Shown here: positions 1 to 64,000 of the stretch, piece after piece
Layout of the letters: every line of letters begins with the position of its first letter
Position numbering within the stretch: the stretch's first letter is position 1
Assembly: GCA_963557075.1 (NCBI GenBank)
Contig: CAUWDA010000007.1
Coordinates: 2,082-66,081 of the forward strand
Reading direction: 5' to 3'
Length of the DNA stretch: 64,000 bases
DNA from: an uncultured Flavonifractor sp.
GTDB taxonomy: Bacteria > Bacillota > Clostridia > Oscillospirales > Oscillospiraceae
Made by a program: the position numbers and the translations under genes
Notes under the pieces: model-generated
The model's input: the letters and a program-made list of their open reading frames with translations, nothing else
The model's database searches: none
Told to the model about the DNA's origin: nothing

Positions 1-879
1 CTTGTACAGCTGGGTGCCCTCCTTGGCGGTGACGCCGAAGTGGGAGAGGGCGGTGTTCTTCACGTAGTCCAGGAACTTTATCCCGTCCACGGTGTGGAAC
101 CAGTTGAACTCCATGCCCTGGGCGGCGCAGTCGGACTCCAGGCCGTCAATGAGGCCCTGCACATAGGGCAGGTAGGCCCCGGCGGTGGTGCCGTTGGTGA
201 AGAGCACGTCAGAGGGCTTGAGACCGGCGGCGGTAAACATGGCGTAGTCGGCGGGGGTAAAGGTCTGGCGCAGATCGGCGCGGGCCACACGGGCCACCAT
301 GGCGGCGGTCTCAGCCCGGGTCAGGCTGTTGCCTGCGGCGAAGGTACCCCAGCGATCCACGCCGGTGAGGATACCCGCATTGTAGAAGCGCAGCACGTCG
401 GCGTCGGAGCTGTCCGGCAGGGTGGTAACAGCGTTGATGGGGGAGAGCATGTCCTCCGGGATCACGGCGGCCAGGATGGTCACAAACTCCTGACGGGTGG
501 CCTGCTTGGCGGGGTCGGGTACCTCAACGCCCAGCTTTTTCAGATACTCCACATAGGAGAAATACCAGGGCAGGGTCTCGCCGGGCTTGGGTGTGACCAT
601 GGGGATCGGGTCTCCGGTGATGGACTCGTTCATGCGGGCGGCGATGGCGGCCACCTCGCCCACGGTGAGAACGCCGAAGGGGGCAAAGCCGGTGTTGGTG
701 CCGTTCATCAGGCCCACCTCATAGCACACCTGGGTGGGGGCGGCGAACCAGGACCCGGCGGTCACGTCGGCGAAACCGGGGTAGTCGTTGACTTTGGGAA
801 AGGCCTCCTCCGGGGAGATGGCGGCGGCGGAGCCCACCATCAGGGCGGCGGACAGGACCAGAGCAGCAAACTTTTTCAT
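1..879 (-). CDS. S-layer homology (SLH) domain surface protein, 3' end runs off the window
   Basis: Own translation: MKKFAALVLSAALMVGSAAA signal peptide, SLH-type motifs (FADV..GSWF, GILTGVD..GTF..LTRAE). AGGAGG RBS upstream of ATG 879. Absent from the ORF track because there is no stop in the window. Confidence 0.8.
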   Translation of the reverse strand, partial: MKKFAALVLSAALMVGSAAAISPEEAFPKVNDYPGFADVTAGSWFAAPTQVCYEVGLMNGTNTGFAPFGVLTVGEVAAIAARMNESITGDPIPMVTPKPGETLPWYFSYVEYLKKLGVEVPDPAKQATRQEFVTILAAVIPEDMLSPINAVTTLPDSSDADVLRFYNAGILTGVDRWGTFAAGNSLTRAETAAMVARVARADLRQTFTPADYAMFTAAGLKPSDVLFTNGTTAGAYLPYVQGLIDGLESDCAAQGMEFNWFHTVDGIKFLDYVKNTALSHFGVTAKEGTQLYK

Positions 880-926
880 AGGAAAATTCCTCCTGTACAG
901 CATCGTTTGGTTCCGGGGTAAGGGAC

Positions 927-995
927 GGGCGATTGATAATCGCCCCTACGTCCGGATCGTTTCCACACCTTTGTAGGGGCGGTTATCAGCCGCCC
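927..995. repeat. Divergent pair of GTAG-type REP-like palindromes
   Basis: gggcgattgataatcgcccctac (927-949) and gtaggggcggttatcagccgccc (973-995); a near-identical pair occurs at 58289-58340. Confidence 0.75.
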
Positions 996-1038
996 GCTGT
1001 CAGGAATTTAGACGAAGGGGGGAGGGGGAAAGTTCCGC

Positions 1039-2388
1039 TCAGTCTTTGTCCTGGATGGGAGCGCCGCCCGCCCGGGCGGCCAGACCGGTCTGGACCAGAG
1101 CCACCGCCTGGTCGGGGGTGAGGGTCTGCTGCTCACCGGAGGTCAGGTCCTTTATGGTCACCTTGCCCTGGGCGATCTCGTCCTCGCCCAGGAAGGCGGC
1201 GTAGGGGATGGACAGCTTGTCGGCGTAGGACAGCTTCTGCTTGAATTTCTTCTTCTCGCAGTGGAGCTGGGCCCGGACGCCGGCATCCCGCAGGGCGGTG
1301 GCGAAGGAGATGGCGGGGGCCAGGTCCTCAGTCATGGGCAGGATGAGCACGTCGGCGGGGGCGGTGTTCATCTCCTCGTTCAGATAGCCCTGGGCCTCCA
1401 GCACGGAGAACAGGCGGGTCAGACCGATGGAAATGCCGACTCCGGGAAGTTGTTTATCGGTGTAATATTCCGCAAGGTTATCATACCGGCCGCCGGAGCA
1501 GATGGAACCGATCTCCGGGTGGTCCAGCATGACGGTCTCGTACACGGTGCCGGTGTAGTAGTCCAGGCCCCGGGCGATGGTGAGGTCCACCATAAAGTGG
1601 TCCTCGGGCACGCCGTAGGCGGACATATACTTGACCACGGTCTCCAGCTCGGACACGCCCAGGTCGAAGCGCTCGTTTTTGCCCTTGAAGGGCTCCAGGG
1701 CGGCCATGGGGTCGGCCGCCGCCAGCAGGTCCAGCAGGGTGTCGGCGGTGTCGGGGGACACAGCGAAGTCGTCCACCAGGATGGCTTTCACCTTGTCGGG
1801 GCCGATCTTCTCCAGCTTGTCAATGGTACGCATCACATCGCCGGCCTGCTCCTCCAGGCCAAGAATGGCGAAGAGACCGTTGAGCACCTTGCGGTTGTTC
1901 ACCCGGATCTTAAAGCGTTTCAGACCCAGAGCGGTGAAGGTCTTGTAGATGATGGAGGGGATCTCGGCCTCGTTGGTGATGTCCAGAGCGCCGTCGCCGA
2001 TGACGTCGATGTCGGCCTGATAGAACTCCCGGTAGCGGCCCTTCTGGGCGCGCTCGCCCCGGTACACCTTGCCGATCTGGAACCGGCGGAAGGGGAAGGT
2101 GAGCTCGTTCTGGTGGAGGGCCACATACTTGGCCAGGGGGACGGTCAGGTCAAAACGGAGAGACAGGTCGCTGTCGCCCTTGGTGAAGCGGTAGATCTGC
2201 TTCTCGGTCTCGCCGCCGCCCTTGGCCAGCAGCACCTCGCTGGCCTCGATGGCCGGGGTGTCCAGGGGGGTGAAGCCATAGAGGGAGTAGCTCTTGCGGA
2301 GGATGTCCACCATCCGGTCGAACTGCACCTGGCGGGCAGGCAGCAGTTCCATAAAACCAGACAGGGTACGGGGTTTGATCTGGGCCAT
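1039..2388 (-). CDS. hisS: Histidine--tRNA ligase
   Basis: MAQIKPRTLSGF, LRFDLTVP, YRGERAQKGRYREFYQ, RGLDYYTG, GGRYD motifs; RBS before ATG 2388; T-box upstream. Confidence 0.97.
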   Translation of the reverse strand: MAQIKPRTLSGFMELLPARQVQFDRMVDILRKSYSLYGFTPLDTPAIEASEVLLAKGGGETEKQIYRFTKGDSDLSLRFDLTVPLAKYVALHQNELTFPFRRFQIGKVYRGERAQKGRYREFYQADIDVIGDGALDITNEAEIPSIIYKTFTALGLKRFKIRVNNRKVLNGLFAILGLEEQAGDVMRTIDKLEKIGPDKVKAILVDDFAVSPDTADTLLDLLAAADPMAALEPFKGKNERFDLGVSELETVVKYMSAYGVPEDHFMVDLTIARGLDYYTGTVYETVMLDHPEIGSICSGGRYDNLAEYYTDKQLPGVGISIGLTRLFSVLEAQGYLNEEMNTAPADVLILPMTEDLAPAISFATALRDAGVRAQLHCEKKKFKQKLSYADKLSIPYAAFLGEDEIAQGKVTIKDLTSGEQQTLTPDQAVALVQTGLAARAGGAPIQDKD

Positions 2389-2437
2389 AGTGATGCTCCT
2401 TTGCATTGAGTTAGAAGTGAGGAGATAGGAGATACGG

Positions 2438-2498
2438 CGGGGGCAGGCCACCGCCCTACTGGCTGTTGAAGCCGTAGGGGCGGTCTTTATGGTCGCCC
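2438..2498. repeat. Divergent GTAG REP-like pair between the T-box terminator and the hisS start
   Basis: ...ccgccctac (ends 2459) and gtaggggcggtctttatggtcgccc (2474-2498). Confidence 0.6.
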
Positions 2499-2507
2499 GT
2501 TTTACCG

Positions 2508-2745
2508 CAAAAAGGCGCTCTCGTCCCCTGTCACGGGACGAAAGCGCCTGCTTTCGTGGTGCCACCCATGTTCGGCGCAAAAAGCGCCCTCTGGCCTTCT
2601 GTTGCGGGAAGGGGACCGCGCCCGTCTCCGGGCCCGCTGGTAGAGCCGTCTCCCGGCCGCCTGCCGCAGGTCCTTCCAGCCATGGGACCCTTCTCTGGTG
2701 CGGCGGTGTGAACGGTACTTGCTCCGTCAGAGCGGTTTCAACTCC
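2508..2745 (-). ncRNA. T-box riboswitch leader of hisS
   Basis: Minus strand has TGGGTGGCACCACG (2555-2568), an alternative terminator (aggcgct..tcgtccc..ggggacga gagcgcc TTTTT), and AGUA and AGAGA stem-I motifs; lies upstream of an aaRS gene. Confidence 0.88.
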
Positions 2746-2749
2746 TACG

Positions 2750-2778
2750 ATATTATCCCGAAAAGAGGGAAAAGTCAA
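2750..2778 (-). promoter_or_regulatory. SigA-type promoter of the hisS T-box leader
   Basis: TTGACT-17 bp-TAATAT on the minus strand. Confidence 0.6.
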
Positions 2779-2781
2779 TCC

Positions 2782-3417
2782 TTATTCCGTTTCCGGTACT
2801 AAAAATACGCTTCCGCAGTTGCCGGTGGGATCGCCGTCTACCATTTCAATGGACACGGCGGGCTCCTCGCTGCTCAGGGTCGCACCCTCATCAGTGACGA
2901 GGATGGGCCAGCAGTGCAGTACATAGTCCGTTCCCTGGGCATGGGAGGTGATGTCGGCGGTATAGTGGAACGAGCCGTCCTTCTCCGGGTGTTCATCCCG
3001 AACCATCTCCATCAGGGCGAGCTGTACGCCGGAGCCGTCGGTGAGGCGAAGGGACAGGGAGGCGATATCGCCGGACTGTGATACCGGAGTGTCCGATTCT
3101 GGCGATAGATAGAGGTGCACGAGCACCTGGCCGTCAGGAAGGTCGGGCCAGTAGGAGCCGTGCTGCCAGGAGGACATGCCATGGATACCTTTGGTCAGAG
3201 AGACCGGCGCGGGGACCAGCTCATTGCGCAGATATTCCAGGTCTTCTGAGATCAGGCGGAGCGCTTTTCGGTTGGTCTGGATGCCGGCTTCCGCCTGGTC
3301 CAGCTGTTGGCGCAGCGCATCCACCTCAGAGCGCAGGCCATATACTTGAAAAAGGAGAAGAAGCAAAATGACGGCCACGGCCAGAAAGGACAGGGGGAAA
3401 ATGATACGTTGCTTCAT
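2782..3417 (-). CDS. Hypothetical membrane-anchored protein with coiled-coil segment
   Basis: MKQRIIF + hydrophobic helix + heptad stretch; AAAGGAGG RBS. Confidence 0.7.
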   Translation of the reverse strand: MKQRIIFPLSFLAVAVILLLLLFQVYGLRSEVDALRQQLDQAEAGIQTNRKALRLISEDLEYLRNELVPAPVSLTKGIHGMSSWQHGSYWPDLPDGQVLVHLYLSPESDTPVSQSGDIASLSLRLTDGSGVQLALMEMVRDEHPEKDGSFHYTADITSHAQGTDYVLHCWPILVTDEGATLSSEEPAVSIEMVDGDPTGNCGSVFLVPETE

Positions 3418-3435
3418 TTTTACCTCCTTTTGAGC

Positions 3436-3464
3436 AAAATGGGCGGCCCGGAGGGGCCGCCCAT
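3436..3464 (-). terminator. Intrinsic terminator of minD-mgsA, downstream of the repeat array
   Basis: atgggcggccc/gggccgcccat stem followed by TTTT on the minus strand. Confidence 0.6.
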
Positions 3465-3468
3465 CTGG

Positions 3469-3936
3469 TTTACGCGGTAAAAGGCTTGCTCTTGGGATTG
3501 ATGATATCGCGCCAGTCCAAATCGCCCCGCGCCCCACCCGATGGTTCCCATCGTGTGGGGACCCCGGTGATTTCAAATGCGGCCGCCGGAAATGAATTCC
3601 GCCGGCCTTCGGCGGCATGAGCCGCCGTACCGCCGGAGGCGGTTTGCTGGAGCGGGGGAGAAGGCCCTCTCTTTACGCGGTAAAGGGCTTGCTCTTGGGA
3701 TTGATGATATCGCGCCAGTCCAAATCGCCCCGCGCCCCACCCGATGGTTCCCATCGTGTGGGGACCCCGGTGATTTCAAATGCGGCCGCCGGAAATGAAT
3801 TCCGCCGGCCTTCGGCGGCATGAGCCGCCGTACCGCCGGAGGCGGTTTGCTGGAGCGGGGGAGAAGGCCCTCTCTTTACGCGGTAAAGGGCTTACTCTTG
3901 GGATTGATGATATCGCGCCAATCCAAATCGCCCCGC
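3469..3936 (-). mobile_element. Tandem array of two 203-bp units (142-nt structured element + 61-nt copy of the mgsA 3' end)
   Basis: mgsA end at 3876-3936, 3673-3733 and 3470-3530; identical elements at 3734-3875 and 3531-3672; GGAATTCA core; segment antisense to the mgsA junction. The repeat is seen directly; the mobile nature is inferred. Confidence 0.7.
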
Positions 3937-4292
3937 TCCAGGCCGTGGATAAGCATCTCGGCGGTGGCCACATTGGTGGCGATGGGGATATTGTACTGGT
4001 CGCACAGGCGGGTGATATACTTCAGATCCGCATCCAGGTCGCTGGACTGGGGATCGGAGAAGAACAGGACCATATCGATCTCATTGTAGGCGATGCGGGC
4101 GCCGATCTGCTGGCTGCCGCCGTGCTCATGAGACAGGAAAAGCTGTACCGGCAGGCCGGTAGCCTCGGCCACCAGACGGCCCGTCGTGTTGGTGGCGCAG
4201 ATCGTATGCTTGGACAAAATACCACAGTAGGCGATACAGAATTGGACCATCAACTCTTTCTTCCGATCATGGCTCATCAACGCGATATTCAT
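3876..4292 (-). CDS. mgsA: Methylglyoxal synthase
   Basis: MNIALMSHDRKK, GGSQQIGARI, RLCDQYNIPIATNVATAE. Some catalytic-loop residues look divergent (SHEHGG). Confidence 0.85.
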   Translation of the reverse strand: MNIALMSHDRKKELMVQFCIAYCGILSKHTICATNTTGRLVAEATGLPVQLFLSHEHGGSQQIGARIAYNEIDMVLFFSDPQSSDLDADLKYITRLCDQYNIPIATNVATAEMLIHGLERGDLDWRDIINPKSKPFTA

Positions 4293-4324
4293 AGTACACC
4301 TTCTCTTCCTTTCTGTGTCTGTAG

Positions 4325-5068
4325 TCAGGCCCGCAGCTTCATCAGCGGGACCCGCTGACCCGTCAGCCGCTTGGCGATATTCAGGTAGGCGATGGCTGCG
4401 CCACGGCTGGCGCACAGGATGAGCGGCTCCCCGCGGTTGCCGCTGAGAATGACCTGGGGGTCCTCCGGCACGATGCCCAGCAGGGGCAGGCCGGCGGTAT
4501 CCATGGCGTCGTCAATGGTGGTGTGGAGCCGCCGCAGCAGCTTGGGCTGCACCCGATTGACCACCAGATGGAGCTGAGGCAGGCGGGTGCGCAGCACGGA
4601 TACGGTGCGCTGGGCGTCCCGCAAGGCGGAGGCGTCGGTGGTGGAGACCACCACGGCCCGGTCCGCCGCACAGCAGGCCAGCCGGAATCCCTCGCCCAGC
4701 CCGGCAGGGGAGTCCATCAGGATGTAGTCGTATTTCTGCCTGGCCTGACGAACCATGTCCCGCATGGCGTGTTCGCTGAGCGGCTCCTCCGGCAGGGTCA
4801 CCGGCGCGGTGATGAGACTCAGCCCCTGGATCACAGGGTGGGGGACAGCCGCCCGCTCCAGGGAGCAGCGCCCGCTGAGCACATCGGTAAAGTCCATCAG
4901 AGCCCGGTCACTGAGGCCCAGATTCAGGTCCAGGTTACGCAGGCCGATGTCCATGTCGATACACAGGACCTGGTGGCCCAGGGCGGCCAGACAGGAGGCG
5001 ACGCCGCCGGTCAAAGAGGTTTTTCCCGTGCCGCCCTTGCCTGAGGTGATGACGATTGCTGTGGACAT
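4325..5068 (-). CDS. minD: Septum site-determining ATPase MinD
   Basis: ITSGKGGTGKT, DMDIGLRNLDL, DSPAG motifs; followed by mgsA. Confidence 0.88.
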   Translation of the reverse strand: MSTAIVITSGKGGTGKTSLTGGVASCLAALGHQVLCIDMDIGLRNLDLNLGLSDRALMDFTDVLSGRCSLERAAVPHPVIQGLSLITAPVTLPEEPLSEHAMRDMVRQARQKYDYILMDSPAGLGEGFRLACCAADRAVVVSTTDASALRDAQRTVSVLRTRLPQLHLVVNRVQPKLLRRLHTTIDDAMDTAGLPLLGIVPEDPQVILSGNRGEPLILCASRGAAIAYLNIAKRLTGQRVPLMKLRA

Positions 5069-5158
5069 AGGCTCACTCCCGACATACAAGATTAGAATAA
5101 CACATTCTTTGAGGGGACGCAATGGATAACTGCGCCCTTTTGCCCGAAAATTCGGACC

Positions 5159-5920
5159 TTAAAGGGGGGATTTCTGCATTTTGGCCCACCGGCGGGGATA
5201 GTTCTGGGGGGTGGGGGAGACCTTCTCCACCACCACGACCCGGTGCTTCACGCCGGTGCCGGGGATCTCATAGTCCACCCGGGGGAGCAGACGGCCGCCC
5301 AGCTTGGCAATGGCCCGTGCCGCCCGGTCGATCTCGTCGCCGCTGTCCACGCTCTTCATGGCCAGGAACTTGCCCCCAACCTTGACATAGGGTAGGCACA
5401 GCTCGCTCAGGAGCTCCAGAGAGGCCACCGCCCGGGACACGGCGAAGTCAAAGCTGTCCCGGAAGCCCTCTTCGTGGGCCTGCTCCTCGCCGCGGGCGTG
5501 GAGACAGGTCACGCTGGTAAGGGAAAGCACTTTACAGACGGACTCCAGCCAGGTGACCCGCTTACCCAAACTGTCCAGCAGAGTGACGTTGAGGGTGGGC
5601 TCCAGGATCTTCAGAGGCATACCGGGGAAGCCGGCGCCGGTGCCCACGTCGATGAGAGTCTTATTTTTGAAGTCCTCCCCGATGGTGAGCAGGGCGGCGC
5701 AGTCCAGGAAATGGAGATCCACCACCTGGTCGGGATCGGTGATGGCGGTCAGATTCATGACCTGGTTCTGTTCCAGCAGCATGGCGCCATATTGGGCCAG
5801 AGCCTCAGCGCCCCCCGGCGTGTGGATACCCAGGGTCTCCAGACCCTGCTGAATGCGGGGCAGCTGAGCATCCAGACAGAGGGATGTGGAAGTCTGGGTG
5901 GTGTTTTTCTCGTCGGCCAT
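5159..5920 (-). CDS. rsmG: 16S rRNA m7G527 methyltransferase
   Basis: MNLTAIT..HFLD, DVGTGAGFPG, SRAVA, RRWAKMQKSPL. Confidence 0.95.
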   Translation of the reverse strand: MADEKNTTQTSTSLCLDAQLPRIQQGLETLGIHTPGGAEALAQYGAMLLEQNQVMNLTAITDPDQVVDLHFLDCAALLTIGEDFKNKTLIDVGTGAGFPGMPLKILEPTLNVTLLDSLGKRVTWLESVCKVLSLTSVTCLHARGEEQAHEEGFRDSFDFAVSRAVASLELLSELCLPYVKVGGKFLAMKSVDSGDEIDRAARAIAKLGGRLLPRVDYEIPGTGVKHRVVVVEKVSPTPQNYPRRWAKMQKSPL

Positions 5921-5983
5921 GGATTTGACTCCTTTTTCAGATACTTTTCCCCAAAGAGGGGAGGGGATGTGGAAAAACGGCCC

Positions 5984-6622
5984 TTAGTTCAGGGCGATCC
6001 GGTAGACAGTGCCGTCTTTTTCCGCAAAGGCATACCCGTTTTCATCCACCGGTCCGGTCCAGTCAAAGATCTGGGGGGTGACCGGCTGGAAGTTGATGTC
6101 CATGTAATGAGTGGTGCAGGGGAAATAGCCGTTGCTCAGGGTGATGTTCCAGTCTCCAAAGGCTCTGCTGTCCTCAGAAACCGGTTTGCCGTCGGCGAAG
6201 AGCCAGACGCCGTCGTCTTTCTGGATGCTGGCGCTGTAGAAGAGCGGACCGCCGCGGTGCCTCAGAGACGTCCACTGACAGGGAATGATCAGCTTTCCTG
6301 TGGTGTCGATGACGCCACAGCCGCTGTCCCGACGGACGATGGCGTAGCCGTCGGCGTTAAAGGTCCCATAAGCGTCCACACCGCTGAGGATACCGGCCTG
6401 ATAGAGAGGCTGGACCGTGTCCTTTGGGTGGTCTTTACAGTCGGGGAAGGTGGCGACATCATTGATGGGCTCCAACAGGTCGCCGGACACCGGACTGAGC
6501 AGCTTTGCGAAATCCAACTGGGTGACGGTTTCGCCCAGGCCGTTGATCTGGTCGGGATCGGTATGGAGTACGCTCTCCAGATAGTAGGCGGTGGACGGGT
6601 CCTGCTGGAGACCGACGGACAT
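5984..6622 (-). pseudogene. Probable remnant of an SLH/WG-repeat surface protein
   Basis: Partial SLH (LYQAGILSGVDAYGTF) joined directly to WG-repeat-like DGYAIVR..GVIDTTGK.IIP; no signal peptide and no clear RBS. Confidence 0.45.
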
Positions 6623-6706
6623 GCCGTCAGCCCGGGTGAGGACTATCTGGCCCCACTCCGCCGGCGCTTCGGGCGGCGGGACCTGCCGTCCCAGGGCTTG
6701 TTCAGA

Positions 6707-7060
6707 TCACAGACCGAAATTGGCCAGCAGGGGAGGGACGCCCAGGATCAGGCTGACGACAAAACCGACAGCGCAGAGGACCGCCAGGACTACCATGGTG
6801 GCCCTGCGGGCGTGGGTGCTGTCCGGATGGCGGGCCAGATAGACCGCCATGGCGAAGATGCCGCCAATGCCGGGACAGGCGAAGAGAGGGGCGATGCCGG
6901 TGAGGTATTCGCCCTGGTTGAAAAAGGGATACACGTTGAGCAAGACGAAGCCCACCATGTAGACCACGCCCACCCAGGCCATGATGCGCTTGATGGGGGA
7001 GGCGGGGACAAAGGGTTCCTGCTCCTCCTGGGGGATCTGGTTTTCCGGTTGTTCACTCAT
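6707..7060 (-). CDS. Small membrane protein (3 TM), unknown function
   Basis: ORF overlapping the mscL stop; three hydrophobic segments. Confidence 0.7.
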   Translation of the reverse strand: MSEQPENQIPQEEQEPFVPASPIKRIMAWVGVVYMVGFVLLNVYPFFNQGEYLTGIAPLFACPGIGGIFAMAVYLARHPDSTHARRATMVVLAVLCAVGFVVSLILGVPPLLANFGL

Positions 7061-7478
7061 GGTGTTGCTCCTTCAGCAGGTCACGGATCTCGGTGAGCAG
7101 CTTTTCCTCAGCGGAGGGCTCCGGCGGGGCAGGGGGCGGGGCGGGAGATTCATCCTTTTTGCGGTGGAACTTGTTCAAACCCTTGATGATGCAGAAAACG
7201 ACAAAGGCCATGATGAGGAAGTTCAGGATGGCATTGATGAAATTGCCCACCATCATATCCCCGCCGCCGGGGAGGTGGATCGCCAGGTTGGCCAGATCGT
7301 TGCTTCCGCTGGTGAAGATACCCAGGACAGGGTTGATGATGTCGTTTACCAGGGAATCGGCGATGGCCTTGAATGCGCCGCCGATGATGACGCCGACAGC
7401 CATATCCATTACGCTGCCCCGGGCGATGAACTGCTTGAACTCGGCCACAAAGCCGGTGGTTTTTTCTTTTGTTGACAT
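7053..7478 (-). CDS. mscL: Large-conductance mechanosensitive channel
   Basis: EFKQFIARGSVMDMAVGVIIGGAF ... LLTEIRDLL. Confidence 0.95.
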   Translation of the reverse strand: MSTKEKTTGFVAEFKQFIARGSVMDMAVGVIIGGAFKAIADSLVNDIINPVLGIFTSGSNDLANLAIHLPGGGDMMVGNFINAILNFLIMAFVVFCIIKGLNKFHRKKDESPAPPPAPPEPSAEEKLLTEIRDLLKEQHHE

Positions 7479-7518
7479 AAGTTCTCCTTATTCCGATGCG
7501 GTTAAGGGAGGGAGGGGA

Positions 7519-8820
7519 TCAGGCCTTGGGGGTGAGCACTTCCTTGCCGCCCATGTAGGGGCGCAGAGGGGCGGGGATCTTCACGGAGCCGTCGGCCTGG
7601 AGGTTGTTCTCCAGGAAGGCAATGAGCATCCGGGGCGGGGCCACCACGGTGTTGTTCAGGGTGTGGGGCAGGTAGGTGCCCTTCTCGCCCTTGACCCGCA
7701 TCTTCAGGCGGCGGGCCTGAGCGTCGCCCAGGTTGGAGCAGGAGCACACCTCGAAGTACTTCTGCTGACGGGGGGACCAGGCCTCGATGTCGCAGCTCTT
7801 CACCTTCAGGTCGGCCAGGTCGCCGGAGCAGCACTCCAGCTGGCGAACGGGGATATCCAGGGAGCGGAAGAGCTCCACGGAGTAGCGCCACATCTGCTCA
7901 TACCACTGCATAGAGTCCTCGGGCTTGCAGACGACCACCATCTCCTGCTTCTCAAACTGGTGGATGCGGTACACGCCCCGCTCCTCGATGCCGTGGGCGC
8001 CCTTCTCCTTGCGGAAGCAGGGGGAGTAGGAGGTGAGGGTCTGGGGCAGCTTGTCCTCGGGGATGATCTGGTCGATGAATTTGCCGATCATGGAGTGCTC
8101 GGAGGTGCCGATGAGGTAGAGGTCCTCGCCCTCGATCTTGTACATCATGGCGTCCATCTCGGTCTGGGACATGACGCCCTCCACCACGTTGCCGTGGATC
8201 ATGAAGGGGGGGACACAGAAGATAAAGCCCTTATCGATCATGAAGTCACGGGCATAGGCCAGCACCGCCTCGTGAAGGCGGGCGATGTCGCCCATCAGGT
8301 AGTAGAAGCCGTTGCCGGACACCCGGCCGGCGGCGTCCATGTCGATGCCGTCAAAGGCCTCCATGATCTGAGTGTGGTAGGGGATCTCAAAGTCGGGGGT
8401 CACCGGCTCGCCGAAGCGCTGGACCTCCACGTTGCAGGAGTCGTCGGGGCCGATGGGCACGGAGGGGTCGATGATGTTGGGGATCTGGAGCATGATGTGG
8501 CGGATCTCCTCTGCCAGCTCGGTCTCCCGGTTTTCCAGCCAGGCCAGCTGGTCGGCGTCCGCCTTGACCTCGGCCTTCAGGGCCTCGGCCTCCGCCAGCT
8601 TGGAGGGGTCCTTCTTGGACTGGCCCATCAGTACGCCCACCTGCTTGCTCTTGGCGTTGCGGGTGGTGCGCAGGTCCTGAGCCTCCTGGATGGTCTTGCG
8701 GTTCTCGGCGTCCAGGGCGATGACCTGGTCCACCAGAGGCAGCTTCTGGTCCTGGAATTTCTTCTTGATATTTTCCTTGACGATCTCGGGGTTTTCCCGA
8801 ACAAATTTGATATCCAGCAT
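7519..8820 (-). CDS. serS: Serine--tRNA ligase
   Basis: MLDIKFVREN, LIGTSE, CFRKEKG..RGVYRIHQFEKQE, HTLNNT. Confidence 0.97.
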   Translation of the reverse strand: MLDIKFVRENPEIVKENIKKKFQDQKLPLVDQVIALDAENRKTIQEAQDLRTTRNAKSKQVGVLMGQSKKDPSKLAEAEALKAEVKADADQLAWLENRETELAEEIRHIMLQIPNIIDPSVPIGPDDSCNVEVQRFGEPVTPDFEIPYHTQIMEAFDGIDMDAAGRVSGNGFYYLMGDIARLHEAVLAYARDFMIDKGFIFCVPPFMIHGNVVEGVMSQTEMDAMMYKIEGEDLYLIGTSEHSMIGKFIDQIIPEDKLPQTLTSYSPCFRKEKGAHGIEERGVYRIHQFEKQEMVVVCKPEDSMQWYEQMWRYSVELFRSLDIPVRQLECCSGDLADLKVKSCDIEAWSPRQQKYFEVCSCSNLGDAQARRLKMRVKGEKGTYLPHTLNNTVVAPPRMLIAFLENNLQADGSVKIPAPLRPYMGGKEVLTPKA

Positions 8821-8890
8821 TGTTACTCAACCTTTCTTTATATCGGTAGACTGTTCTGAGTGAGGAGATAGAATACAGGAGATGTGAGTT

Positions 8891-8906
8891 TGTTCCACGT
8901 GAAACA
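8891..8906. promoter_or_regulatory. parS site
   Basis: TGTTCCACGTGAAACA matches the Firmicute parS consensus; 0.6 kb from parB. Confidence 0.9.
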
Positions 8907-8938
8907 TGAAAGATCTCCTGTCTCTTCAACCCTTACTG

Positions 8939-9490
8939 TCAGTACAGGGCGTGATAGATCTCCTGATAGCGGTCGTAGGGGGAGAAACGGTCATTGTCGG
9001 TGACGCTCTCCCGGGGGAGGGCCAGGGGAAGCTGTTCTCCCATGTCCTGGATGAGACTGCGGGCCAAGCTGTAACGGCCCCGGACATAGGCCTCGTTGAT
9101 CTGCCAGAACCAGTCCATGGCCTGGCTGGCCTGAGACAGGGCGTAGAGTTGATCCTCCTGCTCGTCCAGCCGGTCCTCCTGCTCCCGGATGGTCTGCTGA
9201 TTCTGGGAGACGGCCTGCTCCAGATCCTCCACCTGCTTGGTGAGCGCCTCGTTCTGGCGGATGGTATTCTCCAGGGTCTGGGTGGCGGAGCTGGAGGTCT
9301 GCTGCAAATTGTTCAGAGCCTCCTGATTGGCTCGCCGCTGCATCAGCAGGGACATGAGCAGCAGCAGGAAGGCCGCCGCAAAGAGAATGGTCAGGTACAG
9401 CAGCACCGGGTTGCGCTTCTGGGGCTTTTCGTGCTCCGCAGCGTGCTGGAGATGGCCCCGCTCCTGGTTTTCGGATTCGGGTTTGCTCAA
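8939..9490 (-). CDS. Hypothetical bitopic membrane coiled-coil protein
   Basis: One TM plus long coiled coil; start overlaps the parB stop. Confidence 0.75.
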   Translation of the reverse strand: MSKPESENQERGHLQHAAEHEKPQKRNPVLLYLTILFAAAFLLLLMSLLMQRRANQEALNNLQQTSSSATQTLENTIRQNEALTKQVEDLEQAVSQNQQTIREQEDRLDEQEDQLYALSQASQAMDWFWQINEAYVRGRYSLARSLIQDMGEQLPLALPRESVTDNDRFSPYDRYQEIYHALY

Positions 9491-10377
9491 AGCTGGGCAC
9501 CTCCTTTGTCGTGGGAGGGCAGCTGCTCCAGCAGGTCCAGCAGGGTGTTCAGGTCCTCCGGGTTGTAATATTCCAGCTCCACCTTGCCCTTCTTTTTGCC
9601 GCTGACGATATGGACCTTGCGGCCGAAGCGGGTGGCCAGGGATTTTTCCGCGGCCCGGAGGTAAATGGACAGGTCAGGGCCGGGCGGGGGAGAGGGGGGC
9701 TCCTTCTCGCCGGCGGCCAGCCGCTTGGCCAGGGCTTCGGTCTGGCGGACGCTCAGATCTTCCGCAATGACCTTCTGTGCCAGCTTTTTTTGCAGCTCTC
9801 CGCTGGGGGCGGCCAGAATGGCCCGGGCGTGTCCGGCGGACAACTTACCCTCCTCCAGCAGCTGGTGGACCGGGTCGGGGAGGGCCAGCAGCCGCAGAGC
9901 GTTGGCCACAGCGGGGCGGGACTTGCCCACCCGGTGGGCCACCTCCTCCTGGGTGAGGCCGTACTCCTCCATCAGCACTTTATAGCCGTTGGCTTCTTCC
10001 ACCGGATTCAGATCCTCCCGCTGGAGGTTTTCGATGAGTCCCAGCTCCATGACCTTGCGGTCATCGGCTTCGATGATGACGGCGGGCACCTCGGTGAGAC
10101 CGGCCAGCTTGGCGGCCCGCCACCGCCGCTCGCCGGCGATGATCTGGTAATATCCGGAGGAGAGCCGCCGGACGGTGAGGGGCTGGATCACTCCGTGGGT
10201 GCGGATGGAGTCGGCCAGATCCTGTAGGGCGGATTCGTCAAAGCGCTTTCGGGGCTGCTTCAGGCCGGGCTCCACCTGGGAGATGGGGAGGGAGAGGGAA
10301 CCCCCCTCCTGGGCCTGGAGGGCGGCGTCCCCCAGCAGCGCGCCCAGGCCCTTGCCCAGGCCGCGTTCCAGTGCCAT
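9487..10377 (-). CDS. parB: Chromosome partitioning protein ParB/Spo0J
   Basis: GLGKGLGALL, IIAGERRWRAA, LIENLQREDLNPVEEA, HTH. Confidence 0.95.
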   Translation of the reverse strand: MALERGLGKGLGALLGDAALQAQEGGSLSLPISQVEPGLKQPRKRFDESALQDLADSIRTHGVIQPLTVRRLSSGYYQIIAGERRWRAAKLAGLTEVPAVIIEADDRKVMELGLIENLQREDLNPVEEANGYKVLMEEYGLTQEEVAHRVGKSRPAVANALRLLALPDPVHQLLEEGKLSAGHARAILAAPSGELQKKLAQKVIAEDLSVRQTEALAKRLAAGEKEPPSPPPGPDLSIYLRAAEKSLATRFGRKVHIVSGKKKGKVELEYYNPEDLNTLLDLLEQLPSHDKGGAQL

Positions 10378-10379
10378 AA

Positions 10380-11165
10380 TTATTCGCTCCTTTCTTCCCG
10401 GGCGATGGCGTATTGATTGTGCTCCAGCAGTTCGGAGGCCAGGGCGGCATAGGCCTCAGCCCCCCGGGAATAGGGGTCGTAGGCCTGGACCGGCTTGCCG
10501 AAACTGGGGGCCTCGGACAGACGGACGTTGCGGGGAATGACGGTGGCATATACCTGTCCGGGGAAGTGGCGCTTGACCTCCTCCGCCACCTGCATGGACA
10601 GGTTGGTCCGCCCGTCGTACATAGTGAGTACCACGCCCTCCAGTCCGATCTTGGGGTTCAGAGACCGCTTCACGATGCGGACGGTGGAGAGCAGGTCGCT
10701 GAGCCCCTCCAGGGCGTAGTATTCGCACTGCACCGGCACCAGTACCGAGTCGGCGGCGCACAGGGCATTGAGGGTGAGCAGCTCCAGAGAGGGGGGACAG
10801 TCAATAAAGATATAGTCGTACTGGTCCTCCAGCTCAGCCAGGGCCTGCTTCAGCAGATATTCCCGGTGGTCGGCGGTGATCATCTCCACCGTGGCGCCGG
10901 CCAGGGATTTATTGGCGGGGATCACGTCCACATAGGGAGTATTGACCACCGCCCGGGACACCTGGACGCCGTTGAGAAGTACGTCATAGATATTGGGGGA
11001 GAGAGTTTTGTCCACGCCAAAACCGGAGGTGGTGTTGGCCTGGGGGTCAAAGTCGCACACCAGGACCCGCTGATCCTGCTTTTTCAGGGCGGCGGCCAGG
11101 TTGACGCAGGTGGTCGTTTTGCCGACCCCGCCCTTCTGATTTACAATAGCAATGGTTTTTGCCAT
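10380..11165 (-). CDS. parA: Chromosome partitioning ATPase ParA/Soj
   Basis: NQKGGVGKTT, DFDPQANTT, DCPPSL, PRNVRLSEAPSFG. Confidence 0.95.
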   Translation of the reverse strand: MAKTIAIVNQKGGVGKTTTCVNLAAALKKQDQRVLVCDFDPQANTTSGFGVDKTLSPNIYDVLLNGVQVSRAVVNTPYVDVIPANKSLAGATVEMITADHREYLLKQALAELEDQYDYIFIDCPPSLELLTLNALCAADSVLVPVQCEYYALEGLSDLLSTVRIVKRSLNPKIGLEGVVLTMYDGRTNLSMQVAEEVKRHFPGQVYATVIPRNVRLSEAPSFGKPVQAYDPYSRGAEAYAALASELLEHNQYAIAREERSE

Positions 11166-11322
11166 AGCGCACCTGCCTTTTATCTGGTAAACGATTCGAG
11201 TTCTATTATATCCCCTTGTATGGCGCAATTCAACTGAAATTGAAAAAGAAGTCCCTTTTCAAGAGAAGTGCGTCAGTCGCATTGCGATGGATTTCGGACC
11301 GATATAAGGCTGGGTCACTGTG

Positions 11323-11641
11323 AAAAAAGAGAGGGTGTTTCACGCCGCAGCGTAACGAAAATGTGCCGGTGGCACATTTTTAGCGTAGGTCGTGGCAGCT
11401 ATGCTGCCACGAGGGCACTACGTAAAAAAAGGAGTGTTTCACGCCGCAGCGTAACGAAAATGTGCCGGTGGCACATTTTTAGCGTAGGTCGTGGCAGCTA
11501 TGCTGCCACGAGGGCACTATGCAAAAAGGGAGTGTTTCACGGCGCAGCGCAACAAAAATGTGCCGGTGGCACATTTTTAGCGTAGATCGTGGCGGCTATG
11601 CTGCCACGAGGGCACTACGTAAAAAAAGGGAGTGTTTCACG
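11323..11641. repeat. Three tandem ~99-bp hairpin-rich units, each bounded by the left half of parS
   Basis: GTGTTTCACG recurs at 11335, 11434, 11532 and 11632; units contain aaaatgtgcc-ggt-ggcacatttt and tcgtggcagc-tat-gctgccacga hairpins. Confidence 0.9.
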
Positions 11642-11648
11642 TGAAACA
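11633..11648. promoter_or_regulatory. parS site
   Basis: Perfect palindrome TGTTTCACGTGAAACA, extended by ggag/ctcc. Confidence 0.92.
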
Positions 11649-11666
11649 CTCCAAAAAGAGAGGGGG

Positions 11667-12473
11667 TTATGATTTGGGAATGGTAATGGTGAGTTGGATG
11701 GCTTCCGCTGTCTCCTGCCGCTTGCAGTTGGCGTCTACGCCGGCGCTTTTCATCATGGACAGGCCCCGGGTGACGGTGTTGAGGAAGAGACGCACATCCT
11801 TGAGGATAAAGGCGGGCTTCTTCCGGGGCTGGCGGTCCGGTGTGGGGTGGAGCAGCTCCTCCACATAGGCCTCAGTGGCTGCCACGGTGAGACCGGACTC
11901 CGCCACATGGCGGGCGGTCTCCTCCTGAAGGGCTGGGTCCTCCAGCCGCAACAGCGCCCGGGCATGGCGCTCGGTACAGCCGTGCTCCCGCAGAATGGAC
12001 AGGGCCGCAGGGGGGAGACGGAGCAGCCGCAGTTTGTTAGCCACAGCGGACTGGGATTTGCCGATCCGCCGGGCGGCCTCCTCCTGAGAGAGATGGTAGG
12101 TCTGGATGAGGGCGGACAGGGCGGCGGCTTCCTCCACGAAATCCAGATCCCGCCGCTGTAAATTCTCCACCAGGGCCAGCAGGGAGGACTCCTGCCCGTC
12201 CACCGTGATCACAATACAGGGCACCTCGGCCAGCCCCGCCAGCTTGGAGGCCCGCAGCCGCCGCTCTCCGGATACCAGCTCATATCCGCTGCCGGTGCGG
12301 CGCACCGATAGAGGCTGGAGCACTCCGTGCTCTTTGATGCTGGCGGCCAGCTCCTCCAGACCATCCTGGGCAAAGAACTTCCGGGGTTGGCCGGGGTTGG
12401 GGGAGATGGCGTGAATGGGTAAAAACTGGACCCGATTGCTTTCAAACAGGCCCTTTCGGCGCAGCAGCGGCAT
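11667..12473 (-). CDS. noc: ParB-like nucleoid occlusion protein
   Basis: Second ParB-family gene directly upstream of parA (YELVSGERRLRA, ENLQRRDL), with Noc-type C-terminus (KDVRLFLNTV). Confidence 0.75.
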   Translation of the reverse strand: MPLLRRKGLFESNRVQFLPIHAISPNPGQPRKFFAQDGLEELAASIKEHGVLQPLSVRRTGSGYELVSGERRLRASKLAGLAEVPCIVITVDGQESSLLALVENLQRRDLDFVEEAAALSALIQTYHLSQEEAARRIGKSQSAVANKLRLLRLPPAALSILREHGCTERHARALLRLEDPALQEETARHVAESGLTVAATEAYVEELLHPTPDRQPRKKPAFILKDVRLFLNTVTRGLSMMKSAGVDANCKRQETAEAIQLTITIPKS

Positions 12474-12575
12474 GGCGGCCCCTCCTTCTCGACGGTAAAT
12501 CATAAGTCTGACTATAGATTACCATATTTTTCCGCAAAAGAAGGCGAAGAGGGTCGATTGGGAAATATTTTCCAT

Positions 12576-13265
12576 TTAGAGGGACGCGAGACTTACAGCA
12601 TGAGCCAGCTGCCGGAGAAAGACCAGGTTGCTGGGCCGCCGGGCCGGCAGACCGCCCATCAGCGCCAGATAGGCGGGAGTGGGGTTGGCGTGCAGCTTAT
12701 CCACCATGGAGCGGATGTTTTTCTCCACGCTGGCGTAGCCGGTGCGCTGGGCGGCGATGGTGGGGGCGTAGGCCTCTTTGAGCAGAGCATCCGGGTTCTG
12801 GCAGAGCACCGCCGCCGCTTGAGCCGCCGCCTCCATGCCCAGGCCGCAGGCCCCCATCTCCTCCAGCAGTGCCAGCGCGGTCCGCGTCAGGGGCGCCAGA
12901 CAGAGGGAACGGAGCAGCTGGGGCAGGATCTGGTAGTTTACAGGCTTGACCAGGTAGTAGCTGGCCCCAAGGGAGAGGGCGCACTTCACCACCCCCTGAT
13001 GGGAGGCCTGGGAGAGCACCACTACCACCGGCCGGATCCGCTGGCGGGACAGGGCCCGGAGGACGGCCAGACCGTCCATGCCGGGCATCACCAGATCCAG
13101 CAGCACCGCGTCGGGCTGGAGCAGATCGATCAGCTCCAGACAGGCCAATCCGTCCTCTGCCGCGCCGCACAAACGGAGTCCGGGCAGGGTGGGGATGGTA
13201 TCGGTCAGCAGACGCCGGGCGGCGGGGTCGTCCTCCGCCACCAGAACGCGGATGAGAGAGGACAC
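12576..13265 (-). CDS. Spo0A-like response regulator (receiver + shortened Spo0A-type C domain)
   Basis: AEDD, LLDLVMPGMDG, YLVKP receiver motifs; SVEKNIR...RPSN resembles the Spo0A HTH. Confidence 0.7.
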   Translation of the reverse strand: MSSLIRVLVAEDDPAARRLLTDTIPTLPGLRLCGAAEDGLACLELIDLLQPDAVLLDLVMPGMDGLAVLRALSRQRIRPVVVVLSQASHQGVVKCALSLGASYYLVKPVNYQILPQLLRSLCLAPLTRTALALLEEMGACGLGMEAAAQAAAVLCQNPDALLKEAYAPTIAAQRTGYASVEKNIRSMVDKLHANPTPAYLALMGGLPARRPSNLVFLRQLAHAVSLASL

Positions 13266-13268
13266 GGC

Positions 13269-13625
13269 TCAATCCTCCGGCCCCAGGGCCTCAGCCGCGT
13301 TGAGCGCCAGCAGCAGCATCCGGGCGGCCAGCTCCCGGTCCAGGGGCGTGGTCTGCCGCAGATGCCGGTTGAGCCGGTCCATCGCCGGGTCCTCGGGGAG
13401 GACGCCGTGGGCCAGGTACTCCAGCCCCACATCCAGTACCTTGCCTAAGTCCACAAAAATGGCCATGGACATACACTTTTTTCCCTGTTCGATGTCGCTG
13501 ACATACTGAGATGAGATCCCCAGCTGCTCTGCCAGCTGTTCCCGGCTCAGGCCCAGCTGTGTGCGGCAGTCCCACACCCGCTGGCCCACCTCTGTCAGCC
13601 AGCGCCGCTTCTCCTGCTTTTCCAT
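13269..13625 (-). CDS. XRE-family HTH regulator
   Basis: GLSREQLAEQLGISSQYVSDIEQG. Confidence 0.85.
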   Translation of the reverse strand: MEKQEKRRWLTEVGQRVWDCRTQLGLSREQLAEQLGISSQYVSDIEQGKKCMSMAIFVDLGKVLDVGLEYLAHGVLPEDPAMDRLNRHLRQTTPLDRELAARMLLLALNAAEALGPED

Positions 13626-13790
13626 GTCAGCCACCCCTATCCAGAGAGATTCCAAACTATAGATATAGGGTGTCACAACTCAATATTTTTACAAGAAACT
13701 ATAGAGTGGAAGAAAACAACTAAAATTTTAGGCGGGGAGTCAGAGAACGGGGCAGACAGGGAAGTGGGGGGAGAGGAGCCTTGCGGTGCA

Positions 13791-13824
13791 ATAAAAAATG
13801 GCCGCCTGAACGCAGGCGGCCATT
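13791..13824 (-). terminator. Intrinsic terminator of the PrsA-like gene
   Basis: aatggccgcctg/caggcggccatt stem plus TTTTTT on the minus strand. Confidence 0.75.
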
Positions 13825-13849
13825 GTGTGTATGGCGTTTTGTGACGGGA

Positions 13850-15115
13850 TCAGGCCGCGGGAGAGGCGGTGGGCTCTGCCGCGGGGGTCTCGGTCTGGGG
13901 CGCTTCGCTCTCGGGAGCGGCGGTATTGCCCTCGGGGCTGGTGGAGGCCTCAGCCTGGGCCTGCTGCTCCTCCTGCCACTGCTTGACCATGCCGATCATA
14001 TGGTCATAGAAGGGCTTGGGGTCCAGATTGTCATAGGCCTCGGTGGTCTTGACCTTGGCGTCGGCGGTCCACTGGTCCAGAAGGCGGTTCATGGCGTAGT
14101 TGGAGTAGGCATTCCGGGTCTCTTCGTTGTCGGCGTTCTGCCGCAGCAGGATATGGTAGCCGTAGTTGGTCTCCACGGGCTGGCTGATCTGGTCCACGTC
14201 CAGACCGGTGCCGGCGGTGACAAACTCTTTTACCAGGGCGGAAGAGCCGTCCAGCAGAGCGCCGGAGGCCAGGAAGGTATAGCCCTCGGGTTTGAGCAGC
14301 TCGCCGCTGGTCTGGTCCCGGCCGTCGTCACTGTGCTCCTTCATGGCGGCGTCAAAGGCGGCGACAGGGTCGGAGTCGGCGGTGATCTGATCGTAGAGGG
14401 CGTCGGCCTCCGCCTTGGTGGCGGCCTTTTCCTCGTCAGTGACAGCGGAGTTATCCTCGTGGGTGGGGAAGGCGATGAGGATGTGCTTACAGTTGAAAAT
14501 GCCCTCCTCCTCGATCATGGCCTGGAGCTCCTCGTCGGTGGGGGTGAGCTCCCCCTTCTCCTCCAGGGCGCTCTGGAGACCCTGGACCAGATAGTAGGTG
14601 TCGTTAAGGGTCAGATAGCCCTCCCGGCTGATGCACTGCTGGTCCAGCCACTCCTGGAGGGTGAGGCCGTAGTACTGCTCATAGAGCGCGCCCATCTGCT
14701 CCAGCTGGGCCTCCGCCTCGGCGCGCTGCTCCTCGGTGACAGAGATGCCGGCATCCTCTGCGTGATTGGACACTGCGGCGTACAGCTTGCTGATCTCCAG
14801 GGCCTGCTCCTTCAGATAGTCGGCGGTGTCCTGCTCCTCGATCTGCTCCTCCCAGGCCTCGTCGTCAGCCAGGTAGCCGGCGCTCTTGGCCTCGGAGATG
14901 CTGGTCAGCAGCCAGTACAGGTACTGGTCGGCGGTGACATCCCGGCCGTCTACCGTAAAGAGCACAGTGTCCCGGGTCAGGCCGGTGGCCTGATAGGCGA
15001 TATCATCGCCGGCGGGGGTGGCGCTGGGCTGGGCATCAGATGTGGAGCAACCGGCCAGTGCGCCGGTCAGAAGCGCGCCGGTCATGCCGACGCACAAGAG
15101 CTTCTTCCAATTCAT
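13850..15115 (-). CDS. PrsA-like parvulin peptidyl-prolyl isomerase lipoprotein
   Basis: Lipobox LAGC; KHILI, HSDDG, ISQPVETNYGYHI. Confidence 0.85.
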   Translation of the reverse strand: MNWKKLLCVGMTGALLTGALAGCSTSDAQPSATPAGDDIAYQATGLTRDTVLFTVDGRDVTADQYLYWLLTSISEAKSAGYLADDEAWEEQIEEQDTADYLKEQALEISKLYAAVSNHAEDAGISVTEEQRAEAEAQLEQMGALYEQYYGLTLQEWLDQQCISREGYLTLNDTYYLVQGLQSALEEKGELTPTDEELQAMIEEEGIFNCKHILIAFPTHEDNSAVTDEEKAATKAEADALYDQITADSDPVAAFDAAMKEHSDDGRDQTSGELLKPEGYTFLASGALLDGSSALVKEFVTAGTGLDVDQISQPVETNYGYHILLRQNADNEETRNAYSNYAMNRLLDQWTADAKVKTTEAYDNLDPKPFYDHMIGMVKQWQEEQQAQAEASTSPEGNTAAPESEAPQTETPAAEPTASPAA

Positions 15116-15273
15116 GTTTTGATCCTCCTTGTAATGACCGGACAGAGCCGGCGAAACGGAATATAGTTTACACCTTTTTTGCCTGACAGGCAAGAAAACC
15201 GGGACGGCATTTACTGAAAATTCACAAACGCCGTCCCGGAGAGGTGATTTAAGATAGGAGATAGGAGATAGGG

Positions 15274-16131
15274 CTATGCCCGCAAAAAGCCCTTGCCGAA
15301 GATCTCGCTGGAATTGGCCACGATCATGAAGGCGTGAGGCTCGACCTCCTTCAAATAGCGGCGGAGGACCACCGCCTGGCCCCGGGACAGCACGGTGAGC
15401 ACCACATAGTGGATGTCGTGGGTATAGGCCCCCTGAGCGGTCCACAGGGTGGCGCCTCGGCCCAGGGAGTGGGTCACAAAGTCACACACATTTTCCGGAT
15501 TGGAGGTAATGACAAAGAAGGCCTTCCGCCGGTTGAGAGATTCAATGGCCGAGTCCACCAGCACCGACTTGAGGGCCAGACCCAGCAGAGAGCACAGTCC
15601 CGCCGTGGGGTTGAACACGAAGAGGGCGGCGGCGGCAATGGCCACATCGGAGATGAGCAGGGCGGTGCCCACGTCCAGACCGGTGTATTTTTTCAGGATC
15701 ATGGCGGCGATATCGGTGCCGCCGGAGGAGGCGTCGATATTAAAGAGGATGGCCGCACCCACAGCCGGCAGGATGACGGCGAAGAAGAGCTCCAGCATCA
15801 GCTGGTCGGTGAGGGGCTCGGTGAGGGGCCACACCAGGGAGAACACCTGGATCATACCCGCCGACAGCAGGGAGCAGTACACCGTTCGGAAGCCGAAGCT
15901 CCTGTCCAGCATAAGAAAGCCCAGGATCAGAAAGAGCACGTTGATGATGCTGTTGTAGGTAGATGCGGACAGCATGGGCAGGACCTTGCCCAGCAGGATG
16001 GACAGGCCGGATACGCCGCCCATGGAGAAGTTGTTGGGAAACTTGAAGAAGTAGACCCCCACCGAGATCATGAGGGTGGCTACGTTCATCCAAAGGAATT
16101 CTTTCCAGAAACATTTTTTGTCTGCGGACAT
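15274..16131 (-). CDS. YitT-family membrane protein
   Basis: F..PNNFSMGGVSG, ASSGGTDI, GATLW..GAYT, C-terminal PHAF. Confidence 0.85.
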   Translation of the reverse strand: MSADKKCFWKEFLWMNVATLMISVGVYFFKFPNNFSMGGVSGLSILLGKVLPMLSASTYNSIINVLFLILGFLMLDRSFGFRTVYCSLLSAGMIQVFSLVWPLTEPLTDQLMLELFFAVILPAVGAAILFNIDASSGGTDIAAMILKKYTGLDVGTALLISDVAIAAAALFVFNPTAGLCSLLGLALKSVLVDSAIESLNRRKAFFVITSNPENVCDFVTHSLGRGATLWTAQGAYTHDIHYVVLTVLSRGQAVVLRRYLKEVEPHAFMIVANSSEIFGKGFLRA

Positions 16132-16173
16132 GATGGGGGGACCTCCTCTTCTTCTCTGCACCCGGAGAGCGGA

Positions 16174-17832
16174 TCAGCGGGCGGCTTTGACAGCGCTCCA
16201 GACGTCATAACCGGTGGAGGTGGGAATGGTACCCACCCGCCAGAGGGAGACGCCGGTGACGCCGAACATCCGGGCCAGCTGCAGCTTGTCCGTAACGCTG
16301 CGGGCGTCCTCATACCAGACCTTGTAGCGGCTGCCGTCCTCGGCGGTGTAGAGGGCCCAGGGGTTGCGGTACTTCTCGCTGTAGGTCACCTCGGTATCCG
16401 GCTGGGCCAGCCGGGCGGCCAGGGTGGCGGGGCCGGGGTGATAGAGGGTGTCGTCCAGCAGCCGCCCCGCCTCGTCCACGTGGAACCCGGCGGTGGAGAA
16501 GGAGATGGCCAGCGCCACTTTGCCCACGTCGGCCACACCGGTGGCCGGGTCTGTGATGTCCCGCAGGGCCTCATACACGCTGGGGAAGGGGGTGACGGGG
16601 GAGGTGGTGTTGCCGGTGCCCACATAGGAGGACGGGATGGAGGTCCACTGGTAGTCATGGGCCATCAAAATTACCTTGTCACACACCTCGCCCAGGCCCC
16701 GGTAGTCAAAGCCGGTATACCAGGTGTCGGGCTGGACGCAGACGTACAGCGCCTTGCCGGCGGGGAGGGCGGCCCGCAGTTCTCTCATAAAGGTGACATA
16801 ATTCTTTTTTATGGTTTCCCCTTTCAGACCCTCGAAGTCAATGGTCAGCCCGGCATAGTCCCCGGCGGCTGACGCCAGGGCGCTGATGGCCTGGGCCCGG
16901 GCGCCGGCGTCATTGACCACTGCCGCCACAGTGGAGGAGGCGGTCCCGTCGGCCAGGGTCACCGAATCGGCGGCAGAGCCGAACACACACAGGTTGTAAT
17001 CCACCCCGTGGCTGTCAAAGTAATCGGTAGCAGGGGAGGGGTCGGAGGGGCGCACCCAGTCGTTGCCTCCGGCGCTGGTGGAGTTGAGGGTGGGGCCGTC
17101 CGGGCCGTATTCCAGCCGGGCCCAGCCCAGGCTGACAGCGTCCATGTCGCCGGTCAGATTGATCTGGGCATAGGAGGAGAAGGCGTAAAAGCCATGCAGG
17201 AAGTCCACCTTGGAGATGTACCGCTCATAGACCCGCACCAGCATGGCGGCGGCCTCCTCCCGGGTGGCGGAGTGGGCAGGGAGGAACTTCAGCTGGCCGT
17301 TGGGGCCGGACACACCGCGGATCATGCCGATATCGTAGGCGATGGCGATGTAGCCATGGTTGCCGGTCACGTCGCTGAAGGGGAGGGACAGGGCGGACAG
17401 GTCCTGGGCCAGAGTGTCATACCCCAGGGCCCGAACCAGCATCACCGCCATCTCCTCCCGGCTGATGAAGTCCAGAGGGCGGAAGGCGCCGCTGTCTGCC
17501 ATCACGTTGTGGGCGCGGGCGGTTTCCACGGAGGAATAGTACCACTCGCCGGTGGGGCAGTCGATGTAGGAGGGGGTGGCGGGGGAGAGGACCTCCCAGC
17601 CGAACATACGGCACAGGATCGTGACAAATTCAGCCCGGGTGAGCTCCACCCCGATGCCAAAGCGCCCGTCGAGATAGCCCTCCATCAGGCCGTAGTCCCT
17701 GGCCTTGTTGATGTCTGCCTGCGCCCAGTGGCCGTCGGTATCGGAAAAGGCCCGGGCCGGGGGAGACAGGGGGGCGGTGGAGAGAAGAAGGGCGGCAGTG
17801 AGGGCCGCCGCACAGAGCCGGCGTTTCATCAT
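16174..17832 (-). CDS. SLH-domain glycoside hydrolase family 18 protein
   Basis: Signal peptide, three SLH repeats, GLTIDFE, MAHDY, WYED, GVSLWRVG. Confidence 0.85.
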   Translation of the reverse strand: MMKRRLCAAALTAALLLSTAPLSPPARAFSDTDGHWAQADINKARDYGLMEGYLDGRFGIGVELTRAEFVTILCRMFGWEVLSPATPSYIDCPTGEWYYSSVETARAHNVMADSGAFRPLDFISREEMAVMLVRALGYDTLAQDLSALSLPFSDVTGNHGYIAIAYDIGMIRGVSGPNGQLKFLPAHSATREEAAAMLVRVYERYISKVDFLHGFYAFSSYAQINLTGDMDAVSLGWARLEYGPDGPTLNSTSAGGNDWVRPSDPSPATDYFDSHGVDYNLCVFGSAADSVTLADGTASSTVAAVVNDAGARAQAISALASAAGDYAGLTIDFEGLKGETIKKNYVTFMRELRAALPAGKALYVCVQPDTWYTGFDYRGLGEVCDKVILMAHDYQWTSIPSSYVGTGNTTSPVTPFPSVYEALRDITDPATGVADVGKVALAISFSTAGFHVDEAGRLLDDTLYHPGPATLAARLAQPDTEVTYSEKYRNPWALYTAEDGSRYKVWYEDARSVTDKLQLARMFGVTGVSLWRVGTIPTSTGYDVWSAVKAAR

Positions 17833-18097
17833 GGAAAGCAGCCTCCTTTGTGGTTGACCTGTTGCCGGCTCCGGGCGCCGGCGCTGGGAGTTATCCTTAT
17901 TTTATCAAAGCCTGGGAGAAAGTACAACGGAAATCGAAGCGAGTATAGGGGATAAACGCAAAAATACCTTGTCATATCAGACAAATTTGCTAAAAAGAGA
18001 TGACGAGAGCAAAGTTTTTTGATAGAATATGGGCAGTTGAAGTGGATAAGAGAATCCGATACAATGGAAATGAATTTTTTCTTAAGGAGACGGCGCC

Positions 18098-18670
18098 ATG
18101 AAGTTGTTGGAAGAGCGTATCCGCACCGATGGAAAGATCCGTGAGGGCGGCGTACTGAAAGTAGACAGTTTCCTCAACCATCAGATGGATGTGAAGCTGT
18201 TCCAGGAGATGGGTAAGGAATTTCTGCGCTTGTATAAGGACTGTGGGGTCACCAAGATTTTGACCATCGAGGCATCGGGGATCGGGATCGCGTGTGTGGC
18301 CGCGCAGTTTTTTGATTGTCCGGTGATCTTTGCCAAAAAGAACAAGACCAAGAACATCGCCGGTGATGTGTACACGTCCAAGGTGGAGTCCTTCACCCAC
18401 GGCAAGGTATATGATATCATCGTTTCCAAGGAGTTCCTGGGACCCGGGGACCGTGTGCTGGTCATTGATGATTTCCTGGCCAACGGCTCCGCCCTTCAGG
18501 GCTTGATCAAGCTGGTGCAGGATGCCGGGGCCACCCTGGTGGGGGCCGGTATCGCAGTGGAGAAGGCCTTCCAGCCCGGCGGCGACATGATCCGCGCGAT
18601 GGGCGTGCGGGTGGAATCTCTGGCGAGAATCAAGAGCATGAGCGAGGAGAACGGCTTCGAGTTCTGCTGA
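18098..18670 (+). CDS. xpt: Xanthine phosphoribosyltransferase
   Basis: LKVDSFLNHQMD, TIEASGI, IIDDFLANG-type PRT motif. Confidence 0.92.
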   Translation: MKLLEERIRTDGKIREGGVLKVDSFLNHQMDVKLFQEMGKEFLRLYKDCGVTKILTIEASGIGIACVAAQFFDCPVIFAKKNKTKNIAGDVYTSKVESFTHGKVYDIIVSKEFLGPGDRVLVIDDFLANGSALQGLIKLVQDAGATLVGAGIAVEKAFQPGGDMIRAMGVRVESLARIKSMSEENGFEFC

Positions 18671-26691: not shown

Positions 26692-28179
26692 ATGTCGTCA
26701 AGTGTTGGAGGACGAAATAAGAATATTGGCTATTATCTTTGTGTTTTGATTGCACTGTGCCTCATTTTCTTTTTTGGCGTTGTAGTTCCTCCCTTTGCGG
26801 GAATCACACCGGCGGGAATCGGTGTTTTAGGTGTATTTTTCGGGGTCCTGCTCATCACAATCGTAACGGGAGAGACATTCTGGCCAGCTTTGATGGGCCT
26901 GTTTGGGTTGATTATCTGTGACTATACAACTGCCAGTGGGCTTTTGGCGAGTTGGTTTGGAAATGCCACCATTCAGCAGATCATCTGGGTCATGGCCCTG
27001 ACTGGTGCGGTCACAGAATCGGGAGCAGTCAATGTGTTGGCCCGCAAGGTGCTGCGCATCCGGGCGTTTCGGGGACATCCTATGCGCCTGATTGTAGGTC
27101 TGTTTTTGACAGTACTGGTGTGCTCTGCCCTGGTAAGCAGTCCCACTACCATGCTTCTGCTGTGGTATCCCATCCTGGACGGGATCTGTGAGATGTGTGG
27201 TGTGGAGAAGGACAGTGACCTGAAGCGGGAGTTGCTGCTGGGTGTCTATATTTCCGCTATGGGCGCCTATGTGCTGCCATTCAAGGGAGTTCATCTCTCC
27301 TCTATTGCTATCATCAGTGGTATTATGGAGAGTAGCGGTCTGAGTTTCAACAGTGCCCTTTATCTGGTGGCTGCAACGCTGGTGGTGTTGGCCTTTGTGC
27401 TGGTATATGCTCTGTTTATCCGTTTTGTATGGAAGACCGACCTGACTCCCCTGAAGAACTTTGATGTGAATAAGATGGGGCTCACAGAGTCCGATCTGAA
27501 GATGACTTTCAAGCAAAAAGTGTTGCTTGGCTTCATGATCTTTGGTATTATATTCCTCCTGATTGGTATGGTACTGCCTGTAGAATCCGTCATCAACGTA
27601 TTCTACAAAAAAATTGGCTCTACCTGGATTTGGATCGTCCTCTTTGCTATTTTGTGTATGATCCGAGACAAAGAGGGCAAGCCGTTTATCAATGGCGTCA
27701 AGCTCCTCCAGTCCAAGACGATGTGGGGCATCGTAGCTGTTGCTGGCTGCTTTACCATCTGCGGTTCTGCAATCGCATCCGATGATTTGGGTATTAAAGC
27801 AGCCATTGCTACAGCCCTGGGGCCTGTTTTGGGAAGCGCAAGTTGGCCCATCATGGTTACACTTTGTGTGGCAGCTTCCACTATTTTCACGAACTTTACC
27901 AACGGCATGCCTGTCAGCTTTACCATCAATGCGATTTGTATTCCTTTGGCCTGTACGATGCAGATGAATGGCGAAGGAAATGCAACGATTTTGGGTGTTG
28001 CGACCATCCTCTCCAGCATGTGTGCATTCCTTACCAACGGGGCTATTGCGTATGCACCGGTTATGCTGGGACGGGAAGAGATGACCAATAAGTTTATCTT
28101 TACCAAAGGCGTAGTGACCAACATCATCTTTATTGTTTTGGCCAGCGCCATCTGTATCGTCTTTGGATATCTGTTCTGA
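26692..28179 (+). CDS. SLC13/DASS-like anion transporter
   Basis: Many TM helices; VSSPTT and FTNFTN repeat motifs; lower-GC codon usage. Confidence 0.7.
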   Translation: MSSSVGGRNKNIGYYLCVLIALCLIFFFGVVVPPFAGITPAGIGVLGVFFGVLLITIVTGETFWPALMGLFGLIICDYTTASGLLASWFGNATIQQIIWVMALTGAVTESGAVNVLARKVLRIRAFRGHPMRLIVGLFLTVLVCSALVSSPTTMLLLWYPILDGICEMCGVEKDSDLKRELLLGVYISAMGAYVLPFKGVHLSSIAIISGIMESSGLSFNSALYLVAATLVVLAFVLVYALFIRFVWKTDLTPLKNFDVNKMGLTESDLKMTFKQKVLLGFMIFGIIFLLIGMVLPVESVINVFYKKIGSTWIWIVLFAILCMIRDKEGKPFINGVKLLQSKTMWGIVAVAGCFTICGSAIASDDLGIKAAIATALGPVLGSASWPIMVTLCVAASTIFTNFTNGMPVSFTINAICIPLACTMQMNGEGNATILGVATILSSMCAFLTNGAIAYAPVMLGREEMTNKFIFTKGVVTNIIFIVLASAICIVFGYLF

Positions 28180-28215
28180 GCTCTCTTGGGAAAGAACAAA
28201 AGGAGTGTTTAGTCA

Positions 28216-29748
28216 ATGAGCAATGTATATGTGGAGCCAGCACGGGAACTACCTATAGAGGCCCAGTGCGACATCCTGGTGGTAGGCGGCGGCGCCGCCG
28301 GTCACTCTGCCGCTGTGGCCGCTGCCCGGGCAGGCGCCAAGAATATCATCCTGCTGGAGCGGTACGGATACATGGGGGGCGACGTCACCGGCGGCTATGT
28401 CATCATGGTGCCCAATCTTTCCTGGTATGATAAGTCCTTTGTCCGGGGCCTCCAGGAGGAGTGGTTCACCCGTCTGAGCAAAATCCCCGGGGCGGTGAGC
28501 GCCCCTTCCCTGGACCAGATCGGCAGCACTGATCCCGCCCTGCTTCACCCCTGGAGTGGCATCCATGACTGCGTCAGCCGTGGGGGATATGGTGGGTGCA
28601 AGCCTTCCTGTCTGGTGCGGTCGGTATATTTTGAGCCAAACCAGCTGAAGATCGAGCTGGACAAGATGCTTCTGGAGCATAAGGATGCCATCACTGTTAT
28701 GTGTCATAGCTGGGGTACCCGGCCCATTATGGAGAACGGAGCTGTCAAGGGTGTAATCTATGAGAGTAAGGAAGGCCGCAAGGCAATTCTGGCCAAAGTG
28801 GTCATTGACGCTACCGGTGACGGCGACCTGTACCGCCAGACCGGCACCCCCTTTGAAAGCATGGCTGACCAGGTTACCCGGGCCAATACCACTGCACTGG
28901 TGTGGCGCATCGGCGGCATCAACTGGGATTTGTTTTACCAGTGGCGCCATACCCATCCGGAGGAGATGGCGGCTCTGCGTCAGGGCTTGACACGGGTGGC
29001 GGGCTTCCGGTGTCTGCCTATGGCCAGTAATCAGAATGATATCTGCTGGGTCAACAACTGGCACGCTAACCGGGACTGCTCTGTAGTAAAGGATCAGACC
29101 GAGACTGAAATGAATACCCGCAATACCATGCGGGAGGTGCTGGAGTATCTGAGGCAGGCAGTGCCTGTTGCGTTCCGTAACGCCTATCTGTATGATATTG
29201 CGCCTCAGCTGGGTACCCGAATCAGCCGCCGGCTTAAGGGTGAATATGTGATGACCACCGCAGACTTTGCCTATGCGCTGGAGCATGATGACGTGATCGC
29301 CTGGCACTCTACCATCTGTCAGGTTAACGACTGCGGTCCCGTGGAGATCCCCTACCGGGCTATCCTGCCCAGGGGTGTAGAGAACCTGCTCTGCCCGGGC
29401 CGCCACCTGTCTGCCGACGGCATCGCCATCGACTGGCTGGACCTGATCCCTCAGTGCGTGGGTACCGGTCAGGCTGCCGGCGTGGCCGCCGCTGTGGCGG
29501 TGGCTGAGGGTACCACCGTCCATAACGTCAACATCCGTAAGGTCCAGGATATTCTGGTGGACCAGGATGTGCCCCTGCCCCACAACGCCAAATTTGAAGC
29601 AAAGGACCCCTCCTACCGGGAGATGGTGGAGGAGAAGCAGCATGGTTTGTACACCGACAAGGCCCAACTGGCCAGGGAGCAGAAGGAGAAGGGTCTGTCT
29701 CTGAATCTGGATTTTCAGGAAAAATTCAATGCGCCCCCCCAGCACTGA
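28216..29748 (+). CDS. FAD-dependent oxidoreductase (FAD_oxidored type)
   Basis: DILVVGGGAAG, LERYGYMGG, IDATGDGD, EIPYRAILP..VENLL..GR. Confidence 0.85.
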   Translation: MSNVYVEPARELPIEAQCDILVVGGGAAGHSAAVAAARAGAKNIILLERYGYMGGDVTGGYVIMVPNLSWYDKSFVRGLQEEWFTRLSKIPGAVSAPSLDQIGSTDPALLHPWSGIHDCVSRGGYGGCKPSCLVRSVYFEPNQLKIELDKMLLEHKDAITVMCHSWGTRPIMENGAVKGVIYESKEGRKAILAKVVIDATGDGDLYRQTGTPFESMADQVTRANTTALVWRIGGINWDLFYQWRHTHPEEMAALRQGLTRVAGFRCLPMASNQNDICWVNNWHANRDCSVVKDQTETEMNTRNTMREVLEYLRQAVPVAFRNAYLYDIAPQLGTRISRRLKGEYVMTTADFAYALEHDDVIAWHSTICQVNDCGPVEIPYRAILPRGVENLLCPGRHLSADGIAIDWLDLIPQCVGTGQAAGVAAAVAVAEGTTVHNVNIRKVQDILVDQDVPLPHNAKFEAKDPSYREMVEEKQHGLYTDKAQLAREQKEKGLSLNLDFQEKFNAPPQH

Positions 29749-29895
29749 GTCTCAGCCCACACAGAGCAGCCAGAAGGAACAAGAGGAGACAGCCGAGCCC
29801 ACTCTGGAGTTTTGGAGGAGTTTGGTGGACCGTCCAGGTTGCCAGATCACTGGGATATGCAACGAATGTGGGCAATGTGAGCATTGACAGCAAAC

Positions 29896-29943
29896 AAAAA
29901 CCGGGATCTGGTTCCACTGATTGGTGGAACCAGATCCCGGTTT
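29896..29943. terminator. Bidirectional terminator
   Basis: accgggatctggttccac/gtggaaccagatcccggt with A and T tracts. Confidence 0.75.
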
Positions 29944-29989
29944 AGTCATTCGGGTAGAAGCGGTAAAACAGGGAAAGGACATAAGATAG

Positions 29990-30868
29990 TTACTGGGTTA
30001 CCTGGCGCTCCATATAGCTAAGGAAGGCCGCCATTTCAGGGCCATGGGAAAGCGCATCGCACCAAACCATACGATTGCAGCTGGGGTGAAAGAAGTCCAA
30101 AGAAATTTCACAGACACCCTCCCAGGTAACCATCATGTCCAGCGGAAGGATGGGATAGAGGCGGCCTTGGACAGTAAGTTCCCGGAGCAGCAGCTGGTCC
30201 GAAGTGCGAAGTACCACATTTGGCTGCTTTCCAAGTGCATGGAAGCATGCGTTAAGGATAGCTTCAATCGGCATTGGAGCATTAAAAAATCCCAGGGGGA
30301 GGTCTAATATATCGGCGATACTGACACTGGGTTTTGAAGCAAGAGCGCTGTTTTCTGCTGCACCGATCATAATAGGATTCTGATATAGTTCCAATGTTTT
30401 GAAAAAGGTGCTATCCGGTCTGGCTGGGGTGAAAAACGCATCCAGATCTCCATCTTGGAGCAGTTTCCATGCGTCAAAGGCACTGTGCTCTTCCACGTGA
30501 AGTGGGATATCCGGATGATGCTGTTGAAATCCGTCAAAATAGGTACGGTAAACACAGTAAGCATTTGTGGGAGTAACGCCTAGACGGAGGGGCTGCGCAT
30601 GGGGACTTTGCTGGAGTTCAAGAATTTTAGAACGGGTGGCGGCATAGCAGGCGCTGAAACCGGAAAACAATTTTGCTAAAATATGTCCGCTTTCTGTCAG
30701 GGTCACTCCGTTTTTAGAACGAAGAAAGAGAACCGTATCGAACTCTTCCTCTAAATCTGCGATTGCCCGGGAAATCACCGAGCGGGAGACAAATAAAGCT
30801 TCCGCGGCGGAAGAGATATTACCTTTTTGACACACGGTTTGAAAATAAGAAATTTGTTTCAGTGTCAT
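29990..30868 (-). CDS. LysR-family regulator
   Basis: MTLKQISYF..GNISSAAEALFVSRSVISRAI..LE. Confidence 0.9.
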   Translation of the reverse strand: MTLKQISYFQTVCQKGNISSAAEALFVSRSVISRAIADLEEEFDTVLFLRSKNGVTLTESGHILAKLFSGFSACYAATRSKILELQQSPHAQPLRLGVTPTNAYCVYRTYFDGFQQHHPDIPLHVEEHSAFDAWKLLQDGDLDAFFTPARPDSTFFKTLELYQNPIMIGAAENSALASKPSVSIADILDLPLGFFNAPMPIEAILNACFHALGKQPNVVLRTSDQLLLRELTVQGRLYPILPLDMMVTWEGVCEISLDFFHPSCNRMVWCDALSHGPEMAAFLSYMERQVTQ

Positions 30869-30931
30869 GGTTACCTCCTGAAACGGGACATCGGAAGATT
30901 TGTCCAGCGCAAAAATTTCAAAAAAGGAAAA

Positions 30932-31696
30932 TCAGAGATTTGTACCGGACTGAGCTTCGAAGCGCACTTTCACTCGGCCGCCGCACACCATACCCAGCTC
31001 GGCGGCGGCGTGGGACAGGTCGTACTCCACCGTCTCGCCCTGGCTGCCCGATGCCCACAGGTCCTGAGCGTGGAGCCTGGCCTGGTACTCCACCTGGCCG
31101 CCGCCGATGGTACCGGCGCAGGAGCCGTCGGGCCGCACCAGCATCCAGGTGCCCACGCCGCGGGGAGCGGAGCCGTGCTTCTCCACGATGGTGCACAGCA
31201 TCCCCGGCTCACGGGGCGGCTTGACCAGGTCCGGCCCCAGGGCGGCGCGGACCTGCACCAGCTGAGCGGCGATGGACACAGCGATCTCCGCCGGGGTCTG
31301 GCCCCCGATGGACAGGCCAATGGGGGAGTGGACTCCGTCCAGCATTTCCTGGGAAAAGCCCTCCCCCCGGAGGGCCTGATACACAGCGGCCACCTTGGTG
31401 CGGCTGCCGATCATACCCACGTAGGCGTGCCGCCCCCGCAGGACATGGGCCAGACACTCCTTGTCAAAGGCGTGGCCCCGGGTGAGGATGGCGTAAAAAT
31501 CGGTATCCCGGCTGCCCAGCTGGTCCAGAGCCTGCTCAAAGGGCAGGCACAGCACCTGCTGTACCATGGGGAAACGGGTCTCGCTGGCAAATTCCGGCCG
31601 GTCGTCGATGACGACCACCTCAAATTCCAGCCGGGCGGCGATATGGGCCAGCTCCAGAGAGACGTGGCCGCCACCGCACAGGATCAGTCGTTCCAC
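30932..31696 (-). CDS. XdhC-family molybdenum-cofactor chaperone
   Basis: GGGHVS..DDRPEFA, TRGHAFD, GMIGSR, PIGL.IG..TPAEIA; C-terminal GSAPR..GTIGGG..GMVCGG. Confidence 0.85.
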   Translation of the reverse strand: MERLILCGGGHVSLELAHIAARLEFEVVVIDDRPEFASETRFPMVQQVLCLPFEQALDQLGSRDTDFYAILTRGHAFDKECLAHVLRGRHAYVGMIGSRTKVAAVYQALRGEGFSQEMLDGVHSPIGLSIGGQTPAEIAVSIAAQLVQVRAALGPDLVKPPREPGMLCTIVEKHGSAPRGVGTWMLVRPDGSCAGTIGGGQVEYQARLHAQDLWASGSQGETVEYDLSHAAAELGMVCGGRVKVRFEAQSGTNL

Positions 31697-32487
31697 AGGT
31701 GTGTCCTCCTTCCGAAATACAGAATACCTTCCAGTACGCCGCCGCCGATGGCCCGGGCCTTGTCCGACACGGTAAAGCAGTGGCGCACCTCGCACCGGGG
31801 GTCGATATCCCCCGACTTCATACCGGCGGTCACCGGGATGCCGGCGGGCAGCATACCCCGGACGATACCGGTGAGCTGGGCGGTGACGGGGATGCCGTTG
31901 ACGCGGGCCACCACGTCCCCCAGCGCCACCTGCTGGCCGATCTGAGCCACCGGCTCAAAGGGGCCGTCGGCGGGGGCGCGGATAATGCGCTCTTTGGTGT
32001 AGCCCCCCACGTCGCCGGGCACGCCGGTGTTGGGGATGGCGGTCCCCTCCAGGATGAGCCGCCCCAGGTCGTGGCCCCGCTTGGTCTCCACTACGCCGTG
32101 GCAGTCCACCCCGGCGGTAAAGCCGGGGCCCAGAGCCAGTACGATGGGGGCGTCGGTCAGGGTGGTGCCCAGGTTGCGCTTGGCCAGAATGGCGTCCACC
32201 ACCACCGTGAAGGGCAGTTCACTCCGAATGTGGGCCTCCGGGTCGGCCAGCACCGGGATCTCACCCGCCGCCAGGATGGTCTCCGCCTCAGCCCTGTCCG
32301 CCGCCCTGCGGGCGGTGATGCCCTCCACGGTGACGTGGCCGTCGTACATGCACTGGGAGAAGGCCACCGTCCGCCGCACCGCCGTGGGCTGGGCGATGTC
32401 GGTCATGACCACCGAAAAGCCGGCCCGGTACAGCCGCACCGCCGTGCCGGTGGCCAGATCTCCCGCGCCCTTGATCAAAATAAGCAT
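31684..32487 (-). CDS. yqeB: Selenium-dependent molybdenum hydroxylase system protein YqeB
   Basis: KGAGDLATG, VRRTVAF, ETKRGHDLG, GDIDPR, SDKARAIGGGVLE. Confidence 0.9.
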   Translation of the reverse strand: MLILIKGAGDLATGTAVRLYRAGFSVVMTDIAQPTAVRRTVAFSQCMYDGHVTVEGITARRAADRAEAETILAAGEIPVLADPEAHIRSELPFTVVVDAILAKRNLGTTLTDAPIVLALGPGFTAGVDCHGVVETKRGHDLGRLILEGTAIPNTGVPGDVGGYTKERIIRAPADGPFEPVAQIGQQVALGDVVARVNGIPVTAQLTGIVRGMLPAGIPVTAGMKSGDIDPRCEVRHCFTVSDKARAIGGGVLEGILYFGRRTHLWND

Positions 32488-33191
32488 GCTCCGCCCCGCT
32501 CCTTTTCTCTGTAGTAAGTGACGGCGCTGTGGATGCCCTGCCGGGCCAGCAGCGCCCTGATCTCGTTCCCCAAGGCCTGACGCCGGGGGTCATCCGCCTT
32601 GTTCAGCAGGCAGCGGAAGGCCATGGCCTGTCCCACGCCTTTCCGCCCGCCCAGCGGATCGGACAGGATGGCCGCCACGTCGGCGGGGGTGACCAGATGG
32701 GACGGGGGAACGCCCAGCAGGGCGCACACCCGCTCCGGCCGGTGGCAGATCTCCTCAATGGAGCTTCCCAGGCAGTCCAGTCCTGCCGACGCGATGACGG
32801 CGTTACAGCTGGGAGGGATCACCGGCTCGTGGTCCGCCGGGGCCTTCAGGGGCCGCAGCTTGGCTCCGTCGGCCTCCACCAGGACTACGTCAGCCGCGGT
32901 CAGGCAGGCGGCCGGATCTCCTGCGCCGGTGAGCTTGCCACGCTCATCATAGGCCCCCAGGGTGACCACCCGGTGCTCCGCCAGCAGGGCAGGGAGCGCG
33001 GCGGGATCGCCGGTGAGAGGCAGACAGGGGTGGGGTAAAATATGGGTGGTGGTGGTGACCACCACCGTCAGCCCCAGATCTATGGCCTGACGGGCCATAG
33101 CGTACATGGTGGAGGATTTTCCGCCGCCCCCCACCAGGGCCACCAACCGGTGGACCGCCGGGTCCAGGGCCAGGCGCTCCCAGATGCCCAT
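32475..33191 (-). CDS. yqeC: Selenium cofactor biosynthesis protein YqeC
   Basis: VGGGGKS, TTTTHI, VEADGAK.RPLKAPADHEP. Confidence 0.88.
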   Translation of the reverse strand: MGIWERLALDPAVHRLVALVGGGGKSSTMYAMARQAIDLGLTVVVTTTTHILPHPCLPLTGDPAALPALLAEHRVVTLGAYDERGKLTGAGDPAACLTAADVVLVEADGAKLRPLKAPADHEPVIPPSCNAVIASAGLDCLGSSIEEICHRPERVCALLGVPPSHLVTPADVAAILSDPLGGRKGVGQAMAFRCLLNKADDPRRQALGNEIRALLARQGIHSAVTYYREKERGGACLF

Positions 33192-33194
33192 AAT

Positions 33195-33773
33195 TCAGCC
33201 TCCTATCGTGTGTTCCAGCAGGATCTTGAGCCCGATGCCCACCAGCACCAGACCGCCCGCCAACTCGGCCCGGCGCTGAAAGAGGACGCCCAGCCGCTTC
33301 CCCACCAGGCCGCCCACCACCGACAGCCCCAATGCCACCAGACCGATGACGGCGGCGGAGAGCAGGATGTCCACCTGCATAAAGGCCATGGAGACCCCAA
33401 CGGCCAGGGCGTCGATGCTGGTGGCGATGGCCAGCAGGCACAGCCGTCCGGCAGACAGGTCGGGGGGAGCCGCCTCCCCGTCACCGGCGCTCTGGCGCAG
33501 GGCGCCCCAAACCATCCGCCCGCCGATGAAGGCAAGCAGGCCGAAGGCTACCCAGTGGTCCACCGCCTCGATGTACCGGCTGACGCTGCTGCCCAAAAAC
33601 CAGCCCGCCAGCGGCATGGCGAACTGAAATCCGCCGAACCACAGGCCCATTTTTAAGGCCTGTCTGCCCCCAAAGCCGGGGACGGAGATGCCGCTGGATA
33701 CGGACACAGCAAAGGCGTCCAGCGCCAGGCTGACGGCGATAAGAAGGATCTCCAGCAAAATAATCACCTGCAA
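33195..33773 (-). CDS. mntP: Manganese efflux pump MntP (exact start uncertain)
   Basis: SLALDAFAVS, EAVDHW, ATSIDALAVG, GLKILLEH. Confidence 0.88.
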   Translation of the reverse strand: MQVIILLEILLIAVSLALDAFAVSVSSGISVPGFGGRQALKMGLWFGGFQFAMPLAGWFLGSSVSRYIEAVDHWVAFGLLAFIGGRMVWGALRQSAGDGEAAPPDLSAGRLCLLAIATSIDALAVGVSMAFMQVDILLSAAVIGLVALGLSVVGGLVGKRLGVLFQRRAELAGGLVLVGIGLKILLEHTIGG

Positions 33774-33884
33774 AAAAGTAAGGTTTCCTTAAAAGAGTAT
33801 AGCATAGCGTGGAGAATTATGCTATAACAAATAGGAGAAAAGGGCGGCTCTGCCGCCCAAGGGAAAAACGGGGGAGAAGAGGGT

Positions 33885-34328
33885 ATGGAGCACCGGGAGT
33901 ATATGGAGAGAGCCCTGGAACTGGCCCGCCAGGCCATGGCGGAGGGGGAGGTCCCCGTAGGCTGTGTCATCGTAAAGGACGGCCGCGTGGTGGGGGAGGG
34001 GCGCAACCGGCGGGAGACCGGGCGGACTGCCCTGGGCCACGCTGAGATCGAGGCCATCCACCAGGCCTGCCGCACGCTGGGGGGTTGGCGGCTCACCGGC
34101 TGCACCCTCTACGTCACCCTGGAGCCCTGCCCCATGTGCGCCGGGGCCATCGTCAACGCCCGCATCCCGGCGCTGTACTACGGGGCCAGGGACGACAAGG
34201 CGGGGTGCTGCGGCTCGGTGCTCAACCTGTTTGAGGAGCGCTTCAACCACCATCCCCGGATCTACGGCGGCCTGATGGAGGAGGAGTGTACCGCCCTGCT
34301 TCAGGCATTTTTCCAGGAATTGAGGTAG
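33885..34328 (+). CDS. tadA: tRNA adenosine deaminase
   Basis: GEVPVG, HAE, TLEPCPMCAGA. Confidence 0.92.
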   Translation: MEHREYMERALELARQAMAEGEVPVGCVIVKDGRVVGEGRNRRETGRTALGHAEIEAIHQACRTLGGWRLTGCTLYVTLEPCPMCAGAIVNARIPALYYGARDDKAGCCGSVLNLFEERFNHHPRIYGGLMEEECTALLQAFFQELR

Positions 34329-34412
34329 CGGGCCCGCTCTTTTTGTGCATTTAATCAATTTGTAACAAAATAGCCCTAGGTTTTTTAACAACTCCTTGTT
34401 AACATATCACTT

Positions 34413-34493
34413 GCAAGAGAAAAAGCTTCTTTTCATTCTATCCTCCAATCACAGGAGCGGGCAGCGAGCGCAACGCTGCCCGCTTCGCTTTTT
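34413..34493 (+). ncRNA. Putative small RNA copy 1 (anti-RBS/AUG seed + terminator)
   Basis: TAACAT -10 box 7 bp before TGCAAG; pyrimidine seed tcttttcattctatcctcc; GC hairpin + TTTTT; paralog 183 bp downstream. Confidence 0.5.
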
Positions 34494-34595
34494 CAGCGGG
34501 AGTTGACATACTTTTTACACAAGGGGCGGCAGATTTAATGAATTTGTAACACCTTGCGTTTTCTTCGTTAACATCTTTTTCGTATGATAATACCT

Positions 34596-34682
34596 GCAAG
34601 AGACAGTTTCTTTTCATTTCATTGTATCCTCTTTCCTTCGACAGGGGCCGGACGCCAGGAGCAGGCGTCCGGCCCCTGTCGC
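34596..34682 (+). ncRNA. Putative small RNA copy 2
   Basis: TATGAT -10 box 7 bp before TGCAAG; seed tcttttcatttcattgtatcctc; 18-bp terminal hairpin. Confidence 0.5.
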
Positions 34683-34748
34683 GTTGGAAGATAAAAACGC
34701 CGGACTGCCGCAGAATGCGGCAGTCCGGCGTTTCACTGTAAGGGGAGA

Positions 34749-35141
34749 TCACTGTTTGACAAAGGTGAGGGAGGTCCCATCCTGCTCCATAACGATCGTC
34801 TTGCCGTCAAAGGGTACGGTCAGGTCCTCGCCATCCATCGTAAAGATCAGGTCGCTGCCGCTGGCCTTCCAGGTACCGGCCAGGCTGACGCCGTCAGTCA
34901 GACCGCTCATATCCTGGCCGCCCATATCCAGGGAGAAGGTGCCGTCCGTTTTCAATTCCATGAGGATGCTCATGTCCACGCCGGCGGTAGAGGCCAGTTC
35001 CTCCAGATCCATGCTGATGCCGCCGGCATTCATCTCGGTCAGCTTGTAGGTACCGGCAGCGCTGCTGCCGCCACCACCGCAGGCAGCCAGGCTGACGATC
35101 ATGGCCAGGGCCAGAAGGAGGGTGAGTACGCGCTTCTTCAT
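34749..35141 (-). CDS. Small lipoprotein, unknown function
   Basis: MKKRVLTLLLALAMIVSLAAC lipobox; GTYKL and GTWK repeats. Confidence 0.8.
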   Translation of the reverse strand: MKKRVLTLLLALAMIVSLAACGGGGSSAAGTYKLTEMNAGGISMDLEELASTAGVDMSILMELKTDGTFSLDMGGQDMSGLTDGVSLAGTWKASGSDLIFTMDGEDLTVPFDGKTIVMEQDGTSLTFVKQ

Positions 35142-35331
35142 TCGGATCCATCCTTTCAAGTTCAATGCCCGAACAATGGGGGGCTCCATGGACTGATTAT
35201 AGCATGGGAGAAAATATTTGACAATCTGAAAGAAACTTTGAAGGAGCGGAGCGGTTGGAAGAAAGCTGTCTCCACACTAGAGCGCCTGAAGGTGGAAAAA
35301 GGGGTGGGGCAGCTAGCCGCCCCACCCCTTT

Positions 35332-35895
35332 TCAGGGCAGATCCTCCGGGTTATCCACATCGTCCAGCTCTTTTGGGGAAAACGCTTCCACCAGCACCAG
35401 CCGGTCCAGGTGGCGCTTCACCACCGCGCCGCCGCCGGTGTCCCCGGTGAGGGCGGCCAGCTCGTCCAGCAGATCGGCGGGGAAGAGGACGGGGTTGCCC
35501 CGATTTCCCCGCCAGGCCAGGGCGCAGATGGCGTTATCTGAACACGTAAAGGTATTTTTCAATTTAATAATACTCTCTGTGGTCAAAAAGGGCTGGTCAC
35601 ATACCGAGAAGAGCACCCCGTCCATGTCCCGCATCCGGGACAAGCCCAGGCGGATGGAGGCCGAAATGCCCTCCGCACCGTCCGGATTATACAGGGGGAG
35701 AAAACCCAGCTCCTCCCCGGCCTCCAGTACCTCCGGATAGGGGGAGCACACCGCCAGCCGGTCCAGCCCCGCCCCCGCCAGGGCGGTCATGGCCCGGCGG
35801 TAGAGGGGCACGCCCTCTACCGGTTTCAGCAGCTTATTGGAGCCGAACCGCCGGCCCAGGCCGGAGGCCAGCAGGACCCCGCCGACCCGCTTCAT
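35332..35895 (-). CDS. MocA/YgfJ-like nucleotidyltransferase (molybdenum cofactor)
   Basis: LLASGLGRRFGSNKLL, CDQP, GNPVLFP, GDTGG, DVD. Confidence 0.85.
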   Translation of the reverse strand: MKRVGGVLLASGLGRRFGSNKLLKPVEGVPLYRRAMTALAGAGLDRLAVCSPYPEVLEAGEELGFLPLYNPDGAEGISASIRLGLSRMRDMDGVLFSVCDQPFLTTESIIKLKNTFTCSDNAICALAWRGNRGNPVLFPADLLDELAALTGDTGGGAVVKRHLDRLVLVEAFSPKELDDVDNPEDLP

Positions 35896-37274
35896 CGCCA
35901 GAACTGGGACGGGCCCCGGGACACATAGCGGCCCAGACCCTCCCGGACCACCTTGCCGTCCTGTACCGCTACCTGACCGTCCAGCAGCACGGTGTCGGTA
36001 CGGCCCGCCATCTCCATGCCCTCATAGGGGGTGTAATCCACCCGCTGATACTGGGTCTCGGCGGTAATACGCCAGGTATAATCAGGGTCAAAGATCACGA
36101 TATCGGCGTCGCTGCCCACCGCCAGCGCCCCCTTCCGGGGGAACATACCGAAGAGCTGGGCGGGGTGCTGCGCCAGAGCCAGCATCATCTGGTGCGGGGT
36201 GATGCGGCCGGACTTCACGCCGCAGGTGTACATCAGAGGGGGCCGGTGCTCGGTACCGGGGATGCCGCCGGGGATGGCGGAGAAGTCGTCCCTGCCCAGC
36301 TCCTTGGTGGGGTGGAAGTTGAAGGAGCAGTGGTCGGTGCCGATGGTGTCGATCTCCCCGCCCTCCAGGGCCTCCCACAGGGCGTCCACATCGGACTGGG
36401 GCCGGGCGGGAGGGGCGCACACATATTTTGCGCTCTCAAAGCCGGGCAGGTGGTACTTGTCCTCGGTGAGGGTGAAGTACTGGGGGCAGGACTCCAGATA
36501 CACCTTCTGCCCCCGCTTGCGGGCGGCCCGGGCCGCCTCCAGACCCCGCCGGGTGGAGAGATGGACCACATTGACGGGACAGCCCGCCTGCTCGGCCAGG
36601 GCCAGCCAGCGGTCCACCGCCTCCGCCTCCATGACGGCGGTGTGAGCCAGAGGGTGGCTGGCGGGGGAGAGCCTGCCGGCGGCCTTCAGCTCGGCGATGG
36701 CGGCGTCAATAAGGTCGCCGTTCTCGCAGTGACAGCCTACCACGCCGCCCTCTTTGCCCACGGCCTTGATGACCTGATAGGCCACGGCGTCGGAGATGCG
36801 GATGTTGGCGTAGGCCAGATAGACCTTGTAGGAGGTGACTCCCTGGGCGGTCATCTGGGGGAGCTCCGCGATGATGCGGGGATCCCAGTCCTTGATGGTC
36901 ATGTGGAAGCCGTAGTGACAGCTGGCGTGGCCGTCGGCCCGGGCGTGCCACTCGTCCAGCGCGGACTGGAGGGAGGCCCCACGGACCGGCTCGGCAAAGT
37001 CCAGCACGCAGGTGGTGCCGCCGGCCAGAGCGGCCCGGGTGCCGCTCTCCCAGTTGTCGGCGGTCTCACGGATGGTACCCTTGTTCATCTCAAAATGGGT
37101 GTGGGTATCAATAAAGCCGGGAAAGACCAGCTTGCCCGCGGCGTCGATGACCTGACTGTCCCCTACGGGGAGGGCGGGGCCAATTTGAGCGATCTTGTCC
37201 CCCTCCACCCGCAGATCGGCCTTCACCGGACCGTCAGGGCAGATCAGGGTACCGTTTTGGATCAGGATAGACAT
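35892..37274 (-). CDS. hydA: Dihydropyrimidinase / cyclic amidohydrolase
   Basis: PGFIDTHTH, SYKVYLAY, HCENG, VHLS, ESCPQY, GTDHC. Confidence 0.85.
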   Translation of the reverse strand: MSILIQNGTLICPDGPVKADLRVEGDKIAQIGPALPVGDSQVIDAAGKLVFPGFIDTHTHFEMNKGTIRETADNWESGTRAALAGGTTCVLDFAEPVRGASLQSALDEWHARADGHASCHYGFHMTIKDWDPRIIAELPQMTAQGVTSYKVYLAYANIRISDAVAYQVIKAVGKEGGVVGCHCENGDLIDAAIAELKAAGRLSPASHPLAHTAVMEAEAVDRWLALAEQAGCPVNVVHLSTRRGLEAARAARKRGQKVYLESCPQYFTLTEDKYHLPGFESAKYVCAPPARPQSDVDALWEALEGGEIDTIGTDHCSFNFHPTKELGRDDFSAIPGGIPGTEHRPPLMYTCGVKSGRITPHQMMLALAQHPAQLFGMFPRKGALAVGSDADIVIFDPDYTWRITAETQYQRVDYTPYEGMEMAGRTDTVLLDGQVAVQDGKVVREGLGRYVSRGPSQFWR

Positions 37275-37299
37275 GATGAAAGCCTCCTCTGCGGAATGC

Positions 37300-37653
37300 T
37301 CAGGCGAACTGAATGCCCAGCTGGAACAGGATGTAGGGCACGGCCAGCTTGATGCCGCCGGTGGCCAGGGTCATGAAGGTGAGCAGAGCCAGGGCGCTGG
37401 AACGCTTCTCAAAGGTGTCCTGCCAGCGGTCCAGCATGCGGGTAAAGTTGGCGGTGCGGTTCTGGGCGCCGATCAGGTCGGCTATGCTTTTGATGCTGGT
37501 AAAGGCGGTGTAGCCCATCCAGACGGGCAGGGCGATGAGGGAGACGTTGGAGCGGTAGCCCCCGCTCAGCAGGAAATAGAGGGCCAGGCCGAAGCTGGCC
37601 ACAGTAAAGAGGAGATAGGCCCAGACGCCTACCTTGGCGGCGCGTTCATTCAT
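37300..37653 (-). CDS. Hypothetical membrane protein
   Basis: ORF with three hydrophobic segments. Confidence 0.7.
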   Translation of the reverse strand: MNERAAKVGVWAYLLFTVASFGLALYFLLSGGYRSNVSLIALPVWMGYTAFTSIKSIADLIGAQNRTANFTRMLDRWQDTFEKRSSALALLTFMTLATGGIKLAVPYILFQLGIQFA

Positions 37654-37819
37654 AGTGGCGGATTTCCTTTCTTTGTTGGTTTTCGGTGGGGCGGTCCGCC
37701 GGAGGGGACCGCCAGAGGCACTTACCATCATGATACCACAAGGCGGAAGGAAATCAAAGAGAATTCCGCAAAAACAGCGGCCCCGCCGGTGTGGCGGGGC
37801 CGCTGCATGATACTGCGGA

Positions 37820-39748
37820 TCAATCCAGGGACAGCTTCTGCATATCAGCCTGGGAGAGCAGTGCGTTGGGGTAGTCCTTGAGCACCTCCAGGGTGTGGAC
37901 GGCGCTCTTTTGCAGGGTGATGGTGAAGGAGTAGGTGTCCTCCTGGCTGCTGACTGTCAGCTCCGATCCGTTCTGGGTGGAGGGGACGGCGGGGCTGCTG
38001 TTGGAGGAGAGGGGCATCCGGTAGGTGAGCTCCAGATCGGCGTAGCAGCAGTTATCCATCCGCGCCCGGTCATCCAGCAGGTAGCGCCGGCCCAGATTGC
38101 CCTCGGCGATGTCGGTGCGGACGGCCTCCATCAGGGGCTCCAGCAGCTCGGGGGGCAGATAGAGGAAGTCATAGTCATCGCGTTCAGGGTCATAGAGGTT
38201 GACGATAGAGACGCTGACCAGCTGATCCTCCGCGCCCACATCACCGAAATAGTTGTCGTATACGATATCGGGCCGGTTGAACAGGGCGGAGAGCTTGCCG
38301 GAGAGGGAGGAGGGGTCCTTCAGCCCGTCGGCGGTGACAGGAATGTAATATCTCCGCTCCACCACAGAGCCGTCGGTGAGGGTGTAGGAGAAGGTCAGGG
38401 ACTCAGAGGACGACTCCTCCACGTCGATGCCGTCGGAGTCGGTGGTCCAGTGAGAGCCGGAGTCCTGTGCCTGCCACTCCTCCAGGGCCTCCTTCTGGGC
38501 CGTGATATCGGCATGGAGGTCCACCACCTGGGCGATCACCTCGGGATCGGTGGTGGACAGGGGGCGGTTCCCGCTGTCCCGGGGCGTGGTATCCACGCCG
38601 AAGATCTGGACGCACTGGACCCGATCAGCGGCAGGCACCGCCCGCTCGAAGCCCATCAGGTCCAGCTCCAGAGCGCTCATGCCGGCGCACAGGCACACCA
38701 GAAAGACCACGCAGCCCTTCCAGCTGGATTTAAAGACCCAGAACCGCTTGTTCAGCAGCATTTCCGCGATGAAGCACCCGACGGCGCCCCACAGCAGCAT
38801 CCACCCCAGCAGGACCCAGGGGCTCCGGGGGAGGAGGGAATAGAAGATGCTGTGGAAGAAGCTGCCCAGCGTGATGGCGGCGCACAGAGCAACTCCGTAG
38901 CGGAACACCGGGCGCATCCAGCTCACGGTGACCACATCCCCCGCCCGCTCCAGCTGGCGGCGGCGGTAGATGGCCAGGGCGGCGATGGCCAGGCCCAGGC
39001 CGATGAGGGCGTGAAGGGTCACCAGACCCAGACCGTGGAACTGATAGACGCTGGAAGTGGAGTGCTGTCCGCTGTGGGTACCTGTCATCAGGTGCAGGAA
39101 GGGGGAGAGCCAGGTGGCCAGCTCCTCGGCCCAGGCCGCGCCGGTGAAGCCGAAGAGGAACTCCCGGGCGATGAACTCCAGCAGGTAGATCAGGCCGGGG
39201 GCCAGGAAGCTGAGGATCAGATAGAAGGCGGGCAGGGCCAGGACGTGTCCGGTGAACATGGCGCAGAACACAGCAAAGGAGTAGAAGAACAGGCCCATCA
39301 GACTGGTGACCACCAGCCAGGTGAACAGGCTGCTGAACACCACCGCGCCGTTGAGAGCCTCCGCCGCCAGACCCAGCAGGAAGACGGCGAGATTGGGGAT
39401 GATGAGGAAGGCCAGGCCGGACAGGTAATTGGTGAGGAACAGGCCTTCCCGCCGCATGGGCAGGGCGTGGAGCATCCCCACCGAGCGGGCGGAGTACAGG
39501 TAGGAGAACACCGCCATGGCCGCCAGGATGCCAAAGAGGAAGCACAGGAGCAGGGCGGCGCTGTCGCCGCCGATGAGCCGCAGGGGAAGGGCACGGGCGT
39601 TGTCAGTGTCCCAGTACAGCCGCTGAGCCAGGATGCTCACCGGGATCAGCACCACCCAGATCAGGGTGTACAGTCCCCAGATGGGCCAGAAGCGGGCCAG
39701 ATTTTTCCCCAGCAGGGTCCTGTTAAAGTACGATGTCCCGGACCGCAT
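37820..39748 (-). CDS. ABC-2-type permease with large extracellular domain
   Basis: Multi-TM; HALPMRREGLF motif; start overlaps the ATPase end. Confidence 0.8.
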   Translation of the reverse strand: MRSGTSYFNRTLLGKNLARFWPIWGLYTLIWVVLIPVSILAQRLYWDTDNARALPLRLIGGDSAALLLCFLFGILAAMAVFSYLYSARSVGMLHALPMRREGLFLTNYLSGLAFLIIPNLAVFLLGLAAEALNGAVVFSSLFTWLVVTSLMGLFFYSFAVFCAMFTGHVLALPAFYLILSFLAPGLIYLLEFIAREFLFGFTGAAWAEELATWLSPFLHLMTGTHSGQHSTSSVYQFHGLGLVTLHALIGLGLAIAALAIYRRRQLERAGDVVTVSWMRPVFRYGVALCAAITLGSFFHSIFYSLLPRSPWVLLGWMLLWGAVGCFIAEMLLNKRFWVFKSSWKGCVVFLVCLCAGMSALELDLMGFERAVPAADRVQCVQIFGVDTTPRDSGNRPLSTTDPEVIAQVVDLHADITAQKEALEEWQAQDSGSHWTTDSDGIDVEESSSESLTFSYTLTDGSVVERRYYIPVTADGLKDPSSLSGKLSALFNRPDIVYDNYFGDVGAEDQLVSVSIVNLYDPERDDYDFLYLPPELLEPLMEAVRTDIAEGNLGRRYLLDDRARMDNCCYADLELTYRMPLSSNSSPAVPSTQNGSELTVSSQEDTYSFTITLQKSAVHTLEVLKDYPNALLSQADMQKLSLD

Positions 39749-40625
39749 AGTCCTCACCTCCCAGCTCATAAATAAAGATCTCCTCCAGGGTCAGGGGCAG
39801 GGCCTCCATCAGGATGGGGGCGTACACCGCCAGCCGGTTGGTCACATCGGTGGCGTTGCCCCGGATGATCAGGGTGTGGATGCGTCCCACCTGGGACACA
39901 TGGAGCACCTCCAGGTCGTCGGGCAGCTTGGGCAGCTCCCGCTCCTGAAAGACGATCTGCATCTTGACCACGTTCTCCTGCAGGTCGGACAGGGAGCGCT
40001 CGATGAGCACCTTACCGTGGGACAGAATTCCCACATGGTCGCACACGTCCTCCAGCTCCCGCAGGTTGTGGGAGGAGACCAGTACGGTGGTGCCGTGTTC
40101 GGCCACATCCCCCATCAGCAGGGACCATACCTGACGGCGCATCACCGGGTCCAGGCCGTCTACCGGCTCATCCAGCACCAGTACCTCGGGACGGCAGCAC
40201 AGGGCCAGCCAGAAGGCGGACTGCTTCTGCATGCCCTTGGACAGGCGGCGGATGGGCTGCTTCTCGTCCACAGTGGTAAAGATATCCTTCAGCGCCTCGT
40301 ACCGGGCCATGTCGAACCGGGGATAAAAGCCTCTGTAAAAGCGCATCATGTCCCGGGTGGAGGCGGACAGGAAGTAGTACAGCTCATCCGGGATGTCGGC
40401 GATACGGGCCTTGGCGGCGGGATTTTCATAGATGGGGTTGCCGTCCAGCAGGACCGAGCCGGAGTCCTGGCGGTACACGCCGGTGACGTGGCGCAGCAGG
40501 GTGGACTTGCCGGCACCGTTGGGGCCCACCAGGCCGTAAATGGAGCCCTGGGGCACTGTCATGGTCAGACCGTCCAGGGCCCTGAAGCCGTCAAAGGTCT
40601 TGACCACGTTTTTTGCTTCGATCAT
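39723..40625 (-). CDS. ABC ATP-binding protein (YtrB-like)
   Basis: GPNGAGKST, LSKGMQ, LDEP, SSH. Confidence 0.92.
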   Translation of the reverse strand: MIEAKNVVKTFDGFRALDGLTMTVPQGSIYGLVGPNGAGKSTLLRHVTGVYRQDSGSVLLDGNPIYENPAAKARIADIPDELYYFLSASTRDMMRFYRGFYPRFDMARYEALKDIFTTVDEKQPIRRLSKGMQKQSAFWLALCCRPEVLVLDEPVDGLDPVMRRQVWSLLMGDVAEHGTTVLVSSHNLRELEDVCDHVGILSHGKVLIERSLSDLQENVVKMQIVFQERELPKLPDDLEVLHVSQVGRIHTLIIRGNATDVTNRLAVYAPILMEALPLTLEEIFIYELGGEDYAVRDIVL

Positions 40626-41011
40626 GGTTTCCTCTCCTCTCTGGCCGCTTGACGGGCGGCGGCCTCCTCCAGGCGGCGGGCCAGTTCTGCCGCTGTCATA
40701 CCCAAAAACAGCAGTTCCGCCGCTGAGGAGTCGAACTCCTTCAGCAGACGCTCCCGCCGGTCGGCGTTGACGTCGGCCTGGGGGGCGGCAAACGAGCCCT
40801 TTCCCGTCACGGTGTACAGATACCCCTCGCGCTCCAGGGACTCATAGGCACGCTGGATGGTATTGGGGTTGATGGCCAGCGATGTGGCCAGCGCCCGCAC
40901 GGAGGGCAGTTTGTCCCCCGCCTGGAGCGCACCTGTCACCACCAGGTGCCGCAGCCCGTCCTTGACCTGTTCATAGATGGGGCGGGCATCCCGGTAATTG
41001 AGCTGGATCAT
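40622..41011 (-). CDS. GntR-family regulator, YtrA subfamily
   Basis: PIYEQV, LPSVRALA..LAINPNTIQRAY, GKGSF. Confidence 0.92.
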   Translation of the reverse strand: MIQLNYRDARPIYEQVKDGLRHLVVTGALQAGDKLPSVRALATSLAINPNTIQRAYESLEREGYLYTVTGKGSFAAPQADVNADRRERLLKEFDSSAAELLFLGMTAAELARRLEEAAARQAAREERKP

Positions 41012-41030
41012 CCCGGCATCTCCTTTCGAG

Positions 41031-41051
41031 TGTATGACATATCTTAATACA
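41031..41051. promoter_or_regulatory. Probable YtrA-type operator
   Basis: TGTATGA-N7-TAATACA imperfect palindrome just downstream of a TG-TATACT -10 box on the minus strand. Confidence 0.6.
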
Positions 41052-41124
41052 GTCAGTATACACGCGGAGAGGTGGGAAGTCCTTAAAAAAATATAACGAT
41101 TTTCTTCCGTATTTCGGCGGACGT

Positions 41125-41156
41125 AAAAAACGCCCCGCGGAAAACCGCGGGGCGTT
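41125..41156 (-). terminator. Intrinsic terminator of the thiolase/CoA-transferase operon
   Basis: aacgccccgcgg/ccgcggggcgtt with T tract on the minus strand. Confidence 0.75.
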
Positions 41157-41177
41157 GGTATATGGCGTTGAGCCGGA

Positions 41178-41837
41178 TCAGCACATGGGCTTGAGGTCGG
41201 CGGCGACGGTGAAGTCGGCCTCGGTAGCGGCCTTCACGTCATCCACGGTGAACTCGGGGTTGATCTCGGTCATGACCAGGCCGTCGGGGGTGACGTCCAT
41301 CACGCACATCTCGGTGATGATCTTGGTGACGCAGTGGACGGCGGTGTAGGGCAGGGTGCACTTCTTCAGGATCTTGGGCTTGCCCTTGGCAGTGTGCTCC
41401 ATGGCAACGATGACGTCTCTGGCGCCCACCAGCAGGTCCATGGCGCCGCCCATGCCGGGCATCTTCTTGCCGGGGATGATCCAGTTGGACAGAGAGCCCT
41501 CCTGGTCCACTTCCAGGCCGCCCAGGATGGTGGCGTTGACGTGGCCGCCGCGGATGAAGCCGAAGGAAGTGGCGGAGTCGATGTAGCAGCCGAAGGTATC
41601 AGCCTGGGCGGGGGAGCCGCCGGCGTTGACCTTATAGCGGGGATCGGCCTCTTCGGCGGTGGGGGTGGGGCCGGTGCCGATGATGCCGTTCTCGGACTGA
41701 AGGATCACGTGGACGCCCTCGGGCAGGTAAGCGGGGACCAGGGTGGGCAGACCGATGCCCAGGTTGACCACGTCGCCGTCCTTCAGCTCCTGAGCGACGC
41801 GCTTGGCAATAAAGCCTTTGATCTCAGACTTTTCCAT
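41178..41837 (-). CDS. atoA: 3-oxoacid CoA-transferase subunit B
   Basis: VNLGIGLPT, LQSENG, GMGGAMDL. Confidence 0.85.
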   Translation of the reverse strand: MEKSEIKGFIAKRVAQELKDGDVVNLGIGLPTLVPAYLPEGVHVILQSENGIIGTGPTPTAEEADPRYKVNAGGSPAQADTFGCYIDSATSFGFIRGGHVNATILGGLEVDQEGSLSNWIIPGKKMPGMGGAMDLLVGARDVIVAMEHTAKGKPKILKKCTLPYTAVHCVTKIITEMCVMDVTPDGLVMTEINPEFTVDDVKAATEADFTVAADLKPMC

Positions 41838-42529
41838 TACGCATTCCCTCCATCCACGATGTAATTGACAAAGGCGCCGGAGGTGACGACATTCTCGGGC
41901 TCGATGTCGCCCACCTCGACCAGGTGGTCGGCCTCGGCGATGACCACGTCGGCGGCGGTGGCCATGACGATGTTGAAGTTGCGGGTGGTGCCCTTGTACC
42001 ACACGTTGCCGAACTTGTCGACGGTGTGGCCGCCGATCAGAGCAAAGTCAGCGCGGATGGGCTTCATCAGCAGGTACTCCTTGCCGTCGATGGTCTGCTT
42101 GCCCAGGCAGAAGGGGGAATCCTCCACGATGGTGCCCACGCCGGTGGGGGTGAGCACGCCGCCCAGACCGGCGCCGCCGGCCCGGATCATCTCAGCCAGA
42201 GAGCCCTGGGGGATCAGATCCACGGTCAGGGTCTTGTCCACCATGTTCTGAGTGGCCACGTCGGGGGTCATGCCCACGTGGGTGGCGATGACGTGCTTGA
42301 CCTGGTGATTGTGGACCAGCTTGGCCACGCCGTAGAACTCCTCGCCCTGAGGACCGGTCGCCATGCCGCAGTCGTTGCCGATGATGGTGAGGTCCTTGGT
42401 GCCCTTGGCGGCCAGGGCCTCGATGATCTTATGGGCGCTGCCGCAGCCCAGGAAGCCGCCGTACATGATGGTAGCCCCATCGGGAATCATGTTGACAGCT
42501 TCCTCAACGGAAATTACTTTATTGCGCAC
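41837..42529 (-). CDS. atoD: 3-oxoacid CoA-transferase subunit A
   Basis: GGFLGCG, PQGSLAEMIRAGGAGLGGVLTPTGVGT, NFNIVMATAA. Confidence 0.85.
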   Translation of the reverse strand: MRNKVISVEEAVNMIPDGATIMYGGFLGCGSAHKIIEALAAKGTKDLTIIGNDCGMATGPQGEEFYGVAKLVHNHQVKHVIATHVGMTPDVATQNMVDKTLTVDLIPQGSLAEMIRAGGAGLGGVLTPTGVGTIVEDSPFCLGKQTIDGKEYLLMKPIRADFALIGGHTVDKFGNVWYKGTTRNFNIVMATAADVVIAEADHLVEVGDIEPENVVTSGAFVNYIVDGGNA

Positions 42530-42625
42530 GTTGTTACCCTCCTAAATCAAATTTGGGAACTTTGCAAATACCGGAACAGGGGCGGTTTCGCCCGCCCCTG
42601 TCCTGGTACCGCGCTCAAGACTATT

Positions 42626-43885
42626 TTAGCACTTTTCGAAGATGGTGGCAACACCCATGCCGCCGCCGATGCACAGAGTGGCCAGGCCCTTCTTGGCCTC
42701 GGGCCGCTTGGCCATCTCGTGGAGCAGGGTGACGATGATGCGGGCGCCGGAAGCGCCCACGGGGTGGCCGATGGAGATGGCGCCGCCGTTGACGTTGACC
42801 TTGTCCATGTCAAAGCCCAGCTCGCGGGCCACGGCGATGGACTGAGCGGCAAAGGCCTCGTTGGCCTCCACCAGGTCGATGTCCTCGATCTTCAGATCGG
42901 CCTTGGCCATAGCCTGGCGGGAGGCGGGCACGGGGCCCACGCCCATGATCTTGGGATCCACGCCGCCCTGGCCCCAGGAGACCAGCTTGGCCATGGGCTT
43001 CAGGCCATACTTCTCAACGGCCTCGCCGGAAGCCAGCAGGATGGCGGCGGCGCCGTCGTTGATGCCGGAGGCGTTGCCGGCGGTGACACGCTGAACGTGC
43101 TTGTGGGCGTCGGCCTCATGGACCTTGGTGACCTCAAAGGTGTGGACGATCTCGTCCTCCACGCCCTCGGGACCCACGGGGAAAGCGCCCTTCAGCTTGG
43201 CCAGGCCCTCAACAGTGGTGCCGGCGCGGGGGAACTCGTCCACCTTGAACTCCACCATTTCTTTCTTCTTCTTCACCATGACGGGAACGATCTCGTCGTT
43301 GAAGCGGCCGGAGGCGATGGCGGCCTCAGCCTTCTGCTGGGAGGAGGCGCCGAAGGCGTCCATCTCCTCGCGGGTGATGCCCCACACGTCGCAGATGTTC
43401 TCGGCGGTGGTGCCCATGTGATAGTTGTTATAAGCGTCCCACAGACCGTCGCGGATCATGGTGTCCACGACCTTCTTGTCGCCCATGCGGGCGCCCCAGC
43501 GCTCGTTGGGCAGCGCGAAGGGAGCGGCGGACATGTTCTCGGTGCCGCCGGCCACGATGATATCAGCATCGCCGGACAGGATGGCCCGGGCGCCCTCAAT
43601 AACGCTCTTCATGCCGGAGCCGCACACCATACCGACGGTGTAGGCGGGCACGGAGTAGGGCAGACCGGCCTTCACGCCCACCTGACGGGCGGGATTCTGG
43701 CCCTGGGCAGCGGTGAGGATGCAGCCGAACATCAGCTCATCCACCTGGTCGGGCTTCACGCCGGCACGGTTGAGGACTTCTTTGACCACAACGGCACCCA
43801 GGTCGGTGGCGGGGGTGTCCTTCAGGCTGCCGCCGAAGGAGCCGACAGCAGTACGGCAACAGTTGACTACGTAGACTTCTTTCAT
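42626..43885 (-). CDS. thlA: Acetyl-CoA acetyltransferase (thiolase)
   Basis: MVCGSG, VTAGNASGINDGAA, NEAFAAQ, GHPVGASG, CIGGG. Confidence 0.93.
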   Translation of the reverse strand: MKEVYVVNCCRTAVGSFGGSLKDTPATDLGAVVVKEVLNRAGVKPDQVDELMFGCILTAAQGQNPARQVGVKAGLPYSVPAYTVGMVCGSGMKSVIEGARAILSGDADIIVAGGTENMSAAPFALPNERWGARMGDKKVVDTMIRDGLWDAYNNYHMGTTAENICDVWGITREEMDAFGASSQQKAEAAIASGRFNDEIVPVMVKKKKEMVEFKVDEFPRAGTTVEGLAKLKGAFPVGPEGVEDEIVHTFEVTKVHEADAHKHVQRVTAGNASGINDGAAAILLASGEAVEKYGLKPMAKLVSWGQGGVDPKIMGVGPVPASRQAMAKADLKIEDIDLVEANEAFAAQSIAVARELGFDMDKVNVNGGAISIGHPVGASGARIIVTLLHEMAKRPEAKKGLATLCIGGGMGVATIFEKC

Positions 43886-44127
43886 TATGATTGACCTCCA
43901 AATAGTTTCTATTTCTCCCCTAATAAACCCTTCGTTTCATTATACATCCGGTATTTTCAAAAAGTCAACCATGGAAAGTGTGAAAGCGTGTCGAAAGGAA
44001 ACCGGGCAGTTTGTATTGAAAGACCAAAGGACACAGGATGGGGTTGCAGGCTGGCTCCAGTGGGGATATAATAAGAAGGTGAGCCATGAAACGAGCCGCC
44101 GAAGCGGGCGGCAAAGGAGGGCATGCT

Positions 44128-44619
44128 ATGCGGATTGAACGCTGGGAACGGTATCTGAGCTGTGTGGAGGAGCTGTTGGAGGCGCCCCAGGTACAGGCGA
44201 TGCGGGACATCGCCCACCACCCGGGAGTATCCTGCTTTGAGCACAGTCTGTTTGTCTCTTATGTGGCCTTCCGGCTGGCGACAGGCTGGCGGGGAGACGG
44301 GCGGGCGGCCGCACGGGCGGGGCTGCTCCACGATCTGTATCTCTACGACCCCAGGAGCCTGCCCTCCTACAAGCAGTGCTTTGCCCACCCCCGGGCGGCC
44401 GCACGCAATGCCCGGGACCTGTGCGGCGGGCTGAGCCGGGAGGAGGAGAACGGAATCCTGGCCCATATGTGGCCCCTGGCTCCCCGTGCGCCCCGGAGCC
44501 GGGTGGCGGCGGCGGTCTGCCTGGCCGACAAGCTGTGCGCCACGGCAGAGGTGCTGGGGATCTGGCGGCGGCTGCGCCTGTACCGGATGTCCCGTTCCCC
44601 GGTCCCGGCCTTCCGTTGA
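44128..44619 (+). CDS. HD-domain phosphohydrolase
   Basis: HH..SCFEHS, GLLHDLYLYD, HMWP, CLADK. Confidence 0.85.
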   Translation: MRIERWERYLSCVEELLEAPQVQAMRDIAHHPGVSCFEHSLFVSYVAFRLATGWRGDGRAAARAGLLHDLYLYDPRSLPSYKQCFAHPRAAARNARDLCGGLSREEENGILAHMWPLAPRAPRSRVAAAVCLADKLCATAEVLGIWRRLRLYRMSRSPVPAFR

Positions 44620-44810
44620 AATTCGGTAAAGAACCGGGAAGGAACGGCTGGGAAATTGTGCAAGGGTCCCAAGTCAGAAAAAATACGGGGGTTTTTTTGA
44701 AAATCCCGGTGCATTTTTTGCGCCTGTTTGCTATAATGAAGATGAATATCAGCAGAGTCCTGCCCGCCTGACGGGCAGGCAAATCCATTGTGTTTGAGGT
44801 GATCTCAGGT

Positions 44811-46004
44811 ATGAGCGCGACTGGAGCGGTAGTGTTCCTGCCCCGGGAGGGGACCGGCCCGTCACGGATGCTGGAGGAGCTGCTCTTTGATCCGGCGGCC
44901 CTCTGGCTGGCCGAGGCGCTGGAGTCTGCCGGTGTGGAGCGGTTTTTTGTGGTCTGCCACAGCGACGACCGGGAGCGGGCCGAGACCTGTTTCCCTGCCG
45001 GAACGGAGTTCGTCACCGGAGTCACGGAGGACGCTCTGGACCAGCTGATGGCCTTTCTGGAGCAGCTGGAGGGGAAGGTGCTGGTACTCACCCGGCCCGT
45101 GCTCCTCTCCTGGCAGAGCGCACGGCAGCTGACGGATGACAACTGCGTCGGCCCGCTGGACAACAAAGAGACCGGCGTGTGCCGCGTGGACGCGGCCCTT
45201 CTGGCCCGGTCCCTGGCCGACGGAAGCGGCCTGGAAGAGGCGCTGAGGGAGAACGCCGACAAGCTGGGCGGGCGGAGCATCTGGTACCAGAACGCCGCCG
45301 TGCTCAGAAGCGGCCCGGAGGGCCGGGTGGAGGCGGAGCTCACCGCCCGCAACTACGGCGCCTACCGTCTGCTGGAGGGCGGTGCGCGGCTGATGGACCC
45401 CAACAGCTGCTATGTGGGGCCCCGGGTAAAGGTGGGGGCGGGTACGGTGCTCCTGCCCGGCACCATCCTGCGGGGGGAGACCGCCATCGGTCAAAACTGC
45501 GAGATCGGTCCCAACACGATGATCCGGGACTGCACCGTGGCTGACGACGTGGTGGTCAACGCCTCCCAGCTCAATGAGAGCACCGTGGACAGCGGGGCCA
45601 GGATCGGCCCCTTCGCCTACCTCCGCCCCAACTGCCATGTGGGGGCCAACGTAAAGGTGGGCGACTTTGTGGAGCTGAAGAACTCCACTGTGGGGGACGG
45701 CACCAAGATCTCCCACCTGACCTATGTGGGGGACTCCGACGTGGGCTGCCGGGTCAATTTCGGCTGCGGCACCGTCACCGTCAACTACGACGGCATCAGC
45801 AAGTACCGCACCACCATCGGGGATGACGCCTTCATCGGCTGCAACACCAATCTGGTGGCTCCGGTGCGGGTGGGGGACGGGGCCTATACCGCCGCCGGTG
45901 CCACCATCACCGACGACGTCCCCGCCGACTCTCTGGCCATCGCCCGGCCCCGCCAGACGGTGAAAAAGCAGTGGGCTGCCCGCCGCCGGGCCAGAAGAAA
46001 GTGA
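44811..46004 (+). CDS. glmU: GlmU homolog: intact acetyltransferase, degenerate uridyltransferase domain
   Basis: GPFAYLRP, HLTYVGD, NYDG, IGCNTNLVAPV; followed by prs-pth; N-terminal LAAGxGTRM absent. Confidence 0.8.
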   Translation: MSATGAVVFLPREGTGPSRMLEELLFDPAALWLAEALESAGVERFFVVCHSDDRERAETCFPAGTEFVTGVTEDALDQLMAFLEQLEGKVLVLTRPVLLSWQSARQLTDDNCVGPLDNKETGVCRVDAALLARSLADGSGLEEALRENADKLGGRSIWYQNAAVLRSGPEGRVEAELTARNYGAYRLLEGGARLMDPNSCYVGPRVKVGAGTVLLPGTILRGETAIGQNCEIGPNTMIRDCTVADDVVVNASQLNESTVDSGARIGPFAYLRPNCHVGANVKVGDFVELKNSTVGDGTKISHLTYVGDSDVGCRVNFGCGTVTVNYDGISKYRTTIGDDAFIGCNTNLVAPVRVGDGAYTAAGATITDDVPADSLAIARPRQTVKKQWAARRRARRK

Positions 46005-46098
46005 ACCCGTCCCCCGGCGGGGGGACATAAAATAACTCCTGATCTGCATCAACAAGACAGAGAACACGAATTTATGTATGTGAGAGGATGTTTACACA

Positions 46099-47058
<960 letters not shown>

Positions 47059-47081
47059 TGAAAATCTGACCATACCATCAG

Positions 47082-47105
47082 GTAGGGCGGGGGCTTGCCC
47101 CCGCC
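47082..47105 (+). repeat. Single GTAG REP-like palindrome
   Basis: gtagggcgggggcttgcccccgcc. Confidence 0.5.
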
Positions 47106-47128
47106 TTTGCCTGTTTTAAGGAGTCCTT

Positions 47129-47725
47129 ATGTTTTTCAACAAAAATCGAACCTCCGGCGTGGAGTGGCTGGTGGTGGGCCTGGGCAACCCCGGGGACAAG
47201 TACGAGAACACCCGGCACAACGTGGGGTTCCTCACCATCGACCATATTGCCGATGAGGCGCGGGTGCCGGTGCAGAAGCTGAAGTACCGGGCCCTTACCA
47301 ACACGGTGGAGCTGGGGGGCGCCAAGGTGCTGCTCATGAAGCCGGTGACCTATATGAACCTGTCCGGCGAGGCGGTGGGGGAAGCCGCCCGGTTTTATAA
47401 GATCCCCGCCGACCATGTGGTGGTCATCTCCGACGATGTGTCCCTGCCCATCGGCAAGCTGCGCATCCGCAAGGGGGGCTCCGCCGGCGGGCACAACGGC
47501 CTGAAAAATATCATCCAGCACCTGGGTACCGATCAGTTCCCCCGGGTGAAGGTGGGCGTGGGAGAGAAGCCCCACCCCGATTACGACATGGCCGACTGGG
47601 TGCTCTCCAAGTTTACGGGGGAGGACCTGAAGACCATCACCGCCGCCACCGAGAAGGCGGGCAAGGCGGTGGAGTGCCTCATTGCCGAGGGGCCCGACAA
47701 GGCCATGAACAAGTTCAACGGCTGA
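47129..47725 (+). CDS. pth: Peptidyl-tRNA hydrolase
   Basis: VGLGNPG..Y..TRHNVGF, YMNLSG, GGHNGLK. Confidence 0.96.
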   Translation: MFFNKNRTSGVEWLVVGLGNPGDKYENTRHNVGFLTIDHIADEARVPVQKLKYRALTNTVELGGAKVLLMKPVTYMNLSGEAVGEAARFYKIPADHVVVISDDVSLPIGKLRIRKGGSAGGHNGLKNIIQHLGTDQFPRVKVGVGEKPHPDYDMADWVLSKFTGEDLKTITAATEKAGKAVECLIAEGPDKAMNKFNG

Positions 47726-47736
47726 GGAAAAGAACC

Positions 47737-48192
47737 ATGATAACACTTCGTAAAATTGATCGAAGTAATTACATGAATTGCATCTGTCTGAAGGTGAGAG
47801 AGGACCAGGCCGGCTTTGTGGCAGATAACGCCCGCTCTTTGGTGGAGGCCCGGTTTGAAGAGGGCCTGTATACCCGGGCCGTCTATTCTGACGATACCAT
47901 GGTGGGTTTTGTTCTGTTTGACTATGACCCCGAAATTCCGGGCTGGTGTATGAGCCGGTTTATGATCGGCGCACAGTATCAGGGACAGGGGCTGGGCAAA
48001 GAGGCGGTGCTCCGTTTCCTGGAGTTCATGCGAGAGGAAATGAAGGTGGAGGAACTCTACCTCCATGTGGAGCAGGAAAACACCCGGGCCTATGCGCTGT
48101 ACGAAAAGCTGGGGTTCCGGACGGTGGGAGAGATTCAGTATACCTTTGACGGAACCCCCTACCGGGAGCGGCGCATGATGCGCCGGCTTTAA
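47737..48192 (+). CDS. GNAT acetyltransferase (spermidine acetyltransferase-like)
   Basis: YQGQGLGK, N..AYALYEKLGF. Confidence 0.85.
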   Translation: MITLRKIDRSNYMNCICLKVREDQAGFVADNARSLVEARFEEGLYTRAVYSDDTMVGFVLFDYDPEIPGWCMSRFMIGAQYQGQGLGKEAVLRFLEFMREEMKVEELYLHVEQENTRAYALYEKLGFRTVGEIQYTFDGTPYRERRMMRRL

Positions 48193-48314
48193 ACCCGAGG
48201 GCGGCTGTTGCCAAATCGTAACTTGCAATTCCCACTGGGGATGCTAGGATAAAAGGAGCGGGCGTGCCCGCTCCTTTTTCGCAGGGGGCACGCCGGATCT
48301 AGGAGGTGGTCTCC

Positions 48315-49145
48315 ATGGCGGGACGCAGGCTGTTTTGCCAGTACGGCCCGGTGTGTTACCGGATCTCCCTGTGGAAAGAGGGGGGACGCAAGGCGCTGGC
48401 CGACCGGCGGGCCGGGGCGCGCTGGGCGGAGTGCCGGGGGGAGGAGGGGCTGCCCGTGCTCCTCAAGGGGCACCGCTCCCCGGTGCTCCGGCGGCTGACC
48501 GGAGTGGATATGGACCTGCAGCGCAGCAAGCGGACCAATCTGGCCCTGGCCGCCGCCTGTATCGACGGGGTGGTGGTGGAGCCGGGGGAGAGCTTCTCCT
48601 TCTGGCGCCTGGTGGGCAAGCCCACTGCCCGGAAGGGCTATCAGGACGGACTTACCATCGCCAGCGGGAACCTGGGCCGGGCGGTGGGGGGCGGACTGTG
48701 CCAGCTGGCCAACCTGATCCACTATCTGGTGCTTCACAGCCCCCTCACCGTCACCGAGCTGCACCACCACTCGGACGCCCTCTTTCCCGACGACCGCCGC
48801 CGGGTGCCCTTCGGCACCGGCACCTCCATTTTTTATCCCCATGTGGATTACCGCTTCCGCAACGACACCGACCAGCCGGTCCAGCTGCGGGTGTGGCTGG
48901 ACGAGGACGACCTGTGCGGTGAGCTGCGGGGGACGGCCCTCTTCCCCCTGCGCTACCGGCTGCGGGAGGAGGGGAGCGGCTATGTCCGGGAGGGAGAAGA
49001 ATACTACCGGGTGAGCCAGGTCTACCGCATTGCCTGCGACCGGGCCACGGGCGCGGAAGTGGGGCGGGAGCTGCTGCTGGACAACCACTCCAAGGTACTC
49101 TTTGATCCCGCCCTCATCCCGGCGGATCAGATGTTACCGCGCTGA
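48315..49145 (+). CDS. VanW-family protein
   Basis: NL.LAA..IDG.VVEPGESFSFW, GGGLCQ, DYRFRNDT; size and layout as recalled for VanB-cluster VanW. Confidence 0.85.
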   Translation: MAGRRLFCQYGPVCYRISLWKEGGRKALADRRAGARWAECRGEEGLPVLLKGHRSPVLRRLTGVDMDLQRSKRTNLALAAACIDGVVVEPGESFSFWRLVGKPTARKGYQDGLTIASGNLGRAVGGGLCQLANLIHYLVLHSPLTVTELHHHSDALFPDDRRRVPFGTGTSIFYPHVDYRFRNDTDQPVQLRVWLDEDDLCGELRGTALFPLRYRLREEGSGYVREGEEYYRVSQVYRIACDRATGAEVGRELLLDNHSKVLFDPALIPADQMLPR

Positions 49146-49157
49146 AAGGAGCCCGCT

Positions 49158-50501
49158 ATGCTGCTGGAACGAATCAAGGCCCACAGTGCCGCCCTGGGCG
49201 ACCGGCCCGCCCTGACGGCGGGGGAGAAGGTGATCCGCTGGGGAGAGCTGTGGCCCATGGCCCAGGGCCTGGCGGCCAAACTGCGGGAGCAGGGGACCGG
49301 CCCGGTGGCCCTCGTGGGGGACCCGGCCGAGGTCTGGGTGCCGGTGGCCTTTGTAGCCTGCCTGCTGGCGGGGCGGCCCTACCTGCCCCTGGACCCCCTG
49401 CTGCCCCCGGCGGGACAGCGGGAGCTGCTGGAGCAGGCGGGGGCGGTCCTGCTGGACCGGCAGACGGCGGAGGAGGGCTTTTCCTCCGGATTGTCCTGCC
49501 CGCCGTCCGACGACCCTCACCGCATCGCCTATCAGATCTTTACCTCGGGCAGCACCGGCCGGCCCAAGGAGGTGGCGGTGAGCCTGGGCAATCTGGAGCA
49601 CTTTCTCCGGTGGGCCTCCGCCCTGCCGGAGATCGCCGCCGTCCTGGGCGGGACGGCGGTGGGTCAGGCCGCCTGGTCCTTTGACCTGTCGGTGGCTGAC
49701 CTCTATCTGTCTCTGCTGGGGGGCGGCACCCACGTGGCCCTCACCGGAGAGGAAAAGGAGAACTTTGCCGCCCTGTTCCGCCGGTTGGAGGCCAGCGAAG
49801 TGTCCCTGCTGGTGGCCACCCCCTCCTTTTTGCGGCTGTGCCTGATGGAACCCTCCTTCGGGCCCGACCGGCTGCCCCGGCTGCGGACGGTCCTTTCCTG
49901 CGGAGAGGTGCTGCCCCCCGCCGCCGCCCGGCGGCTGCTGGAGCGGTTTCCCGGTGTGGCGCTCCTCAATGCCTACGGCCCCACCGAGGCCACCTGCGCC
50001 GTGTGCGCCGTCCCTATTTCCCGGGAGATGTGCGCCGGACCCCTGCCCATCGGCGTGGTTGGGGAAGGGGCTGTGGATATCTCCCTGGAGGAGGGGGAGA
50101 TCGTCCTCACCGGAGCCAGTGTCTCTCCCCGGTTTGGGGGAAAGCATTCCACAGGGGACCTTGGCTATGTGGAAAACGGACTGCTCTACTGGGCGGGGCG
50201 GCGGGATCTTCAGCTGAAGTACAAGGGGTACCGGCTGGAGCCCGCCCGCATCGAGGGGGTGCTGGAGGCCCTGCCCCAGGTGGAGCGGGCGGCGGTGCTT
50301 CCCCGGCGGGACGGGGCGGGACAGGTGAAGGGCCTGACCGCCTTCGTGGAGGGGGCCGGGCTGGAGCCGGAAAAGCTGGCTCAGGCCCTGGCGGATCGGC
50401 TGCCCCCCTACCAGATCCCCGGCCAGTGGCGGCTGCTGGACCGGATGCCCCTGACGCCCAATGGAAAATGCGACCGGAAACGGCTGGAGGAGATGTTATG
50501 A
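49158..50501 (+). CDS. DltA-like adenylation enzyme (D-alanine--carrier protein ligase-like)
   Basis: FTSGSTGRPK, SFDLSV, SCGEVL, YGPTEAT, TGDLG, KYKGYRLE, NGKCDRK. Confidence 0.8.
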   Translation: MLLERIKAHSAALGDRPALTAGEKVIRWGELWPMAQGLAAKLREQGTGPVALVGDPAEVWVPVAFVACLLAGRPYLPLDPLLPPAGQRELLEQAGAVLLDRQTAEEGFSSGLSCPPSDDPHRIAYQIFTSGSTGRPKEVAVSLGNLEHFLRWASALPEIAAVLGGTAVGQAAWSFDLSVADLYLSLLGGGTHVALTGEEKENFAALFRRLEASEVSLLVATPSFLRLCLMEPSFGPDRLPRLRTVLSCGEVLPPAAARRLLERFPGVALLNAYGPTEATCAVCAVPISREMCAGPLPIGVVGEGAVDISLEEGEIVLTGASVSPRFGGKHSTGDLGYVENGLLYWAGRRDLQLKYKGYRLEPARIEGVLEALPQVERAAVLPRRDGAGQVKGLTAFVEGAGLEPEKLAQALADRLPPYQIPGQWRLLDRMPLTPNGKCDRKRLEEML

Positions 50502-50743
50502 TGATCGGAGACGATGCGATCCGGGACCTGCTGGTGCAGGTCTGCGGCACCCGGGAGGCCCTCCGCCCCGGAGCCGACCTGCTGGAGGAGGGCATATTGG
50601 ACTCCCTGGCCCTCATCGACCTGCTGGAGGGGCTGGAGGATCTGGGTATCCTGCTCCAGCCGACCCGGGTCCCCAGGGACGCATTTCGCACGGTGGAGGG
50701 CATTCTGGCCCTCTGCCGGCAGGCGGAGGGGGCCGCTCCATAA
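50498..50743 (+). CDS. DltC-like acyl carrier protein
   Basis: LLEEGILDSLA phosphopantetheine motif; ATGA overlap with the dltA-like gene. Confidence 0.8.
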   Translation: MMIGDDAIRDLLVQVCGTREALRPGADLLEEGILDSLALIDLLEGLEDLGILLQPTRVPRDAFRTVEGILALCRQAEGAAP

Positions 50744-50812
50744 GGCGGGTTCCGGCTCAGGAGTATGATGTGCCTGCGGGCTCCGAATTTTTCGATATGA
50801 TTGAGGTGTACC

Positions 50813-54328
<3,516 letters not shown>

Positions 54329-54529
54329 GGCCCGGTCCTGCCTGCTCCGGCGCCGCCGGGAAAGCGGCGTCCGGCTGCCGGAAGAGGCGCGCCGTTGGCG
54401 GGAAGCCGGGGCAATTTGTTCACAATTTCCTCTTTTTTCTTACACACGCTTATGCTATACTAATAAACTGAATCAATGTGAAACGACCGCGTTGTGCGCG
54501 GCAGAAGATCAGAAAGGTGAATCAATCAC

Positions 54530-57277
<2,748 letters not shown>

Positions 57278-57461
57278 TGATCTTCCAGGGGGCCGGAGGC
57301 GCCCCCGGCGCCTCCGGCCCCCTGGATAGAAAACCGCCGCGCCGCTCTGCGGCACAGCGGTTTTGATACCCCCGGTTTCGTGCCCCGCGGCGCGGGTCGT
57401 GGTGTTTTTCCGAAAAATGAATTTCCGGAAAGCAGATTTCGATTTCCGGATGGAGGGCCCC

Positions 57462-58274
57462 ATGAATATCATTGAACACAACAAAAACGGCCTGCTCTAC
57501 CTGGCTGCCGACGGATTTGAAGCCGCCGGCGGGGCGGTCCACGGCTTTTCCACCCGGCTGGGAGGCGTGTCCGAGGGGATCTACGCCTCGCTCAACCTGG
57601 GCATGAACCGGGGGGACGAGCCGGACCGTGTGGCGGAGAATTACCGCCGCTTCTGCGCCGCCATCGGGGCCGACATCCGGCAGGTGGTGTGCGCCAGCCA
57701 GGTCCATGGGGACACGGTGCGCTCCGTCACCTCCGCCGACCTGGGCATCGGGCTGGACCAGCCGGAGCCCTGGCAGGCCGACGGCCTGATCACCGATATC
57801 CCCGGTGTGGTGCTCACGGTCTTTACCGCCGACTGCCTGCCCATCCTGCTCTACGACCCGGTGCGCCGGGTGGCGGGCGCGGTCCACGCCGGCTGGCGGG
57901 GCACTGCCCTGGGCATTGCCGCCAAGGCGGTGGAGCGGATGGTGGACTGCTACGGCTGCGACCGGCTGGACATCCTGGCCGCCATCGGCCCCGGCATCTC
58001 CAAGTGCTGCTTTGAGACCCATGAGGACGTGCCCAACGCCATGACAGAGGCCATGGGGGCCTCTGCGCTCCACTGCATTGAGGTGCTGCCAACCGGCAAG
58101 TTCCATGTGGACCTGAAAGGCCTCAATGCCAAACGGCTGGAGAGCGCCGGGCTGGACCCGGACCACATTGCCGTGTCCGCTGACTGCACCGCCTGCCTGC
58201 CGGAGAAATACTGGTCCCACAGGATCACCCACGGCGAACGCGGCAGTCAGGCTGCTATGATTTGCTTGACCTAA
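57462..58274 (+). CDS. pgeF: Peptidoglycan editing factor / purine nucleoside phosphorylase (YfiH family)
   Basis: FSTRLGG, QVHG, TADCLP, HAGWRG, IGPGI..CCF, CT.C..YWSHR. Confidence 0.9.
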   Translation: MNIIEHNKNGLLYLAADGFEAAGGAVHGFSTRLGGVSEGIYASLNLGMNRGDEPDRVAENYRRFCAAIGADIRQVVCASQVHGDTVRSVTSADLGIGLDQPEPWQADGLITDIPGVVLTVFTADCLPILLYDPVRRVAGAVHAGWRGTALGIAAKAVERMVDCYGCDRLDILAAIGPGISKCCFETHEDVPNAMTEAMGASALHCIEVLPTGKFHVDLKGLNAKRLESAGLDPDHIAVSADCTACLPEKYWSHRITHGERGSQAAMICLT

Positions 58275-58288
58275 CCGAACACAGGGGC

Positions 58289-58340
58289 GGGCGATTGGTA
58301 ATCGTCCCTACAGACGTGTAGGGGCGGCTATCAGCCGCCC
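58289..58340. repeat. Divergent GTAG REP-like pair
   Basis: gggcgattggtaatcgtccctac + gtaggggcggctatcagccgccc, near-identical to 927-995. Confidence 0.75.
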
Positions 58341-58400
58341 GCCTTTTCCATCTTCCGGAAAGATATTTTTATGTCGCAAACATACAAGGAGGAGCTGCCC

Positions 58401-59945
58401 TTGAAGAAACAAACACGACTGCGCCTGGCGGCGCTGGGGGCGGCCCTCTGCCTGACCCTGACGGGCTGCGCCGGCGGGCCGGAGCCGGCGGTCACAGAAT
58501 CCTCCCTTCCGGCAGAGAGCGCCGCACCCGCCGAGACCCGGCCCTTTGCCCTGGCCTGCTACCCGGATGCCGGCTTCCACCCCATCACCGGGACCAACCG
58601 CACCAACCTGACTCTGGCGGGGCTGACATACGAGGGGCTGTTTGCCCTGGATCAGCGGTTTGCGGTGGAACAGGTGCTGTGCGACCGCTACACCGTCTCG
58701 GCGGATGGGCTGACCTGGACCTTTACCCTGCGGCCCGGCGTCACCTTCTCTGACGGCAGCCCCCTCACCGGGGCGGAGGTGGCGGCCTCCCTGGAAAAAG
58801 CCAGGACCAGCGCCCTCTATGCCGCCCGCTTTGCGGAGATCGGCGCTATTACCGCCGGGGAGAGGACGGTGACCGTGGCCCTCACCCGGGCCAACGGCGA
58901 TCTGCCCGCTCTGCTGGACATCCCCATCGTCAAAGAGACCGGGGGCATCCCCCTGGGTACCGGGCCCTACGTCCTGACCGGCAGCGGGGACGAGCTGCGC
59001 CTTACCGCCAGCGCCAGCTGGTGGCGGGGGGAGCCGCTCCCCCTGGCGGAGATCTCCCTGCGGGCCATTCAGGAGGCGGACGACCTGATCCACGCCTTCG
59101 ACACCAAGGAGATCTCCCTGGTGACCACGGACCTGACCGCCACCAACTCCCTGGGCTTTTCCGGCTCCTACGATACGGTGGATTATCCTACCTCTGTGAT
59201 GGTGTATGTGGGGTTCAACACCGTCAGCGGTCCCTGCCGGGACGCCGGGGTGCGGCGGGCCCTGCTGCGGGCCTTTGACCGGGATTCCGTCTCCACCGCG
59301 CTCTTTTCCCGCCATGCTCAGCCTGCCGCCCTGCCGGTGTCACCCTCCAGCCCCCTGTATAAAGAGAACCTGGCAGAGGGGCTGAGTTACTCCTCCCAGG
59401 CGGTGGCGGACGCCTTGACTGAGGCGGGCTGGACCCGGACTGAGGGCGGCTGGGTCAGCGGACGGCAGACGCTCAGCCTGGAGCTGGTGGTCTCCGCCGA
59501 GAACCAGGACCGGGCGGCGGCGGCTCAGCACCTGGTGAACGGCCTGAACGACATGGGCATCCGGGCCACCCTCACCAAGCTGGACTGGGAGAGCTACCTG
59601 TCCGCCCTCCAGAAGGGGGACTTTGACCTCTATCTGGGAGAGGTTCGTCTCACCGGGGATTTTGACCTCACCCCTCTGATCGCCGCCGGAGGGTCCCTCA
59701 ACTATGGGGGATACAGCGACGCCAGGGCGGCCCAGCTTCTCCAGGCCTACCGGGGGTCCACCGGGCAGGGCCGGGATCTGAACGCCCAGTGGCTCTACCA
59801 GCGGCTGGCGGAGGAGCCCCCGTTTGCGGTGCTCTGCTTCAAAAACTGGTCGGTGCTCACCCAGTGGAACACCCTCTCCAACCTGATGTCCACCCAGCAA
59901 AATCTCTTTTTCCGCTTCTCCCAGTGGAAGATCGGTACGGAATAG
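58401..59945 (+). CDS. ABC substrate-binding lipoprotein, family 5 (peptide/nickel)
   Basis: Lipobox LTGC; WTFTLRPGVTFSDGSPLT; GTGPY; TTG start after AAGGAGG. Confidence 0.85.
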   Translation: MKKQTRLRLAALGAALCLTLTGCAGGPEPAVTESSLPAESAAPAETRPFALACYPDAGFHPITGTNRTNLTLAGLTYEGLFALDQRFAVEQVLCDRYTVSADGLTWTFTLRPGVTFSDGSPLTGAEVAASLEKARTSALYAARFAEIGAITAGERTVTVALTRANGDLPALLDIPIVKETGGIPLGTGPYVLTGSGDELRLTASASWWRGEPLPLAEISLRAIQEADDLIHAFDTKEISLVTTDLTATNSLGFSGSYDTVDYPTSVMVYVGFNTVSGPCRDAGVRRALLRAFDRDSVSTALFSRHAQPAALPVSPSSPLYKENLAEGLSYSSQAVADALTEAGWTRTEGGWVSGRQTLSLELVVSAENQDRAAAAQHLVNGLNDMGIRATLTKLDWESYLSALQKGDFDLYLGEVRLTGDFDLTPLIAAGGSLNYGGYSDARAAQLLQAYRGSTGQGRDLNAQWLYQRLAEEPPFAVLCFKNWSVLTQWNTLSNLMSTQQNLFFRFSQWKIGTE

Positions 59946-59949
59946 CGTG

Positions 59950-59983
59950 AAACGGCTCCCCCCAGCGGGGAGCCGCTTTTTTA
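59950..59983 (+). terminator. Intrinsic terminator
   Basis: cggctcccc/ggggagccg + TTTTTT. Confidence 0.7.
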
Positions 59984-60098
59984 TGCGGAGATGCGGCCCG
60001 CGCTTTTTCCGGCCCTGCCAGATTTCCCCCAAATCCGGGGGACAGGCCTGCTATACTGTGGGTAAAAACTGGAAGTCCAGAGGCGAGGAGCGGGGAGC

Positions 60099-62741
60099 AT
60101 GACACAGTGGCATACATACAGCGCCGGACAGGCGCTGGAGGCGCTGAGGAGTGGAAAAGAGGGGCTGACCGGCGCGGAGGCCGCCCGGCGGCTGACGGCC
60201 CACGGGCCCAACAGACTGGCACAGAAGAAGGACAAGTCCTTCCTGACCCGGCTGCTGGGGCAGCTGAGGGACCCCATGATCCTGGTGCTGCTGGCGGCCG
60301 CCGCCCTGTCCCTGTGGGCCAGCGGGGGCGAGGACTGGCTGGACGCCGCCATCATCCTGGGCATCGTGGCGGTGAACGCAGTGATTTCCCTGACCCAGGA
60401 GGACAGCGCCCGCAAGGCTCTGGAGGCGTTGAGCCAGATGTCTGCCCCGGCGGCCCGGGCAATGCGGGACGGGGTCCTGGTCCGGGTGGAGGCGGAGAAG
60501 CTGGTGCCCGGCGATGTGATCCATCTGGAGGCGGGGGACCTGGTGCCCGCCGACTGCCGGATTTTGGAGGCGGCAGGGCTCCAGGCCGACGAGTCGGCCA
60601 TGACCGGCGAGTCCGCCCCGGTGAACAAGGGGGCTCTGGGCCCCCTGCCCGCCGATACCCCCCTGGCGGAGCGGCGCAACCTGCTCCTCTCGGCCACGGT
60701 CATTACCCGGGGACGGGCCACCTGTCTGGTGGCCGCCACGGGGATGGACACCGAGGTGGGCCATATCGCCGGAATGCTGATGGATAAGACGGAAAGTGAT
60801 ACGCCTTTACAGAAGAAGATGGGGGAGATCTCCAAGACTCTGTCCTTTCTGTGCCTGTGCGTGTGCGCGGTGATGTTTGGGGTGGGTCTGCTCCAGGGCC
60901 GGGATCTGCTGGAGATGTTCCTCACCGCCGTATCCCTGGCAGTGGCCGCCATCCCCGAGGGCTTGCCCGCCATCATCTCCATCGTGCTGGCCCTGGGGGT
61001 GAGCCGCATGGCCAGGCGGCGGGCCATCGTCAAAAAGCTGCCGGCGGTGGAAACGCTGGGGTGCGCCGGGGTGATCTGCTCCGACAAGACGGGCACCCTG
61101 ACTCAAAACAAGATGACGGTGGTGGATATCTGGACCCTCCGGCAGGGGGAGCGGGATCTGGCCCTCACCATAGGCGCCCTGTGCGGCGACGCCGAGCTGA
61201 GCTGGAAGGGAAAGAGCCCGGTGTGTACCGGCGACCCCACCGAAGCCGCCCTGGTGGAGGCGGCGGCCATGGCGGGGCTGGACCGCAACGAGCTGGGGGA
61301 GAAGTGGTCCAGAAAAGGGGAGATCCCCTTTGATTCGGAACGAAAGCTGATGACCACCGTACACAGCAGGCCGGAGGGCGGATACCGGGTGATGGTGAAG
61401 GGAGCCCCTGATGTGCTGGTCCGGCGGTGCCGGCTGGAGGAGGGGGAGCGGCGGCGGCTCACCGCCCGCAACGAGACCATGGCGGACAGAGCCCTGCGGG
61501 TGCTGGGGGTGGCCTACAAGGACGTGGAGGGGCTGCCCCGCAGCCTGGACAGCGACACCCTGGAGCGGGGGCTCACCTTCGTGGGCCTGCTGGGCATGAT
61601 GGACCCGCCCCGGACCGAGGTGCGCCGGGCGGTGGAGCAGTGCTACCGGGCGGGGGTGCGCCCGGTGATGATCACCGGCGACCACAAACGCACCGCTCTG
61701 GCGGTAGCCCAGGCGCTGGGGATCTGCCGCCCGGGGGACCGGGCCCTCACCGGGGAGGACCTGGATTTCCTGCCCCAGCGGGCCCTGGAGGAGGAAGTGG
61801 ACAAATTTGCCGTGTACGCCCGGGTGTCTCCGGAGCATAAGCTGCGCATCGTCAGGGCCTGGCAGGCCCGGGGAAAGGTGGTGGCCATGACCGGCGACGG
61901 CACCAATGACGCCCCCGCCCTCAAGGCCGCCGACATCGGCTGCGCCATGGGCAAGAGCGGGACCGACGTGGCCCGGGGAGCCGCCGACATGATCCTTACG
62001 GATGACAATTTTGCCACCATCGTCTCGGCGGTGGAGGAGGGGAGAGGGATCTACGCCAACATCAAGAAGGCCATCCACTACCTGCTCTCCTGCAACATCG
62101 GGGAGATCCTGACCATTGCCCTGGCCACCCTGTTCCGTTTCCCCGAGATGCCTCTGGCCCCGGTACAGCTGCTGTGGCTCAACCTGGTCACCGACTCCCT
62201 GCCCGCCCTGGCCCTGGGGGTGGAGCCGGTGGAGCCGGGTGTGATGGACCAGCCGCCCCGGCAGGCGGGGGAGTCCCTCTTCGCCCACGGCTTTGCCTTT
62301 CGACTGGTCTGGCAGGGGGTGATGGTGGGGCTGCTCACCCTTGCGGCCTATGTGCTGGGCGCCTGGGTGCTGCCGGGCTGCTCTCTGGCGGTGGGCAGCA
62401 CCATGGCCTTCGCAACCCTCACCCTGTGCCAGCTCTTTCACGCCTTTGACGCCCGCAGCGAGGAGGCCTCCATCTTCAAGCTGGGGGTGACCTCCAACCC
62501 GGCCATGAACAAGGCCTTCCTCATCGGCCTGGCCATGCAGCTGGCGGTGCTGCTGGTGCCGCCCCTCCAGGCGGTGTTCTCCACGGTGCCCCTGTCTGTC
62601 AGCGCCTGGGCGGCAGTGGCGGGCCTTGCGCTGACCCCGGTGGCGGTGTGCGAGGTGACCAAGGCGTTCCGGCGCAGCCATAGGCCGGGCAAGCGGGTGA
62701 GCGCTCCGGAGGCTGCTGCCCAGCGGCAGAGGAATATCTGA
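60099..62741 (+). CDS. P-type ATPase, type IIA (Ca2+-transporting)
   Basis: TGES, IPEGL, DKTGTLT, TGDGTND, WLNLVTD. Confidence 0.93.
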   Translation: MTQWHTYSAGQALEALRSGKEGLTGAEAARRLTAHGPNRLAQKKDKSFLTRLLGQLRDPMILVLLAAAALSLWASGGEDWLDAAIILGIVAVNAVISLTQEDSARKALEALSQMSAPAARAMRDGVLVRVEAEKLVPGDVIHLEAGDLVPADCRILEAAGLQADESAMTGESAPVNKGALGPLPADTPLAERRNLLLSATVITRGRATCLVAATGMDTEVGHIAGMLMDKTESDTPLQKKMGEISKTLSFLCLCVCAVMFGVGLLQGRDLLEMFLTAVSLAVAAIPEGLPAIISIVLALGVSRMARRRAIVKKLPAVETLGCAGVICSDKTGTLTQNKMTVVDIWTLRQGERDLALTIGALCGDAELSWKGKSPVCTGDPTEAALVEAAAMAGLDRNELGEKWSRKGEIPFDSERKLMTTVHSRPEGGYRVMVKGAPDVLVRRCRLEEGERRRLTARNETMADRALRVLGVAYKDVEGLPRSLDSDTLERGLTFVGLLGMMDPPRTEVRRAVEQCYRAGVRPVMITGDHKRTALAVAQALGICRPGDRALTGEDLDFLPQRALEEEVDKFAVYARVSPEHKLRIVRAWQARGKVVAMTGDGTNDAPALKAADIGCAMGKSGTDVARGAADMILTDDNFATIVSAVEEGRGIYANIKKAIHYLLSCNIGEILTIALATLFRFPEMPLAPVQLLWLNLVTDSLPALALGVEPVEPGVMDQPPRQAGESLFAHGFAFRLVWQGVMVGLLTLAAYVLGAWVLPGCSLAVGSTMAFATLTLCQLFHAFDARSEEASIFKLGVTSNPAMNKAFLIGLAMQLAVLLVPPLQAVFSTVPLSVSAWAAVAGLALTPVAVCEVTKAFRRSHRPGKRVSAPEAAAQRQRNI

Positions 62742-62888
62742 AGGGTCCCTCTGATAACATGAATTGGGAAAATGGGCGGATCGCCGCGCAAAACCGATGG
62801 AAATACCTTGTATTCCGAGAAACTATCCGGTATAATAAAAGAACAAGGCCGCTGTGCGGTATCAATCGGAAAAGTGAGGGATCATCCC

Positions 62889-63821
62889 ATGGAACTGAAA
62901 AACTTTGATAATATCATCAGCCGTGTTCCCAAGCTGAGCAGCCCTCTGCGGGTGGTTCTGGCTGGTTCTGACGGCGAGAACATGCTCCAGGGTCTGTTCC
63001 AGGCACAGAAGGAGGGCTTTGTGCAGCCCGTTCTGGTGGGCGACCGGGCCCGCACCATGGTGCAGCTGGAAAAGCTGGGCCTGGAGAAGGAGCCCTACAC
63101 CATGGTGGACACCGCTCCTGGCCACAATGTGACCCAGGCGGCCATCGACGTGATCCACTGCGGCGAGGGCGACATCCTCATGCGGGGCAACATGCCCACT
63201 CGGGATTTCCTGATGCCCGTGCTGGACAAGAAGAATGGCCTGCGCACCGAGCGGCTCATGAGCCATGTGTCTCTGGCTTCCATCCCTGAGTATCCCAAGC
63301 TGCTGGCCCTGTCCGACATGACCATCATCGTTAACCCCAACCCCAGCCAGAAGAAGGCCATCATCAAGAACACCGCCGACGCCCTGAAGGCCTTCGGCTA
63401 TGAGAATCCCAAGCTGGCTCTGATGGCTCTGGTGGAGAACGTCAACTTCCACATGCCCGACACCATCGAGGCCCAGCGCCTGGTGAGCGAGCAGAAGCAG
63501 CATCCCTTTGCCGACTGCGAGCTGTGGGGCCCCATCGCTTACGACCTCATTATCTCCAAGGAGGCCTGCCGGCTGAAGAACTACGACTGCCCCTGGGCCG
63601 GCGGCGGCTTCGACGGCATCATCGCCCAGGATCTGATCGCAGCCAACACTCTGGTGAAGAGCTGGCTCATCCACGCCCACGCCGTCACCTGCGGCGCCGT
63701 GGTGGGCGCCAAGGTGCCTATCGCGCTGACCTCCCGCTCCGCCAAGGCGGAGGAGAGCTTCCTCTCCCTGGTGTTCTGCGCCGTTCTGGACCAGTGGCGC
63801 AAGACCCAGCAGAACCAGTAA
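62889..63821 (+). CDS. Phosphate acetyl/butyryltransferase-family protein
   Basis: GLRTERLMSHV, PKLLALSD, GAKVPIALTSRS. Confidence 0.75.
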   Translation: MELKNFDNIISRVPKLSSPLRVVLAGSDGENMLQGLFQAQKEGFVQPVLVGDRARTMVQLEKLGLEKEPYTMVDTAPGHNVTQAAIDVIHCGEGDILMRGNMPTRDFLMPVLDKKNGLRTERLMSHVSLASIPEYPKLLALSDMTIIVNPNPSQKKAIIKNTADALKAFGYENPKLALMALVENVNFHMPDTIEAQRLVSEQKQHPFADCELWGPIAYDLIISKEACRLKNYDCPWAGGGFDGIIAQDLIAANTLVKSWLIHAHAVTCGAVVGAKVPIALTSRSAKAEESFLSLVFCAVLDQWRKTQQNQ

Positions 63822-63840
63822 TCCCCTTCCGTATTCCATG

Positions 63841-63872
63841 AAAAAGGCCGGCGCGTCAGCGCCGGCCTTTTT
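63841..63872 (+). terminator. Intrinsic terminator
   Basis: aaaaaggccggcgc/gcgccggccttttt. Confidence 0.75.
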
Positions 63873-63960
63873 GCGTGGCGGAAAAGCGGATGGGGACCGG
63901 TTATCCGGACGTCCAAAACGACAAAAGGGCCTGTTGCAAAATTGACATTCTGCACGAGTC

Positions 63961-64000
63961 CGTCATTGCGAGCCAGTGAGCACACTGGCGTGGCAATCCG
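63961..64000. repeat. Palindromic interspersed repeat, truncated by the window edge
   Basis: attgc..gccagtg-agca-cactggc..gcaat nested palindrome. Confidence 0.45.

Follow-up and report, generated by a model that had tools for sequence, protein, structure and literature searches.

The tandem repeat at the 3' end of mgsA in the 64,000-nt stretch of DNA analyzed here (the window) can be read as a two-unit array of a miniature insertion element that contains no open reading frame (ORF), with a guided first insertion and a second unit derived from unequal exchange; we consider this composite reading about evenly balanced between right and wrong. The element belongs to a family of tiny mobile elements in gut Oscillospiraceae that is apparently undescribed, and a full-text literature search found no description of such elements. 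At least 115 loci were obtained in a genome scan and at least 120 in a metagenome scan, the hosts being almost all Oscillospiraceae among the matches listed.

The array was delimited by Tandem Repeats Finder at positions 3469–3936, with a period of 203, 2.3 copies and 98% matches. Each 203-nt unit joins 61 nt that duplicate the end of mgsA, stop codon included, starting at the insertion point, to a structured module of 142 nt; in the module a short leader and the guide are accompanied by several covarying hairpins, and the 3' terminus is conserved (a hairpin, then TGGGG plus 1–3 nt). Only one base (3482, A/G) distinguishes units 3469–3671 and 3672–3874, and modules E1 and E2 are 100% identical (142/142). 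The 203-bp period, the three 61-nt tails and the two identical elements reported in the preliminary description were thus all confirmed. The mgsA coding sequence (methylglyoxal synthase, 138 aa, minus strand, 3876–4292 in the ORF list) ends in the proximal tail carried by the element; its identity is supported by a Pfam match (PF02142, MGS) to the identical protein in related contigs and by homologues named methylglyoxal synthase. All features of the array lie on the same minus strand. The regenerated target, CTGGA/GCGGGG (3931–3941), has its insertion junction between 3937 and 3936, as placed by the sequence and the empty alleles. The unit-borne proximal tail T1 (3876–3936), which is the working mgsA 3' end, is followed by the gene-proximal element E1 (3734–3875), which was located with the covariance model and has the 3' end ...GTGGGGC, the middle tail T2 (3673–3733), the distal element E2 (3531–3672, assigned by its identity to E1 and by the covariance model) and the distal tail T3 (3470–3530), which comparison with empty sites identifies as the native mgsA end, displaced and non-coding. 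A terminator-like hairpin native to mgsA, GGGCGGCCC CTCC GGGCCGCCC and then ATTTTG (3436–3462, minus strand), lies downstream of the entire array and directly after the tail in empty alleles; it was missed by the consensus terminator scan because it has only 4 T.

The three tails vary at tail positions 16, 43 and 49 alone, in codons GAT/GAC, AGT/AGC and CCC/CCT. Every change falls at a third codon position and is synonymous, and therefore T1 (alleles T,T,C), T2 (C,C,C) and T3 (C,C,T) all encode RGDLDWRDIINPKSKPFTA followed by the stop codon. The guide of E1, CCCCGC/TCCAG in gene sense (3850–3860), pairs with the target across the junction, over 5 nt to the left and 6 nt to the right, and the guide of E2 was found at 3647–3657 by its complementarity to the target. 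On the plus strand both read CTGGAGCGGGG, the exact complement of 3931–3941; shuffled sequence yields an expectation of 0.17 occurrences of this 11-mer, but the window has four, three of them at the mgsA locus. The gene junction reads CTGGA/GCGGGG and both element–tail junctions read GGGGC/GCGGGG. The sequence therefore bears out the earlier claims that the guide complements this site and that the full target is kept only at the gene copy. E1 scored 58 bits (E = 2.6e-12) with covariance model R1 and had a folding z-score of −4.7. The apical motif of hairpin H3, GGAATTCATTTCC (E1, 3791–3803; E2, 3588–3600; minus strand), has four matches in the window against 0.13 expected, and the H3 stem shows covariation. 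The 3'-terminal hairpin H4, CCCCAC-A-CGATGG-GAA-CCATCG-G-GTGGGG-C (E1, 3734–3763; E2, 3531–3560; minus strand), ends at the element–tail junction.

The mgsA array is no assembly artefact. An independent SPAdes assembly (L004) contains it without a single difference over 473 nt, and a third assembly (L009) also holds it, interrupted by the contig end. Moreover, in a comparison of the locus for which 25 contigs were read and the sequence was examined in nine, contigs encoding identical MgsA held 0, 1 or 2 units, a polymorphism of the kind that the preliminary description had proposed counting across strains. It is highly improbable that the repeat arose in assembly or from a collapsed strain mixture with one unit per genome. 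The identical stretch (tail end, element and tail start, ~169 nt) does exceed usual assembly k-mers, and contig L009 does end within the array; however, a junction between the 3' end of an element and the C,C,C tail is possible only in a real array, the arrays of the window, L004 and in part L009 come from different samples and assemblers, and comparable arrays occur in many species, including a 3.25-Mb Intestinimonas massiliensis record (L068).

The arrival of the first unit was reconstructed from empty alleles. Five contigs (L002, L003, L005, L006 and L007) carry the same target 11-mer with the native tail directly after it. The C,C,T alleles of T3 are those of all five (5/5); T3 is identical in sequence to three of these tails, and those of L002 and L006 differ from it only at the last codon (GCA/GCG). 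The sequence downstream of T3 is also the same as that downstream of the empty-site tails. Therefore, T3 is the native and oldest tail, as had been proposed. Compared with the empty allele L003, the occupied alleles show 0 SNPs in 687 nt upstream, three synonymous SNPs in the 61-nt proximal tail and, beyond the distal tail, none over at least 559 nt of downstream sequence, and the foreign proximal tail has a sharp boundary at GA/GC. A distal tail with the empty-site allele, together with a foreign proximal tail that is sharply bounded, indicates that the first unit came by site-specific insertion. The unit sits exactly at CTGGA/GCGGGG; its own tail became the working gene end and pushed the native tail downstream, which leaves the protein as it was and regenerates the target next to the gene, in agreement with the claim that the gene-proximal site stays targetable. 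As for the mechanism, a DNA copy would have been inserted site-specifically under the direction of base pairing, presumably by an enzyme encoded elsewhere and not in the unit, and the strand that matters would be the sense strand of the element. The geometry suggests a single-strand "peel-and-paste" process of the IS200/IS605 type, in which the guide just 5' of a hairpin would base-pair with the flank destined for cleavage, and at the 3' end the cut would fall just after the terminal hairpin, as in elements of that type.

Complementarity between guide and target, first described at mgsA, proved to be a co-varying feature of the whole family. An exact cognate complement of at least 10 nt was found in 43/87 copies, against 4/430 non-cognate pairs. 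Guides are 9–17 nt long and co-vary with dozens of different targets; their pairing spans the junction, with 3–8 nt to the left and 5–13 nt to the right (most commonly 5–6 and 8), and the base before the junction may be A, T, G or C and is Watson–Crick paired. Members insert near gene ends and bring a replacement gene end, a host segment of 35–100 nt whose copies often end 0–2 nt past the stop codon. By a crude test, the flanking gene-end duplication is present in 91/126 copies, and the codon differences between proximal and distal tails are 81 synonymous versus 29 non-synonymous. No ORF or cargo was found in any of the 126 copies. The scaffold of ~115 nt forms three or four simple hairpins, with compensatory changes in 14/22 predicted pairs; the element-sense strand folds better in 89 copies versus 25, and has 199 versus 108 G–U pairs. 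The guide directly adjoins a GGGR-CCCC...GGGG hairpin in 12/47 copies. The 3' hairpin is present in all copies, as the search pattern required, and a matching 5' hairpin was found in 15/47 under a strict pattern; in the mgsA element it is not obvious. No family member was found in viral contigs, and no autonomous cargo-carrying relative was found when a tail copy was sought up to 6 kb upstream of each core. The "long" cases in the latter search were arrays or artefacts.

The origin of the second mgsA unit is less certain. We infer that it came from unequal homologous exchange, in which the displaced native tail of one chromosome copy would have crossed with the element-borne tail of another to give a hybrid middle tail; with two units present, exchange between the identical elements could then collapse or expand the array, giving one- and two-copy strains. 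The middle tail carries the distal, native-like alleles at its two 5' sites and the proximal, element-like allele at its 3' site. This C,C,C combination is the predicted crossover hybrid, and hence unequal recombination, mentioned in the preliminary description as a simpler alternative, fits at least as well as re-insertion. The two elements are identical in both the window and L004. Furthermore, in the three-unit arrays L068 and L197 the proximal tail differs from two mutually identical internal tails, as exchange between elements predicts. Against unequal exchange, the crossover giving C,C,C would have to fall within the 6 nt that separate tail positions 43 and 49, and the same array stands on two SNP backgrounds (the window and L009 on one, L004 on the other). 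The elements are also not identical in L009, where E1 has two SNPs and E2 none and single-copy L008 carries the same E1 variant, a pattern that fits either a separately arriving proximal unit or later recombination.

The preliminary description had proposed re-insertion, with the second unit guided into the regenerated target and arrays growing from the gene side. The native distal tail and the regenerated target that it assumed were both found, but re-insertion as the origin of the second copy seems to us doubtful, although by no means negligible. In its favor, the guide has its sole full match in the regenerated target, the native tail is the distal one, the identical array occurs on two SNP backgrounds, and the E1 variant of L009, occurring alone in L008, behaves as though the proximal unit were a separate module. 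Serial insertion does occur in the family: the elements of L103 differ at 14/149 positions, with tails that differ mostly at synonymous sites, and in the diverged-unit arrays L176, L217 and L231 the middle tails carry private alleles and are not hybrids of their neighbors. However, re-insertion of the resident unit at mgsA predicts a T,T,C middle tail, whereas C,C,C, exactly the expected crossover hybrid, was observed. Re-insertion would require that a unit with a C,C,C tail came first and a T,T,C unit afterwards, yet a single-unit C,C,C proximal allele is absent from the nine contigs in which sequence was examined (25 read), and the elements of the window and L004 are 142/142 identical although their tails differ at 2/61. 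Among the loci of MgsA homologues, P0006 and P0007 are empty and P0003 has one diverged unit, with no C,C,C single-unit allele. A metagenome scan for the mgsA-specific element–tail junction gave 0 matches and hence no added copy-number data.

Polarity was considered with a further member of the family, which occupies the 3' end of an ABC-transporter permease gene of the window (23315–24304) and spans 24253–24448 on the plus strand (covariance model, 53 bits). It comprises a unit-borne tail (24253–24305), an element (24306–24448) with the guide GCTGCTTGTC (24329–24338) and a second tail copy (24449–24501), all on the plus strand; the two tails show six differences, all synonymous. The unit is polymorphic among strains, and the empty allele L270 matches the proximal tail and not the distal one, which counts against the explanation favored here. 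Such an allele would also result from a deletion by slippage within the 3' block of 23 identical nt. The region is a fine-scale recombination mosaic, and the locus therefore failed as a check on which tail is foreign. The opposite polarity, in which the mobile piece is the element plus its downstream tail inserted just after the stop codon, or in which a circle made of the element and a single tail integrates by a homologous, Campbell-type crossover at any point of the tail, is unlikely. The proximal-type tail of L270, with the distal tail as the outlier relative to other strains, the frequent end of tail copies 0–2 nt after the stop codon and the commonness of mosaic tails speak for it. However, such a mobile piece would have no conserved terminus, yet the TGGGG+N 3' end adjoins a tail in every copy; across dozens of targets the opposite boundary is defined by the guide; and at mgsA it is the proximal tail that forms the foreign segment with a sharp boundary. 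Homologous integration, moreover, gives no role to the 3–8 guide nt that pair with the left flank.

Less likely still is an element acting at the RNA level, with a ribozyme- or intron-like guide (compare P1/P10 of group I introns), reverse splicing into mRNA, reverse transcription and recombination. The contiguous guide does pair with both sides of the junction, its downstream part lying 5' of its upstream part as in group I introns, the sense strand has strong covarying structure with an excess of G–U pairs, and the mgsA element is placed before the native terminator, within the 3' UTR. However, units antisense to the host gene exist that carry the 5' head of the gene with its RBS and ATG (L135 at hisS, L025, L053, L015, L060, L061 and L106), and in L068 the unit-borne tail holds a full terminator ahead of the element; both observations point to the DNA level rather than the mRNA level. 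No reverse transcriptase was seen in the flanks, and Rfam 15 gave 0 matches at gathering score over the entire window. When the mgsA locus was searched permissively against Rfam, no intron family appeared; the matches were weak, chance-level ones to small RNAs, far below gathering (ryfA, for example, with E = 0.00037 and 24 bits, where gathering requires 80). A group I intron was rejected on the ~115-nt scaffold, the lack of an Rfam intron match and the variable, Watson–Crick-paired base before the junction, which is not a U–G wobble; the antisense units also break the orientation rule of group I and group II introns.

In comparison with known systems, the end geometry appears most to resemble that of the IS200/IS605 single-strand DNA transposons. 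These elements and their non-autonomous PATEs (IS608 and ISDra2 being examples) insert seamlessly 3' of a short flank with no target-site duplication; the flank is read by an internal guide of 4–5 nt lying 5' of a subterminal hairpin, one strand is active, and similar imperfect hairpins occur at both ends. Their Y1 HUH transposase (TnpA) is supplied by the element or in trans, and the active strand is on the lagging-strand template. Likewise, the insertions described here lie directly after the guide-paired left flank without target duplication, as membership of that group would entail, with the guide just 5' of a subterminal hairpin and a putative 3' cleavage site after the terminal one; a single active strand and small non-autonomous copies mobilized in trans would be further likenesses. 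Unlike IS200/IS605, the guide is 9–17 nt long and also pairs with the first 5–13 nt of the element's own 5' end, a host gene end of 35–100 nt is carried, and a 5' hairpin is present in a subset only. In addition, no Y1 transposase was found in the flanks and no consistent replication-strand bias is visible among the window elements. The tblastn search used TnpA of IS608 and IS200 and gave no match in 1.83 Mb of flanks of ~250 copies, a scope in which a single-copy gene elsewhere in the genomes would be missed. Pfam analysis of ten window genes returned ParA, ParB and families of housekeeping function; none was a transposase, integrase or reverse transcriptase.

Prophages, integrative and conjugative elements and islands also bring an attP with the 3' end of a tRNA, tmRNA or protein gene, and tandem arrays of them are known. 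The units resemble them in the replacement gene end that keeps the gene intact and in the direct repeats of the gene end that flank the element. Unlike them, the units measure 200 nt, have no integrase, bear a site-complementary guide, use dozens of target genes and include variants that replace the 5' head of a gene. An integrase-type element or remnant (CIME-like) was rejected, because no integrase lies in or next to the units and a co-varying guide is unexpected for att sites read by a protein. IStrons combine a group I intron with an IS605-type transposon, and splicing repairs the transcript (PMC10690162). The likeness lies in a transposon that cancels the cost of its insertion into genes; in the units, however, a spare gene end makes the repair in the DNA itself, and an intron core is lacking. 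Introns of groups I and II pair through an internal guide sequence or EBS/IBS contacts and home into the cognate intact site; the group I core (P3–P9) has a guanosine site and takes at least ~200 nt, and the 5' splice site follows a U paired with G. The contiguous guide across the junction and the cognate intact site as destination are shared, whereas the units have no core, no Rfam match, no intron-encoded protein and a variable orientation to transcription, and their size is far below that of any known self-splicing intron. IS110/IS1111 elements use a DEDD recombinase and a two-loop bridge or seek RNA whose split guides read both strands and both partners (PMC13604230). Insertion that is programmable, nucleic-acid-guided, seamless and site-specific would be common to both, but the units have one contiguous guide complementary to one strand, carry a gene end and hold no ORF, and a bridge-RNA element was rejected on these grounds. 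As in integron cassette arrays, insertion at a regenerated proximal site would put the oldest units distal; in contrast, there is no attC/attI pair, integrase or cassette ORF, and the polarity is only partly supported. A diversity-generating retroelement was also rejected, since the tail differences are T/C at synonymous third positions and not adenine-specific, and no reverse transcriptase was seen in the flanks.

We speculate, as a possibility that we hold tentatively, that these units represent a new kind of mobile element: a protein-less DNA of ~200 nt with a reprogrammable 9–17-nt guide and a spare gene end, moved by an enzyme or chemistry unrelated to IS200/IS605 TnpA, IS110 recombinases, group II intron RNPs or CRISPR-associated transposons, with arrays as the footprint of repeated homing into a site that every insertion regenerates. 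If so, gut Oscillospiraceae would carry an abundant tiny element that specifies where it inserts through a short complementary stretch and that removes its own cost to the host by supplying a new gene end. It would be a compact natural case of programmable, scar-free and gene-sparing DNA insertion, and would point to a guided enzyme behind it. The family accounts for odd duplicated gene ends and for 200-bp tandem repeats that break Oscillospiraceae assemblies, and by retaining the synonymous codons of the donor its tails mark horizontal exchange between lineages. The mgsA array offers natural 0-, 1- and 2-copy alleles in one species, with which guided re-insertion could be compared with homologous expansion and collapse.

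The three window elements are divided between the minus strand (one) and the plus strand (two), and GC skew is positive throughout; with mixed strands and no change in the sign of the skew, which is confounded here by gene orientation, no consistent replication-strand bias is visible. A loop–linker pseudoknot between the H3 loop (TTCAY) and the UGAA of the A/U-rich linker was rejected, as it fits two of the three window elements and few others by eye. The remaining member, at the 3' end of xpt (18098–18670), spans 18616–18814 on the plus strand and scored 71 bits with the covariance model. It consists of a unit-borne tail (18616–18671), an element (18672–18814) and a displaced native tail (18815–18870), and its guide GCCAGAGATTCCAC (18698–18711, plus strand) is complementary to GTGGA/ATCTCTGGC. 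The gene spacing of the occupied xpt site was found in 24/24 contigs read (5 displayed).

The repeat anatomy proposed in the preliminary description for positions 3469–3941, a 203-bp period with three gene tails, two identical elements and a guide complementary to its target, was borne out. Tandem Repeats Finder reported 2.3 copies of period 203 with 98% matches (3469–3936), and a single base, at 3482, separates the unit at 3469–3671 from that at 3672–3874. On the minus strand, mgsA (3876–4292) ends in CTGGA followed by the junction, and the proximal tail T1 (3876–3936), element E1 (3734–3875), middle tail T2 (3673–3733), element E2 (3531–3672), distal tail T3 (3470–3530) and a terminator-like hairpin (3436–3462) follow, with the next gene beyond. 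E1 and E2, the 142-nt segments between the tails, are 100% identical. The tails differ only at their positions 16, 43 and 49, which read T,T,C in T1, C,C,C in T2 and C,C,T in T3; as these are third codon positions, all three encode RGDLDWRDIINPKSKPFTA followed by a stop codon. Each element contains CCCCGC/TCCAG (slash, junction), the exact complement of CTGGA/GCGGGG in the gene, and the window holds four occurrences of this guide 11-mer (0.17 expected), of which three lie at the mgsA locus. The full target indeed survives only at the gene-proximal junction, both element–tail junctions reading GGGGC/GCGGGG.

Unit copy number, which the preliminary description had proposed to count, was surveyed in contigs encoding an identical MgsA protein and was found to be 0, 1 or 2. 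The site is empty in five contigs (L002, L003, L005, L006, and L007), of which L003 is a polished long-read contig, and carries one unit in L001 and L008, with 12 further places similar to L001 beyond those displayed. Two units are present in L004, whose array equals that of the window over all 473 nt, and in L009, whose array is cut by the contig end and differs by two SNPs, both within E1. Mixed single-unit strains cannot yield the junction between an element 3′ end and a C,C,C tail, so the assembled contigs speak against the array having been created during assembly. In a related lineage with 95% identical MgsA, one diverged unit occupies the same site (L135:1622-1766 and L136:1622-1766); it keeps the guide but has a degenerate apical motif in hairpin H3 (GAAATTTAG), a K-to-T change in the proximal tail and TGA as stop codon, and may be an old copy that is no longer active.

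The empty alleles identify the foreign part. In all five, the tail reads C,C,T and leads into the native terminator; every occupied allele has this C,C,T version as its distal tail, which makes the distal tail the native one and, as proposed earlier, the oldest. Compared with the empty L003, occupied alleles are free of SNPs over the 687 nt upstream of the junction and over 559 nt or more beyond the distal tail, and carry 3 SNPs inside the 61-nt proximal tail. These sharp boundaries imply that the unit of gene-end copy (tail′) plus element was inserted exactly at GA/GC; homologous import is disfavoured because so diverged a donor lineage would have carried in flanking SNPs as well. Judged from these alleles, the proximal tail retains the synonymous codon choices of another lineage.

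We consider the chances about even that the second mgsA unit arose by unequal exchange. If the distal tail on one chromosome copy crossed over with the proximal tail on a second copy, the resulting middle tail would be distal in its 5′ part and proximal in its 3′ part. The C,C,C seen here has this hybrid form, with the crossover point necessarily within the 6 nt that separate tail positions 43 and 49, and the identical elements predicted by this route are seen in the window and in L004. Once two units were present, exchange between elements would allow easy collapse to one or expansion; the three-unit arrays L068 and L197, each with two identical internal tails and a differing proximal tail, fit such exchange. 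Re-insertion into the regenerated target, the preliminary description's main proposal, is rather unlikely as the source of this second unit, and we rate its simpler alternative, unequal recombination, above it. Had the resident unit re-inserted, the middle tail would be T,T,C, which is not the case; insertion from a different donor is possible but would need a C,C,C proximal tail in a single-unit allele, and no such allele was observed. Some support for re-insertion comes from L009, where E1 and E2 differ by two SNPs and the E1 variant is found alone in L008, and more from the presence of an identical array on two SNP backgrounds. Elsewhere in the family, arrays of clearly diverged units (L103; also L176, L217, and L231, with private middle-tail alleles) also support re-insertion, and both processes operate in the family.

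Confidence in the mgsA polarity is lowered by the permease site (24253–24501 in the window; L267–L276), which is occupied or empty among strains and shows three tail alleles. Here one empty allele, L270, ends in a tail of the proximal type, and it is the distal tail that stands apart, as if the polarity were reversed. However, a ten-strain alignment revealed a very fine-scale mosaic of SNPs and alleles around the site, suggesting frequent short-tract recombination around these insertions, and a slippage deletion in the 23-nt identical 3′ block of both tails would also leave a proximal-type tail. For these reasons the permease pattern was not taken to refute the mgsA polarity, and the reversed polarity is kept as a rival reading. 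Unlike the mgsA and permease units, the xpt unit (18616–18870; L277–L281), whose tails are identical to each other in the window, seems to be fixed in this species: it appears present in 24 of 24 contigs with identical Xpt, as judged by occupied-site gene spacing in the five contigs displayed.

These two loci, at the 3′ ends of xpt and of an ABC permease gene, share the build of the mgsA unit. The xpt guide GCCAGAGATTCCAC is complementary to GTGGA/ATCTCTGGC; the permease guide is GCTGCTTGTC, and the two permease tails show six differences, each of them synonymous. A search pattern built from motifs common to members, including the required H3 apical motif GGAATTCAYTTCC, matched at least 115 stretches in species-representative genomes, almost all of those listed being Oscillospiraceae (Flavonifractor, Intestinimonas, Pseudoflavonifractor, Oscillibacter, Dysosmobacter, and Enterenecus), and at least 120 more in metagenomes, many from human gut; none was found in viral contigs. 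By a crude test, a gene-end duplication flanks 91 of 126 copies, and the tail copies differ at 81 synonymous versus 29 non-synonymous codons. The longest exact complement between the element 5′ part and its own junction reaches at least 10 nt in 43 of 87 copies, compared with 4 of 430 non-cognate element–junction pairs; the pairing crosses the junction, most commonly with 5–6 nt to its left and 8 nt to its right. No cargo or ORF was found in family copies.

The family alignment shows covarying hairpins, with H2 and H3, an A/U-rich linker and a 3′ end of the form GGGG-Y-CCCCA-hairpin-TGGGG plus 1–3 nt, with compensatory changes in 14 of 22 predicted pairs. A subset of copies has a GGGR-CCCC...GGGG hairpin directly after the guide, resembling the 3′ hairpin. 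A covariance model from 116 copies matched only E1, E2 and the xpt and permease elements in the window. In 89 of 114 copies the fold of the element-sense strand is the more stable of the two strands (mean gain 2.7 kcal/mol), and this strand has 199 G-U pairs versus 108 in its complement.

Most units lie at gene 3′ ends in sense orientation, and in L068 the carried tail holds a full terminator upstream of the element. At least eight units are antisense to the gene, near its 5′ end (L135, L025, L053, L015/L050, L060, L061, and L106), and carry, instead of a tail, a replacement head of RBS, ATG start codon and first codons, the old head being stranded on the element's far side. For example, L135:2270-2404 (minus strand) lies between the hisS leader and hisS, with a guide GAGGCTGCTGCCCGCG complementary to CGCGGGCA/GCAGC. 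The guide thus sometimes has the same sense as the mRNA and therefore does not act on it. The same antisense units, the small scaffold, the variable, Watson–Crick-paired base that precedes the junction and the absence of any Rfam match at gathering score across the whole window argue against an intron-like or ribozyme element acting at the RNA level. What both orientations have in common would be a guide that pairs with the DNA strand running colinear with the element.

In every copy the tail directly follows the conserved 3′ terminus, and the opposite boundary is set by the guide; the mobile piece would therefore be tail′, leader, guide and scaffold, in that order. Cuts after the left flank and after the element 3′ end, followed by a partner swap, would give the observed arrangement and allow seamless excision. 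In IS608 and ISDra2, the flank that will be cleaved is recognised through pairing with a guide lying 5′ of a hairpin foot, the cleavage site at the 3′ end follows the terminal hairpin, one strand is active and no target is duplicated. We infer that the mechanism follows this IS200/IS605 single-strand logic, with two new features: a long guide, which reads the first 5–13 nt to the right of the junction as well, and a cargo of gene-end sequence. Together they would allow insertion only at sites where this cargo restores the gene. A tblastn search with approximate queries detected no Y1 transposase in 1.83 Mb of flanks, and the ten window genes scanned included no transposase. The + strand has positive GC skew throughout the window, where no consistent replication-strand bias of the elements is visible.

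The family resembles IS200/IS605 in end geometry and guide logic, integrative elements with a replacement gene end in carrying a spare gene end, IStrons in cost cancellation, group I and II introns in the contiguous guide, and IS110 bridge-RNA elements in programmable insertion; where testable, each of these closest systems has at least one defining feature that the family does not share. We file it as guided, seamless, non-autonomous insertion elements. A full-text literature search found no description of it. That the family forms a category of its own is a substantial possibility.

A sub-family from rabbit-gut MAGs (L014, L030, L035, L038–L040, L048, L086, L088, L098, L101, L108, and L124) has no gene-tail duplication and often adjoins tRNA genes or terminators; a partial copy of its own 3′ part, made up of the linker and one half of the terminal hairpin, precedes the element, as if elements had inserted into elements. 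In two arrays (L059:~6396-6900 and L104:~5270-5800), the distal partial copy does not end with the stop codon but also includes the leader and the guide's 5′ half, ending at or near the guide position that faces the insertion junction, which might mean that the guide strand itself is usable as a breakpoint.

Elsewhere in the window, gene orientation flips near 17.9 kb, and the ori-proximal genes rsmG, parA and parB are present with no origin-type skew switch visible. Three tandem repeats of 98–99 bp (11326–11650) lie between parA/soj (10380–11228) and a second parB/noc-like gene (11667–12503); each opens with a half parS-like TGTTTCACG and has two hairpins, and the array terminates in a perfect palindrome, TGTTTCACGTGAAACA, which we take to match the parS consensus. 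Finally, G+C drops to 0.54–0.58 at 26000–30000, compared with about 0.62–0.64 elsewhere in the window, and this segment contains a FAD-dependent oxidoreductase gene (28216–29748).

Follow-up and report, generated by a model that had tools for sequence, protein, structure and literature searches.

The window analyzed here is a 64-kb stretch of DNA (64,000 nucleotides) from an uncultured Flavonifractor sp. Within it, two units occupy the interval between tadA, which encodes a tRNA adenosine deaminase, and a convergent lipoprotein gene; their repeat blocks are 181 to 186 bp apart (Table 1). Each unit presents the same elements in the same order: ATTTAAT, TTGTAACA, TTAACA, TAnnnT, TGCAAGAGA, a variable linker, a CU-rich stretch (TTCTTTTCAT...TATCCTC), and a GC-rich hairpin. 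An earlier note, made from the window's sequence, had described two units 183 bp apart that share boxes, a start, a CU-rich stretch, and a GC hairpin. We find every one of these elements at the place it gave, and its description of the predicted start positions, 34413 and 34596, is accurate. tadA has no convincing terminator of its own. The hairpin that comes after unit 2 (inverted repeat I2) terminates the lipoprotein gene, its T-tract lying on the minus strand, and probably provides a back-up stop for unit 2 as well.

The two units are distinctive within the window. AATTTGTAACA occurs twice in the 64 kb, against 0.15 occurrences expected, and the combination TGCAAGAGA-N2-8-TTCTTTTCAT likewise occurs twice, against 0.00 expected. 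A covariance model of unit 2 scores unit 2 itself at 115 bits and also detects unit 1 (25.6 bits, E = 2e-4). Searches of the 64-kb window by pattern, promoter matrix, and covariance model yielded no third copy of the units; one covariance-model match, at 57272-57379, is merely a GC-rich terminator hairpin.

Table 1. Features of the tadA-lipoprotein interval and its flanking genes, in window coordinates
Feature	Position	Strand	Basis or remark
tadA (tRNA adenosine deaminase)	33885-34328	+	ORF; Pfam dCMP_cyt_deam_1 on identical proteins
Unit 1, whole	34349-34493	+	
Unit 1 promoter region	34349-34412	+	ungapped family consensus
Unit 1 ATTTAAT	34349-34355	+	
Unit 1 TTGTAACA	34360-34367	+	
Unit 1 TTAACA	34385-34390	+	
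Unit 1 putative -10 box TAACAT (TAnnnT)	34400-34405	+	
Unit 1 TGCAAGAGA	34412-34420	+	
Unit 1 predicted sRNA, ~81 nt	34413-34493	+	terminator call and family alignment
Unit 1 CU-rich seed TTCTTTTCATTCTATCCTCC	34427-34446	+	
Unit 1 terminator hairpin, then T-tract GCTTTTTC	34454-34486	+	terminator called on + strand
Unit 2, whole	34533-34687	+	
Unit 2 promoter region	34533-34595	+	ungapped family consensus
Unit 2 ATTTAAT	34533-34539	+	
Unit 2 TTGTAACA	34544-34551	+	
Unit 2 TTAACA	34568-34573	+	within CGTTAACA, 34566-34573
Unit 2 putative -10 box TATGAT	34583-34588	+	as TATGAT(AAT), 34583-34591
Unit 2 TGCAAGAGA	34595-34603	+	
Unit 2 predicted sRNA, ~90 nt	34596-34687	+	alignment, covariance model
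Unit 2 CU-rich stretch TTTCTTTTCATTTCATTGTATCCTCTTTCCTT	34607-34638	+	
Unit 2 hairpin, 18 bp, perfect	34639-34681	+	
Hairpin past unit 2 (inverted repeat I2)	34695-34733		T-tract on minus strand
Convergent lipoprotein gene (MKKRVLTLLLALAMIVSLAAC...)	34749-35141	-	outside the sRNA genes

Distribution and conservation of the unit pair

A search with a degenerate pattern of the unit body, run on contigs from one genome per species, returned at least 119 loci. Among the matches listed, at least about 100 loci are true family members, while about 20 are chance matches in unrelated phyla that lack every other feature. The hosts comprise Flavonifractor, Pseudoflavonifractor, Intestinimonas, Lawsonibacter, Vermiculatibacterium, several Candidatus genera, and uncultured Oscillospiraceae. 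The family falls into two subtypes, which match unit 1 and unit 2. Both units are present in at least 38 of the listed loci, always on the same strand and always with unit 1 upstream of unit 2; furthermore, in many loci where unit 2 seems to stand alone, a diverged unit 1 precedes it. The genomic address is highly consistent on one side: the gene immediately ahead of the units, in the same orientation, is tadA in 86 of the 97 family loci examined. The downstream neighbor is variable and may be a lipoprotein gene, an ABC permease gene, a TetR-like gene, or others. In all, at least about 90 genomes have the family, and a few of them, such as that of Lawsonibacter celer, carry an extra copy elsewhere.

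Conservation is concentrated within the units. Strains of the same species are 99% identical across the region, with a few substitutions, which fall in unit 1. In orthologous loci retrieved via lipoprotein homologues (58 to 71% identical), the unit cores are nearly unchanged, and the spacer and flanks have diverged, with indels. The 5′ 44 nt of unit 2 (GCAAGAGACAGUUUCUUUUCAUUUCAUUGUAUCCUCUUUCCUU) are identical in 72 of 75 distinct sequences (alignment A4), and TadA identity across the same loci drops to ~62%. This alignment shows the signature of strong purifying selection on the 5′ region.

The units match no known family in Rfam 15: no relevant match was obtained for the window at the gathering threshold, for the region at E ≤ 10, or for 15 diverse loci. 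Literature searches for the family, including searches with the invariant sequence itself, also returned nothing. The unit pair apparently represents an undescribed sRNA family, although of a known kind of regulator.

Promoter blocks and RNA anatomy

The sequences upstream of the unit bodies align without a single gap over 66 nt (122 to 151 distinct sequences). Numbering from the C of CAAGAGA as position 0, we find four family blocks: ATTTAA at -64 to -59, TTGTAACA at -53 to -46, T[G/T]TTAACA or TTTGTAACA at -32 to -24, and TAnnnT at -14 to -9. The last of these is present in 151 of 151 distinct upstream sequences and is mostly followed by AAT; its best-conserved positions are the T, the A, and the final T. 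An invariant G at -1, with which GCAAGAGA begins, lies 7-8 nt downstream of it. This conservation pattern, together with the spacing to the G, makes TAnnnT look like a -10 hexamer. An independent promoter scan of one relative (L106), whose -35 is better, calls TTGACT-16-TATCAT at the same place as the unit 2 promoter. The scan of the window itself called no plus-strand promoter, and the -35 hexamers there are weak. In ~1 Mb of fetched sequence, a sample biased to sRNA loci, a promoter matrix gave 35 extra matches, all of which are followed by divergent sRNA bodies, and none before protein genes.

The upstream hexamers TTTAAT (-63), TGTAAC (-52), and TGTTAA/GTTAAC (-31/-30) are in helical phase, being 11 bp and 21-22 bp apart. 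The proximal hexamer, which ends 10 bp before the -10 box and sits at the weak -35, is mostly TTAACA (82 sequences) or GTAACA (41), more rarely TTCACA (10) or TTTACA (3), and TTTGTAACA repeats at 22 bp. The earlier note had given a box spacing of 22-23 bp; the family consensus has 22 bp, and at this locus the spacing ranges from 22 to 25 bp. The consensus of WalR is TGTWAH-N5-TGTWAH, Bacillus PhoP boxes read TT(A/T/C)ACA, and LytTR regulators bind 9-mers with 12-13 bp between them. As judged from the boxes, the geometry fits OmpR-type and LytTR-type repeats equally well, and we infer an activator of the OmpR/WalR or LytTR type. An ECF-type promoter (TGTAAC-N15-CGT) was also considered; it fits unit 2 only, and neither unit 1 nor the family.

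Downstream of the predicted start, the two subtypes share a common plan. The 5′ 44 nt of unit 2 (DNA, GCAAGAGACAGTTTCTTTTCATTTCATTGTATCCTCTTTCCTT) hold two anti-AUG triplets (CAT) and an anti-Shine-Dalgarno (anti-SD) sequence (TCCTC). In unit 1, the conserved blocks are GCAAGAGA, CUUCUUUUCAU, and AUCCUCC (alignment A5), and a variable linker separates the 5′ GCAAGAGA from the seed. Nearly all members are predicted to form a weak 5′-terminal hairpin, in which AAGAGA pairs with UCUUUU (~-2 kcal/mol) and the linker forms the loop. In one divergent member the arms read AAGUGA and UCAUUU, a compensatory pair. Both arms of this hairpin may be frozen because the 3′ arm lies in the seed and dictates the sequence of the 5′ arm. 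From the weak hairpin to the terminator, an unpaired anti-SD/anti-AUG region remains (CAUUCUAUCCUCC in unit 1, CAUUUCAUUGUAUCCUC in unit 2), and this open stretch is complementary to GGAGGAUA(G/C)AAUG. Rare unit 2 variants have a different number of CAUU(U) units separating the U-tract from the anti-SD sequence. Such variation would suit an RNA that matches start sites with different SD-AUG spacing.

The 3′ hairpins are supported by covariation. Two-sided compensatory changes occur at 16 of 17 pairs of the unit 2 hairpin (75 distinct sequences) and at 10 of 11 pairs of the unit 1 terminator (alignment A5). The 9 nt after the hairpin contain ~4 T on average, and the 9 nt before it contain 0.26 A in unit 2 and 2.8 A in unit 1. 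Only on the plus strand are the hairpins followed by T-tracts, so they would terminate only plus-strand transcripts. The unit 2 hairpin has no T-tract in the window's species and is followed by TTTT in most relatives; in one of the family loci (L011), both hairpins are called terminators on the sRNA strand. In the unit 2 terminator, the sequence of the apex (CCGGACGYC-AGGAGCR-GRCGTCCGG) is conserved, whereas that of the lower stem is not. Inspection of the hairpins by eye revealed no UACG loop, the substrate of TadA editing.

These comparisons show the gene anatomy, the compensation in the terminators, and the linkage to tadA, as well as the strand as far as sequence features can tell. These features include the generic marks of trans-acting sRNA genes, namely, an own promoter, a Rho-independent terminator, and the lack of a coding function.

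RNA from the locus and candidate targets

RNA is present from the locus. In assembled metatranscriptome contigs, which carry no strand information and do not resolve species of 80-90 nt, the locus is covered in seven runs from several studies. In the window's own species, contigs cover 34466-34631 and 34482-34629. In a Flavonifractor plautii locus (L072), the sRNAs run on the minus strand from the start of unit 1 at 297 to the end of unit 2 near 40, and the contigs there extend over 98-280, 92-279, 76-267, 101-251, and 86-241. The last of these has a depth of 53, while tadA and all else in 1.2 kb are uncovered. Three runs cover the locus and leave tadA uncovered; in some runs, contigs join tadA, unit 1, and the 5′ region of unit 2. 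Coverage with silent flanks indicates that RNA from the locus is well above that of its neighbors in several independent samples.

The covered segment begins at hairpin 1 and ends at the foot of hairpin 2, so that it takes in the promoter region of unit 2 and leaves out the unit 2 hairpin, and none of the contigs in these runs reaches across the predicted start of unit 1 or the terminator of unit 2. We interpret this pattern as the loss of ~85-nt RNAs (<100 nt) from the libraries, such that only read-through from unit 1 into unit 2 was captured. The 3′ hairpin of such a read-through product would be unprimeable, and reverse transcription would often stop in hairpin 1. The contig ends were rejected as RNA ends, since several of them are k-1 overlaps or graph branch points at the invariant block common to species.

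The unpaired regions were compared with translation starts. No exact complement of 11 nt or more to the sRNAs exists in the window, and the mean predicted duplex energy between the sRNAs and the window's translation starts is no better than that of composition-matched shuffles. That the window's numerous MKK/MKR genes are targets is therefore unsupported as such. The adjacent lipoprotein gene provides the only specific lead. Its start (GAAAGGAUGGAU...AUGAAGAAGCG) forms the best predicted unit 1 duplex among the window's starts (-25.7 kcal/mol), and the lipoprotein start sites in 13 orthologous loci give duplex z scores of -2.3 to -5.2 relative to shuffled sRNA. On these predictions, this gene is the best candidate target, namely, of unit 1. 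For unit 2, one of the high-ranking sites is a second lipoprotein-like start, at 19184. tadA was rejected as a target: its translation start varies, and it is complementary merely at an ordinary Shine-Dalgarno sequence. The invariant run of 44 nt also exceeds the usual length of a seed, so the partner of the RNAs may not be, or not only be, mRNA starts.

Interpretation and known systems

We propose that the locus comprises tandem plus-strand genes, located after tadA, for sRNAs that act in trans against translation start sites, a reading to which we assign a probability of roughly 0.7. Its parts differ in strength. The units are very probably plus-strand sRNA genes, each with its own promoter, seed, and terminator; this was the core of the earlier reading, and the comparative evidence in its favor is strong. 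That the sRNAs act on translation start sites is probable. The further step, to envelope targets and a two-component regulator, is tentative.

Under the proposed mechanism, two adjacent genes with their own promoters would give rise to non-coding RNAs of ~80 to 90 nt. Each promoter would be of an activator type, with ATTTAA at -64, TTGTAACA at -53, T(G/T)TTAACA at -32 abutting a weak -35, and TAnnnT as the -10 element; transcription would start at the G of GCAAGAGA and would probably be activated by a response regulator bound to the direct repeats. The predicted RNA begins with a weak 5′ hairpin, which is followed by a single-stranded, CU-rich stretch that would mirror a Shine-Dalgarno sequence, an AUG, and AAA-AGA, and it would end with a GC-rich intrinsic terminator. 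Since the exposed stretch mirrors a ribosome-binding site and start codon, the sRNAs probably switch off translation of other genes, most likely by pairing in trans with the initiation regions of mRNAs and so blocking ribosome loading, the mode of action of the streptococcal csRNAs and Listeria LhrC.

A more far-reaching version seems unlikely to us. The family might be the RNA arm of an envelope-sensing two-component regulon in Flavonifractor-like gut bacteria and recognize a whole class of mRNAs, not just a few, with the 44-nt stretch mirroring the Shine-Dalgarno sequence, two alternative AUG registers, and the AAA-AGA codons typical of the N-termini of signal peptides. If this were true, one RNA pair would throttle many exported proteins and lipoproteins at once, and both the linkage to tadA and the conservation of the AGGAGC loop would suggest an additional partner.

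Several other explanations were weighed. The units might be modules of the tadA 3′ untranslated region, produced by read-through and processing, with the upstream blocks serving as RNA or processing signals. This would account for the position after tadA in most loci, where ATTTAA often touches the tadA stop codon, for the lack of a clear tadA terminator, for the contigs that join tadA to unit 1 and the 5′ region of unit 2 in some runs, and for the inclusion of the unit 2 "promoter" in the covered segment. We nevertheless regard it as improbable: the upstream blocks keep a fixed spacing, with TAnnnT at the right distance from the conserved start; they are direct repeats and not paired arms; copies with the same upstream architecture lie away from tadA (L015, L029, L063, L077, and L125); and the locus is covered without tadA in three runs. 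It is likewise improbable that mRNAs are not the chief partners of the RNAs and that a protein, the ribosome, or some other invariant partner is bound instead. Neither the variable number of CAUU(U) units among divergent members, which is expected for differing SD-AUG spacing, nor the absence of a conserved loop in unit 1 agrees with such a partner. It would, however, explain why 44 invariant nucleotides and a conserved apical stem-loop exceed the needs of a normal seed and why no specific target emerged in the window; moreover, the AGGAGC loop of unit 2 resembles a Shine-Dalgarno sequence, and the 5′ stretch presumably resembles the 3′ tail of 16S rRNA. The tandem of ~183 bp directly after a gene end also raises the idea that the units are copies of a small mobile element of the same genome that inserts at gene ends. 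We consider the probability of this negligible, as the element concerned (3469-3941) is GC-rich and has none of the units' blocks, the motifs of the units are confined to this locus within the window, the units occupy one orthologous position after tadA across genera, and the end of tadA is not duplicated.

The units might also be read from the opposite strand or as coding sequence. The unstranded RNA contigs would suit either strand, and the boxes of L011 read on the opposite strand as TTAACG-17-TACAAT, so a minus-strand non-coding RNA bounded by the two hairpins could be envisaged. It is very unlikely, given that this antisense promoter is not conserved (most members have TACAAA, without the final T) and would point away from the contig-covered body of unit 2, that on the minus strand the hairpins lack a following T-tract, and that no minus-strand promoter lies upstream of 34638. 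The earlier note had offered as its alternative the starts of tiny minus-strand ORFs (MKRSFFSCK*). On such a reading, which extends to leader peptides and to MKRNCLLQ..., the shared sequence would be a ribosome-binding site with the first codons. The minus strand does read GGAGGATAGAATGAAAAGA and GAGGATACAATGAAATGAAAAGA, with good SD-AUG spacing. However, the ATGAAAAGAAG-GTCTCTTGC linker varies by 1 to 8 nt through all three frames, and because the CAAGAGAC-CTTCTTTTCAT linker ranges from about 1 to 8 nt, no single minus-strand frame accommodates the invariant GTCTCTTGC, which falls in all three. Even the two units of the window are offset by a 2-nt indel immediately behind codon 4. In addition, the start codon is lost in L011 (CAT to TAT), the stop falls at different places in different strains and species (after 9 aa, 10 aa, or 58 aa, or with the frame left open), no minus-strand promoter lies between the lipoprotein terminator and the ATG, and the T-tracts of the hairpins are on the plus strand only. 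With frames that vary, an ATG that is lost, and stops that move, this reading is refuted, and we consider any remaining form of it extremely unlikely. On the plus strand, ORFs of 36 aa were rejected, as they lie in different frames in the two units and have no ribosome-binding site. A type I toxin-antitoxin system or other small ORF was likewise rejected, for there is no conserved frame and the peptides are non-hydrophobic.

The proposed sRNA genes would be of interest beyond this locus. Oscillospiraceae, including Flavonifractor plautii and Intestinimonas, are dominant gut commensals that are hard to study, and to our knowledge almost nothing is known about RNA-based regulation in this family. 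The locus would provide an sRNA pair that is sharply delimited, highly conserved, and apparently abundant, and could open up a post-transcriptional regulon together with a regulator that binds the TTGTAACA boxes. Its promoter code, its fixed address at tadA, its cultured carriers (among them Flavonifractor plautii ATCC 29863, Pseudoflavonifractor capillosus ATCC 29799, Intestinimonas massiliensis, and Lawsonibacter celer), and its one candidate target make it directly testable. The family would also fill a gap in RNA databases and improve the annotation of gut genomes and metagenome-assembled genomes.

Three known systems invite comparison. OmrA and OmrB of enterobacteria are adjacent paralogous sRNAs with a shared 5′ seed that are controlled by an OmpR-type regulator and repress envelope proteins. 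The tadA-linked family resembles them in having two adjacent paralogous genes with a shared 5′ seed. OmrA and OmrB are, however, Hfq-dependent RNAs of Gram-negative bacteria whose seed is not an anti-SD/anti-AUG mirror, and they have no sequence relation to the family.

The csRNAs of Streptococcus (ccnA-E), which depend on CiaR and, like LhrC, are driven by an envelope-related two-component system, are closer in several respects. They are multicopy and partly adjacent RNAs of 50-200 nt, for which an activator-type promoter in an intergenic region is followed by a terminator, and their unpaired region is complementary to the Shine-Dalgarno sequence and AUG (PMC3091779). Their CiaR box, NTTAAG-N5-TTTAAG, ends 10 bp upstream of the -10, and its final G is essential (PMC3091779). 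Likewise, the GTTAAC of the Oscillospiraceae family ends 10 bp before TAnnnT, the units have an intergenic promoter with an intrinsic terminator within 250 nt, and both contain an unpaired anti-SD and anti-AUG region. In contrast to the CiaR box near -10, the TTTAAT-N5-TGTAAC of the family lies far upstream (-63 to -47), and its proximal GTTAAC/GTAACA is single, without a partner 11 bp upstream, is 22 bp from the next box, and has a final C, not G. The promoter repeats are not a CiaR box. The family also lacks sequence or Rfam similarity to csRNAs, its hosts are all Oscillospiraceae and not Streptococcus, its position after tadA is fixed, and its invariant 5′ region is far longer.

LhrC1-5 of Listeria monocytogenes are multicopy, clustered sRNAs whose CU-rich motifs bind the ribosome-binding site region of envelope-protein mRNAs, and their expression depends on LisRK, a two-component system that senses envelope stress (PMC4132741). 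The family shares with them the multiple, clustered copies and the CU-rich motifs. LhrC differs in having three redundant UCCC-type motifs (in a loop, a single strand, and the terminator), whereas the family has one linear anti-SD/anti-AUG stretch and a purine-rich terminator loop (AGGAGC), with no Rfam match to LhrC. On these comparisons, the csRNAs and LhrC appear to be the closest analogues of the unit pair in working principle, and the pair appears to be a member of neither family.

Terminator of unit 2 and possible read-through

Across genera, the alignment of 75 distinct unit 2 sequences (A4) shows the terminator's apical stem-loop, CCGGACGYC-AGGAGCR-GRCGTCCGG, to be conserved in sequence, unlike the lower stem, which covaries freely. 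The loop resembles a Shine-Dalgarno sequence. The unit 2 hairpin of the window's species has no T-tract (the sequence reads CGCGTTGG), and the next hairpin is the terminator of the convergent lipoprotein gene, where the plus strand offers only GTTTCAC. Therefore, read-through past unit 2 could produce an RNA antisense to the lipoprotein gene in this species.

The covariance model for unit 2 also scores 32.9 bits elsewhere in the window, at a very strong GC hairpin flanked by convergent genes. We rejected this match as a family member, as it comprises a terminator only, with neither seed nor promoter boxes. The gene start MKKRKLLALLLA (AAAAAGGAGGAACATTGGACATGAAGAAGAGAAAA) is one of the window's best predicted pairing sites for unit 2.

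A contig joining the two units, and the region upstream of tadA

A single RNA contig from metatranscriptome run X45, at the Flavonifractor plautii locus, fuses the hairpin-proximal CCCGTCACATGATTG of unit 1 directly with GAGGATAC of unit 2. This contig may come from a strain in which units 1 and 2 have recombined, or it may be an assembly chimera.

Upstream of tadA, the window carries the inverted repeat TATAGCATA / TATGCTATA, and many relatives keep the block TATGCTATAACAA. This block probably serves as the promoter of tadA, or as an operator that tadA shares with the divergent mntP.

Variants and neighbors in relatives

One Oscillospiraceae genome has a repeated start region, with TTGCAAGAGAGAATCATA in three tandem copies at the start of the sRNA body. 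In one Flavonifractor lineage, a paralogous second lipoprotein gene (139 aa) separates the lipoprotein gene from the sRNA pair. On the other strand, the two promoter boxes of one locus form a promoter-like TTAACG-17-TACAAT preceded by TG, an arrangement not kept in most family members. Near one family locus lies a lysine riboswitch, scored at 92.5 bits, and near another an ssnA RNA motif, at 37.4 bits.

Coordinates of the features discussed, in the window or in relatives' loci (L numbers; L072, F. plautii)
Feature	Position	Strand
Predicted unit 2 pairing site	window 19184	+
Inverted repeat	window 33798-33827	
Apical stem and loop, unit 2 terminator	window 34648-34672	
Region after the unit 2 hairpin, with the next hairpin	window 34682-34733	
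Rejected covariance-model match	window 57272-57379	
Fused RNA contig	L072:92	
Triplicated start region	L087:2560-2680	
Second lipoprotein gene	L009:3095-3514, L010:3097-3516	
Opposite-strand promoter-like boxes	L011:3088-3116	opposite
Lysine riboswitch	L106:4748-4918	
ssnA RNA motif	L050:1409-1456

What the first reader, a model, noticed from the sequence alone, without database searches (positions are those of the whole stretch)
48315..50743. vanW - dltA-like - dltC-like operon with no dltB/dltD
SEEN: a VanW homolog is followed after 12 bp by an adenylation enzyme, which overlaps (ATGA) a carrier protein. A hairpin/promoter region precedes it and mfd follows; no MBOAT (DltB) or DltD gene is nearby. 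The A-domain keeps SFDLSV and the CGE cysteine. The VanW protein has no evident signal or TM segment and contains GGGLCQ and HHH. KNOWN: in DltA this Cys is linked to D-Ala selectivity; VanW function is unknown. INFERENCE: VanW may be a Cys/His aminoacyl-transferase that takes D-Ala (or another small amino acid) from the carrier to a cytoplasmic acceptor. That would be a non-canonical Dlt-like pathway and a clue to VanW function.
Basis: partly seen in the sequence, partly recalled or inferred. Interest (0 to 1): 0.65.

Follow-up and report, generated by a model that had tools for sequence, protein, structure and literature searches.

The report
VanW–DltA-like–DltC-like three-gene cassette
A tightly packed, widely conserved but unstudied gene trio in gut Clostridia pairs a D-alanine-type activating enzyme and its carrier protein with a cytoplasmic relative of a newly discovered cell-wall cross-linking enzyme, which suggests an undescribed way of attaching an amino acid to a cell target.

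Summary
At 48315-50743 a 276-aa signal-less VanW-domain protein is followed after 12 bp by a 447-aa DltA-family adenylating enzyme. That enzyme overlaps (ATGA) an 81-aa DltC-like carrier. The window is from a Flavonifractor.

The linkage is not chance. Of the 80 closest VanW loci in species-level genomes (53-95% identity), 73 have the adenylase directly downstream, and nearly all complete ones have the carrier. The surrounding genes differ. Three adenylase homologs at about 40% identity all have VanW upstream. No MBOAT or DltD gene turned up in the window or among about 120 neighbouring genes. A Sfp-type phosphopantetheinyl transferase is the most recurrent extra neighbour.

VanW domains are Cys-His-Asp L,D-transpeptidases (PNAS 2024), and this protein keeps that triad.

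My best reading (about 0.45) is carrier-dependent aminoacyl transfer by VanW to a cytoplasmic acceptor, probably a cell-wall precursor. The amino acid may not be D-Ala, because the Met lining DltA's methyl pocket is almost always Ala here.

Eighty more distant stand-alone VanW loci lack these partners, so VanW does not inherently need a carrier.

The parts
48223..48314 (+). Cassette leader. It holds promoter-like hexamers TTGCAA (48223-48228) and TAGGAT (48245-48250), a GC hairpin (48255-48274) followed by T5 (48275-48279), and the RBS AGGAGG (48301-48306).
   Evidence: Sequence and terminator-like hit. The roughly 115-nt leader is conserved upstream of VanW in six Flavonifractor loci whether the upstream gene is the GNAT or pth. 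It therefore travels with the cassette. Its function (terminator of upstream transcripts, 5' stabiliser or attenuator) was not determined.
48315..49145 (+). Stand-alone, signal-less VanW-domain protein (276 aa). The putative catalytic residues are Cys129 (in GGGLCQ), His152 and Asp159.
   Evidence: - Pfam PF04294, 3.6e-39.
- NCBIfam vanW-gen 170 bits, below the 365 cut-off.
- No TM segment.
- C129, Q130, H152, D159, R162 and R232 are invariant in 76 cassette, 7 solo and 64 environmental stand-alone VanW proteins.
- AF2 model pLDDT 86.
- No significant PDB fold or sequence match.
49158..50501 (+). DltA-family adenylating (aminoacyl-carrier protein) ligase, 447 aa. It is a short form with loop deletions between core motifs A5 and A8.
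   Evidence: - Pfam AMP-binding and AMP-binding_C.
- NCBIfam DltA subfamily 280 bits (cut-off 476) and equivalog 265 bits (cut-off 560).
- Best solved relatives over the core are B. cereus and B. subtilis DltA, at 1.4e-62 and 2.5e-56.
- Motifs kept: P-loop TSGSTGRPKEV, SFDLSV, SCGEVLP, NAYGPTEAT and PNGKCDRK.
- Pocket comparison.
50498..50743 (+). DltC-like carrier protein (81 aa, acidic). The phosphopantetheine attachment Ser lies in EEGILDSLA.
   Evidence: - Pfam PP-binding 22.4 bits (cut-off 20.8).
- Best NCBIfam hits are DltC models, 26 bits against a cut-off of 68.
- The Ser is invariant in 56 of 56 cassette carriers within GLLDS(L/M)A.
- The start overlaps the adenylase stop as ATGA.

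Best explanation
The three genes form one functional module.

1. The DltA-family ligase adenylates a small amino acid. It is D-Ala-like, but possibly slightly larger than D-Ala.
2. The ligase loads that amino acid as a thioester onto the phosphopantetheine arm of the dedicated DltC-like carrier.
3. The cytoplasmic VanW-family enzyme uses its Cys129-His152-Asp159 centre to take the aminoacyl group from the carrier as an acyl-Cys intermediate. This is the same chemistry that VanW-type L,D-transpeptidases use on peptide donors.
4. VanW passes the group to an amine or hydroxyl acceptor on the cytoplasmic side, most probably a peptidoglycan or other cell-envelope precursor.

In this reading VanW replaces DltB/DltD/DltX.

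Shown here: gene order, coupling, conservation, intact catalytic and attachment residues, and cytoplasmic prediction.

Inferred: that the carrier is loaded, that VanW acts on the loaded carrier, the direction of transfer, and the acceptor.
For: Linkage:
- 73 of 80 closest VanW loci have the adenylase directly downstream, and about 66 have the carrier.
- Junctions are mostly -4 or -1 nt overlaps.
- The pth...mfd context is limited to Flavonifractor, Pseudoflavonifractor and their closest relatives (19 of 82 loci fetched by then). Elsewhere the trio sits in unrelated contexts.
- Reverse check: 3 of 3 adenylase homologs at about 40% identity have VanW upstream and a small carrier gene downstream.
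- Pairwise divergences of the three proteins are correlated (Spearman 0.58 for VanW against the adenylase). VanW is the most constrained: 60% mean identity, against 39.5% for the adenylase and 41% for the carrier.

Competence of the parts:
- The VanW catalytic residues are invariant.
- The adenylase core motifs and catalytic Lys are present.
- The carrier Ser is invariant.
- A Sfp-type phosphopantetheinyl transferase lies divergently upstream in 4 independent loci. It is the most recurrent extra neighbour family.

Chemistry and location:
- VanW domains use a thioacyl-Cys intermediate (PMC11348318).
- None of the three proteins has a TM segment or signal.

No Dlt membrane partner:
- No recurrent family other than transport and regulation genes appeared among 63 downstream and 59 upstream neighbour genes.
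- None was found among the window's membrane proteins.

Hints at the envelope and D-Ala:
- In one clade the trio follows a HisKA_3/GerE two-component system and an ABC-2 exporter, and it precedes an amino-acid ABC importer.
- The same-architecture VanW-B sits between vanY and vanH.
- On two plasmids from different phyla, VanW is coupled to a VanX-type D-Ala-D-Ala dipeptidase.

Expression: metatranscriptome contigs span the VanW-adenylase junction and the adenylase-carrier-mfd junctions. This is weak evidence, because DNA carry-over is possible.
Against: - No experiment or structure shows a VanW-carrier contact, and complex prediction was not possible with these tools.
- 7 of 80 close orthologs keep VanW without the adenylase and carrier. 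L021 and L026 share the surrounding context of trio-bearing relatives.
- 80 of 80 more distant stand-alone VanW loci from metagenomes have no adenylase, carrier or M15 neighbour and no common partner at all. VanW therefore has a carrier-independent activity in most lineages.
- Known VanW and YkuD transpeptidases take a peptide bond at an L-centre as donor, not an aminoacyl thioester.
- The acceptor is unknown, and no fourth conserved gene points to it.
- The cassette adenylases are no closer to each other (about 45% identity) than to Bacillus DltA (about 40%) by a wide margin. They are not cleanly separated from DltA in a quick tree.
Confidence: 0.45

Rival explanations
1. Same module, opposite polarity. 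VanW first forms its usual peptidyl-Cys intermediate from a cytoplasmic stem-peptide precursor (a tetrapeptide, as for L,D-transpeptidases). The amino group of the carrier-bound or free D-amino acid then acts as the incoming nucleophile. This would be a cytoplasmic exchange or editing reaction on UDP-MurNAc-peptide or lipid-linked precursors.
For: - L,D-transpeptidases, including the VanW type, use tetrapeptide donors and accept D-amino acids as nucleophiles (PMC11348318; PMC12729407).
- VanW-B lies next to the tetrapeptide-producing VanY.
- VanX-type dipeptidases, which release free D-Ala, are coupled to VanW on two plasmids.
- An amino-acid ABC importer follows VanW in one clade, even where the adenylase and carrier are missing.
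Against: - A thioester-activated carboxyl is unnecessary if the amino acid only serves as a nucleophile. The tight coupling to an ATP-consuming loading system would then be unexplained, unless the product thioester is used further.
- There is no direct evidence.
Confidence: 0.2
2. A minimal carrier-dependent (NRPS-like) pathway for a small soluble product. The adenylase and carrier activate an amino acid, and VanW acts as the condensing or releasing catalyst. The product would be a dipeptide or amide metabolite or signal rather than a cell-envelope modification.
For: - The adenylase is also similar to NRPS A domains (LgrA module 2, 3.4e-69).
- A Sfp-type PPTase, typical of secondary metabolism, accompanies the trio in 4 loci.
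- No conserved membrane or envelope gene is attached.
Against: - The core region matches DltA best, and the carrier matches DltC best.
- VanW is otherwise known only from peptidoglycan and vancomycin-cluster contexts.
- There is no exporter or tailoring gene.
- The trio sits among housekeeping genes (pth, mfd) in Flavonifractor.
Confidence: 0.13
3. Ordinary teichoic-acid D-alanylation with split genes. The adenylase and carrier are this lineage's DltA and DltC and work with DltB/DltD/DltX encoded elsewhere. VanW is a separate cytoplasmic peptidoglycan-peptide enzyme (for example an L,D-carboxypeptidase for recycling) that is merely co-regulated.
For: - The adenylase and carrier are DltA- and DltC-family proteins with Asp, Leu, Cys and Val pocket residues retained.
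- The cassette adenylases are not cleanly separated from Bacillus DltA in a tree.
- Most stand-alone VanW proteins work without a carrier.
- The whole genome could not be searched.
Against: - In about 66 trio-bearing loci from many contexts, dltB and dltD are never adjacent, whereas dlt genes normally form one operon (established knowledge).
- Both proteins score far below the NCBIfam DltA and DltC cut-offs.
- The side-chain pocket Met is replaced by Ala in nearly all members.
- Translational coupling and 91% co-occurrence with VanW are hard to explain by co-regulation alone.
Confidence: 0.12

Closest known systems
Dlt pathway (DltA-DltC-DltB-DltD, with DltX) for D-alanylation of teichoic acids
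   Same: - A stand-alone DltA-family adenylating ligase is translationally coupled to a roughly 80-aa DltC-like carrier with the (L)LDS serine.
- The pocket residues Asp197, Leu198, Cys269 and Val303 (B. cereus numbering) are retained.
   Different: - No MBOAT (DltB), DltD or DltX lies in the window or beside any of about 66 related trios. A cytoplasmic VanW protein is the constant third partner instead.
- The pocket changes are Met201 to Ala and Val301 to Cys or Ser.
- Scores are below the curated DltA and DltC cut-offs.
VanW-domain L,D-transpeptidases Ldt4 and Ldt5 of Clostridioides difficile (PMC11348318)
   Same: - Pfam VanW domain with the conserved Cys/His/Asp set.
- The expected acyl-Cys chemistry.
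- The C-terminal beta-rich part gives weak G5-like fold hits, as in Ldt4 and Ldt5.
   Different: - Ldt4 and Ldt5 are membrane-anchored and extracellular, with PG4 domains. This protein has no signal, TM or PG4 domain and is encoded with cytoplasmic partners.
- L,D-transpeptidase activity was not tested here. Four of seven foreign VanW proteins tested in that study showed none.
VanW of vanB and vanG glycopeptide-resistance clusters (function unknown)
   Same: - The same stand-alone architecture of about 275 aa without a signal.
- It aligns end to end, at 31-35% identity.
- The invariant residues GGGxCQ and His152 are shared.
   Different: - It is embedded in vanR-S-Y-W-H-B-X rather than with an adenylase and carrier.
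- The window protein is below the vanW-gen cut-off (170 against 365 bits).
- Cassette-type VanW has subfamily-specific residues next to the active site: Asp154 in 76 of 76 and Arg163 in 67 of 76.
Cys-dependent transferases that unload carrier- or CoA-thioesters onto amines (BtrH in butirosin biosynthesis, arylamine N-acetyltransferase, RifF). This comparison is recalled from established knowledge and was not tested here.
   Same: A Cys-His(-Asp) enzyme takes an acyl or aminoacyl group from a phosphopantetheine thioester as an acyl-Cys intermediate and forms an amide. This is what the proposed mechanism works like.
   Different: The folds are unrelated. The VanW fold has no significant match in the PDB. 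No membership is claimed.

Membership tests
DltA (D-alanine--D-alanyl carrier protein ligase) | ANL-superfamily adenylating fold with core motifs (P-loop, A4 FDxS, A5 YGPTE, A10 catalytic Lys) | tested here: met
   Pfam AMP-binding 1.7e-44 plus AMP-binding_C. The alignment to B. cereus and B. subtilis DltA shows all the motifs.
DltA (D-alanine--D-alanyl carrier protein ligase) | Reaches the curated NCBIfam DltA score | tested here: not met
   NF003417 280.2 bits against a cut-off of 476. TIGR01734 264.9 bits against 559.85.
DltA (D-alanine--D-alanyl carrier protein ligase) | D-Ala pocket: Asp and Val bind the amine; Leu, Met and Cys form the methyl cavity, with the Cys giving D-selectivity (PMC8972799) | tested here: inconclusive
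   Asp197, Leu198, Cys269 and Val303 are kept in all or nearly all cassette adenylases. Met201 is Ala in nearly all, and Val301 is Cys or Ser in most. The pocket is DltA-like but enlarged.
DltA (D-alanine--D-alanyl carrier protein ligase) | Activates D-alanine and loads DltC | not testable with these tools
   This needs ATP-PPi exchange and carrier-loading assays.
DltC (D-alanyl carrier protein) | Small acidic carrier with the phosphopantetheine Ser in an (L)LDS motif, encoded next to the ligase | tested here: met
   81 aa with 15 acidic and 7 basic residues. PP-binding 22.4 bits against a cut-off of 20.8. The Ser is invariant in 56 of 56. ATGA overlap with the ligase.
DltC (D-alanyl carrier protein) | Reaches the curated NCBIfam DltC score | tested here: not met
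   NF003464 26.1 bits against 68. TIGR01688 20.8 bits against 52.35.
Dlt system (teichoic-acid D-alanylation) | DltB (MBOAT) and DltD encoded with dltA and dltC | tested here: not met
   Neither is among the window's membrane or large ORFs. No recurrent MBOAT or DltD family was found among 122 neighbour genes of related trios. Each census lists only its 25 most frequent families, so a single occurrence could be hidden.
Dlt system (teichoic-acid D-alanylation) | DltB and DltD present anywhere in the genome | not tested
VanW domain family (PF04294) | Pfam gathering score and conserved Cys/His/Asp | tested here: met
   133.7 bits against 27. C129, H152 and D159 are invariant across 147 stand-alone VanW proteins.
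VanW-type L,D-transpeptidase (Ldt4/Ldt5-like) | Extracytoplasmic location (TM or lipoprotein anchor) with a peptidoglycan-binding PG4 domain | tested here: not met
   There is no hydrophobic segment. The VanW domain is the only Pfam hit. The N-terminus is an amphipathic helix in the AF2 model.
VanW-type L,D-transpeptidase (Ldt4/Ldt5-like) | Forms 3-3 cross-links or incorporates tetrapeptide probes | not testable with these tools
   This needs a biochemical assay.
Glycopeptide-resistance accessory protein VanW (NCBIfam vanW-gen, -B, -G) | Curated score and location in a van cluster | tested here: not met
   169.7 bits against 365. There are no van genes in the neighbourhood.

The most novel reading that the evidence does not exclude
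Cassette-type VanW is a carrier-protein-dependent transpeptidase that edits peptidoglycan precursors inside the cell. It would install a thioester-activated D-amino acid on the stem peptide of UDP-MurNAc-peptide or lipid II, either on the side chain of residue 3 or at position 4 or 5. That would be a third route of stem-peptide diversification, beside the Mur/Ddl/ATP-grasp ligases and the tRNA-dependent Fem transferases. By extension, the same-architecture VanW of vanB and vanG clusters would be a cytoplasmic precursor-editing enzyme acting on the tetrapeptide made by VanY.
Probability: 0.2. Interest if true: 0.85.

Novelty: new variant of a known kind. Interest (0 to 1): 0.66.

Why it matters
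- The role of non-transpeptidase VanW homologs, including the VanW of vancomycin-resistance clusters, is an acknowledged open question (PMC11348318; PMC12729407).
- This cassette gives a concrete, testable partner set for one large VanW subfamily: a loadable carrier and its ligase.
- It would also be the first Dlt-like aminoacyl-carrier system that works without the MBOAT DltB and without DltD.
- More than 580 of the species-level genomes scanned encode a close relative of this VanW, and 73 of the 80 closest examined carry the full trio. Among them are common human and animal gut genera: Flavonifractor, Pseudoflavonifractor, Gemmiger and Allofournierella. Its product could therefore bear on cell-envelope chemistry, antibiotic tolerance and host recognition of abundant commensals.

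Tried and rejected
- **Whole-genome search for DltB, DltD and VanW paralogs.** Genome-wide absence of dltB/dltD stays untested.
- **Riboswitch or T-box leader that would name the amino acid.** The Rfam scan of 47600-51000 gave only two sub-threshold chance hits. The consensus promoter scan found nothing.
- **Solved structure or fold relative for VanW.** There was no PDB sequence hit and no significant Foldseek hit, only weak G5-like matches.
- **A general "D-alanine theme" for stand-alone VanW.** Two plasmid cases with VanX-type dipeptidase looked promising. However, 80 further stand-alone VanW loci from metagenomes had no M15, adenylase, carrier or any shared neighbour. I dropped the theme as a general rule and kept it only as a hint.
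- **A conserved fourth gene or acceptor clue.** The neighbour censuses were heterogeneous. I did not find the WaaL-like or TraX partners mentioned in earlier notes from other genomes.
- **Monophyly of the cassette adenylases against DltA.** A quick FastTree with only two Bacillus DltA fragments was inconclusive.
- **Natural VanW-adenylase or adenylase-carrier fusions.** None appeared among the 120 best adenylase homologs.
- **Literature.** Searches for VanW together with DltA, carrier protein or adenylation found no description of this cassette.
Full report
**What is there**

The region sits in a housekeeping run: glmU-like, prs, pth, a GNAT acetyltransferase, then the three genes, then mfd and secA.

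- VanW starts at ATG 48315. AGGAGG lies 8 nt upstream, and the GTG at 48306 falls inside that RBS. It ends at 49145.
- After TGA and 12 bp containing AAGGAG, the adenylase runs from 49158 to 50501.
- The adenylase stop overlaps the carrier start as ATGA. The carrier runs from 50498 to 50743.
- About 70 nt later mfd begins, with no terminator between.

Family assignments:
- VanW: Pfam VanW, 133.7 bits.
- Adenylase: AMP-binding plus AMP-binding_C.
- Carrier: PP-binding.
- NCBIfam ranks DltA first for the adenylase (280 and 265 bits) and DltC first for the carrier (26 bits). VanW matches vanW-gen at 170 bits. All are far below the curated cut-offs.

**Organism**

The closest VanW loci are Candidatus Flavonifractor avicola (95%) and F. 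porci (94%). The window is from a Flavonifractor (Oscillospiraceae).

**Is the linkage conserved?**

A pattern scan of species-representative genomes found at least 580 relatives of this VanW. I examined the 80 best (53-95% identity).

- The adenylase lies directly downstream in 73 of the 80.
- A carrier follows in about 66. Four of the adenylase-bearing loci without a carrier hit end at a contig edge.
- The gaps are mostly -4 or -1 nt, which indicates translational coupling.
- The prs-pth...mfd frame is found only in Flavonifractor, Pseudoflavonifractor and their closest relatives. Elsewhere the trio sits in unrelated surroundings. It therefore behaves as a unit.
- Reverse check: three adenylase homologs at about 40% identity each have VanW upstream and a 65-87-aa gene downstream.
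- VanW is much more constrained (mean pairwise identity 60%) than the adenylase (39.5%) or the carrier (41%). The divergences are correlated.
- Seven close orthologs have VanW alone. L021 and L026 keep the same flanks as trio-bearing relatives.

**Neighbours**

I ran a Pfam census on 63 downstream and 59 upstream neighbour genes from non-Flavonifractor contexts.

- No recurrent MBOAT or DltD family appeared.
- The most recurrent extra family is a Sfp-type phosphopantetheinyl transferase, divergently upstream in four loci. This supports a real, modified carrier.
- One clade has this order: ABC-2 exporter, HisKA_3 kinase, GerE response regulator, VanW, adenylase, carrier, amino-acid ABC importer.
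- A rumen clade adds a membrane beta-propeller protein and an SBP_bac_3 protein.
- The window's own membrane and large ORFs are not DltB or DltD.

**The parts**

*Adenylase.* Over its core it matches B. cereus and B. subtilis DltA best (1.4e-62 and 2.5e-56). The P-loop, FDLSV, CGEVLP, YGPTEAT and PNGKxDR motifs are present. It has deletions between A5 and A8.

In DltA the D-Ala amine is held by Asp197, Thr297 and Val301. The methyl group faces Leu, Met and Cys, and the Cys selects the D-isomer (PMC8972799). Across about 70 cassette adenylases:
- Asp197, Leu198, Cys269 and Val303 are kept.
- Met201 is Ala in nearly all.
- Val301 is Cys or Ser in most.

The enzyme is therefore DltA-like with an enlarged side-chain cavity. 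D-Ala is possible, and a slightly larger small D-amino acid is equally possible. The cassette adenylases are about 40% identical to Bacillus DltA and about 45% identical to each other. A quick tree does not separate them cleanly.

*Carrier.* It has an invariant Ser within GLLDS(L/M)A.

*VanW.* C129, Q130, H152, D159, R162 and R232 are invariant in 147 stand-alone VanW proteins. Asp154 and Arg163, next to the catalytic His and Asp, are specific to the cassette subfamily. The AF2 model is confident (pLDDT 86). There is no significant PDB relative by sequence or fold, which agrees with the published statement that VanW is a novel fold.

**What is known**

Since 2024 the VanW domain has been known as an L,D-transpeptidase catalytic domain with an essential Cys and a proposed Cys-His-Asp triad. 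The characterised enzymes (Ldt4 and Ldt5) are membrane-anchored and extracellular, with PG4 domains. Four of seven foreign VanW proteins showed no activity, and the role of such homologs is open.

The stand-alone, signal-less architecture of about 275 aa seen here is shared by:
- VanW-B, at 34-35% local identity, encoded between vanY and vanH;
- plasmid homologs in Bacillus mycoides, Arthrobacter, a Bartonella species and Aureibacter.

In the last two, VanW is coupled to a VanX-type D-Ala-D-Ala dipeptidase. However, 80 further stand-alone VanW loci from metagenomes show no adenylase, carrier, M15 or any common neighbour. The carrier partnership is therefore a speciality of the gut-Clostridia subfamily, and VanW as such does not need it.

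Literature searches found no description of the cassette. Earlier notes of this scan report the same trio in at least ten other genomes. I verified the conservation claim and the PPTase claim independently. I did not see the WaaL-like or TraX variants.

**Expression and leader**

One gut metatranscriptome has contigs that span VanW-adenylase (48467-49398) and adenylase-carrier-mfd (49608-51158). This is weak support for expression and co-transcription.

The 115-nt leader holds TTGCAA-16-TAGGAT, a hairpin plus T5, and the RBS. It is conserved upstream of VanW whether the preceding gene is the GNAT or pth, so it belongs to the cassette. Its role is undetermined.

**Interpretation**

The best-supported reading is a carrier-dependent aminoacyl-transfer module.

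1. The ligase loads the carrier.
2. VanW's Cys takes the aminoacyl group from the thioester.
3. VanW passes it to a cytoplasmic acceptor, most likely a cell-wall precursor.

My confidence is about 0.9 that the three genes form one functional unit and about 0.85 that the ligase loads the carrier. It is about 0.55 that VanW acts on the loaded carrier, in either polarity. It is about 0.45 for the full statement.

The rivals are:
- the reverse polarity, with VanW peptidyl-enzyme and the amino acid as nucleophile;
- a small soluble NRPS-like product;
- split canonical Dlt with an unrelated VanW.

**Verdict**

The finding is real, conserved and undescribed in the literature I could search. It is a new variant that combines two known kinds, with the mechanism inferred rather than shown.

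Noticed in passing
window 48223-48314; L003-L007 upstream of VanW: A roughly 115-nt leader is conserved upstream of VanW regardless of whether the preceding gene is the GNAT or pth. It holds promoter-like TTGCAA-16-TAGGAT followed immediately by a GC hairpin with a T5 run, then the RBS. A terminator-like hairpin right after a promoter is odd. It could be a terminator for upstream genes, a 5' stabiliser or an attenuator.
   Followed up: partly
L025, L027, L028, L029, L032, L040 (and L021, L026 without the adenylase and carrier): One Oscillospirales clade places VanW(-adenylase-carrier) directly after a HisKA_3 sensor kinase and GerE-type response regulator. A divergent ABC-2 exporter lies upstream and an amino-acid ABC importer (SBP_bac_3) downstream. 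The layout resembles an antibiotic or envelope-stress module.
   Followed up: partly
L088 5001-10087 (Bartonella sp. HY038 plasmid); L089 1501-5717 (Aureibacter tunicatorum plasmid): In two different phyla, a stand-alone VanW is translationally coupled to a VanX-type M15 D-Ala-D-Ala dipeptidase and to large proteins with an NADase_transloc / F5/8 type C domain. This is another uncharacterised VanW gene set.
   Followed up: partly
L050, L065, L072, L081, L085 downstream of the carrier gene: A rumen and Lachnospiraceae-labelled clade adds two genes after the trio. One is a roughly 590-aa membrane-anchored protein with a beta-propeller, whose Pfam model (Beta-prop_ACSF4 / PQQ_2) is named after a beta-alanine-activating enzyme. 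The other is a 470-517-aa protein with an SBP_bac_3 amino-acid-binding domain.
   Followed up: partly
window 48152 to 50866 (metatranscriptome run X17): One low-depth contig joins the end of the GNAT gene to the start of mfd and skips 2713 bases, which is the whole cassette. Only 23 nt lie on the shorter side, so it may come from a related strain without the cassette or be an assembly artefact.
   Followed up: no
window 16174-17832 and 24600-26693: An SLH-domain glycoside hydrolase family 18 protein suggests an S-layer or secondary cell-wall polymer in this organism. A BlaR1-type M56 sensor peptidase also lies in the window.
   Followed up: no
VanW residues 154 and 163 (window about 48774-48776 and 48801-48803): Asp154 (76 of 76) and Arg163 (67 of 76) are fixed in cassette-type VanW. 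They are Phe or Gly, and Val, Gln or Thr, in 64 environmental stand-alone VanW proteins. They flank the catalytic His152 and Asp159 and are candidate specificity or carrier-docking residues.
   Followed up: partly
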